Notes under the pieces: generated by a model
Database searches by the model: none
The model's input: only the letters and a program-made list of their open reading frames with translations
What the model was told of the DNA's origin: nothing
Translations under genes and position numbers: made by a program
Shown here: one piece after another, positions 1 to 20,707 of the stretch
How the letters are laid out: each line of letters begins with the position of its first letter
How positions within the stretch are numbered: position 1 is the stretch's first letter
NCBI GenBank assembly: GCA_964626665.1
Contig: CAZVGK010000041.1
Location: forward strand, 1,487-22,193
Length of the DNA stretch: 20,707 nucleotides
Reading direction: 5' to 3'
Source of the DNA: an uncultured Gemmatimonadota bacterium
GTDB taxonomy: Bacteria; SM23-81; DAOVCL01

Positions 1-192
1 TGTGATCAGGGACAATCATCGGGCATTTCGGAAGGCTTTGCAGGAGGGGGGAGCCCGGCCGGTGGATGCCAATGCTGAGGCAGCGATCAAGGACAGGGGC
101 TATTATGAGGGGATGGTAGCCTATGGAGATAAGGTGAAGGAGCTAACCAATCCCATCTGGGAGAAGGAGTATGTGGGACCAGAAAGGGGAAA
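1..192 (+). repeat. Direct repeat, copy 1 (copy 2 at 1508..1699)
   Basis: Read-through alignment at offset 1507 shows about 5 mismatches in 192 nt; identity ends just before the two different stop-proximal tails. Confidence 0.95.
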
Positions 193-211
193 AATGGAGA
201 ATGTGGCTTAA
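1..211 (+). CDS. 3' end of a radical SAM/SPASM protein (paralog of the next gene), 5' truncated by window edge
   Basis: Translation IRDNHRAFRKALQEGGA...EKEYVGPERGK matches the C-terminus of the 252..1715 protein with one substitution (R/W); ends MENVA* at 211. Confidence 0.85.
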   Translation, partial: VIRDNHRAFRKALQEGGARPVDANAEAAIKDRGYYEGMVAYGDKVKELTNPIWEKEYVGPERGKMENVA

Positions 212-251
212 GGGGAGGACTAAAAACCTGAGGAGAGAAAGGAGGGAAGGA

Positions 252-1715
252 ATGACCATCGGCAGGGGGGACGCCATACTCAAGGAGGGTATCTTAGGAT
301 TGGTGAATATCCTCACCAGGGAAGGGCTGTTGAGTAAGGCAGTGGTCAAATTGGTCGAAAGGAAGATATACAACAAATTGATAATTAAAAATCGACTGGG
401 CTTCCCTCGTCGGATGCAGGAGGACAAATTCTATACGATCCGGGATATGTTCCACTCCCTGCTTAAGGCCGTGCAAGAGGGAAGGATCTCCCCTTCGGTA
501 AGGGAGAGCCTCTCTAAGGTTCTGGTTTCTGAGATTATGTTTGACGATGTAAACTACAGGGAGAGGTTTAGGGAGAAGTTTGGCCAAGCCCCTCCAGGTT
601 TTCTGACGATATCGCCGACTAAGAGGTGCAATTTGCGGTGTAAGGGGTGTTATGCGGCCAGCTCTGGGGCGAGCCAGGAGAGCCTCAGTTATGAGGTAGT
701 GGACAGGATAGTAAGGGAAAAGACCCAAAAGTGGGGCTCTCATTTTACCGTTATCTCCGGGGGGGAGCCCTTTCTGTGGTCCGATGGGGGAAAGGGGATA
801 ATCGACTTGGCGGCAGCCCATGCGGACAACTTCTTCCTGGTTTACACCAATGGGACCCTGATAAGCAGGGAGGTAGCCGGGAGGTTGGCGCAGGTGGGGA
901 ATATCACGCCGGCTATCTCGGTGGAGGGGTTTGCGGCGGAGACCGATGCCCGTCGGGGCAAGGGGGTGCACAAGAAGATTTTGCAGGCCTTTGATAATTT
1001 AAGGAAAGTGGGGGTCCCCTTCGGCATCTCCATTACTGCCCTGCGGGGGAATGCGGAGGTGGTGTTAGGTGACAAGTTTATAGACTTCTATTTTGGAGAG
1101 CAGGGGGCGATCTATGGGTGGATATTTCAGTATATGCCCATAGGGCGGAGGTATAGCTTAGATATGATGGTCACTCCCGAGCAGAGGTTATGGATGTATG
1201 AGAGGGAGCAGGAGTTGGTGAGGGAGAAGGAGATATTCATCGCCGATTTCTGGAATAGCGGGCCGGTGAGCAATGGGTGTATCTCAGCGGGCAGGCCGGG
1301 GGGATATTTTTACATAGACTGGAATGGGGATGTGATGCCCTGCGTGTTTGTTCCCTATAGCACCCATAACATAGTGAAGGTTTATGAGGAGGGGGGTGAT
1401 CTGGACACGGTGTTGGCATCTCCCTTCTTTGAAGCCATCAGGAAGTGGCAAAGGGAGTATGGGTATATGAAGAGGCCTGATCAGATGGGGAATCTGGTGA
1501 CACCTTGTGTGATCAGGGACAATCATCGGGCATTTCGGAAGGCTTTGCAGGAGGGGGGAGCCTGGCCGGTGGATGCCAATGCTGAGGCAGCGATAAAGGA
1601 CAGGGGCTATTATGAGGGGATGGTAGCCTATGGAGATAAGGTGAAGGAGTTGACCAATCCCATCTGGGAGAAGGAATATGTGGGACCAGAAAGGGGAAAG
1701 ACAGCAGTAGCTTAA
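252..1715 (+). CDS. Radical SAM protein with C-terminal SPASM/Twitch-type domain
   Basis: CxxxCxxC motif CNLRCKGC, GGEP motif, YTNG, SPASM-like C-ISAGRPGGYFYIDWNGDVMPC and a later PC. Start moved from ORF-track 171 to ATG 252, which has GGAGG at 241-245 and does not overlap the upstream paralog. Confidence 0.9.
   Translation: MTIGRGDAILKEGILGLVNILTREGLLSKAVVKLVERKIYNKLIIKNRLGFPRRMQEDKFYTIRDMFHSLLKAVQEGRISPSVRESLSKVLVSEIMFDDVNYRERFREKFGQAPPGFLTISPTKRCNLRCKGCYAASSGASQESLSYEVVDRIVREKTQKWGSHFTVISGGEPFLWSDGGKGIIDLAAAHADNFFLVYTNGTLISREVAGRLAQVGNITPAISVEGFAAETDARRGKGVHKKILQAFDNLRKVGVPFGISITALRGNAEVVLGDKFIDFYFGEQGAIYGWIFQYMPIGRRYSLDMMVTPEQRLWMYEREQELVREKEIFIADFWNSGPVSNGCISAGRPGGYFYIDWNGDVMPCVFVPYSTHNIVKVYEEGGDLDTVLASPFFEAIRKWQREYGYMKRPDQMGNLVTPCVIRDNHRAFRKALQEGGAWPVDANAEAAIKDRGYYEGMVAYGDKVKELTNPIWEKEYVGPERGKTAVA
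1508..1699 (+). repeat. Direct repeat, copy 2 (of 1..192)
   Basis: Near-identical to window positions 1..192. Confidence 0.95.
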
Positions 1716-1723
1716 AATAGACT

Positions 1724-2758
1724 GTGGCTAAGTACTTTAAGAAAGGGCTGTACCTATATATAAGCATCAGCTTGATCGCTTTGCTGGCCCTCCTGGTCTT
1801 TACCTCTGATCGCCAGACCTGGAAGGCCATCACTCGGTTTAATTTCTCCTTTCTTCCTCTGCTAATTTTGGCTACGGCCCTGAAGTGGCTTTGCGATGGC
1901 CTGAGCATTGACATCCTGGTGAGAGGGGGTTCAAAGGTGCGCATAGGGGTGTGGAAAGCTACAGAAATGAGGATGCAAAGCTCATTTTTGGCCATTGCCT
2001 TTCCCGTTCTCTTTAGTTCGACCTCCTATCAGGGGTACCTCCTCTATCGAGAGAACATCTCCCCAGGCAGAAGTGCCGGGATAACCGCTTTTCGGGCCAT
2101 ACTTCCCCTTTTTCTCTTCCTCCTCCTCATCCCTCTTCCCTTTACCTCCTATCCAGGCATTAAGGTAAACTTGCTCTTTTCCCGCATACTGAAGGGAATT
2201 TTCCTCCCCATAGGCTTAGCGCTCTTCTTTTTCATCCTGGCTATTTTCTTCCCCAGCCGGATAAAGGCCTTCTCCGCCTGGGTAATAGAGCGGCTTCCCA
2301 AGCTGAAGGTTTTAAAGCCGGATAAGGTAGGCAAAGTTAAGGAGGAGGCGTTTAAGGAGGTGGACCTGTTGAGCGAACAGCTCTCCCATTACCTGACCAA
2401 GGGGAAGAAGAGCCTTCTTTTCGCTGAGGGGAGCATCCTCTTCTCCTTCTTCTGGGAGTTCGCCATTAGCCTGATCATCTGCTGGGGGTGGGGCATTAAG
2501 CCGCCGCTTTTTCGCTTCTTCCTCATTCAACTCCTCTTGCGGCCTATCCTCTATTTCGCTCCCACCCCGGGGGGAAGTGGGGTAAGCGAGCTCAGCTATG
2601 CGGGATTTTTTGCCTTATTCGTTCCCAAATACTTAGTTGGGGTATCGGTGCTCTTGTGGAGGATCTGGACCTCCTACTTGGGGATGATCTGGGGAGGTAT
2701 TGGAGTTGCTTCCTCCCTAAAGAAGGGTTTGAAGGCCGGTGGGCAGGCTGCTCAATAA
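1724..2758 (+). CDS. Lysylphosphatidylglycerol synthase TM / UPF0104 (YbhN/AglD2-like) flippase-like membrane protein
   Basis: 344 aa with many hydrophobic segments; family-typical C-terminal motif PTPGGSGVSE followed by LLWRIWTSY; 8 nt downstream of the radical SAM stop; GTG start. Confidence 0.8.
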   Translation: MAKYFKKGLYLYISISLIALLALLVFTSDRQTWKAITRFNFSFLPLLILATALKWLCDGLSIDILVRGGSKVRIGVWKATEMRMQSSFLAIAFPVLFSSTSYQGYLLYRENISPGRSAGITAFRAILPLFLFLLLIPLPFTSYPGIKVNLLFSRILKGIFLPIGLALFFFILAIFFPSRIKAFSAWVIERLPKLKVLKPDKVGKVKEEAFKEVDLLSEQLSHYLTKGKKSLLFAEGSILFSFFWEFAISLIICWGWGIKPPLFRFFLIQLLLRPILYFAPTPGGSGVSELSYAGFFALFVPKYLVGVSVLLWRIWTSYLGMIWGGIGVASSLKKGLKAGGQAAQ

Positions 2759-2858
2759 TCCCTTTGGGTTTTCAAGGGGGCTTATAATTGTAAAATATTT
2801 GACACCGCAGGAGTCAGCTTCAAAGGAACCCTTTTAAGGTTAGAGACGAGAGGAAGAT

Positions 2859-4037
2859 ATGGATATCTTCGAAAAATGTTTCCGCTACACCGCCGCCCGG
2901 GAAGCCAGGAGGGCCGGATACTATCCCTATTTTCAGGCCATAGAATCCGGGCAGGGCTCTCAGGTAACCATAAGGGGCAAAAGGATGATTATGATAGGTT
3001 CCAATAACTATTTGGGGCTTACCTCCCACCCCAAATTGCAGGAGGCAGCCATAAAGGCGGTAAAAAAATATGGTAGTGGATGCACGGGTTCAAGGTTCTT
3101 AAACGGCACCCTGGATATCCATGAGGAGCTCGAGGTCAAGCTGGCGGAATTTATGGGGAAGAAAGCTGCCCTGGTCTTCTCCACGGGTTTTCAAACCAAT
3201 TTAGGGGCGATCTCCACCCTGGTAGGCAGGGGAGATGTGGTCATTACCGATCGGGCTGACCACGCCAGCATCTTAGATGGTTGTAGGCTCTCCTTTGGCA
3301 AGCTTATGAAGTTCAAACACAACGATATGGAAGATCTGGAAAGGGCGCTGAAAACCTGTGGGGGGAAAGGAAAGTTTATCGTGGTAGATGGCATCTTCTC
3401 CATGGAGGGAGATATAGCTGATCTGCCCAACATAGTTAGGTTGGCAAAAAGGTATGGAGCCAGGGTTATGGTGGATGATGCCCATTCCATAGGGGTATTA
3501 GGGGAAAATGGCCGGGGGACAGCAGAACATTTTGGCCTGACGGATGAGGTAGATATAGTTATGGGCACATTTAGCAAGTCCTTTGCCTCCATAGGTGGAT
3601 TTATCGTCGCCCAGGAGGAGGTAATTGACTTTATCAAACACACCTCCCGGGCCCTGATCTTCAGCGCCAGCCCCCCTCCGGCCTCAGTGGCGGTGGTTCT
3701 GGCTGCCTTAGAGATAATTAAGACCGAACCGGAGAGAAGGAGAAAGCTTTGGGAAAATACCCGGATGATGTTAAAAGGCTTTAAGGATATGGGCTTTGAT
3801 ACGGGCACAAGCCAAACCCCGGTGATTCCCCTTATAATCGGCGATCAGATGAAGACCTTTACTTACTGGCGGAGGCTCTTTGAAGAAGGGATATTTGCTA
3901 ATCCAGCCATCCCCCCTGCTGTCCCCCCAGGGAGGTCTTTAATCAGGACGAGCTATATGGCCACCCATACAAAGGAGGAGTTAAACCGGGTCTTAGAGGT
4001 CTTGGGAAGGGTAGGGAGGGAACTGGGGATAATCTAA
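2859..4037 (+). CDS. spt: PLP-dependent alpha-oxoamine synthase, most likely serine palmitoyltransferase (Bacteroides-type SPT)
   Basis: [25 protein letters not shown] and the PLP lysine motif GTFSKS. The N-terminal YPYF and the [12 protein letters not shown] / IFSAS motifs are typical of bacterial SPT rather than BioF/Kbl. RBS GAGGA upstream. Confidence 0.75.
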
Positions 4038-4093
4038 CAAGGCTTTAAATATGGAATAAAGGTAACAGCACGGAATCTCGTGGAATTACACAG

Positions 4094-4226
4094 TGCGGCA
4101 AAGCCGCAACCAAATAATTCACCGCAAAGTCGCAAAGGACGCAAAGTTTAAAGATTATTAACTAATCGTTTTATTTCATCTCTCTTTTGCTTTTTATTTT
4201 CTCTGCGATCTTAGTGGCTTTGCGGT
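4094..4226. repeat. Palindromic repeat element: TGCGGC-AAA-GCCGCA hairpin plus imperfect inverted repeat 4121..4146 / 4201..4226 (CGCAAAG units)
   Basis: accgcaaagtcgcaaaggacgcaaag versus the reverse complement of ctctgcgatcttagtggctttgcggt, 20/26 matches; AT-rich interior. Confidence 0.7.
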
Positions 4227-4292
4227 TGCTACCAAACAAGGGCTACGGGGTTCACAGACAAAAAACCACTATCGTAGATCGTTTTTCATCTC

Positions 4293-4382
4293 TTCTACCC
4301 AGCTTTAGCCGGGGTAACCTCTTGGGGGCTTCAGCCCCATAGGGGCCTGAAGGGGCCCAACCCGCACTAAAGTGCGGTAGAA
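4293..4382. repeat. REP-like multi-hairpin cluster
   Basis: Bounded by ttctacc/ggtagaa; internal hairpins ggggct-tc-agcccc, gggcc...ggccc and ccgcact-aa-agtgcgg (4362-4377); ends CTAC/GTAG as in GTAG-type REPs. Confidence 0.65.
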
Positions 4383-4387
4383 CTTGG

Positions 4388-4474
4388 AGATTGCTTCGTC
4401 CCGATTTTCATTGGGACTCGCAATGACAGGCAAAAGAATGGGTCATTGCGAGGAGCAAAGCGACGAAGCAATCT
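4388..4474. repeat. Palindromic element of the GTCATTGCGAG...GAAGCAATCT type (RPE/REP-like), copy 1
   Basis: Outer 13-bp IR agattgcttcgtc/gacgaagcaatct, inner 11-bp IR ctcgcaatgac/gtcattgcgag, nested gtcccga..ttgggac hairpin; related copy at 17814..17981. Confidence 0.8.
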
Positions 4475-4643
4475 TATTCTATGCGCCCATAGCCCGCTCT
4501 CTGGGCTTAATTCTTGCAAGCCACCGATGATACCGCATCAGATGCCCTCATTTGACTGTGGAAGAGCCCTTTCTCTGCTTTCTCGCCTTTGGAATAGCTA
4601 AGCAGTAATCCACCTGGCAATTGATCCTATCTCCCCGGGCAAT

Positions 4644-4759
4644 AATGAAAAGGGGCGGACTTAAATCCGCCCCTTTTACATTCGGCGAGTTTTCGGCTTC
4701 CGCACAAAGCCACGGGAGAAAAACAGAAGCTTACTTACCCGCCTAATTTTTAATTACAA
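4644..4759 (-). ncRNA. Putative sigma54-dependent small RNA (~110-115 nt)
   Basis: Lies between a consensus -24/-12 promoter (predicted +1 near 4759) and an intrinsic terminator; no RBS-supported ORF inside; can fold GGCGGGU/ACUCGCC outer stem and GCUUCUGU/GCGGAAGC inner stem. Confidence 0.6.
4648..4677. terminator. Intrinsic terminator, potentially bidirectional
   Basis: aaaaggggcgga-cttaaa-tccgcccctttt: perfect 12-bp IR with GC-rich core and a T-run on both strands (minus strand reads ...GCCCCUUUUCAUUAUU). Confidence 0.85.
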
Positions 4760-4768
4760 TTAATATGA

Positions 4769-4786
4769 TTGCAAAAACCGTGCCAA
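4769..4786 (-). promoter_or_regulatory. Sigma54 (RpoN) -24/-12 promoter
   Basis: Minus strand reads TTGGCACGGTTTTTGCAA, matching TGGCACG-N4-TTGCW with exact spacing; about 170 nt downstream of a sigma54 activator gene. Confidence 0.88.
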
Positions 4787-4848
4787 ATTCAGATAATATA
4801 GAAAAAAATTAAGAGGAAGCTAACTGCTCGTTTTAAAAGGGTTTACAG

Positions 4849-4936
4849 GACAACCAAATTAATTTGTCTCAGAGGAGATAGCATGGATAGGCTTATAACC
4901 GCCAAAATTGACGATTAAGAAGATACAAATTTGGTA
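4849..4936. promoter_or_regulatory. Candidate upstream activator sequences for the sigma54 promoter
   Basis: Perfect palindrome caaattaatttg (4855-4866, about -100) and caaatttg (4926-4933, about -170), in the usual enhancer distance range; AT-rich background weakens significance. Confidence 0.35.
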
Positions 4937-4956
4937 ACCATTTAATTATTAAGAAG

Positions 4957-7900
4957 TTAGTTATTCGCCACAAATGACGATCCAGAAAGCTCAACGAGGC
5001 CCCCTCCCTCCAACTCATATTTTCTCATCTTCCTCCTAAGGGTAGCCTCGGGGATTTTTAGGAGCGTAGCTGCCTTTGTCTTCACCCATTTGCTCCTCTG
5101 TAGGGCCCCTAAAATGTTCTCCCTCTCAAACTCGGCTAACTGATGGGGAAGAGATCCGGGCCCCTGTTCATCCAAGGTAAACACCTGTGACCTCAGGGCA
5201 GGAGAGAGATGTTCTGGGGAAATAAACCTATCACCGGAGGCTAAGATCGTGGCCCTCTCCACCTCGTTTTTTAACTGTCTTACATTCCCCGGCCAGTGGT
5301 AGGCCGTCAGAAGCTCCATCGCCTCCTTGTTTACCCCCTTTACCTCTCCCCCCCTCTTCTCCGTGAAGAGTTCCAGAAAATGGTAGATGAGTGGAGGGAT
5401 ATCCTCCTCCCTTTCCCTTAAGGGGGAAAGCCTTATCTCCACCCCGGTGAGCCTGTAGTAGAGGTCCTTACGGAACCTGCTGGCCTCTACAGCCTTCTCC
5501 AAGTCCTTATTGGTGGCCGAGATTATGCTCACCTCTATCTTCCGAGATCTGGTTTCTCCCAACCTCCTTATCTCCATCTCCTCTAATACCCTAAGGAGCT
5601 TGGCCTGTAGCCACTCACTGGCATTGGCCACCTCATCTAAGAAGAGGGTCCCCCCCTGGGCCTCCTCAAATAGCCCCTTCTTATCCTGTATAGCATTGGT
5701 AAAGGAACCTTTCTTATGACCGAAAAACTCGCTCTCCAGGAGGGTATCGGTAAAGGCAGCGCAGTTTACCGGCACAAAATTTTTGTTGCGCCTTTGGCTG
5801 CTATAGTGAAGGGCCCGGGCAATAAGCTCTTTGCCCGTCCCTGTCTCCCCAGTGATCAGGATGGGGAGATAAGAATCCTTGAAGCTATTGGCAGTTCTCA
5901 GAGCCTCCTCCATCTGAGGGTTAATGGTCACTATGCTCCCGAAACCATACTTCTCCTCCAATCTCTCCCTGAGATAGAGGTTTTCCCTGAGCAGCTCCTC
6001 TTTTTGAAGCTCTGCCGCCTTGAGCTGGAGGATATCAGCCGCGAGGACGAAGAAATTCAGGTCCTTTTGGTCAAATGCCCCTTTGCCCCCAGTTGGGGTG
6101 CGGTCAACATAGAGGAAACCCTCAATGGAGTTGTCCCCAAAGGGGAAAACCATAAAATTCTCCACTTTCTCCTTTTTTAAGGTAGCGAAGACTTGATTAT
6201 GAACCACCGAAGTGCAGATAAACGGCTGACCAGGACTGATTGTTCTACTGGCTAAATTCTTCAAGTAGCTTAAAAGGAATTTGGCCTTTGCGGGGCTCAG
6301 GTTGTACCTGCTCATTAAGGTAAGTTCGCTGTTAGTATTAGGGCGGAAGGCGATAAAACCTCGCTCGGCATGCACTCTCTCGGAGAGAAAACGGAGCAGA
6401 AGCTCCATATCCTCAGGGGAGATGTGGTCAAGCCTATCTAAAGCAGTCCTCTCCTCCCTAATCAGAAGGGAGGAGGCGGCCAATCTCTCCTCCATTTTAA
6501 CCCTCAAGGTCAATATCTCCTTGAGACCATCCTTTTCACTTATCCTTCTAAAAATCCTCTCAGCCGATTCCAACGGCCCCAGGGCCCAGTCTGGATTTGT
6601 CCCGTTCATCTGGGCTTTGGCCAATTCGATCTCCACTAAGCCCTCCTCATAATGGGCCCCCAATCCCTGGAATGTCCTCCTTGCTTCCCTCAGTTGTTCG
6701 ATGGTCCTTCTCCTCCCCTCATCTTTCTGAGGGGCGAGAAGGCTAAACCTGCTCTCTACAAGAATCGTCTTCCCCTGTTCAAACCTTTCCCCAATGGATT
6801 TAAAGACCTCAACGGCCTTGCGGAAATTCGTTTCGGCTGCTCTCTTGTCCCCCTCTGCCTGAGAGATGAGAGCCAGAACCCGATAGCAGCAACCTTCCTC
6901 AAATCCATCTTTCAGGTCCTGAGAGATCCCTAGGGCCTCCTGGGCACACCTCGTGGCCTCTTTTAAATCTCCCCCCGCGGCAAGGTAAAGCTCTGCCCTC
7001 CTCCTCTGCACCTGGTTGACCAGGTCTCCCCGGGGGGCCAACTTCCTGGCAATCTCCCATGTCCTTTGATAGTAGCCAGAAGATGGTTCAAAGTCCCCTT
7101 TTTCTTTAGCCAAATCACCCAAAGATTCCAGGCTCATCGCCTCCTGTCTGGGGTAACTATGCCCCTGACAAAGGCCAAGAGCCTTCTGCAGGAATTTCTC
7201 AGCCTCCCCCCATCTCCTCTGCACTATGTAGATCCTCCCCAAGGAGATGTAACCATTCACGATGGGGAGGGCTTCCCCTATCTTCAGCTTAAGCTCTAAG
7301 CTCGCCTCCAAAAGGTTCAGGGCCTCCCTCCACTTTCCCATCCTCCGGTGGAGGGTACCCAAATTCCCCATCAGGGCCGCTCTTTCCCTCTCCCACTCCA
7401 GAGGGCAGATCCGCAACCCCTTCTGCAAGTACTTCAAAGCCTCATCCCACTCCGCAGTCATAAAGGCGACCTGGGCCAAGCTGTTTATGGCCTTGAGCAT
7501 CCCCTTCTTTTCGTTGATCAATCGGAAGGAGGAGAGGCTATCCTCGAAGTAATCCTTCGCCTCCCTTAGATTGCCCTTACGGAGCGAGATCCTGCCCAGG
7601 CAGTGCTCGGCATCGGCCAAAAGCCCATGTTCGCTGGTAGCCAGAAGCTCCTCAAAGACACCCTGGGCGATCTCCTTTGCCTTGTCATATTCCCCCAACT
7701 CCAGCCGCAGGTTGGCCTCTAAGATAAGCAGCCGGTAGCGCTCCTGCGGCCCGCAAGCCGACCTTTCCACCTTGCCTGTTTGCCTTAGACCATAGCGAAA
7801 CTTTCCCAGCCGATAGAGGCAGTCAGCCAACTCTATGCCTACCTTTGCCCTTGCCTGAGAAAGCGCATTGGATATTTGGAGGCCCTTTCTATATCCCTGG

Positions 7901-7971
7901 CACGCCTCCCGATAATTACCCAACGCCGCCTCCTTGCGGGCTTCCCTGGTTAACCTCTCAAATTCTCCCAT
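4957..7971 (-). CDS. Sigma54-dependent enhancer-binding protein: N-terminal TPR array, GAF-like region, AAA+ domain, Fis-type HTH
   Basis: ~500 aa of TPR-like repeats (e.g. ALMGNLGTLHRRMGKWREALNLLEASL); GAF-like segment ending GFLYVDR...FDQKDLNFF; Walker A GETGTGKE, VNCAA, ESEFFGHKKGSFTNA, Walker B LFLDEV, RFRKDLYYRL, WPGNVRQL; HTH AATLLKIPEATLRRKM. ATG at 7971 has a GGGGAGA RBS (ORF track starts at TTG 7998). No receiver domain. Confidence 0.93.
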   Translation of the reverse strand: MGEFERLTREARKEAALGNYREACQGYRKGLQISNALSQARAKVGIELADCLYRLGKFRYGLRQTGKVERSACGPQERYRLLILEANLRLELGEYDKAKEIAQGVFEELLATSEHGLLADAEHCLGRISLRKGNLREAKDYFEDSLSSFRLINEKKGMLKAINSLAQVAFMTAEWDEALKYLQKGLRICPLEWERERAALMGNLGTLHRRMGKWREALNLLEASLELKLKIGEALPIVNGYISLGRIYIVQRRWGEAEKFLQKALGLCQGHSYPRQEAMSLESLGDLAKEKGDFEPSSGYYQRTWEIARKLAPRGDLVNQVQRRRAELYLAAGGDLKEATRCAQEALGISQDLKDGFEEGCCYRVLALISQAEGDKRAAETNFRKAVEVFKSIGERFEQGKTILVESRFSLLAPQKDEGRRRTIEQLREARRTFQGLGAHYEEGLVEIELAKAQMNGTNPDWALGPLESAERIFRRISEKDGLKEILTLRVKMEERLAASSLLIREERTALDRLDHISPEDMELLLRFLSERVHAERGFIAFRPNTNSELTLMSRYNLSPAKAKFLLSYLKNLASRTISPGQPFICTSVVHNQVFATLKKEKVENFMVFPFGDNSIEGFLYVDRTPTGGKGAFDQKDLNFFVLAADILQLKAAELQKEELLRENLYLRERLEEKYGFGSIVTINPQMEEALRTANSFKDSYLPILITGETGTGKELIARALHYSSQRRNKNFVPVNCAAFTDTLLESEFFGHKKGSFTNAIQDKKGLFEEAQGGTLFLDEVANASEWLQAKLLRVLEEMEIRRLGETRSRKIEVSIISATNKDLEKAVEASRFRKDLYYRLTGVEIRLSPLREREEDIPPLIYHFLELFTEKRGGEVKGVNKEAMELLTAYHWPGNVRQLKNEVERATILASGDRFISPEHLSPALRSQVFTLDEQGPGSLPHQLAEFERENILGALQRSKWVKTKAATLLKIPEATLRRKMRKYELEGGGLVELSGSSFVANN

Positions 7972-7988
7972 CTTTAGCTCTCCCCGGG

Positions 7989-8294
7989 TTATCTCCAAAG
8001 GGAGATGATGAAATATCTGATTTGGGACCAGAGGGAAGCTAACTTCCCTCGCCGCACCCGGCCCTTTTTGGCGGATTTATTTAGAAAAAGGGACTGGGGG
8101 GAGTGGGATGTGCCTCGATCTGGAAGCACAATGGCACTGGTGTCAGGGTTGGTCGAACCATCTTTGTTTTGGTTATAGATGTCATCCCAGGGCTCGGCCT
8201 CATTGTAGTCCACACCCGATCCCGCAGTAGAGAGGGATGTCCCTCCTAATCCCAGCAGAAGGATGGCTGTCGCCAACATTAGTTTTCTCTTCAT
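7989..8294 (-). CDS. Small protein with N-terminal signal peptide, putative secreted pro-peptide
   Basis: MKRK + hydrophobic LMLATAILLLGLGG + SLSTA|G cleavage-like site; RBS AAAAGGA upstream (ATG 8294 or GTG 8297); stop 17 nt before the activator start; directly behind a sigma70 promoter. Confidence 0.75.
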   Translation of the reverse strand: MKRKLMLATAILLLGLGGTSLSTAGSGVDYNEAEPWDDIYNQNKDGSTNPDTSAIVLPDRGTSHSPQSLFLNKSAKKGRVRRGKLASLWSQIRYFIISLWR

Positions 8295-8324
8295 CACACC
8301 GGTCCTTTTAATGATTTCACCTAA

Positions 8325-8353
8325 TTAATAACAAATTTGTTCCCCTTTGTCAA
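8325..8353 (-). promoter_or_regulatory. Sigma70-type promoter for the small protein / activator operon
   Basis: Minus strand TTGACA-N17-TATTAA with TGn extended -10; the spacer holds the perfect palindrome AACAAATTTGTT (8330-8341). Confidence 0.7.
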
Positions 8354-8562
8354 GTCCTTTTTTGGGGTTCACCGGAGAATTCCCCAAAAAATTAACCCCC
8401 TGAGGAATTTCCCATGAGATTTCACTATAGATTGCGGGGGAAGAACCTTTAGGAAGTTGCCTCAAAGTGGCCAAAGGTTTAGGATGGCCCCCTTGCAGTG
8501 CTTGGCCCCTGGCCATACCCACCCCTCTATCTGGTCCTTTCAAAATAGAGCGGGGAAAGTTG

Positions 8563-8591
8563 TTGACAACAATTTACCTATTTGTTATTTT
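8563..8591 (+). promoter_or_regulatory. Sigma70-type promoter for the HNH-trpS operon
   Basis: TTGACA-N17-TATTTT with TGn extended -10, 27 nt before the ATG at 8619. Confidence 0.65.
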
Positions 8592-8618
8592 AAAGCTCTA
8601 AAGGGGGAGTGCTGGCCG

Positions 8619-9122
8619 ATGTTAGAAAGAAGGGTCCTGGTCTTAAACCAAAATTATGAGCCCTTAGGGGTATGCACGGCCAAAAGGGCTATTATACTTA
8701 TCTTCTTAGGTAAGGCGGAAATAGTGGAAGAGGATGGCAAATTCATCCATTCCGTATCCTTGGTCTATCCCCTTCCCAGTGTGGTGAGGCTGATATTCTT
8801 TATCTCCCGTCCTAGCAGGAGAATAATCCTCTCTCGCCGAAACATATTGAAGAGAGATGGATACAGATGCCAGTATTGTGGCAGCGCCAGCAAACCCCTC
8901 ACCGTGGATCATATTATACCCCGCAAATTGGGAGGAAAGGATGTCTGGGAAAACCTTATCTGCGCCTGCACCGATTGCAACAATAGAAAAGGGAATCGCT
9001 CCCCAGAGGAGGCCGGGATGAAACTGCTTAAGACCCCTTCCAGACCGACATATATCACCTATATCCAGCATTTCATCGGTATATCCGATTTGAAATGGAA
9101 ACCATACCTTTTCTTGAGTTAA
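8619..9122 (+). CDS. HNH endonuclease (McrA/COG1403-like)
   Basis: VLVLNQNYEP N-terminus, RD..RCQYCG, TVDHIIP..GG..WENLICAC..CNNRK; start at ATG 8619 after GGGGGAG RBS (ORF-track start 8457 would run through the promoter). Confidence 0.9.
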   Translation: MLERRVLVLNQNYEPLGVCTAKRAIILIFLGKAEIVEEDGKFIHSVSLVYPLPSVVRLIFFISRPSRRIILSRRNILKRDGYRCQYCGSASKPLTVDHIIPRKLGGKDVWENLICACTDCNNRKGNRSPEEAGMKLLKTPSRPTYITYIQHFIGISDLKWKPYLFLS

Positions 9123-9126
9123 TCCA

Positions 9127-10116
9127 ATGAAGAAGAGAAGGATATTAAGTGGGATGAGGCCCACTGGCAGGATGCATCTGGGAAATTATGTGGGGGCATT
9201 GGAGAATTGGGTGAGGCTTCAGGGCGAATACGAGAACTTTCACCTAGTAGCCGATTGGCATGTGCTCACCACTGATTTGAATACAGCCGATATTCACCAG
9301 AATACGGTAGATATGGTCATAGACTGGATCACAGCTGGGATAGACCCCAAGCTCAGCCCCATCTTCATCCAATCTCAGATCAAGGAACACGCGGAGCTCT
9401 TTCTCCTCCTCTCTATGTTGATCACCACCTCCAGGCTGGAGAGAAACCCCGCCCTTAAGGAGCAGGTAAAAGACCTTAACTTAGAGGGGAGAATCTCCTT
9501 TGGCCATCTTGGCTACCCTGTTCTCATGGCCGTCGATATCCTCATCTATAAGGCAGACCTGGTGCCTGTGGGCGAGGATCAGCTCCCTCACATTGAGATA
9601 ACCAGGGAGATAGCCCGACGGTTTAACAGCCTTTACGGGGAGGTCTTCCCCGAGCCTGAGGCCAAGCTTACCAAGTTTGCCAGGCTGCCGGGGGTCGATG
9701 GGAAGAGGATGAGCAAGTCTGTGGGCAACACCATCTTGCTCTCTGATCCCCCGGATAAGATAAGGGAAAAGGTGCTGTCAGCCATCACTGACCCCCAGAA
9801 GATTTACAGGAATGATCCTGGCCACCCCGAAGTCTGCACCATCTTTGTCTACCATCAAAAATTTAATCCAGCCCAAATCCCGGAGATAGAGAGCGGCTGT
9901 CGCAGTGGAGCCCTGGGCTGTGTGGACTGCAAGAGGAATCTGGCCGAGAGGTTAATCGATTTTCTATCCCCCTTCAGGAAGAGGAGAAAGGAGCTGGAGA
10001 GGGATATCTCCCAGGTTGAAAATATCCTTCAGGAGGGGGCTCAGAGGGCAAGGGAGGTGGCCTCAGCAACTATGGTTCAGGTGAGGGAAGCGATGAAGTT
10101 AGGGGTTGTCTCCTGA
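9127..10116 (+). CDS. trpS: Tryptophan--tRNA ligase
   Basis: SGMRPTGRMHLGNY (HIGH), YPVLMAVDIL, VPVGEDQ, RMSKS (KMSKS). Confidence 0.97.
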   Translation: MKKRRILSGMRPTGRMHLGNYVGALENWVRLQGEYENFHLVADWHVLTTDLNTADIHQNTVDMVIDWITAGIDPKLSPIFIQSQIKEHAELFLLLSMLITTSRLERNPALKEQVKDLNLEGRISFGHLGYPVLMAVDILIYKADLVPVGEDQLPHIEITREIARRFNSLYGEVFPEPEAKLTKFARLPGVDGKRMSKSVGNTILLSDPPDKIREKVLSAITDPQKIYRNDPGHPEVCTIFVYHQKFNPAQIPEIESGCRSGALGCVDCKRNLAERLIDFLSPFRKRRKELERDISQVENILQEGAQRAREVASATMVQVREAMKLGVVS

Positions 10117-10826
10117 TGGGTGAGTTGTCCTATCAGGTAAGGCTCGATTCCTTTCAGGGGCCATTGGATCTCCTCCTTCACCTGATAAAGGTGGAGGAGT
10201 TAGACATATACGACATACCCATAGCCAAGATAACCGATCAGTACCTCAACTACATCAAATTTATGAGATCCTTGGACCTGCAAGTGGCCGGTGAGTTCTT
10301 GGTTATGGCTGCTACCCTGCTCAGGATAAAGGCAGAGATGCTTCTTCCTCGACCTCTAGGAGATGATCTCGAGGAGCCTGACCCTCGTCAGGAGCTTACC
10401 GAGATGCTCATAGAGTATAAGAGGTTCAAGGAGCTGGCTGAGCAGCTTAGAGGAATGGAGGGGGAGAGATTTCGCTTCTACCCCAGGGGAGAGGTAGCCT
10501 ATCCACCTGGAGATGATTCCCCCCAGGAGATAAACTCTTTTCTCCTCTGGAGGGCATGCCGGGAGGCTTTGGATAATGCTCCCAAAGCCACCCCCCATAC
10601 TATCTCCCTCGACAAGGTGACCATCAGGGAGAAGATGGACCTCTTGCTCAGAAGCTTAGAGGGAGGAAGGGAGATTAGACTCACCGAACTCCTGCGCCAG
10701 GATCCGCGCAGGATAGCCCTGGTTCTCATCTTCGTGGCCATCCTGGAGCTGGCCAAAAGGAGACAAGTTATCCTCCGGCAGGAGGCCCCTTTTGATGAGA
10801 TACTCATTTGCCCCCTACCGGGATGA
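10116..10826 (+). CDS. scpA: Segregation and condensation protein A
   Basis: FQGPLDLLLHLI...DIYDIPI...EFLVMAATLLRIKAEMLLP; C-terminal FVAILEL. Confidence 0.95.
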   Translation: MGELSYQVRLDSFQGPLDLLLHLIKVEELDIYDIPIAKITDQYLNYIKFMRSLDLQVAGEFLVMAATLLRIKAEMLLPRPLGDDLEEPDPRQELTEMLIEYKRFKELAEQLRGMEGERFRFYPRGEVAYPPGDDSPQEINSFLLWRACREALDNAPKATPHTISLDKVTIREKMDLLLRSLEGGREIRLTELLRQDPRRIALVLIFVAILELAKRRQVILRQEAPFDEILICPLPG

Positions 10827-11404
10827 GGGATGAAGAGCTGCGGCAGGCGATTGAGGCCCTTCTCTTTGTGGCCACCTCTCCCCTCTCCCCTCAGAAGCTA
10901 AGTGACCTAATGGGAGGCATCAAACCTGGGCAGATTCAGAGGATAGTGGAGGGCCTAAACCTAAGTTATCAGAACGAGGGCAGAAGTTTCCGTATCCAGG
11001 AAATCGCGGGCGATTACCAGTTTTTTACCCTCCCCCACTTCTCTCCCTGGGTAGAGAAACTGCTCGCAGAGAGGAAAAGAAGGCTTTCCCCCCAGGCCTT
11101 AGAGACCCTGGCCATCATCGCCTATAGAGGACCCATCAACCGTCCCCGAATTGAGGCCATTAGAGGAGTCAATGCTGACGGCGTCCTCAAGACCCTCCTG
11201 GAGAGGGGTCTCATTCGAATCAAAGGGCGGGGAAATTCTGTGGGGAGACCGCTTCTCTATGGAACATCCAAATCCTTTCTGCAGTATTTTGGCCTGAAAA
11301 GGCTCTCCGATCTTCCCAGATGGAAGGAACTCTCAAACAATGGCCAGCCTAAGGCTGAACAAGTTCCTCTCTCAGATGGGCATAGCTTCCAGGAGGGGAG
11401 CTGA
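10823..11404 (+). CDS. scpB: Segregation and condensation protein B
   Basis: IEALLF, LSPQALETLAIIAYRGP, IEAIRGV, GRPLLYGT..FL.YFGL..LSDLP; ATG 10823 overlaps the scpA stop (ATGA). Confidence 0.95.
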   Translation: MRDEELRQAIEALLFVATSPLSPQKLSDLMGGIKPGQIQRIVEGLNLSYQNEGRSFRIQEIAGDYQFFTLPHFSPWVEKLLAERKRRLSPQALETLAIIAYRGPINRPRIEAIRGVNADGVLKTLLERGLIRIKGRGNSVGRPLLYGTSKSFLQYFGLKRLSDLPRWKELSNNGQPKAEQVPLSDGHSFQEGS

Positions 11405-12095
11405 AATGCTCATTGCCCAGGGAAGGGTGAGGGTGGGGGGGGAGAAGGTCTCCTCCCCAGAGAGAGTGATTGACCCACAGAGGGAGAGGGTCTGGGTTGA
11501 CGGTAGGGAGGTAGAGGGGGATTTTAAACCCACCTATCTCATCCTCAACAAACCAAAAGGGTTCTTGGTTGCCTCCTCCGATCGGTTTGGCCGCCCGACA
11601 ATCTTCGACCTCCTCAAACCAGGGGCTAAAGGGCTCTTCCCTGTGGGGAGGCTCGATTACAACTCCCAGGGCCTCCTTCTCCTGACAAATGATGGGGAAC
11701 TGGCCCACAGGCTCCTCCATCCCAGATGGGGGGTGGAGAAAAGATACTTAGTAGCTATCAGGGAAAGGATAAGGGGAAGGGATCTGGAGCTGATCAGGTC
11801 AGGGGTGAGGTTGGCCGATGGGAGCTGGGCTAAACCGGAGCTACACAGGTCAACCAATTTGCCTCAGGGAGGGAGTTTGGTGGAGATCAGCCTCAGGGAG
11901 GGAAGGAAGAGGGAAATTAGGAGGATGTTTAAAGCGATAGGGTATAGGGTCTTGAGTTTGCAGAGAATCGGCTTCAATGGGCTCAAATTGGGGGGCCTAA
12001 AAGAGGGGAAGTGGCGATGGCTCACTCCTGAGGAGATTCGCAGGTTAAAGAAGGAAGTTGGCCTGAGGGAGGAGATGGTTGATAATCGCCATTGA
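11340..12095 (+). CDS. rluB: rRNA pseudouridine synthase, RluB/RsuA family with S4 domain
   Basis: RLNKFLSQMGIASRR, LNKPKG, catalytic VGRLD, GLLLLTNDGELAHRL.HP, EGRKREIRRM; usual scpB-rluB-cmk order. Confidence 0.88.
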   Translation: MASLRLNKFLSQMGIASRRGAEMLIAQGRVRVGGEKVSSPERVIDPQRERVWVDGREVEGDFKPTYLILNKPKGFLVASSDRFGRPTIFDLLKPGAKGLFPVGRLDYNSQGLLLLTNDGELAHRLLHPRWGVEKRYLVAIRERIRGRDLELIRSGVRLADGSWAKPELHRSTNLPQGGSLVEISLREGRKREIRRMFKAIGYRVLSLQRIGFNGLKLGGLKEGKWRWLTPEEIRRLKKEVGLREEMVDNRH

Positions 12096-12738
12096 TGGCC
12101 CGGCCGCCTCGGGGAAGAGCACAACCGCCCAACTGGTGGCAGAGAGGTTGGGTTATGCCTACTTGGATACAGGAGCTATGTATCGGGCCCTCACCTTAAA
12201 GGCTCTCCGCCAAGGGGTTAATGGGGAGGACGAGGAGCGGCTCTGCCAGTTGGCCTCCTCCTTGCAGCTTAGCTTTTCTCTAAAGGATAGTAGGTTAAAA
12301 GTCATTATGGATGATGAGGAGGTGAGCCAGAAGATAAGGTCCTCTCAGGTAAGCCGCATGGTCTCCCTCGTCTCCCGCCACCCCAAGGTAAGAAGGATAA
12401 TGGTGGACAGACAGAGGAGGTTTGGAGAGAAAGGCAGGGTAGTGGTAGAGGGAAGGGACATTGGCACTGTCGTCTTTCCTCAGGCGGACTTAAAGGTCTA
12501 CCTGGATGCCACCCCCGAGGAGAGGGCCAAGAGGAGAATGGAGGAGCTAAGGATGGGGGGGGGCAACTCCTCCCTCGAGGAGCAGTTGGCTGCAATTGTT
12601 GATAGGGACAGGCTGGATTCCCAACGAGAGGACAGTCCCCTGAGGAAGGCTGAGGATGCGGTTCTCATTGACACCACCCACCTGAGCATTGAGGAAGAGG
12701 GTAAGGCCGTTTTGGACCTGATAAAAAGGAGGGGATGA
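12079..12738 (+). CDS. cmk: Cytidylate kinase
   Basis: IAIDGPAASGKST, LDTGAMYR, EGRDIGTVVFP, RDRLDSQR..SPL; TTG start with GGAGG upstream. Confidence 0.96.
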   Translation: MIIAIDGPAASGKSTTAQLVAERLGYAYLDTGAMYRALTLKALRQGVNGEDEERLCQLASSLQLSFSLKDSRLKVIMDDEEVSQKIRSSQVSRMVSLVSRHPKVRRIMVDRQRRFGEKGRVVVEGRDIGTVVFPQADLKVYLDATPEERAKRRMEELRMGGGNSSLEEQLAAIVDRDRLDSQREDSPLRKAEDAVLIDTTHLSIEEEGKAVLDLIKRRG

Positions 12739-13376
12739 GGACCTACTACTGGTTAAGCCAGCTCTTTCTCAGGTTAGTGCTCTGGGCTGGCTTTGGCCTC
12801 AAGGTGCGGGGGAGGGAGAACATCCCCCGCAAGGGGGGGGTGATCATCGCTGCCAATCACATCTCCTTGGCTGATCCACCATTCATTGGGGCCGTCTGCA
12901 GGAGGGAACCATACTATCTGGCCAAGGAGGAGCTCTTTCATCATAAGGCCCTTGCCGCACTCATCAGGGCTTATCACGCTTATCCCCTGAGAAGAGGGAA
13001 GGTAAGCAGCCAGGCGATAACCTGGGCAATAGGCCTTCTCCGGTCTGGTCATGCCCTCTTACTCTTCCCGGAAGGGAGGAGACAAAAAGGGGGGAGGTTA
13101 GGTAGGGGCAGGCCAGGGGTGGGCTTGATCGCCACCCGCTCCGGGGCCCCGGTCATCCCCTGTCTTATTCAGGACTCGAATCATCTGCGGCAGGCCTTCC
13201 TGCGCAAAAGGAGACTGCTGATTAGCTTCGGCCTACCGTTCCGGGCAGGGATAACCGATTATCAGCTATTTGCCCAAAAGGTCATGGAGAGGATAGGAAA
13301 ATTAAGAGGCTCGTATGAAAGCCCCCCAAGGATCAGTCTTCAGGGGTCAGAGAATAGAAAATCAGGTGAAAATTGA
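12735..13376 (+). CDS. plsC: 1-acyl-sn-glycerol-3-phosphate acyltransferase
   Basis: NHISLADP (HxxxxD), AKEEL, FPEGRR motifs; ATGA overlap with cmk. Confidence 0.88.
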   Translation: MRTYYWLSQLFLRLVLWAGFGLKVRGRENIPRKGGVIIAANHISLADPPFIGAVCRREPYYLAKEELFHHKALAALIRAYHAYPLRRGKVSSQAITWAIGLLRSGHALLLFPEGRRQKGGRLGRGRPGVGLIATRSGAPVIPCLIQDSNHLRQAFLRKRRLLISFGLPFRAGITDYQLFAQKVMERIGKLRGSYESPPRISLQGSENRKSGEN

Positions 13377-13446
13377 AATTGGAAATTATCGAGCCGTCAG
13401 AATCCCTATGCTACCCCAGTCAGTAGTTCCTTTCATTCTTAATTTA

Positions 13447-13618
13447 ACATTTCGGAATTTCTAAGAAATTGCGAAATGTCGGGGGTTGTTTGAAGTCCCG
13501 CACTTATGCATAAGTGCGGGATTCAATCTGGACAGCGGAGCAACCCGAGTCCCGATGCACATCGGGAAGGGGCGAGAGCCCCTATGGGAAGTTAGCGACC
13601 GAAGGGAGCTAAGTTCCA
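13447..13618. repeat. Cluster of palindromes upstream of rpsA
   Basis: Near-perfect palindrome 13447-13479; perfect 26-bp palindrome tcccgcacttatgcataagtgcggga 13496-13521; tcccgatg-ca-catcggga 13550-13567; ggggc-gaga-gcccc hairpin; ttagc...gctaa hairpin. Confidence 0.75.
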
Positions 13619-13690
13619 TTCTTCATTTTACATTCAAGAAAGTTACTGGTCCATAGGGCCAAGTTCACATAGAGAGGGAGGATTAGTTTA

Positions 13691-15571
13691 ATGGAAAAGA
13701 AGGAGGAGGAAAAGAAGGTGGTTAACCTGAAAGGAGGTGAGCAAAAGGCCGCGGATGAGCAAGAGGCCCAGCCAGAGAAGCAAGCAACCCCCAAGAGGAG
13801 GACTAAGGCGGCCTCCCAGGCAAAACCAGCAGGGGCCAAAGCAAAGAAGGAGAAGGTAGAGGAAATCCCACCTGCCCCTGAGCCAGAGGCAAAGCTAGAG
13901 CTCTCCCCCCAGGATTTTGCGGAGCTACTCAAGCTTTACGAAAACAGCCTGGCGGAGATAAAGGAGGGGGAGATCGTCAAGGGGACGGTGCTCAAGGTGG
14001 ACAGAGATGATGTGATAGTTGATGTGGGCTTTAAGTCCGAGGGGATAATTCCTCTGAGTGATTTTGGGAATCGTCCCGAGGTGAAAGTGGGGGATGAAAT
14101 CGAGGTCTTCTTGGAGTCCATAGAGGACCAGGATGGCCAGGTTGTCCTCTCCAAGTCGCGGGCGGATTTCCTCTTGGTTTGGGATCGGATCAGGAAGGCC
14201 TACGAGACAGGCGAGCCCATCGAGGGAAAGGTGAGGAAGAGGGTGAAGGGGGGGATGATAGCCAACCTCTTCGGGGTGGAAGCCTTTCTCCCCGGTTCTC
14301 AGATAGATACCAAACAGGTAAGGGATTTTGACCAATATGTGGGCCAGACCCTACCGTTGAAGGTCATCAAGCTGAACAAGCTGAGGAGGAACATAGTAGT
14401 CTCCCGTCGGGCGATCTTGGAGGAGGAGAGGGCCCAACAGAGGGGAAAGCTGCTCTCCGAGATAGAGGAGGGCCAGGTGAGGAAGGGCGTAGTAAAGAAC
14501 ATCACCGACTTTGGCGCCTTCGTCGACCTCGGAGGATTAGATGGCCTTCTCCACATAACCGATATGTCCTGGGGGAGGATCAGCCACCCTTCTGAACTAC
14601 TGGCCTTAGGGGATGAGATAGAGGTGAAGGTGCTCACCTATGATCGCCAGAAGGATAGGGTCTCCCTGGGCTTAAAACAGCTCACCCCTTACCCCTGGGA
14701 GAATGTGGAGGAGAAATACCCTGTGGATATGAAGGTAAGAGGAAGGGTGGTAAGCATCACCGATTATGGGGCCTTTGTGGAGTTGGAGAAGGGGGTGGAA
14801 GGGTTGATCCATGTCTCCGACATGTCCTGGACAGAGCATATCAGACGTCCCTCCGAGGTCGTGGCCATTGGGGATATAGTTGAGGCGGTTGTGCTCAGCG
14901 TGGACGGGAAGAACGAGAAAATTGCCTTGGGACTTAAGCAGGTGGAGCCCGATCCCTGGCTGACCCTTCCCCAGAGACACCCCGTAGGATCGAAGCTGGT
15001 GGGGAGGGTAAGGAACCTCACCTCATTTGGGGCCTTCGTGGAGGTGGAGGAGGGGATAGATGGCTTGGTCCACATCTCCGATATGTCCTGGACAAAGAGG
15101 GTACAACACCCCTCTGAGGTGATGAAGAAGGGGGAGAAGGTAGAGGTGGTTGTCTTGGACATCGACCAGGAGAACCGCCGGGCCTCCTTAGGCTACAAGC
15201 AGGCCCAGGATAACCCCTGGCCAGAGCTTGCCGGGAAGTATGCCAAAAACGTGGAGACAAAGGGGGTAATAACCAGGATCTACGAGAGGGGGGTGGTGGT
15301 CAACCTGCCTGGGGATGTGGAGGGGTTTGTCCCCTTAGCCCATTTGGGGAAACCGGGGATTAAGAGGCCCTCGGAGGCATTTAAGCTCAAGGATGAGCTC
15401 CCCCTACGGGTGGTGGAGTTCGATGCTGAGGAGAGAAAGATTATCCTCTCCGTAAGGGAGTATTTCGAGGGCAAAGAGAAGGATCTGTTGGATAAATACC
15501 TTGCCCAACATCCCTCCAAAACCGTGAAGATGAAGGATGTTGTGGAGATACCTCCAGCCAAGGAGGATTGA
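13691..15571 (+). CDS. rpsA: 30S ribosomal protein S1 with charged N-terminal extension
   Basis: Six S1 repeats (DVGFKSEG, AFLPGSQ, NITDFGAFVDLGGLDGLLHITDMSW, etc.); GGAGG RBS. Confidence 0.97.
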   Translation: MEKKEEEKKVVNLKGGEQKAADEQEAQPEKQATPKRRTKAASQAKPAGAKAKKEKVEEIPPAPEPEAKLELSPQDFAELLKLYENSLAEIKEGEIVKGTVLKVDRDDVIVDVGFKSEGIIPLSDFGNRPEVKVGDEIEVFLESIEDQDGQVVLSKSRADFLLVWDRIRKAYETGEPIEGKVRKRVKGGMIANLFGVEAFLPGSQIDTKQVRDFDQYVGQTLPLKVIKLNKLRRNIVVSRRAILEEERAQQRGKLLSEIEEGQVRKGVVKNITDFGAFVDLGGLDGLLHITDMSWGRISHPSELLALGDEIEVKVLTYDRQKDRVSLGLKQLTPYPWENVEEKYPVDMKVRGRVVSITDYGAFVELEKGVEGLIHVSDMSWTEHIRRPSEVVAIGDIVEAVVLSVDGKNEKIALGLKQVEPDPWLTLPQRHPVGSKLVGRVRNLTSFGAFVEVEEGIDGLVHISDMSWTKRVQHPSEVMKKGEKVEVVVLDIDQENRRASLGYKQAQDNPWPELAGKYAKNVETKGVITRIYERGVVVNLPGDVEGFVPLAHLGKPGIKRPSEAFKLKDELPLRVVEFDAEERKIILSVREYFEGKEKDLLDKYLAQHPSKTVKMKDVVEIPPAKED

Positions 15572-15573
15572 TT

Positions 15574-16863
15574 GTGCCTTCCCCGGGGAGGATTGGCCTC
15601 CGCAGCTTCGGCTGTAAACTGAACCAGTTTGAGACGGAGTTCATTAGGGAGGAGTTCCTGCGGGCCGGTTACCTTGAGGTGGAATTCTCTCAGGTCGCGG
15701 ATCTCTATCTGGTCAACACCTGCTCGGTAACTTCCCAAAGCGACTACCATGCCCGCCAGGCCATCAGGAGGGCCCGCCGACTTTCCCCCTCCTCCCTGAT
15801 CATCGCCACTGGCTGCTACGCGCAGACCAACCCCGCGGCCCTCGCCGGGATCGCCGACCTTGTTTTGGGCAACCGAGAGAAGGCTGATGTCCTCCGTTAC
15901 CTCGGGGAGGTCAACTCCGGGGAAAAGGTCTACACCTCTCCCCCTTCTCAGTTTTCCACATTCCCCCCAATGGCCATAGGGGGTTTTCAGGGCCACACGC
16001 GGGCCTTCGTCAAAATACAGGACGGTTGCAGCACCCCCTGCAGCTTCTGCATCGTCCCCCTGGCCCGGGGGAGGGCGAGGTCCGCCCCCTTAGAGGCAAT
16101 CCTCTCCCAGATAGAATCCTTGACCCGGGCCGGATACCAGGAGGTGGTCCTTACCGGGGTGAACATCGGCTACTTAGGGCCTGACCTCATCGAGCTCCTC
16201 AAGAGGCTCGAGGGAAAGGATTATCCTCGGAGGGTGAGGCTCAGTTCCATTGAGCCCACGGATTTCACCCCGGAGCTCATCGACTTCGTGGCCAGCTCCT
16301 CCAAGGTCTGCCCCCATTTTCACATCCCCTTGCAGAGTGGGGATAAAGGGATTCTGCAGCTAATGAACCGACAATATGACCCAAAATTCTATGAGAACCT
16401 CATCTGGGAGTTAAACTCAAAGATCCCCTACGCGGGAATTGGCGCCGACATCCTGGTGGGTTTTCCGGGGGAGAAGGAGGAAGCCTTTCAAAATACCTAT
16501 CGGCTTGTGGAGAAGCTCCCTTTGGCCTACTTCCATGTCTTCTCCTACTCCCCGCGAAAGGGTACCCTCGCAGCCGAATTCCCGGATCAGGTCGACCCTC
16601 CAGTGAAAAAGAGGAGGTCCCTTCTAATGAGGAGGTTGGGGATGGAGAAGTGGCGTAGGTTCCGGGAGAGGTTTTTGGGCCAAACCCTGGATATCTTGGT
16701 GGAAAAGGGTAAAAGGGAAGGGGTGTATACCGGCCTGGCGGGTAATTATATCCGGGCATACATCAGGGGGGGGGAGAAATTGGAAAACAGGCTGGTCAAG
16801 GTGGAGGCCTCCGGCCTGCAGGAGAAGGGAGTTTGGGGGGAATTAATTGAGGGGGTAAGCTAA
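15574..16863 (+). CDS. mtaB: tRNA t6A37 methylthiotransferase MtaB
   Basis: GCKLNQFETE, NTCSVT, GCYAQ (UPF0004), KIQDGCSTPCSFC radical SAM motif, VLTGVNIG, RLSSIEP, HIPLQSG, TRAM-like end; GTG 15574 is 7 nt after AGGAGG (ORF track gives TTG 15568). Confidence 0.88.
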   Translation: MPSPGRIGLRSFGCKLNQFETEFIREEFLRAGYLEVEFSQVADLYLVNTCSVTSQSDYHARQAIRRARRLSPSSLIIATGCYAQTNPAALAGIADLVLGNREKADVLRYLGEVNSGEKVYTSPPSQFSTFPPMAIGGFQGHTRAFVKIQDGCSTPCSFCIVPLARGRARSAPLEAILSQIESLTRAGYQEVVLTGVNIGYLGPDLIELLKRLEGKDYPRRVRLSSIEPTDFTPELIDFVASSSKVCPHFHIPLQSGDKGILQLMNRQYDPKFYENLIWELNSKIPYAGIGADILVGFPGEKEEAFQNTYRLVEKLPLAYFHVFSYSPRKGTLAAEFPDQVDPPVKKRRSLLMRRLGMEKWRRFRERFLGQTLDILVEKGKREGVYTGLAGNYIRAYIRGGEKLENRLVKVEASGLQEKGVWGELIEGVS

Positions 16864-16864
16864 G

Positions 16865-17437
16865 ATGTCCGCCCATCGAGAAGTGATCGAGGATGCCTTT
16901 AACCAACAATTGAAAAGAATAGAGGACCCCTTGCTTCGCTCTAAGGTTGTGGACATCTGGGTTGCTACGGCAGAAAGGGGAGGATGGAAAGCTGTTGAGA
17001 TGGGCAAGATCCCCTTCACCCTACTGATCGATCCCAAGGGCATCAGCCTAATTGAGCACACGATTGCCGTTACGGAAGGGGCACTGGGGCTGGCTAAGGC
17101 AATGAAGGGGAACTACAGGCGGATGCCGTTTGAGATCAAATTTGACTGGCTCATTGCCGGTGGATTGCTCCACGATGTGGGGAAACTGCTGGAGATAGAG
17201 AGATCTGGCAGTGAATACCGCAGAAGCCACTCCGGCAGATGTGTTCGCCACCCCATCTCCGGGGCCATTGTTGTGGCCCAGGCAGGCCTGCCTGAGGAGA
17301 TCGTTAACATAGTTGCCTGTCATTCCAAGGAGGGGGAGGGCAGGCCCCAGAGAATCGAGACCGTCCTCATCCACCAGGCAGATTTTGCCCTCTACGATCC
17401 AATGGCGATGATGGAGAAGGGACTACTCATCACTTAG
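16865..17437 (+). CDS. HD/HDIG-domain metal-dependent phosphohydrolase
   Basis: EHT...LLHDVGK...RHPISGA...HS...HQAD pattern of HD superfamily ligands. Confidence 0.88.
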   Translation: MSAHREVIEDAFNQQLKRIEDPLLRSKVVDIWVATAERGGWKAVEMGKIPFTLLIDPKGISLIEHTIAVTEGALGLAKAMKGNYRRMPFEIKFDWLIAGGLLHDVGKLLEIERSGSEYRRSHSGRCVRHPISGAIVVAQAGLPEEIVNIVACHSKEGEGRPQRIETVLIHQADFALYDPMAMMEKGLLIT

Positions 17438-17477
17438 AGAGAGAATGCCCTCACGCAACGAAGCCACAACCAAAAAA

Positions 17478-18026
17478 AGCCACAGATTACACTGATTTCA
17501 CGGAAGAAACCGTTGGAGCCCGTGGCTTGTTACTCAGGGAGGCTTCGGGGGTTAGTCCGAATTGCTCACAAAAATCCGCCCAGTAGCTGAAAATTAACAA
17601 TAGCCGAGCGGTCAGATCCCCTGATCTGACCGGGGCAGAACAGGGGTTCTGCTACCTCGCTTTTGAGTATGGGTTATCCCCCACTCACAAGGAGACAGCA
17701 GATTATATAAAGCCATGGGAAATTTATGAATAGATCGGGTTGGGTATCTCCGTCATTTGGCATTAGGATTTTAGCATTGACTTAAGGCCTGCACTAAAAT
17801 GTGGGGGAAGTTGGAGATTGCTTCGGCTTGCCACTTCGCTGCCACTTAAGGCAAGCCTCGCAATGACAGGTAAAGGGTCCCGCCATTGCTCGCCCTGTTA
17901 GATATCAATAACATCTTGGCAAGAGCCAAAAATTATGGGACTTATCTAACAGGGCGAGGAGCAAGGCGACGGAACAATCTCATTATAGGTCATTTGTGTT
18001 CTATGGTTTCAGTGAAATCAGTGGCT
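17478..18026. mobile_element. Non-coding composite of nested MITE/REP-like elements bounded by imperfect inverted repeats
   Basis: Left agccacagattacactga (17478-17495) versus reverse complement of right tcagtgaaatcagtggct (18009-18026), 16/18 match; encloses hairpins cggtcagatc-ccct-gatctgaccg (17609-17632), gcagaac-aggg-gttctgc (17635-17652) and the element at 17814-17981; no ORF. Confidence 0.55.
17814..17981. repeat. Palindromic element copy 2 (related to 4388..4474) carrying internal insertions
   Basis: gagattgcttcg...ctcgcaatgacagg...cattgc...gaggagcaaggcgacggaacaatctc; interrupted by a 70-bp unit with perfect 16-bp IR ctcgccctgttagata/tatctaacagggcgag (17889-17958). Confidence 0.8.
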
Positions 18027-18069
18027 GCTGTTTGACACACCTAAGCCTTGTGGCTATTAAAGGGAGGAG

Positions 18070-19884
18070 ATGGGGAAGACCATAATCGAGAAGATCATTG
18101 AAGGGCATGCGGAGAGGGCAGTAAGCCCCGGCGATGTGGTTGATATGGGCATTGACCTGCGGATTGCCCGTGATTTTGGAGGGGCCAATGTGGTGAAGAA
18201 CATAGAAGCATATGGCCTGTCCATAGATGACCCCACCAAGACCATCTTCACCTTTGATTGTAACCCCGGGGGCTCTGATCAAAGGTATGCCCGCAACCAG
18301 CAAATCTGTAGGCTCTTTGCTCGTAAGACTGGAATCAAAGTCTATGACATAAACAGGGGCATTGGCACCCATCTGGCGATTGATGAGGGGCTAATCTGCC
18401 CGGGGGAGACTTTAATCTCCACGGATTCCCATGCTAACATAGTGGGGGCCATTGGTGCCCTGGGGCAAGGGATGGGGGACCAAGATATAGCCTACGCCTT
18501 TGCTCAGGGGACTGTCTGGTTCAAAGTTCCCCCCCCAGTGAAGATAAACCTTTTGGGTCAACCTTCGCCAACGGCCACGCCAAAGGATGTCGCCCTCGCT
18601 CTGCTTAGGGAGTTGGGGGCCAGTGGCCTGCTCGGTCTGGCAGCCGAATTTTATGGGGAATGGTTAGAGGAACTTGACCTCTCCGGAAGGATAACCATTG
18701 CCTCTATGGCCACCGAGATGGGTGGTATCTGCACCCTCTTCCCACCGTCAAAGCCAATTATCGATTACTGCAAAAAAACAAGCAAAAGGGATTTCACCCC
18801 CACCTATGCCGATGAGGACGCCACATATCTTCAGACTCTGGAGATAGATATTGATGATCTACAGCCCCTCATCTCCCGGCCCGGTCATCCGGAGGACGTC
18901 GTCCTCGTTGCTGAGGCGGTCGGAACGAAGATAGACTCAGCTTTCATTGGCTCCTGCACAAATGGCCGGTATGAGGATCTCCTCGCCGCGGCGCAGATCC
19001 TGCACCAGAGGAAGGTAGCTCCGGGAGTGGTCCTGAAGATAGTCCCCTCAACCGATAGGATCTGGCAACTATCCCTGGCCGAGGGATTGATCTCCACATT
19101 TAAGGAGGCCGGTGTCCTGGTAGGGAATGCCGGCTGTGCGGGCTGCGCCAACGGGCAGATAGGACAAAATGGGCCGGGAGAGGTAACCGTGAGCAGCGGC
19201 AACCGCAACTTCCGGGGCAAACAGGGGGAGGGAGATGTCTGGTTGGCCTCCCCAGCCACCGTTGCGGCCTCAGCCATCGCCGGCCACCTTACCACTGAGG
19301 ATAATATACCGGAAAAGCCCTCTGTCTTTGCGGGTGCAGGGTTCACCCGGGCCCAAAATAAAGGATCAGCCGCTAAGGTCGCTCCGGCCAAAAAGCCAAC
19401 AAAGATTAGGGGAAGGGTATGGGTCATTGAGCAGGACAACATCGATACGGATATGATCTACCACAACAGATACCTGGCTGTTACTGATATAGCCCAGATG
19501 GGTCAATATACCTTTAGCAACCTCGATGGTTGGGAGGACTTCCCCCAAAAGGCCAGACCGGACGATATCCTCGTTGTGGGGGGTAACTTCGGGTGTGGCT
19601 CAAGCAGGCAACAGGCAGTGGACTGCTTCCGAGCGCTTAAGCTCTCCGGGATAATAGCGAGATCATTTGGGGCCATCTATGAGAGAAATGCCATAAACAG
19701 TGGTTTCCCTATAATTGTCGCCCCGGGAATCAAGGAATTAAACCTGCGTAATGGGGACGGGGTTGAGGTTGACTTCCTCACTGGCCAAATTCAAAAGATG
19801 GGGACCGGCCAAACCACCAAAGCCCCCCCCTTCTCCCCCATTCAAATGGAGATCTACCAGCGAGGGGGACTCCTCAAAAGATAA
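18070..19884 (+). CDS. Aconitase-family dehydratase, fused LeuC(HacA)-like large and LeuD(HacB)-like small subunit
   Basis: MGKTIIEKI, TDSH, GSCTNGR, CAGC, NRNFRGKQG, LASPATVAASA; linker; then NIDTDMI, NFGCGSSRQQA, IIARSFGAIYERNAINSGFP, QRGGLL; GGGAGG RBS. Confidence 0.9.
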   Translation: MGKTIIEKIIEGHAERAVSPGDVVDMGIDLRIARDFGGANVVKNIEAYGLSIDDPTKTIFTFDCNPGGSDQRYARNQQICRLFARKTGIKVYDINRGIGTHLAIDEGLICPGETLISTDSHANIVGAIGALGQGMGDQDIAYAFAQGTVWFKVPPPVKINLLGQPSPTATPKDVALALLRELGASGLLGLAAEFYGEWLEELDLSGRITIASMATEMGGICTLFPPSKPIIDYCKKTSKRDFTPTYADEDATYLQTLEIDIDDLQPLISRPGHPEDVVLVAEAVGTKIDSAFIGSCTNGRYEDLLAAAQILHQRKVAPGVVLKIVPSTDRIWQLSLAEGLISTFKEAGVLVGNAGCAGCANGQIGQNGPGEVTVSSGNRNFRGKQGEGDVWLASPATVAASAIAGHLTTEDNIPEKPSVFAGAGFTRAQNKGSAAKVAPAKKPTKIRGRVWVIEQDNIDTDMIYHNRYLAVTDIAQMGQYTFSNLDGWEDFPQKARPDDILVVGGNFGCGSSRQQAVDCFRALKLSGIIARSFGAIYERNAINSGFPIIVAPGIKELNLRNGDGVEVDFLTGQIQKMGTGQTTKAPPFSPIQMEIYQRGGLLKR

Positions 19885-20019
19885 GGAGAAAATTTCTCAC
19901 AGATAATGATGTATATTTGACTGCGGATATACCTCCAAATCGTAGGGATATCCGCAACCAAGTGCGGATATAAACGAGTTATATGAAATGGCGGCATCCG
20001 TTACAAGGAGATGATAAAT

Positions 20020-20682
20020 ATGGCAAATAACAAAAAATATGTAGAACTGCTCTGGGCAGAGAAATATGACAAGTATGAGAAAGGGGAGAAAATACCAATA
20101 GAAAAACCAAATCTCCCATTTCAGGTTGTTGAAACTGTAAATAAGCCAAGATTAAAGGATTTAGAAGGAGGGCTTTTTGACCCTTCGCAATTTTATCCTG
20201 AAAACGAATATCCTAAGAGCTACCCAAAAGACTGGAAGAACCTTCTCATCTGGGGTGATAACAAACTTGTTATGAGTTCTCTGATTAAGCAAGGTTGGTC
20301 TGGAAAGATAAATCTGATTTACATTGACCCACCATTTTTCACAGGTTCAGATTTTACTATAAGAACAAAACTCGGGGACGAGAGAATAGAAAAAGAGCCG
20401 TCTATAATTGAAGAGCGGGCTTACAAAGATACCTGGAGTGGTGGGATTGCTTCTTATCTTAAATATATGTATGAGCGGCTGGGATTGATGAGAGATTTGC
20501 TGGCTGAGAATGGTTCTATTTACGTGCATTTAGACTGGCATGTGGGACATTATGTTAAAGTGATGATGGATGAGATTTTTGGAGCGGAGAATTATAGGAA
20601 TGAAATTGTTTGGTGTTATGGAGGCGGTGGTGCACCAAGAAGTTATTATCCACAGGGATTCCACCTTTTGGAAATAAATTAA
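20020..20682 (+). pseudogene. N-terminal part of an adenine DNA methyltransferase (type III Mod / beta-class), apparently truncated
   Basis: NLLIWGDN, INLIYIDPPF catalytic motif, YKDTW, GSIYVHLDWH, MDEIFG.ENYRNEIVWCY; stop at 20682 before any TRD or FxGSGT SAM-binding motif; AT-richer than neighbours. ATG 20020 has an AGGAG RBS. Confidence 0.7.
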
Positions 20683-20707
20683 ACATTGAAAATGCTAAGA
20701 TGGTGGC

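What the first reader, a model, noticed from the sequence alone, without database searches (positions are those of the whole stretch)
4644..8353. Candidate undescribed signalling circuit: secreted pro-peptide + TPR-sigma54 activator + sigma54-driven small RNA
Seen in sequence: one co-oriented minus-strand unit with a sigma70 promoter, a ~101-aa signal-peptide protein, a TPR/GAF-like/AAA+/HTH activator with no receiver domain and no nearby kinase, then a consensus sigma54 promoter and a terminator only ~110 nt later. Established: RRNPP regulators (Rap, NprR, PlcR, PrgX, AimR) sense re-imported peptides through TPR arrays and are encoded next to their pro-peptide gene; in arbitrium the output is the non-coding aimX; in Vibrio the sigma54 activator LuxO drives the Qrr sRNAs. 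Inference: this locus joins RRNPP-like peptide sensing to LuxO/Qrr-like sRNA output in a single one-component receptor, a combination I do not know as a described system.
Basis: partly seen in the sequence, partly recalled or inferred. Interest (0 to 1): 0.92.

Follow-up and report, generated by a model that had tools for sequence, protein, structure and literature searches.

The report
Secreted mini-protein, TPR sigma-54 activator, small RNA
This is a real, conserved and apparently undescribed gene-control cassette in uncultured bacteria: a tiny exported protein is always encoded just ahead of a repeat-domain sigma-54 activator, which here appears to switch on a small structured RNA, but how the tiny protein controls the activator is still open.

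Summary
The window's minus strand carries a conserved sigma-70-like promoter, a 101-aa signal-peptide protein and a tightly coupled 1004-aa activator (TPR, GAF-like domain, AAA+, Fis-HTH; no receiver). Downstream lie two inverted repeats, a perfect -24/-12 promoter and a ~112-nt structured RNA ending in a terminator.

It is not a one-off. The small ORF precedes the activator in 23 of 23 loci in three species of this genus. A sigma-54 promoter follows in 21 of 21 loci with enough downstream sequence. Two orthologous loci keep 63 of 66 bases of the RNA core and show compensatory terminator changes. In one species the whole module is inverted as a unit.

A distant orthologue is present in 61 of 61 genomes of an order whose public records are titled Zixibacteria. 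There the upstream signal-peptide ORF with an E-x-P-W-D motif is present in 20 of 20 loci examined.

In paralogous modules the sigma-54 promoter drives structured leaders and operons of type-IX-sorted surface proteins. Only the window's module ends as a stand-alone small RNA.

The RRNPP-like re-import mechanism is unproven. The receptor fails two RRNPP criteria and no OppA-type binding protein was found. Predicted binding of the small protein to the sensor got only weak support. No Pfam or Rfam family fits, and four literature searches found nothing.

The parts
8325..8353 (-). Sigma-70-like promoter of the two-gene operon (TTGACA, 17 nt, TATTAA). The spacer and -10 hold a perfect palindrome AACAAATTTGTT (8341-8330), a possible operator.
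   Evidence: Read. -35 and -10 hexamers invariant, spacer nearly so, in both orthologous loci. Not listed by the consensus scanner. Function inferred.
7989..8294 (-). Small exported protein, 101 aa: signal peptide, invariant P-W in an 'AEPW(D)' motif just after the predicted cleavage site, a low-complexity linker, and a basic, Trp-rich amphipathic C-terminal tail.
   Evidence: alignment A3: P35 and W36 invariant. No Pfam family. Only 19 profile hits among 1.84 billion representatives. Substitutions in the tail between orthologues are synonymous or conservative.
4957..7971 (-). Sigma-54 activator (bEBP), 1004 aa: TPR superhelix, GAF-like alpha/beta domain, long helix, AAA+ (Walker A GETGTGKE, Walker B LFLDEV, sigma-54 contact loop GSFTNA), Fis-type HTH. 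No receiver domain.
   Evidence: (AAA+ matches NtrC1, ZraR, FleQ and LuxO structures). Start codon chosen.
7960..8010 (-). Junction of the two genes: 17 nt between the small-ORF stop and the activator ATG. A predicted hairpin pairs the activator's Shine-Dalgarno sequence with the last codons of the small ORF, which suggests translational coupling.
   Evidence: fold of the window and the G001 orthologue, z -3.7 and -3.2 against mononucleotide shuffles. Gaps of 2-24 nt in the 22 genus loci listed, 62 nt in the distant G025 locus. Coupling is inferred.
4965..4980 (-). Distal inverted repeat TCGTCA-N4-TGGCGA, a candidate enhancer (activator binding site). It overlaps the last codons of the activator gene.
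   Evidence: CGYCA-N4/5-TGRCG occurs 8 times in the 3.17-Mb genome, two of them here 66 bp apart. Two copies lie at the matching places in each orthologue. Binding is inferred.
4899..4914 (-). Proximal inverted repeat TCGTCA-N4-TGGCGG, the second candidate enhancer site, about 115 nt upstream of the -24 element.
4770..4785 (-). Sigma-54 promoter TGGCACGGTTTTTGCA (-24 GG, -12 GC).
   Evidence: exact match. Orthologues have TGGCATAGATTTTGCA and TGGCATAAATTTTGCT at the same place. rpoN is present once in the genome.
4648..4759 (-). Candidate sigma-54-dependent small RNA, about 112 nt. The 5' end is inferred from promoter spacing; the 3' end is the T run.
   Evidence: Fold z -5.5. No Rfam family. 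Expression was not tested: no RNA data were available.
4681..4746 (-). Core hairpin of the RNA: two helices closing a conserved C/U-rich apical loop (UUUCUCCCGUGGCUUUG).
   Evidence: 63 of 66 bases invariant across three species while the flanks diverge. In 11 copies, 93.6% of cells pair and 6 pairs change on both sides against 2.1 +/- 1.0 in shuffles, 0 of 500.
4648..4677 (-). Intrinsic terminator: GGGGCGGA / TCCGCCCC stem followed by TTTT.
   Evidence: The stem sequence differs in all three orthologues but stays paired.

Best explanation
This is a self-contained sigma-54 regulatory cassette.

A sigma-70-type promoter transcribes two translationally coupled genes. The first encodes a small, largely disordered, Sec-exported protein. 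The second encodes a cytoplasmic activator whose long N-terminal TPR superhelix plus GAF-like domain takes the place of a receiver domain.

My committed reading is that the small protein, or a piece of it, is the cognate ligand that sets the activity of the activator through the TPR/GAF sensor, and that its export is the controlled variable. I slightly favour an export-coupled partner switch, in the logic of FlgM or ExsE: the precursor binds the sensor in the cytoplasm and Sec export removes it. The alternative inside this reading is re-import of a processed peptide.

The active activator binds the two inverted repeats just downstream of its own gene and opens the adjacent -24/-12 promoter. 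In this module the product is a ~112-nt terminated RNA, which I take to act in trans through its conserved C/U-rich hairpin loop. In the paralogous modules the product is a structured leader followed by operons for surface proteins with a type IX secretion sorting domain.

Shown: the anatomy, the conservation, the gene linkage and the RNA structure.
Inferred: binding of the small protein, the direction of control, enhancer use, transcription of the RNA and its targets.
For: Linkage.
- The small signal-peptide ORF is upstream and co-oriented in 23 of 23 genus loci. The stop-to-start gap is 2-24 nt in the 22 genus loci listed.
- The pair recurs in a distant lineage, where the activator is 23-31% identical. 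The activator is in 61 of 61 genomes. The small ORF with an E-x-P-W-D motif right after the signal peptide is in 20 of 20 and 9 of 9 loci.

Selection on the peptide.
- The proline codon of the invariant P-W varies (CCC, CCT, CCG, CCA).
- Changes in the C-terminal tail are synonymous or conservative.

Sensor.
- The N-terminal model is confident (pLDDT 90).
- Its best PDB matches are long TPR superhelices that hold extended peptides: TSK-H3.1, LGN/Pins, OGT, APPBP2.

Predicted complex of sensor residues 1-630 with the mature small protein: weak support.
- Score 0.57, best of 3 controls 0.00.
- The mark was reached by 58 of 80 solved complexes and 2 of 110 mismatched pairs.
- At 0.60 or under it was reached by only 7 of those 80, and by both mismatches that passed.
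- The runs agree in at least 49% of contacts; the partner's pLDDT is at least 37.

Output.
- A sigma-54 promoter follows the activator in 21 of 21 genus loci: 17 by pattern and 4 by eye, two of them with TTGT at -12.
- The paired inverted repeats are specific to this locus and conserved in both orthologues. Paralogues carry different repeats.
- rpoN is present.
- The RNA core and terminator are conserved with covariation.
- The module is inverted as a unit relative to the HNH-trpS-scpAB genes in G002.
- Paralogue outputs carry FlgD_ig, Por_Secre_tail or CHU_C sorting domains. This fits a link between export and the regulon.
Against: - Nothing shows binding. The complex score is in the range where passes are more often wrong than right unless the guess was likely beforehand, and no interface was reported.
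- A Sec signal peptide normally removes a protein from the cytoplasm quickly, so a cytoplasmic encounter is not expected. No precedent is known to me for a Sec-exported anti-activator (recalled, not searched).
- With 6 to 13 modules per genome, a common 'export state' signal would make the paralogues redundant. That expansion looks more like private signalling channels.
- The sigma-54 contact loop is GSFTNA rather than GAFTGA.
- The RNA's core hairpin also occurs away from sigma-54 promoters, for example after ftsZ, and next to short interspersed repeats. Part of the 'small RNA' may therefore be a domesticated or passive repeat.
- No convincing target was found.
- Hfq was not found.
- In the Zixibacteria-titled lineage no consensus sigma-54 promoter lies next to the pair.
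Confidence: 0.45

Rival explanations
1. RRNPP-like quorum sensing. The small protein is exported and cut to a short peptide. The peptide accumulates outside, is re-imported and binds the TPR groove, switching the activator. Each paralogue would be a private channel.
For: - It meets three of the five criteria of the RRNPP signature (passages of PMC10075063): a secreted small protein, TPRs in the receptor, and direct adjacency.
- Modules are expanded per genome: 6 in G000 and 13 in G002. The C-terminal tails are specific to each subfamily and conserved within it, as with Rap-Phr families.
- One OPT-family oligopeptide transporter is present.
- Weak support for binding (0.57 against a best control of 0.00, with the calibration counts given under the best explanation).
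Against: - The receptor is about 1000 aa with N-terminal TPRs, both outside the RRNPP signature.
- The propeptide is 101-124 aa, at or beyond the 10-100 aa bound.
- No SBP_bac_5/OppA and no PTR2 were found in a 99.65% complete genome.
- The organism is diderm.
- No RRNPP receptor is among the 50 listed structural matches.
- In the Zixibacteria-titled order the pair is a single-copy gene present in 61 of 61 genomes. That is a housekeeping pattern, not the patchy pattern of pheromone systems.
- The most conserved motif (E-P-W-D) is shared across paralogues and phyla, so it cannot encode specificity.
Confidence: 0.2
2. The small ORF is a cis-acting leader of the SecM, MifM or VemP type. Its signal peptide engages the export machinery, and its Trp-rich C-terminal tail slows or arrests the ribosome just before the activator's start. 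Translation of the activator then reports export activity. The TPR domain senses something else.
For: - The layout is that of known secretion monitors: an N-terminal export signal, a spacer of variable low-complexity sequence, a conserved C-terminal segment, and a stop 2-24 nt before the regulated gene.
- In the window and its G001 orthologue the activator's Shine-Dalgarno sequence is predicted to pair with the last codons of the small ORF.
- The tail is conserved at the peptide level.
- The resemblance of the tail to the MifM and SecM arrest segments is recalled, not tested.
Against: - The regulated gene is not a secretion factor.
- No C-terminal proline-type arrest motif is present.
- The sequestering hairpin is not consistent across paralogues, and several folds are no better than shuffles.
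- The reading does not explain the invariant E-P-W motif next to the cleavage site.
- It does not explain why a sensor of 12 TPR pairs always travels with this ORF.
- It is at odds with the weak pass in the complex prediction.
Confidence: 0.15
3. The RNA is not a regulator. It is a short, terminated remnant of a sigma-54-driven leader, or a captured copy of an interspersed hairpin repeat. The real output of this family is the surface-protein operons seen in the paralogues. The small protein is merely a co-transcribed secreted product.
For: - In 5 of 5 other G000 modules the promoter leads through 0.5-1.2 kb of structured and repeat-rich leader into a ~55-aa ORF ending in DPSDW or DLDDW, then into secreted proteins.
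- The same hairpin sits inside the leader of the C15 module. It also occurs at sites with no sigma-54 promoter.
- No target was found.
Against: - The promoter, the 66-nt core (63 of 66 invariant) and a terminator with compensatory changes are kept in three species whose activators are 74-78% identical, while the flanking intergenic DNA has diverged.
- The unit moves together in an inversion.
- The apical loop is nearly invariant in 11 copies, while the stems covary.
- The small ORF has stayed linked to the activator across two phyla.
Confidence: 0.15

Closest known systems
LuxO-Qrr (Vibrio); also GlrR-GlmY and CbrB-CrcZ: sigma-54 activators that drive small RNAs
   Same: An NtrC-family AAA+ activator with a Fis-type HTH, a -24/-12 promoter and a short terminated RNA as the direct product. 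The AAA+ domain matches LuxO, NtrC1, ZraR and FleQ structures.
   Different: No receiver domain and no kinase nearby. The input is a TPR plus GAF-like sensor. The RNA matches no Rfam family, Qrr included. Hfq was not found. The small-RNA examples themselves are recalled; LuxO appeared in the listings and abstracts.
RRNPP peptide receptors (Rap, NprR, PlcR, PrgX, AimR) with their adjacent propeptide genes
   Same: A small Sec-signal protein encoded directly beside a cytoplasmic TPR-containing regulator, with expansion into several cognate pairs per genome.
   Different: The receptor is about 1000 aa, not 250-500 aa. The TPRs are N-terminal. The output is an AAA+ sigma-54 motor, not an XRE-type HTH or a phosphatase. 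The host is diderm and no OppA was found. The conserved motif sits at the N-terminus of the mature protein rather than in a C-terminal peptide. No sequence or fold evidence of common descent was found.
GAF- or ligand-domain bEBPs without receiver domains (NifA, NorR, FhlA, DmpR/XylR) and trans-inhibited PspF-PspA, NifL-NifA
   Same: One-component sigma-54 activators in which an N-terminal sensory domain or a partner protein gates the AAA+ ring. A GAF-like domain and a long helix precede the AAA+ domain here, as in NifA and NorR (abstracts listed).
   Different: A sensor of about 12 TPR pairs (500 aa) lies ahead of the GAF-like domain. The candidate partner is an exported mini-protein. No paper in the searches held bEBP together with TPR in this sense.
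Secreted anti-regulators FlgM-sigma28 and ExsE-ExsC-ExsD-ExsA (recalled, not searched)
   Same: A small, largely disordered regulator whose export from the cell could free or engage a transcription factor. The regulon consists of exported proteins.
   Different: Those proteins leave through flagellar or type III machines and have no Sec signal peptide. Binding and direction of control are not shown here.
Secretion-monitor leader peptides SecM, MifM, VemP (recalled, not searched)
   Same: An N-terminal export signal, a spacer and a conserved C-terminal segment, in an ORF that ends just before the regulated gene.
   Different: The downstream gene is a transcription activator, not a secretion component. 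No proline-type arrest motif is present. Arrest was not tested.

Membership tests
Bacterial enhancer-binding proteins (sigma-54 activators) | Sigma-54 interaction AAA+ domain with Walker A and Walker B motifs | tested here: met
   PF00158 E 9.3e-65 over residues 690-855 of the 1013-aa ORF. GETGTGKE and LFLDEV present. Foldseek matches to NtrC1, ZraR and FleQ, TM by target up to 0.94.
Bacterial enhancer-binding proteins (sigma-54 activators) | GAFTGA loop that contacts sigma-54 | tested here: inconclusive
   The window protein and its two orthologues have GSFTNA. F and T are kept; two other positions differ. Several paralogues have the canonical GAFTGA.
Bacterial enhancer-binding proteins (sigma-54 activators) | C-terminal Fis-type HTH, sigma-54 in the genome and a -24/-12 target promoter | tested here: met
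   HTH_8 E 2e-11. One rpoN. Exact TGGCAC-N5-TTGCA 172 nt after the stop codon. Activation itself cannot be tested here.
RRNPP quorum-sensing systems (five-criterion signature, passages of PMC10075063) | Small propeptide (10-100 aa) secreted by Sec | tested here: inconclusive
   The proteins are 101-124 aa, at or just over the bound. The signal peptide was judged by inspection of the n, h and c regions; no predictor was run.
RRNPP quorum-sensing systems (five-criterion signature, passages of PMC10075063) | Receptor of 250-500 aa with a C-terminal TPR region | tested here: not met
   930-1010 aa, with the TPRs in residues 1-500 ahead of the output domains.
RRNPP quorum-sensing systems (five-criterion signature, passages of PMC10075063) | Receptor has TPRs, and the receptor and propeptide genes are direct neighbours | tested here: met
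   TPR_12 E 3e-31. Adjacent in 23 of 23 genus loci.
RRNPP quorum-sensing systems | Re-import of the mature peptide by an Opp-type permease (recalled as the usual route) | tested here: not met
   PF00496: 0 matches in a 99.65% complete genome; the control genomes ring. PTR2: 0. One OPT transporter is present, so another route is possible.
LuxO/Qrr-type circuit | Receiver domain controlled by phosphorelay; Qrr-family, Hfq-dependent small RNAs | tested here: not met
   No receiver domain. No Rfam match at gathering or at E up to 10 that is meaningful. Hfq not found.
Secretion-monitor arrest peptides (SecM, MifM, VemP) | Nascent-chain arrest near the C-terminus that exposes the ribosome-binding site of a downstream secretion gene | not testable with these tools
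   The layout fits. An SD-sequestering hairpin is predicted in the window and its G001 orthologue but not consistently in paralogues. The downstream gene is not a secretion factor.
Structured non-coding RNA (a new family, if real) | Structure supported by covariation, plus its own promoter and terminator | tested here: met
   93.6% of cells paired; 6 pairs with changes on both sides against 2.1 +/- 1.0; 0 of 500 shuffles reach this. Promoter and terminator conserved in 3 species. Transcription was not tested.

The most novel reading that the evidence does not exclude
A protein-ligand signalling system that is new in kind for diderm bacteria. A Sec-exported, disordered mini-protein with an E-P-W-D motif would be read by the cytoplasmic TPR/GAF sensor of a sigma-54 activator. 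This could happen by re-import of a fragment, by capture before export, or through its cleaved signal peptide. The pair is a universal single-copy gene pair in one Zixibacteria-titled order. In the window's genus it has multiplied into 6-13 cognate channels per genome. These control type-IX-sorted surface proteins and, in this module, a trans-acting small RNA that may link the channels.
Probability: 0.3. Interest if true: 0.9.

Novelty: new variant of a known kind. Interest (0 to 1): 0.74.

Why it matters
Sigma-54 activators are usually switched by phosphorylation or by small molecules. A family whose sensor is a 500-residue TPR superhelix, always encoded behind a tiny exported protein, points to an input of a different type: a protein or peptide ligand, or the state of protein export.

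The pair is present in every sampled genome of one order of an uncultured phylum, and it is amplified in another lineage. It is therefore likely to control something central to the cell surface of these organisms.

The cassette is compact (about 3.7 kb) and carries its own enhancer, promoter and RNA output. That makes it directly testable in a heterologous host. If it works, it would be a ready-made orthogonal switch.

It also adds three unclassified structured RNA motifs and two unclassified mini-protein families to the catalogue.

Tried and rejected
- **Rfam.** No family reached the gathering score in the window or in 10 paralogous loci. Only chance-level hits appeared at E up to 10 in 4500-5000.
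- **Expression.** No RNA holder was listed for window 4500-8400. This says nothing about expression.
- **Target search for the RNA loop.**
  - Exact 10-mers and 8-mer-seeded duplex energies over 2578 sites gave, after the antisense of the hairpin copies themselves, only hits inside coding sequence, for example a ComF-like gene on C26, and energies within the background.
  - A split complementarity (10 + 8 nt, 17 nt apart) lies in the leaders of the 716-727-aa secreted-protein genes of three paralogous modules. It did not rank among the top 30 sites of the duplex-energy list, so it is a lead only.
  - Pairing with the small-ORF mRNAs was no better than background.
- **P-W motif.** I considered that the invariant P-W reflects a nucleotide motif (CCGTGG) shared with the RNA loop. 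This is rejected because the proline codon varies.
- **Related loci.** The search for related loci with alignments A5 and A3 failed for lack of a conserved stretch. A single-protein query then worked.
- **GAF-like region.** A Pfam scan of the GAF-like region of four paralogues failed on a coordinate error and was not repeated.
- **ESM Atlas.** The look-up of the small protein gave only sub-threshold leads.
- **Earlier notes of this scan.** The one note returned concerns an unrelated gene.
- **Literature.** Four searches found no description of a TPR-containing sigma-54 activator paired with a secreted mini-protein. Supplementary files were not consulted.

Full report
**What is in the window**

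On the minus strand between 8353 and 4648 the sequence holds, in order:

- TTGACA-17 nt-TATTAA (8353-8325).
- A 101-aa ORF (8294-7989) with a basic start, a hydrophobic core and a small-residue cleavage-type end.
- After 17 nt and a GGGGAGAG ribosome-binding site, a 1004-aa ORF (7971-4957).
- An intergenic stretch with two inverted repeats.
- An exact TGGCACGGTTTTTGCA (4785-4770).
- A stretch that folds strongly and ends in a G+C hairpin and a T run at 4648.

Pfam finds TPR families, the sigma-54 interaction domain, the AAA lid and a Fis-type HTH in the large protein. It finds no receiver domain, and nothing in the small protein. The neighbours are housekeeping genes: a radical-SAM enzyme, an aminotransferase, an HNH nuclease, TrpS, ScpA/B, Cmk, ribosomal protein S1 and aconitase. 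There is no kinase.

The two simple scanners missed both the sigma-70-like promoter and the terminator. A single sigma-54 consensus hit in 20 kb is not significant alone: 33 of 100 shuffles have one at up to 1 mismatch. The case rests on conservation.

**The cassette recurs**

The genome (99.65% complete) has five full-length paralogues of the activator, plus one split over two contig ends. Every one has the small ORF directly upstream and a -24/-12 promoter 175-320 nt downstream.

Two other species of the genus have 4 and 13 copies. Over the three species:

- The small ORF is present in 23 of 23 loci where the upstream DNA is available.
- The stop-to-start gap is 2-24 nt in the 22 genus loci listed.
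- A sigma-54 promoter follows in 21 of 21 loci with at least 400 nt downstream. Seventeen were found by pattern. Four were found by eye, two of them with TTGT at -12 and one 470 nt away.

The small proteins share four features (alignment A3):

- A signal peptide.
- An invariant Pro-Trp in an 'AAEPW' context right after the predicted cleavage site.
- A Ser/Gly/Pro/Asn-rich linker.
- A basic, Trp-rich amphipathic tail that is specific to each subfamily.

A profile of this family finds only 19 proteins among 1.84 billion representatives.

**The window's own orthologues**

In the two other species the activators are 78% and 74% identical. Five things are conserved there:

- The sigma-70-like promoter.
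- The two inverted repeats.
- The -24 and -12 elements.
- 63 of 66 bases of the RNA core.
- A terminator whose stem differs in sequence but stays paired.

The intergenic DNA around these elements has drifted. In one species the whole module is inverted relative to the HNH-trpS-scpAB genes, so it behaves as a unit.

The repeat motif CGYCA-N4/5-TGRCG occurs 8 times in the genome. Two of these lie 66 bp apart at this promoter, and two lie at the matching places in each orthologue. The paralogues carry different repeats in the same position. This is what cognate enhancers would look like.

**A deep second lineage**

A homologue 23-31% identical sits in a genome of another phylum. Sampling that genome's order gave a single ~980-aa orthologue in 61 of 61 genomes. 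Public record titles of close relatives name them mostly Candidatus Zixiibacteriota.

In 20 of 20 loci and 9 of 9 further loci a co-oriented upstream ORF of 79-131 aa has a signal peptide followed at once by E-x-P-W-D. Two of the 20 have P-F or A-W instead. No consensus sigma-54 promoter lies beside these pairs, so the adjacent promoter-RNA unit is a feature of the window's genus.

**The sensor**

AlphaFold2 with the paralogue alignment gives confident models (pLDDT 86 and 90). They show:

- About 12 TPR pairs (residues 1-500).
- A small alpha/beta domain (505-625).
- A long helix.
- The AAA+ domain and the HTH.

The AAA+ part matches NtrC1, ZraR, FleQ and LuxO. The N-terminal part matches long TPR superhelices that hold extended peptides, and no RRNPP receptor is among the 50 listed matches. 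The sigma-54 contact loop reads GSFTNA.

The one complex prediction allowed, sensor 1-630 with the mature small protein, gave weak support:

- Score 0.57, with the best of 3 controls at 0.00.
- The mark was reached by 58 of 80 solved complexes and 2 of 110 mismatched pairs.
- At 0.60 or under it was reached by only 7 of those 80, and by both mismatches that passed.
- At least 49% of contacts are shared between runs, and the partner's pLDDT is at least 37.

I read this as a modest rise in the odds of binding, nothing more.

**The RNA**

The core is a two-helix hairpin with a nearly invariant loop, UUUCUCCCGUGGCUUUG. Eleven copies exist in the three genomes. Three are the sigma-54-driven orthologues, one lies in the leader of another module, and the rest lie elsewhere, including after ftsZ in two species.

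Across the 11 copies, 93.6% of cells pair and 6 of 17 pairs change on both sides. Shuffles give 2.1 +/- 1.0, and none of 500 reaches the observed value. Slid registers drop to 38-52% paired.

So the structure is real and selected, but the hairpin is a family of elements, not a private invention of this locus. No Rfam family fits, Hfq was not found, and my target searches were inconclusive.

**What the paralogues drive**

Their promoters run into two other conserved structured leaders, here called class A (6 loci) and class B (11 loci). Next come interspersed repeats and a ~55-aa charged ORF ending in DPSDW or DLDDW. Last come large signal-peptide proteins with beta-helix, BNR or cohesin domains and FlgD_ig, Por_Secre_tail or CHU_C sorting domains. 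The family thus controls the cell exterior. This agrees with the general theme of the abstract of PMC3162934 (listing).

**Mechanism**

The re-import model has points against it. There is an outer membrane, no OppA-type protein and no PTR2, though one OPT transporter exists. The receptor fails the size and domain-order criteria of the RRNPP signature (passages). The most conserved motif is common to all paralogues.

The universal single-copy pattern in the second lineage suggests a core function. Tight translational coupling suggests the two proteins are made in fixed proportion, as partners are.

I therefore favour a ligand-receptor pair in which export of the small protein is the variable. 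The export-coupled switch and re-import are sub-variants within this reading. An arrest-type leader and a passive RNA remnant are rivals outside it. The expansion into many cognate-looking pairs, and the mosaic paralogues in which identical small proteins travel with near-identical stretches of the TPR region, keep the private-channel reading alive.

**Novelty**

The parts are of known kinds: a sigma-54 activator, TPR sensing and a sigma-54-dependent small RNA. The combination, the mini-protein family and the RNA motifs are not in Pfam or Rfam. They did not appear in the four literature searches made. I rate it a new variant of a known kind, with a real chance of a new type of input.

Noticed in passing
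G000 contigs C15, C12, C9 (loci L078, L079, L082) and G002 loci L054, L057, L062: Class A leader: a conserved ~130-nt sequence directly after the sigma-54 promoter. It contains CUUUCCUCC, which resembles an anti-Shine-Dalgarno sequence, and a GGGACAGGGC...GCCCUGUCCCACC hairpin. No Rfam match.
   Followed up: partly
G000 contigs C2, C39 (L004, L005) and nine loci of G001/G002 (alignment A8): Class B leader: a conserved 130-160-nt RNA with long-range pairing (35 predicted pairs, 3 with changes on both sides). It tolerates inserted hairpins, begins with a CCGUGGCUU motif like the window's RNA loop, and has no Rfam match.
   Followed up: partly
L078:855-1013 (+) and the matching ORFs in four other G000 modules and three G002 modules: A ~55-aa, highly charged ORF family (start MESD, middle LELDQE-PPKKK-LWQK, end DPSDW or DLDDW). 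It is the first gene after the sigma-54-driven leaders and has no Pfam family. An acidic C-terminus of this type could itself be a TPR ligand, giving a feedback loop. Not tested.
   Followed up: no
G000 C10:42334-42389, C10:53181-53210 (after ftsZ), C15:67814-67866; G001 C140; G002 C73, C112, C85: Further copies of the window's core hairpin without a sigma-54 promoter. They are usually preceded by an A/T-rich TTCATTCTTAATTC-type repeat. The copy after ftsZ is kept in two species.
   Followed up: partly
window 8330-8341 (-): A perfect palindrome AACAAATTTGTT spans the spacer and -10 of the sigma-70-like promoter and is nearly unchanged (one base differs in G002) in the orthologues. It is a possible operator for autoregulation or for another regulator.
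   Followed up: no
window 4300-4640 and many intergenic regions of G000: Dense short interspersed repeats, for example the hairpin GGTGGCAGAACCC...TTCTGCCACC and runs giving CGCAAAG- or ATTCGTG-type words. They fill the space between the RNA terminator and the convergent aminotransferase gene, and they are inserted into the class B leaders.
   Followed up: no
G002 loci L059 and L060: Two modules encode identical 113-aa small proteins, but their activators are mosaic. They are 84-96% identical in alignment columns 1-100 and 301-500 and 42-59% identical elsewhere (35% in the last columns). This suggests recombination that keeps the small protein together with parts of the TPR sensor.
   Followed up: partly
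alignment A4: Domains are shuffled among paralogues. The window activator shares 73-78% identity in the AAA+ domain with the C15, C12 and related G002 types but only 26-28% in the TPR region. Its TPR region is closest (37-41%) to several G002 and C2-type paralogues, whose AAA+ domains are only 43-51% identical.
   Followed up: no
G000 C26:1-1601 and C9:87254-88320: A sixth module is split across two contig ends: the small ORF and TPR part are on C26, and the AAA+/HTH part, promoter and class A leader are on C9. Whether they join was not checked.
   Followed up: no

Follow-up and report, generated by a model that had tools for sequence, protein, structure and literature searches.

A few Proteobacteria have small RNAs (sRNAs) that combine a sigma-54 promoter with an adjacent activator gene; GlmY/GlmZ and Qrr are among the known cases. 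The Qrr RNAs are multicopy and share a conserved seed. LhrC, RsaE/RoxS, and CcsR are Hfq-independent and often multicopy, and their C/U-rich loops pair with Shine-Dalgarno regions; these RNAs are not sigma-54 dependent. sRNAs of the DapZ/MicL type are embedded in a 3' UTR and have their own promoter. An RNA chaperone is common but not obligatory for base-pairing sRNAs.

According to passages of PMC4152352, GlmY (and, in most Enterobacteriaceae, GlmZ) has a sigma-54 promoter and an adjacent activator gene (GlrK/GlrR), and the dyad sites that GlrR recognizes, several in number, are over 100 bp upstream and separated from the promoter by IHF sites. The Qrr RNAs of Vibrio are short RNAs driven by sigma-54 and the activator LuxO, and a reference in PMC10162802 describes them as Hfq-dependent.

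Here, we analyze a locus within a 20.7-kb stretch of DNA (the whole stretch is called the window below) from an uncultured lineage; its congeners carry the label Candidatus Zixiibacteriota. We propose that positions 4645-4759 (minus strand) are a stand-alone sRNA gene that would be transcribed by sigma-54 RNA polymerase, and we think it quite probable that this is a real sigma-54-dependent small RNA. It would be a new sRNA within a known kind of regulator, and a well-supported case in this lineage. In contrast to GlmY, the activator gene comes first and the RNA gene follows it in the same orientation, and the organism belongs to a different phylum. As with Qrr, there is a multicopy family with a conserved region, and sigma-54 is paired with an activator. 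Unlike Qrr, we found no Hfq in the genome, just one family member is directly preceded by the promoter, and the paralogous activators each come with dyads of their own.

A sigma-54 promoter and a predicted small RNA

The minus strand carries TGGCACGGTTTTTGCA at 4785-4770, an exact match to TGGCAC-N5-TTGCW, with the GG at 4784-4783 and the GC at 4772-4771. A preliminary description of this DNA had reported the promoter as TTGGCACGGTTTTTGCAA; we found it at 4786-4769 (minus), in agreement with both the sequence and the coordinates given. This is the only match in the window, even if one mismatch is allowed. Shuffled windows contain 0.36 such matches on average (with one mismatch), and 33 of 100 shuffles have at least one, so the consensus match alone is not decisive. 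A pattern scan for promoters returned one sigma-70-like site, on the plus strand and at chance level. GG-N10-GC is retained in four of five distinct orthologous loci (the fifth, L038, has GT at -12), and the genome encodes rpoN (PF04552, 190.9 bits, a 469-aa open frame on contig C12). Elsewhere, the hsp20-dnaK promoter has the same first 15 bases as this 16-mer, and no CGTCA-N4-TGGCG dyad was found near it. The promoter had been called an orphan, which does not hold: only 171 nt separate it from the end of a co-oriented sigma-54 activator gene upstream, and conserved dyads lie in between.

If transcription starts near 4759 (12 nt past the C of the -12 element) and ends in the U-tract at 4651-4648, the RNA would be about 112-115 nt long (4645..4759, minus). 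The sequence from 4759 to 4644 (minus) has a predicted folding energy of -47.1 kcal/mol (z = -4.82), and none of 200 shuffles was as stable. At its center is a core hairpin (4684..4743, minus), which is the repeated unit of a family and is recognized from the predicted fold, the family alignments, covariation, and the strand asymmetry of G-U pairs. An outer stem (4743-4737 with 4690-4684) and an inner stem (4730-4723 with 4703-4696) have internal loops between them. The predicted fold contains the previously proposed outer stem GGCGGGU/ACUCGCC as well as the inner stem GCUUCUGU/GCGGAAGC. The alternative inner pairing that had been offered, GGCUU/AAGCC, fares less well, as it is fully kept in only two of the four copies in this genome (judging the alignment by eye). 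The 19-nt apical loop, UUUUCUCCCGUGGCUUUGU (4704..4722, minus), shows the strongest conservation within the family and includes the anti-Shine-Dalgarno-like UCUCCC, which is exposed in the predicted fold, as had been suspected.

A putative intrinsic terminator follows at 4648..4673 (minus), with a 13-bp hairpin, GGGGCGGAUUUAAGUCCGCCCC, and UUUU. A simple terminator pattern scan did not list this hairpin (in our opinion, because its stem runs into the flanking A/T runs), so we base the call on the fold and on its conservation in orthologues by compensatory changes (GAGGCGG/CCGCCUC and GAGGCGAAC/GUUCGCCUC). Since AAAA flanks the 5' side of the hairpin, the terminator may be bidirectional.

No open reading frame of 40 or more amino acids is present on the minus strand from 4601 to 4893, and in the alignment, insertions and deletions between the hairpin copies disrupt the reading frames. 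At the level of sequence, the locus has the promoter, the intrinsic terminator, and the lack of coding potential that mark an sRNA gene; the 24 sequencing runs listed for 4400-5400 are all DNA. We found no terminator between the activator gene and the core hairpin, so transcripts of the activator gene may also carry this RNA as their 3' end. As in the DapZ/MicL type, the RNA would share a terminator with the upstream gene and have its own promoter just before it. It differs from that type in two respects: the gene upstream presumably encodes the RNA's own activator, and the RNA's promoter comes after the stop codon instead of within the coding region.

Conservation behind orthologous activators

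The structured non-coding unit that the preliminary description had proposed is conserved, with its promoter and terminator, in two congeneric genomes and on two metagenome contigs. The order of activator, promoter, hairpin, and terminator is the same at L014 (genome G001), at L016 (genome G002), and on metagenome contig L036; at L038, the RNA is present, but the available flank is too short to include the activator gene. A lack of conservation of the promoter and the stems in relatives had been named as grounds for dropping the proposal, and we found both to be conserved. The orthologous activators are 74-79% identical over the full protein and 78-86% identical over their C-terminal parts.

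Conservation is concentrated on the RNA itself. Across four loci (L038 was left out of these counts because it is truncated and near-identical to L014), 64 of 70 columns in the A-tract and hairpin are invariant (91%), as are 49 of 194 columns from the activator's stop codon to the promoter (25%) and 1 of 34 columns in the downstream flank (3%). The comparative evidence lifts the promoter-RNA observation well away from the doubt that it arose at chance level, and it supports a conserved, structured, and putatively non-coding unit with a promoter at one end and a terminator at the other.

The gene downstream of the RNA is convergent in four of the five loci of this type (type A, see below); in G002, there is a co-oriented HNH gene 330 nt off. 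The convergent genes disfavor the reading of the RNA as a leader, and we rejected a riboswitch or cis-regulatory leader because no co-oriented gene is consistently found downstream.

A hairpin family restricted to one genus

The core hairpin has four copies in this genome and three and seven copies in the two other genomes of the genus, and it also occurs in metagenome relatives. The unit would be a 60-nt two-stem hairpin with a 19-nt near-invariant loop, and we class the RNA studied here as its putative "type A" member. The family thus has homologous sister RNAs, as do GlmY/GlmZ. Four of 101 genomes in a search of relatives had matches at E <= 0.01: this genome, the two congeners, and the unrelated genome G066, whose match is marginal (E = 0.009) and which we take to be chance. 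The hairpin was not found in four genomes from the phylum's other family. A search for paralogous copies with the same promoter had been suggested; such copies do exist, but the sigma-54 promoter is not directly upstream of them. Indeed, none of the other hairpin copies has one within 90 nt upstream, and type A is the only family member that a promoter directly adjoins. The other copies sit in repeat mosaics without a directly adjacent sigma-54 promoter, which we count against our main reading.

The preliminary description had called for a covariation analysis, and across 31 distinct copies, the stems do covary. Pairs form in 98.1% of 524 pair cells, and slid pairing registers are only 32-54% paired. 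Six pairs are changed on both sides, versus 1.9 +/- 1.0 in shuffles (none of 500 shuffles reached six), although these counts may be inflated by kinship, as the copies come from one genus and close metagenome relatives, and the alignment used (A4) was fitted to the model's structure. G-U pairs account for 101 of the 524 cells (19%), and the opposite strand would pair at 78.8%; the many G-U cells point to an RNA that is read from the minus strand at this locus. The apical loop is near-invariant across the family while both stems vary, with the qualification that 26 loci were recruited by an exact 20-mer from the loop, so that their loop invariance is partly by construction. One of these 26, L037, has no match to the model, and its 20-mer lies in apparent coding sequence; we consider it a chance hit.

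A comparison with Rfam had also been recommended. The window has no matches at the gathering thresholds (Rfam 15). In E-value mode, sub-threshold matches in 4500-4900 reached at most 22 bits, versus cut-offs of 35-99, and three paralogous loci gave chance-level matches only, none of them on a hairpin copy. Because no score from an Rfam covariance model reaches its gathering threshold, we rejected membership in Qrr, GlmY/GlmZ, CsrB/RsmZ, and 6S. In this respect, the RNA differs from both GlmY/GlmZ (no sequence or structure match in Rfam) and Qrr (no Rfam match). Judging from these comparisons, the hairpin is a new, genus-restricted, multicopy family of predicted RNAs that lies outside Rfam.

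The activator gene and its candidate sites

The upstream gene (4957..7998, minus) encodes a sigma-54 activator (bEBP) of 1013 amino acids, as identified from its translation and from Pfam matches to PF00158 (Sigma54_activat, 9.3e-65), TPR_12 (3.1e-31), AAA_lid_14 (4.9e-26), and HTH_8 (2.1e-11). From the start context, the true start is likely the ATG at 7971. N-terminal TPR repeats are followed by a middle region without a domain assignment, an AAA+ domain, an AAA lid, and a Fis-type HTH. Unlike GlrR, the protein begins with TPR repeats and lacks a receiver domain. Its Walker A motif is GETGTGKE. In place of GAFTGA, the loop reads GSFTNA, which we count against our main reading; relative to what we take to be the consensus, the F and the T are kept and two other positions are changed. 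The domain features of a bEBP are all present: an AAA+ sigma-54 interaction domain, Walker A, a GAFTGA-type loop, and an HTH.

Two dyads of the CGTCA-N4-TGGCG type, situated between the activator gene and the promoter, are candidate activator sites; a bEBP acts from sites 80-200 bp away from its promoter, on the upstream side. Dyad 1, CGTCATTTGTGGCG (4966..4979), overlaps the last codons of the activator gene and is about 190 nt upstream of the -24 element; dyad 2, CGTCAATTTTGGCG (4900..4913), is about 120 nt upstream of it. Dyad 1 is retained in the orthologous loci L014, L016, and L036, in which the surrounding intergenic DNA is 25% invariant, and dyad 2 appears in orthologues as CGTCAATTTTGGCG, CGCCAAATTTGACG, and CGTCAAATTTGACG. 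The motif class has 12 strand-wise matches across the genome, which is at or below the estimated chance number, so what argues for these dyads is their conservation and their position only. No second dyad pair was found near any sigma-54 promoter genome-wide. Between the dyads and the promoter, conserved columns mark an A/T-rich block, AATTTTTTTC, and a putatively IHF-like element, AACGAGCAGTTA (4801..4832, minus). With two candidate dyads at these distances and an A/T-rich block before the promoter, the layout is like that of GlmY.

Paralogous activators and further predicted RNAs

The hairpin copies elsewhere follow either ftsZ or a paralogous activator gene. In each of the three genomes, ftsZ is followed by a type-C copy at a distance of 79-200 nt. 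At type-B loci, a sigma-54 promoter precedes the hairpin by 220-470 nt, and the hairpin is part of a longer non-coding stretch. All 13 of the activator-linked copies are co-oriented with the activator. The positions behind the activator and behind ftsZ are kept across species, which disfavors recent mobility. In the subfamily of L047, L049, and L050, the hairpin is immediately preceded by a TTGACA-N17-TATTCA box, which suggests that it is transcribed independently.

Among 12 paralogous TPR-activator loci that we examined, 11 have a sigma-54 promoter 170-320 nt past the stop codon, followed by conserved sequence without open reading frames, and the dyads differ from one paralogous activator to the next. 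These promoters would drive other predicted non-coding RNAs, which we term RNA-X and RNA-Y. RNA-X has a C/U-rich motif, CUUUCCUCC, and the CCGUGGCUU motif also occurs in RNA-Y, a set of unrelated predicted transcripts. When RNA-X and RNA-Y from eight loci were compared with the hairpin model R2 with filters off, no match was better than E = 0.71.

Mode of action

The TPR-AAA+-HTH activator probably binds the dyads at 4966-4979 and 4900-4913 and would contact the closed complex at TGGCAC-N5-TTGCA, thereby switching on transcription of the RNA, which would be about 115 nt long and end at its own hairpin and U-tract. The RNA would most likely act in trans through its loop. Our first choice is that UCUCCC and its neighbors pair with ribosome-binding sites of the GGGAG type, and our second is that the loop binds a protein. 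Because UCUCCC is exposed in the predicted fold, trans base-pairing is plausible. LhrC, RsaE/RoxS, and CcsR offer a parallel to this exposed motif and to CUUUCCUCC in RNA-X; unlike them, the RNA studied here is unrelated in sequence, and its pairing is a prediction. We infer activation by the adjoining activator, both ends of the RNA, its trans action, and its target class. Taken as a whole, an activator-controlled sRNA gene whose product acts in trans via its loop is the best explanation and, in our judgment, somewhat better than an even bet; pairing at ribosome-binding sites is a tentative assignment that falls a little short of even.

Target searches gave no standout mRNA. When the loop was scored against 2,885 crude start regions, its duplex energies did not beat those of five shuffled loops, with 582 sites at or below -16 kcal/mol, versus 209-781 for the shuffled loops. 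Exact complements of 11-14 nt were limited to the family's own copies plus chance-level numbers, and the neighboring genes and the activator's own start region showed only generic Shine-Dalgarno pairing. Neither Hfq (PF17209) nor ProQ (PF04352) had any match in this 99.65%-complete genome. These negative results weigh against our main reading, as does the GT at -12 of L038.

These results would also fit the same gene under the same control if its RNA were a protein decoy or sponge that acts via the invariant loop and not by pairing with mRNA. A near-constant 19-nt loop on changing stems suits one fixed partner and is as compatible with protein binding as with pairing, and CCGUGGCUU recurs in the unrelated RNA-Y behind paralogous activators. 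There is a precedent as well: according to passages of PMC4152352, GlmY binds RapZ and does not need Hfq. We nevertheless consider a decoy unlikely, as no candidate binding protein was identified, the invariance of the loop is partly by construction, and there is a single hairpin, versus the repeated binding sites that are typical of sponge RNAs. A sponge of the CsrB/RsmZ type was rejected because of the single hairpin, a loop without GGA, and a CsrA match in the genome (26.4 bits) that is below the family cut-off of 27.

Alternatively, the hairpin might be a cis element (a 3'-UTR stabilizer, a processing signal, or a leader), and the promoter might be a second route to the 3' end of the activator mRNA. 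No terminator intervenes from the activator gene to the hairpin, the type-C copies follow ftsZ in three of three genomes, the type-B hairpins lie inside longer non-coding stretches, and the HNH gene of G002 is co-oriented 330 nt past the terminator. We think a cis element quite improbable, given that the type-A loci conserve both a perfect promoter, which precedes the hairpin by 12-17 nt, and a terminator that follows it at once, that four of these five loci have no co-oriented gene downstream, and that the TTGACA-N17-TATTCA box adjoins the hairpin in three other loci. It would be a considerable surprise if the hairpin were a DNA-level repeat (REP/BIME-like or a cassette-arm module) that happens to be near a promoter and has no RNA function. 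Like REP/BIME repeats, it is a multicopy intergenic hairpin unit; furthermore, the genome has 59 arrays of ATTCTTA-type heptamers, four of which abut hairpin copies, and the heptamer repeats and the apical loop have a CCGTGG motif in common. Unlike those repeats, the hairpin has merely 3-7 copies per genome, a fixed orientation (13 of 13 activator-linked copies), orthologous positions across species despite diverged flanks, G-U-rich stems, and, in type A, a conserved promoter and terminator of its own. The G-U pairs, 19% of the cells, would become A-C mismatches if the opposite strand were read, and varying stems with a constant loop are the reverse of what recent spread would produce. We rejected a mobile repeat of the REP/REPIN type from its copy number, its orthologous positions, and the 101 of 524 G-U cells.

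Wider context

As an activator-controlled sRNA gene, the locus offers a clean set of promoter, dyads, and activator that could be rebuilt in E. coli. The structured-RNA family is suitable for Rfam, although its taxonomic range is narrow (one genus and close metagenome relatives). Our literature search found no paper that joins the name Candidatus Zixiibacteriota with "sRNA," and nothing relevant on TPR-type bEBPs with sigma54 or on parallels in the Desulfovibrio regulome.

The locus is also a lead to a set of sensor-to-RNA modules in a genome without detectable Hfq or ProQ. It is conceivable, if rather doubtful, that in this genus sRNAs have taken the place of the protein-coding genes that TPR-type sigma-54 activators usually control, and that the module has then been multiplied. 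Under this joint reading, there would be six activator-promoter-RNA cassettes here and at least 12 in a congener, with their own dyads each, and three classes of RNA (the hairpin, RNA-X, and RNA-Y) would expose C/U-rich, anti-Shine-Dalgarno-like motifs. If it were true, many one-component sensors would converge on the control of translation via shared Hfq-independent RNAs. The reading includes an antagonist: near 80,542 on contig C10 of this genome there is a predicted sigma-54-driven RNA with complementarity to the hairpin family, which it could counteract.

A predicted sigma-54-dependent small RNA

The preliminary description placed a sigma-54 promoter ahead of an ORF-free, structured stretch, and our analysis bears this out. 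The promoter sequence TTGGCACGGTTTTTGCAA can be read at 4786-4769 on the minus strand, and a pattern scan of the window for TGGCAC-N5-TTGCW gave an exact match at 4785-4770 (minus strand). With one mismatch permitted, this was still the single match in the 20.7-kb window (in shuffled controls, the mean was 0.36 matches, and 33 of 100 shuffles had at least one). There is no ORF of 40 amino acids or more on the minus strand of 4601-4893. If the start is set 12 nt past the C of the -12 element, the small RNA would span ~4759 to a U-tract at 4651-4648. Folded as RNA, 4759-4644 reaches -47.1 kcal/mol (z = -4.82; none of 200 shuffles was equal). The fold of this minus-strand sequence has an A/U-rich 5' tail of 16 nt, the outer stem GGCGGGU/ACUCGCC that had been described before, an inner stem GCUUCUGU/GCGGAAGC with a 19-nt apical loop (UUUUCUCCCGUGGCUUUGU), and a terminal hairpin of 13 bp followed by UUUU. 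Identification through Rfam, which the preliminary description had proposed, gave no family: there were no matches in the window at gathering thresholds, and E-value mode gave chance-level scores only.

Past the terminator, the 600 nt up to the convergent gene with the aminotransferase fold (4038-4640) are a mosaic of repeats that are also found at other loci. Among these are inverted repeats of the GTCATTGCGAG type near 4400-4470 and, at ~4270-4360 (counted by hand from the printed sequence), a TTCTACC...GGTAGAA element.

The adjoining activator

The promoter had been called an orphan, which is incorrect: the gene for a sigma-54 activator (1013 aa; 4957-7998, minus strand; identified with Pfam) ends 171 nt upstream on the same strand, and no hairpin with a T-run lies in between. 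The protein has TPR repeats (TPR_12, 3.1e-31), a sigma-54 interaction domain (PF00158, 9.3e-65), an AAA lid, and a Fis-type HTH. Its translation includes a Walker A motif (GETGTGKE) and GSFTNA, which we take to be a variant of the GAFTGA loop. RpoN is encoded in the same genome. Two dyads are candidate activator sites: CGTCATTTGTGGCG (4979-4966) and CGTCAATTTTGGCG (4913-4900), whose distances to the downstream -24 element are ~190 and ~120 nt. Motifs of this class have 12 strand-wise matches in the 3.17-Mb genome, which does not exceed a rough chance estimate, so the weight of the dyads comes from their position and from their conservation in orthologues. In sequence terms, then, a consensus promoter adjoins the gene of an activator whose ATPase and DNA-binding domains are intact, the genome supplies RpoN, the dyads are conserved, and the predicted RNA is structured, conserved, and ends in a terminator. 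The adjoining activator would drive the promoter of the small RNA.

A 102-aa ORF at 7989-8297 (minus strand) extends over the activator's listed start, and the two may share a transcript; the ORF has a signal-peptide-like N-terminus and no Pfam match.

Conservation behind orthologous activators

A covariance model of the hairpin found the unit behind the orthologous activator in both congeners (L014 in G001 and L016 in G002), and a motif scan of metagenome contigs found two more small-RNA loci (L036 and L038). The activators are 74-79% identical over their full length and 78-86% identical across C-terminal parts. The orthologous promoters are CTGGCATAGATTTTGCA, TTGGCATAAATTTTGCT, and CTGGCATAGATTTTGCT; the promoter of L038 ends in ...TTTTGTA, and the GC of the -12 element is thus missing in one of five distinct loci. 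We counted invariant columns across the window's locus (L011), L014, L016, and L036, and omitted L038 because it is truncated upstream and almost identical to L014. The A-tract and hairpin are invariant at 64 of 70 columns (91%), the promoter 16-mer at 11 of 16, the terminator at 10 of 26, the region from the activator's stop codon to the promoter at 49 of 194 (25%), and the sequence 3' of the terminator at 1 of 34 (3%). Both promoter and stems, whose loss in relatives would have spoken against the preliminary description, are therefore kept. The terminator in that description also stands, though a terminator pattern scan did not list the terminal hairpin, so that the call rests on the fold and on conservation: the stems show compensatory differences (GGGGCGG/CCGCCCC, GAGGCGG/CCGCCUC, and GAGGCGAAC/GUUCGCCUC). 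In four of these five loci, the next gene is convergent and has the class I/II aminotransferase fold (PF00155 in Pfam); in G002, it is a co-oriented HNH gene 330 nt on.

A multicopy hairpin family

The core hairpin (4743-4684) has three further copies in its own genome and three and seven copies in the congeners, and it was not found in the four genomes of the phylum's other family (so three of seven genomes of the phylum are positive). Among 101 genomes searched, four matched at E ≤ 0.01, the fourth being a marginal outsider (G066, E = 0.009). An exact 20-mer from the loop recruited 26 loci (4 on genome contigs and 22 on metagenome contigs), and 25 of these match the hairpin model. In the exception (L037), the 20-mer lies within what by eye is coding sequence, and we took it as a chance match.

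Across 31 distinct copies, 98.1% of 524 pair cells can pair, as compared to 32-54% in slid registers. The stems covary: 6 of 17 pairs show changes on both sides, versus 1.9 ± 1.0 in shuffles (none of 500 reached six), with the caveat that the copies are closely related and the alignment was fitted to the model. G-U pairs fill 101 of the 524 cells and the complementary strand would pair at just 78.8%, which is what an RNA read from the hairpin's own strand would be expected to show. The loop is invariant by construction in the 26 motif-recruited loci; in the 14 copies that were recovered through the model alone, inspection by eye shows CCCGUGG 11 times and GCUUUGUG 13 times.

Thirteen of the 31 copies follow, in the same orientation, an activator gene that belongs to this activator family (four behind the orthologous activator with enough flanking sequence, and nine behind paralogues of 42-68% identity). 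A search for paralogous copies with the same promoter had been proposed in the preliminary description. The hairpin copies exist, but at the paralogues the promoter is 220-634 nt upstream rather than directly before the hairpin. Eight of these nine loci have a good sigma-54 promoter 220-470 nt ahead of the hairpin. Often, this promoter has a hairpin with a T-run on its 5' side and, on its 3' side, a conserved ORF-less RNA of another kind (RNA-X). At the ninth (L054), the distance to the promoter is 634 nt, and the promoter leads into a ribosome-binding site with ATG, which we read as a putative small protein gene. Each paralogue has its own dyads between stop codon and promoter, such as GTGAY-N5-GTCAC or TGTAAACT...AGTTTACA. 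Another three copies, one per genome of the genus, lie 79-200 nt behind ftsZ (C10:53163-53245 (L012) in the window's genome, L017 in G001, and L018 in G002), and this ftsZ-linked copy is possibly a 3'-UTR-derived member of the family. In a subfamily (L047, L049, and L050), TTGACA-N17-TATTCA immediately precedes the hairpin.

Heptamer arrays (ATTCGTG, ATTCTTA) sit between RNA-X and the hairpin and are part of a dispersed repeat with 59 arrays in the window's genome, for example at C10:42430(-), C15:67773(+), and C3:124975(-). The ATTCTTA-type arrays end in AATTG, are usually followed by CTTTTTTCCGTGAGATTCCGTGG and at times by ATTCGTG arrays, and often lie 27-100 nt ahead of a gene start. Three hairpin copies of this genome directly follow an ATTCTTA-type array.

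Putative activator-promoter-RNA cassettes

Behind each of the six TPR-type activator genes of the window's genome come a sigma-54 promoter and a conserved ORF-less sequence. The RNA is the hairpin on C41; C15, C12, and C9 have RNA-X, and C39 and C2 have RNA-Y, a third class. Across the three genomes, 11 of 12 loci have a sigma-54 promoter 170-320 nt past the stop codon and an ORF-less sequence; the remaining locus, with a flank of just 501 nt, contains the RNA-X motif. RNA-X directly follows the paralogues' promoters. It pairs GCAGGC with GCCUGC in one stem, leaves the invariant CUUUCCUCCAAA unpaired, and has a GC-rich hairpin that covaries and lacks a U-tract (C15 (L010/L064), C12 (L071), and C9; metagenome loci L030, L031, L033, L039, L042, and L048). 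RNA-Y begins ..GUCUCCGC(UU)GUCCGUGGCUU.. (C39:17384(+) and C2 near 151,090(-); L065, L072, and L079 in G002; L066 in G001). The short motif CCGUGGCUU occurs both in RNA-Y and in the hairpin's loop, and the hairpin model does not detect RNA-Y.

A strong ribosome-binding site marks a small conserved ORF of ~50-60 aa (MES..., ...KKGLWQK..., ...DPSDW) 350-600 nt past the RNA-X promoters (C15 ~67,880-68,070; C12 ~3,700-3,870; C9 ~86,550-86,700); this ORF may be the protein-coding end of the RNA-X units.

Long TPR-type activators number five full and one partial in the window's genome, at least 12 in G002, and at least two full in G001. Within the phylum they are found only in this genus; matches in the other family cover the AAA+ and HTH part only. 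Of 201 genomes searched, 198 are outside the genus, and 11 of these encode distant TPR-type activators of similar length. We inspected by eye the DNA after six of them (L097-L102; G090, G085, G159, G072, G065, and G025). Three have a sigma-54-like site and then an apparent protein start (a stretch resembling a ribosome-binding site and then a start codon), one has a site with a variant -12 element whose downstream sequence could not be read clearly, and in two no such site was seen after the stop codon. In G159, the gene after the site reads as a sigma-70-family gene. Targets that are non-coding may thus be peculiar to this genus.

Possible modes of action

We infer from sequence what the small RNA might do, including that it would act in trans. 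The UCUCCC exposed in the loop is complementary to GGGAG and may pair with ribosome-binding sites; RNA-X exposes CCUCC. These motifs would suit pairing with the ribosome-binding sites GGAGG (hsp20) or GGGGAGAG (the activator's own). Target scans for the loop, using crude gene calls, did no better than controls, and neither Hfq nor ProQ was found in the genome, which counts against pairing in the form tested. The same gene could equally well encode a decoy that binds a protein via its loop, as a fixed 19-nt loop on variable stems suits a single protein partner as well as it suits pairing. GlmY, which works through RapZ (PMC4152352), is a model for such a decoy.

Another alternative is that the hairpin is a cis-acting element of a 3' UTR or leader instead of a stand-alone RNA. 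In such a repeat-rich genome, the alternative that is most important to exclude is a DNA-level repeat without any function as RNA. The low copy number, fixed orientation, and orthologous positions of the hairpin argue against this, as do the G-U asymmetry, the variation of the stems around a fixed loop, and the conservation of both promoter and terminator.

A second candidate RNA might bear on the family. On C10, a sigma-54 promoter (TTGGCATAATAATTGCA, near 80,542, plus strand) is followed by a stretch of ~140 nt that is ORF-less and ends in a terminator; the region (C10:80516-80701(+), L007/L055) is 85% identical to C102:16674-16850 of G002 (L056). Both arms of the family's hairpin have their complement in the 5' part of this stretch, the invariant GGCCUCCGCACAAAGCUUACCACCC; cofolded, the two RNAs are 9.6 to 13.5 kcal/mol more stable than when each is folded by itself. 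It has no adjacent activator gene, and a tRNA-like sequence follows on the other strand (by eye). The C10 RNA is possibly an antagonist of the hairpin family; its complementarity could equally reflect a decayed inverted copy of the hairpin.

Relation to known systems

The background for these comparisons includes the IHF consensus, the GAFTGA motif, and the features of Qrr, LhrC, and DapZ. We rate the locus as encoding a putative activator-linked sigma-54 small RNA. Like GlmY with GlrK/GlrR and Qrr with LuxO, it would be a sigma-54-dependent RNA that adjoins its activator, but with no Rfam matches it is not a member of either family, and its activator has a TPR sensor part in place of a receiver domain. 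The expansion into several cassettes, if true, would also differ from known activator-linked sigma-54 small RNAs. In the literature searched, we found no paper combining Zixibacteria and sRNA and nothing relevant on TPR-type sigma-54 activators.

Elsewhere in the genome, TTGGCACGGTTTTTGC at C8:80688-80703 (L006:1501-1516) is identical to the small RNA's promoter over 16 bases. Because an Hsp20-type gene begins 56 nt downstream of it and dnaK follows that gene, the heat-shock genes of this bacterium may be sigma-54 dependent.

Follow-up and report, generated by a model that had tools for sequence, protein, structure and literature searches.

A small gene in a 20,707-nucleotide stretch of DNA from an uncultured Gemmatimonadota bacterium (the whole stretch is called the window below) encodes a protein with a predicted Sec-type leader, and an acidic Pro-Trp segment of this protein is predicted by complex modelling to bind the sensor domain of the adjacent regulator. 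We propose that this regulator, a TPR-sensor sigma-54 activator encoded 18 nt downstream, has in the small protein its cognate partner and the bearer of its signal, and give this reading a probability of roughly 40%. The two genes belong to a three-part cassette, in which the small gene is followed by the activator gene and, 175 nt further, by a sigma-54 promoter driving a candidate RNA of ~115 nt (Table 1).

Table 1. Features of the cassette, in positions of the window
Feature	Position	Strand	Basis and details
Sigma-70-like promoter of the small-gene/activator operon (putative)	8325..8353	-	TTGACA 8353-8348, 17-nt spacer, TATTAA 8330-8325
Small-protein gene, 101 aa (export predicted)	7989..8294	-	ATG at 8294, stop TAA 7991-7989
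Sec-type leader, residues 1 to ~24 (predicted)	8223..8294	-	MKRK, hydrophobic core, candidate small-residue site STA↓GS; rule-based
Trp-acidic motif YNEAEPWDDIY, residues 30-40, predicted TPR-binding segment	8175..8207	-	Invariant in the orthologue group
Basic stretch and aromatic C-terminal tail, residues 73-101	7992..8078	-	Sequence
TPR / GAF-like / sigma-54 AAA+ / HTH_8 activator, 1004 aa	4957..7971	-	Pfam; ATG 18 nt past the small-gene stop
Candidate enhancer site 1, imperfect palindrome CGTCA-N4-TGGCG	4966..4979	-	Overlaps the last codons of the activator
Candidate enhancer site 2, CGTCA-N4-TGGCG	4900..4913	-	Sequence
Sigma-54 promoter TGGCACGGTTTTTGCA	4770..4785	-	0 mismatches to TGGCAC-N5-TTGCW; 175 nt past the activator stop
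Candidate sigma-54-dependent small RNA, ~115 nt	4645..4759	-	Intrinsic terminator hairpin ~4647-4682

The small gene and its product

The reading frame is a real conserved gene and not a chance ORF. Six of the 16 candidates that share words with the small protein match it (E <= 1e-21, identity 52-93%, coverage 100%), and seven matches at E <= 0.001 came up when 1.84 billion representatives were searched exhaustively. Four of the latter are full-length relatives of ~101-105 aa; the other three, partial and located in long proteins, we take for low-complexity matches. The dN/dS ratio lies between 0.20 and 0.51 in all ten pairs of orthologues or close paralogues. An AAGGA ribosome site is located 5' of the gene, and an alternative GTG start is found at 8297, 3 nt upstream of the ATG. 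The putative, near-consensus sigma-70-like promoter was recognized by eye; the consensus scan, which accepts only T as the final base of the -10 element, does not return it. TTGACA...TATTAA is also present upstream of the small-gene orthologues in genomes G001 and G002.

Translation of the frame gives a predicted signal peptide, an acidic PW-containing segment, a linker and a C-terminal tail, with the segments as quoted in the original prediction. Conservation along the protein is bipartite: the leader, the motif Y.E.EPWDDIY and the C-terminal SLW.QIR..L.R are kept, and the low-complexity middle varies. One check proposed earlier was whether only the signal peptide and the PW motif are conserved; both are kept, and so is the tail. 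The three observations that were to speak against the prediction (no leader, an unconserved ORF or uniform conservation) were not made: the family has a leader by sequence rules, the frame is conserved, and the conservation is uneven. No stable fold is predicted for the small protein, since its ESM Atlas model has a pTM of 0.20 and a mean pLDDT of 0.48, and according to this model it is probably mostly unfolded. No family was found for it in Pfam (one family member scanned) or in NCBIfam (four scanned), and the ESM Atlas search returned only unnamed clusters at 0.80-0.82, under the meaningful level.

The leader was called by sequence rules, namely the charge of the N-region, an uncharged run, Kyte-Doolittle hydropathy and small residues at positions -1/-3. 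The signal peptide proposed for the N-terminus passed this rule-based check in all 30 family members. In each of them the N-region carries a charge of +2/+3 and is accompanied by 13-25 consecutive uncharged residues (mean Kyte-Doolittle hydropathy 1.4-3.4), and small residues occupy -1/-3 at one or more sites. The hydrophobic N-terminal run of the window protein is 24 residues long, and classic A-x-A↓N candidate cleavage sites are present in most paralogues. The window protein contains no Cys and hence no lipobox, which rules out a lipoprotein.

An xPW motif is found at residues 33-42 in every one of the 30 family members. Only P-W is invariant among the 28 members that were aligned, and A-x-P-W is nearly invariant. 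The residues after P-W form groups (DDIY, DEYY, HW.Y, SDGGW and others), and the tails are grouped too.

The C-terminal tail comprises ~20 residues, a basic stretch followed by aromatic amino acids, without a hydrophobic span; its net charge is +2 to +4 in most family members. Its best 19-residue hydropathy is at most 1.24 in all 30 members, which is under the need of a membrane span, so the tail is not a transmembrane helix and a transmembrane anchor was rejected. It may nevertheless form a surface-bound helix. The membrane-associated modulator, put forward earlier as an alternative, is thereby weakened, since the tail is too polar for an anchor, and it survives in the form of such a surface-bound helix. 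The description of the tail as a basic and then amphipathic helix holds in its first part; in its second part it is true of this orthologue group (helical moment of 0.46 in the window protein) but not of the whole family, because the moment spans 0.06-0.54. If the tail is defined by a Trp, at least 10 hydrophobic and at least 2 basic residues within the last 25, it is present in all 23 genus copies and in 11 of the 19 distant copies, and, the leader apart, no other feature of the superfamily is conserved more widely. A C-terminal sorting tag (PEP-CTERM, type IX CTD or similar) was also considered and rejected, the tail being without a tag domain or motif recognised in Pfam (one family member scanned) or NCBIfam (four scanned).

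The TPR activator and the predicted contact

The neighbouring TPR array assumed in the original prediction is real: the N-terminal part of the activator matches TPR_12 (3.1e-31) and TPR_MalT (1.8e-21) of Pfam. Sigma54_activat (PF00158, 9.3e-65) covers residues 690-855 and is accompanied by AAA_lid_14 and by HTH_8 at residues 954-994. Walker A (GETGTGK) and Walker B (LFLDEV) are intact, and the L1 loop, which makes the sigma-54 contact, reads GSFTNA, a variant of GAFTGA in which F-T is kept. Positions 26-438 of the NifA model align with activator residues 524-922, and this range suggests a GAF-like middle domain; Pfam gives no GAF match in residues 478-694. The rpoN gene is present in the genome (2.3e-56). 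With its AAA+ module and Walker A/B motifs, its loop, a genomic sigma-54 and a candidate promoter with enhancers, the activator fits an enhancer-binding protein of the NtrC/NifA class.

Among TPRs of solved structure, the activator TPR is closest in sequence to designed consensus TPRs, to LGN/Pins and to kinesin light chains, the last with E of 1e-11 to 1e-14. No RRNPP receptor occurs among the best 60 solved-structure matches.

One complex prediction was made for TPR residues 1-500 and small-protein residues 24-101, with alignments supplied for both and with three controls. The complex scored 0.66, 0.65 and 0.64 versus 0.00 for all three controls. In calibration the score mark was met by 116 of 157 solved complexes and by 2 of 215 mismatched pairs, counts that serve here as a rough guide because self-made alignments were used. 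Contact agreement between the complex runs was at least 46%. The pLDDT is 86-88 for the TPR and 37-39 for the partner, whose confident contacts are made by residues 31-41 only (NEAEPWDDIYN) and lie in the TPR groove; the C-terminal tail has no confident placement in the model.

The predicted interface includes N163, N203, R246, R275, E282 and D316, and these six make up 6 of the 15 invariant columns in the 22-sequence TPR alignment (500 residues). Conservation is slightly higher at the interface columns than over the remainder of residues 100-399 (entropy 1.26 vs 1.56, p = 0.049). Other interface positions (154-160, 167, 196, 199-202 and 236-243) vary with the motif group, a variation confounded by shared ancestry. 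Residue 170, which contacts W36 in the complex model, is either F (20) or M (2) among the 22 genus activators, and the three His-Pro-Trp loci found in other phyla have F, F and Y at this position. In the 23 loci without Pro-Trp (GDPD-type motif) the same position is occupied by K (21 loci), N (1) and L (1). A genuine pocket for the Trp would be expected to show such covariation of residue 170 with Trp across phyla, and the result corresponds to the covariation between motif and TPR pocket that had been suggested as a check. N203 and R275 are unchanged in each of the 19 distant loci aligned. The earlier idea that the EPWDD segment is a ligand of the TPR array is thus supported in silico, by the complex model with its controls, by the invariant groove residues and by residue 170, and has the standing of a modelled contact.

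Kinesin light chain recognition may be regarded, by analogy, as a structural precedent for such binding of a motif in a groove. According to the motif descriptions in PMC6214655, the TPR groove of kinesin light chain binds Trp-acidic (SKIP, TNLEWDDSAI) and Tyr-acidic (JIP1, ...EDIYLE) motifs. The two cases share a related TPR, a disordered acidic ligand with a key Trp (followed here by D-I-Y) and a concave groove (predicted here); they differ in that kinesin light chain serves a eukaryotic motor-cargo system and the cassette a putative transcription switch. Since the activator TPR resembles kinesin light chains that bind Trp- and Tyr-acidic motifs, the complex score may depend in part on structures already known to the predictor, namely solved complexes of peptides with kinesin light chains or LGN.

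Output and distribution of the cassette

The sigma-54 promoter listed in Table 1 is the sole perfect match in the window. A sigma-54 site with at most 1 mismatch is located 175-303 nt past the activator stop, on the same strand, in all five complete cassettes of the genome; the whole genome holds 72 such sites in 6.3 Mb, both strands counted, and the chance occurrence is ~0.005 per cassette. Throughout the genus a site with at most 2 mismatches is found in 18 of the 20 assessable cassettes. The two cassettes without a site are L047 and L049, and four others were left out on account of contig-end cuts or an absent activator.

The candidate enhancer palindromes sit ~120 and ~190 nt upstream of the sigma-54 promoter and are kept in the orthologous cassettes of G001 and G002. 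CGTCA-N4-TGGCG occurs at only 3 sites in the 3.17-Mb genome, 2 of them here. Another cassette group carries GTCCA...TGGAC sites instead, the candidate enhancers being group-specific. The palindromes GGCAGAAC...GTTCTGCC found upstream of some small genes were considered as enhancers and rejected: they represent a dispersed REP-like repeat, which is also present inside some of the small RNAs.

The start of the candidate small RNA was placed by the spacing from the promoter. Its minimum free energy is -46.1 kcal/mol (z -5.16), and none of 200 shuffled sequences was as stable. No minus-strand ORF of at least 60 aa is found between 4038 and 4956 (the longest has 50 aa), and the gene beyond the candidate RNA is convergent. 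A core of ~60 nt is near-identical in three species; the adjoining small-ORF coding DNA has a dS of 1.5-1.8. The downstream sequences of the genus belong to three conserved non-coding types. Types B and C occur in this genome only behind cassettes, and the core of type A, the window's own, is also present at three other genomic places. The type B alignment displays a long-range stem and hairpins with compensatory change in 4 of 45 pairs, and its fold tolerates a REP-like insertion in a loop. Rfam gives no match at gathering score in the window (best sub-threshold E-value 0.14), and no homology of the candidate RNA to the curated Qrr, Pxr or GlmY families was found there.

Feedback by base pairing between each small RNA and the leader of the small gene in its cassette was looked for and gave no signal (cognate mean -33.2 vs non-cognate -32.9 kcal/mol). 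A sigma-54 promoter upstream of the small gene, as autoinduction would need, was found nowhere in the genus, and one poor site was found in the 19 distant loci. Since its operon is without a sigma-54 promoter, the small gene is not a target of the activator. Every activator appears to be wired to its own small RNA, because the enhancers are group-specific and near-unique, the promoters are linked to cassettes and rpoN is present.

The cassette occurs in many copies. Weak matches given by the orthologue profile within the source genome proved to be paralogues, and a broader profile found 24 family members in three of seven genomes of the phylum: the source genome has 6 copies, and the other two species of the genus have 13 and 5. 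The same profile found none in the four genomes of the phylum's other family. Profiles of the small protein, run against sets of 61 and 7 genomes, matched nothing beyond the genus, and a search for related loci with the small-protein alignment (A1) gave two loci. A homologue of the TPR activator lies immediately 3' of 23 of the 24 small ORFs of the genus, on the same strand, the lone exception being a truncated copy of 64 aa. The gap between small ORF and activator is 2-32 nt in 22 of these 23 pairs. Both the membership of the pair in a large set of paralogous cassettes and the sigma-54 small-RNA output had been missed in the original prediction.

Beyond the genus, the TPR profile detects full-length homologues of ~950-1080 aa (E 1e-55 to 1e-81) in ~20 of 398 genomes. 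A metagenome scan with the TPR alignment gave 10 loci, seven of them with a small ORF of the genus type upstream. In all 19 distant loci an ORF of 86-125 aa with a leader-like N-terminus is located directly upstream of the activator; at one of them (L104) the automatic ORF pick is doubtful and a better ORF of 89 aa is seen. The motif of the distant small proteins is mostly of the GDPD type, with His-Pro-Trp in three loci, and a sigma-54-like site is found 196-410 nt past the activator in 12 of the 19. The three-part layout of these cassettes is alike, whereas the present genus has A-(E/W)-P-W with its own flanks and is expanded to 5-13 copies per genome. The link across phyla is one of synteny and layout and not of homology, because the small-protein profiles match nothing outside the genus.

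Signal route, alternatives and related systems

The proposed mechanism would proceed as follows. The small gene and the activator would be made from one sigma-70-type operon, and the small protein, judging by the sequence rules, would be exported by Sec and lose its leader. The acidic Pro-Trp segment, then only a few residues from the new N-terminus, could fit the concave groove of the TPR superhelix. The model and the covariation would place the invariant A-x-P-W core on the invariant Asn/Arg/Glu/Asp ladder and the variable flanks of the motif on groove residues that differ between paralogous cassettes. Occupancy of the groove would switch the AAA+ module, and the activator bound at its two CGTCA-N4-TGGCG sites would open the sigma-54 promoter; the small RNA, to which the observed architecture points, would be the output of the cassette. 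As the 5-13 cassettes per genome differ in motif flanks, tails and enhancer sites, they may act as parallel private channels for a peptide-type cell-cell or envelope signal.

The topology of this scheme is puzzling. Seven Omp85-family matches in the genome indicate that the host is diderm, and a ligand predicted to be exported would have to meet a cytoplasmic sensor there. SBP_bac_5 (Opp/Dpp), PTR2 and SbmA have 0 matches each in the 99.65%-complete genome; the SBP_bac_5 search gave matches in 11 of 14 control genomes. Opp-dependent re-import is ruled out for this host, given the absence of SBP_bac_5 from a genome of such completeness. One OPT-family transporter, located on contig 38 and linked to no cassette, is the sole importer candidate found, and no processing site, protease or exporter was found to travel with the cassette. 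The likeliest route would include a cut in the linker outside the cytoplasm and renewed uptake of the PW fragment. The tail might serve the handling of the pro-protein, by keeping it at a membrane surface or by presenting it to a processing protease, and not TPR binding, which is speculation. The wide conservation of the tail is left unexplained by re-import and speaks against our main proposal.

The absence of an importer could also be accounted for by a different logic, in which the TPR binds the PW segment of the pre-protein before export and removal of the latter by Sec frees or arrests the activator, as in FlgM/sigma-28 or in type III chaperone-coactivator pairs. What the cassette reports would in that case be the status of export or of the envelope and not an external signal. 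Neither an importer nor passage of the outer membrane would be needed, which fits a diderm without Opp, PTR2 and SbmA, and the lack of a processing enzyme linked to the cassette would be natural as well. The docked segment follows right after the leader of a protein small enough for post-translational export, and the short distance between the two genes (2-32 nt) points to synthesis that is coupled and stoichiometric. However, Sec export is constitutive and leaves no evident quantity to be sensed, 5-13 diversified paralogues with distinct flanks and enhancers are hard to justify for a single signal, and the tail is still unexplained. Re-import of a fragment is ranked narrowly above this export-coupled switch because the cassettes are diversified and their copy number shifts between species; the switch is in our opinion rather unlikely.

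It is even less probable that the small protein is simply a co-transcribed envelope protein, for instance a stress or surface factor, which acts in the periplasm or at the membrane surface through its tail and makes no contact with the TPR. The TPR would then sense something else, and the docking would be an artifact of a remembered Trp-acidic motif. Consistent with this are the wide conservation of the tail, the low pLDDT of the partner together with similar complexes already solved, and the GAF-like domain as an alternative input. The adjacency of the two genes in 23 of the 24 genus copies and the leader-bearing small ORF upstream in 19 of 19 distant loci argue against it, as do the conservation of the motif and not of the tail alone, the covariation of residue 170 with Trp across phyla and the 0.00 scores of all three controls; moreover, the operon is not under a sigma-54 promoter and the small gene is not a target of the activator. 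An anti-activator retained in the inner membrane by its leader or tail and holding the activator at the membrane, an alternative named in the original prediction, is very improbable: the hydrophobic run at the N-terminus does extend over 24 residues and the tail is basic and aromatic, but a positive N-terminus inside would place all that follows the first helix, the PW motif included, outside, the hydropathy of the tail (<= 1.24 in 30/30) is under the need of a membrane span, and the paralogues have textbook A-x-A cleavage sites.

The small protein had been compared with RRNPP pro-peptides, and the pair resembles the RRNPP pairs (Rap-Phr, NprR-NprX, PlcR-PapR, PrgX, Rgg-SHP and AimR-AimP) in that the gene of a putative Sec-type pro-protein adjoins that of a cytoplasmic receptor with a TPR array, predicted here to bind a short linear part of the pro-protein, and in that several diversified paralogous pairs are present per genome. 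The expansion of paralogues with diversified motifs recalls the multi-copy Rap-Phr pairs of Bacillus. The signature set out in the relevant part of PMC10075063 has five points (a pro-peptide of 10-100 aa, a receptor of ~250-500 aa, a TPR, adjacency and Sec/PptAB export), and an N-terminal TPR in the receptor is treated there as suspicious. The adjacency is found here, with the small-gene stop 18 nt before the activator ATG, as is the TPR; Sec export is probable, and the size of 101 aa is just over the 10-100 limit. In contrast to RRNPP receptors of ~250-500 aa with an N-terminal HTH or phosphatase and a C-terminal TPR, the activator has 1004 aa, an N-terminal TPR and a C-terminal HTH_8; its output module is a sigma-54 AAA+ domain and not solely an HTH or phosphatase. 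In RRNPP systems the pro-peptide is cut outside the cell to a pheromone of 5-10 residues, and its re-import by the Opp permease is a defining step. The RRNPP hosts are monoderm Bacillota or their mobile elements, whereas the present host is diderm and without an Opp-type binding protein. The pair is not an RRNPP member, given the receptor size, the reverse domain order, the diderm host and the missing Opp-type binding protein, and the sigma-54 AAA+ output likewise contradicts such an assignment.

The output side has its own relatives. LuxO-Qrr of Vibrio and GlrR-GlmY of enterobacteria each pair an enhancer-binding protein with a neighbouring small RNA that depends on sigma-54. Nla19-Pxr of Myxococcus is presented in PMC5568312, in the part concerned with this pair, as an enhancer-binding protein with an adjoining sigma-54-dependent small RNA. 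The cassette shares with these three systems the succession of activator gene, intergenic enhancer, sigma-54 promoter and structured RNA of ~100 nt with a terminator, as well as the presence of several paralogous activators that drive related small RNAs. It differs from them in the input, which in Nla19, LuxO and GlrR is a phosphorylated receiver and here a TPR (with a GAF-like domain) and a partner protein, and in RNAs that have no Rfam family. What sets the cassette apart is the combination of an adjacent pro-protein/TPR-receptor pair with a sigma-54/small-RNA output. No description of such a cassette was found in the full-text literature available without subscription, and it has the appearance of a signalling circuit not described before.

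Quorum systems that sense peptides in the cytoplasm are regarded as peculiar to Gram-positive bacteria and the phages of these. It is a tentative thought, with the odds against it, that diderms of several uncultured phyla run peptide-type channels composed of an exported Trp-acidic or GDPD pro-protein, a TPR-sigma-54 activator and a small RNA. Such channels, 5-13 of them private ones in this genus, would be a counterpart of RRNPP outside Bacillota with a LuxO/Qrr-like output and non-Opp uptake. The cassette poses the sharp question of the path by which an exported signal would reach a cytoplasmic sensor in a diderm without Opp. We know of no account of how most environmental sigma-54 activators are switched. 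The cassette is a defined unit in this respect: an 11-residue motif as the putative ligand, a TPR groove with an invariant Asn/Arg ladder, one small RNA and a near-unique enhancer. If the predicted binding is true, it would provide the first ligand class for TPR-sensor activators and a regulator for a new small-RNA family, and the natural series of paralogues would be a ready-made specificity panel.

Activator contact loop and the trailing candidate small RNA

The sigma-54 contact loop of the window activator, a TPR/AAA+ protein, is formed by the sequence GSFTNA around residue 760. The same loop is present in 8 of the 23 activators of the genus that were scanned, and the G(A/T)FT(G/D)A form in another 10; no match was found in five (four truncated proteins and one of full length). 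The perfect sigma-54 promoter match and the candidate small RNA of the window are listed in the table together with the other features. No Rfam family was found for this ~115-nt candidate. Activators of other cassettes are likewise trailed by related RNAs, which fall into three sequence types (the window RNA belongs to type A).

Features in the window and in related genomes
Feature	Location	Strand	Remarks
Sigma-54 promoter (perfect match) and candidate small RNA	window 4645-4785	-	transcript ~115 nt, structured, terminator at end, non-coding
HNH endonuclease-domain ORF	window 8457-9122	+	PF01844, 5.6e-16
Small-RNA core copy	source genome G000, contig 10, near 42334-42389		
Small-RNA core copy	G000 contig 10, near 53181-53210		
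Small-RNA core copy	G000 contig 15, near 67814-67866		contig of cassette locus L019
REP-like insertion in small-RNA loop	loci L050, L052, L053, L056, L057, L059		

Flanking reading frames and intergenic DNA

The small RNA of the window is separated from the converging aminotransferase gene by about 600 nt (4038-4640) of lower G+C content (0.44, as computed for 4001-5000). This interval contains no ORF of at least 60 aa, the longest one being 51 aa. On contigs 12 and 15 of the source genome, the type C small RNA is followed in both cassettes by a conserved ORF of ~50 aa, which starts with MESDD and is rich in Lys and Glu; the cassette promoters lie about 600 nt upstream of it. On the other side of the window cassette, the HNH endonuclease-domain ORF lies just upstream of trpS, in divergent orientation to the small gene.

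Split activator frames, palindromes and dispersed core copies

In two loci, L054 (contig 98 of G002) and L059 (contig 161 of G001, like G002 another species of the genus), the activator reading frame consists of two overlapping pieces, reflecting either a frameshift or an assembly error; in both loci the sigma-54 site is retained, as is the small gene. At L063 (G001 contig 164) a family member is truncated to 64 aa, ending just past the PW motif, with no activator behind it.

Intergenic DNA contains dispersed copies of a REP-like palindrome (GGCAGAAC...GTTCTGCC type). Such copies stand upstream of several small genes, and 6 of the 9 aligned type B small RNAs carry one in a loop, always at the same position.

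The core of the window small RNA, ~55 nt long, recurs at three other places in the source genome, none of them preceded by a sigma-54 promoter. Their upstream neighbour is an AT-rich run of ATTC-containing heptads, and the same run is located upstream of the small genes in one group of cassettes.
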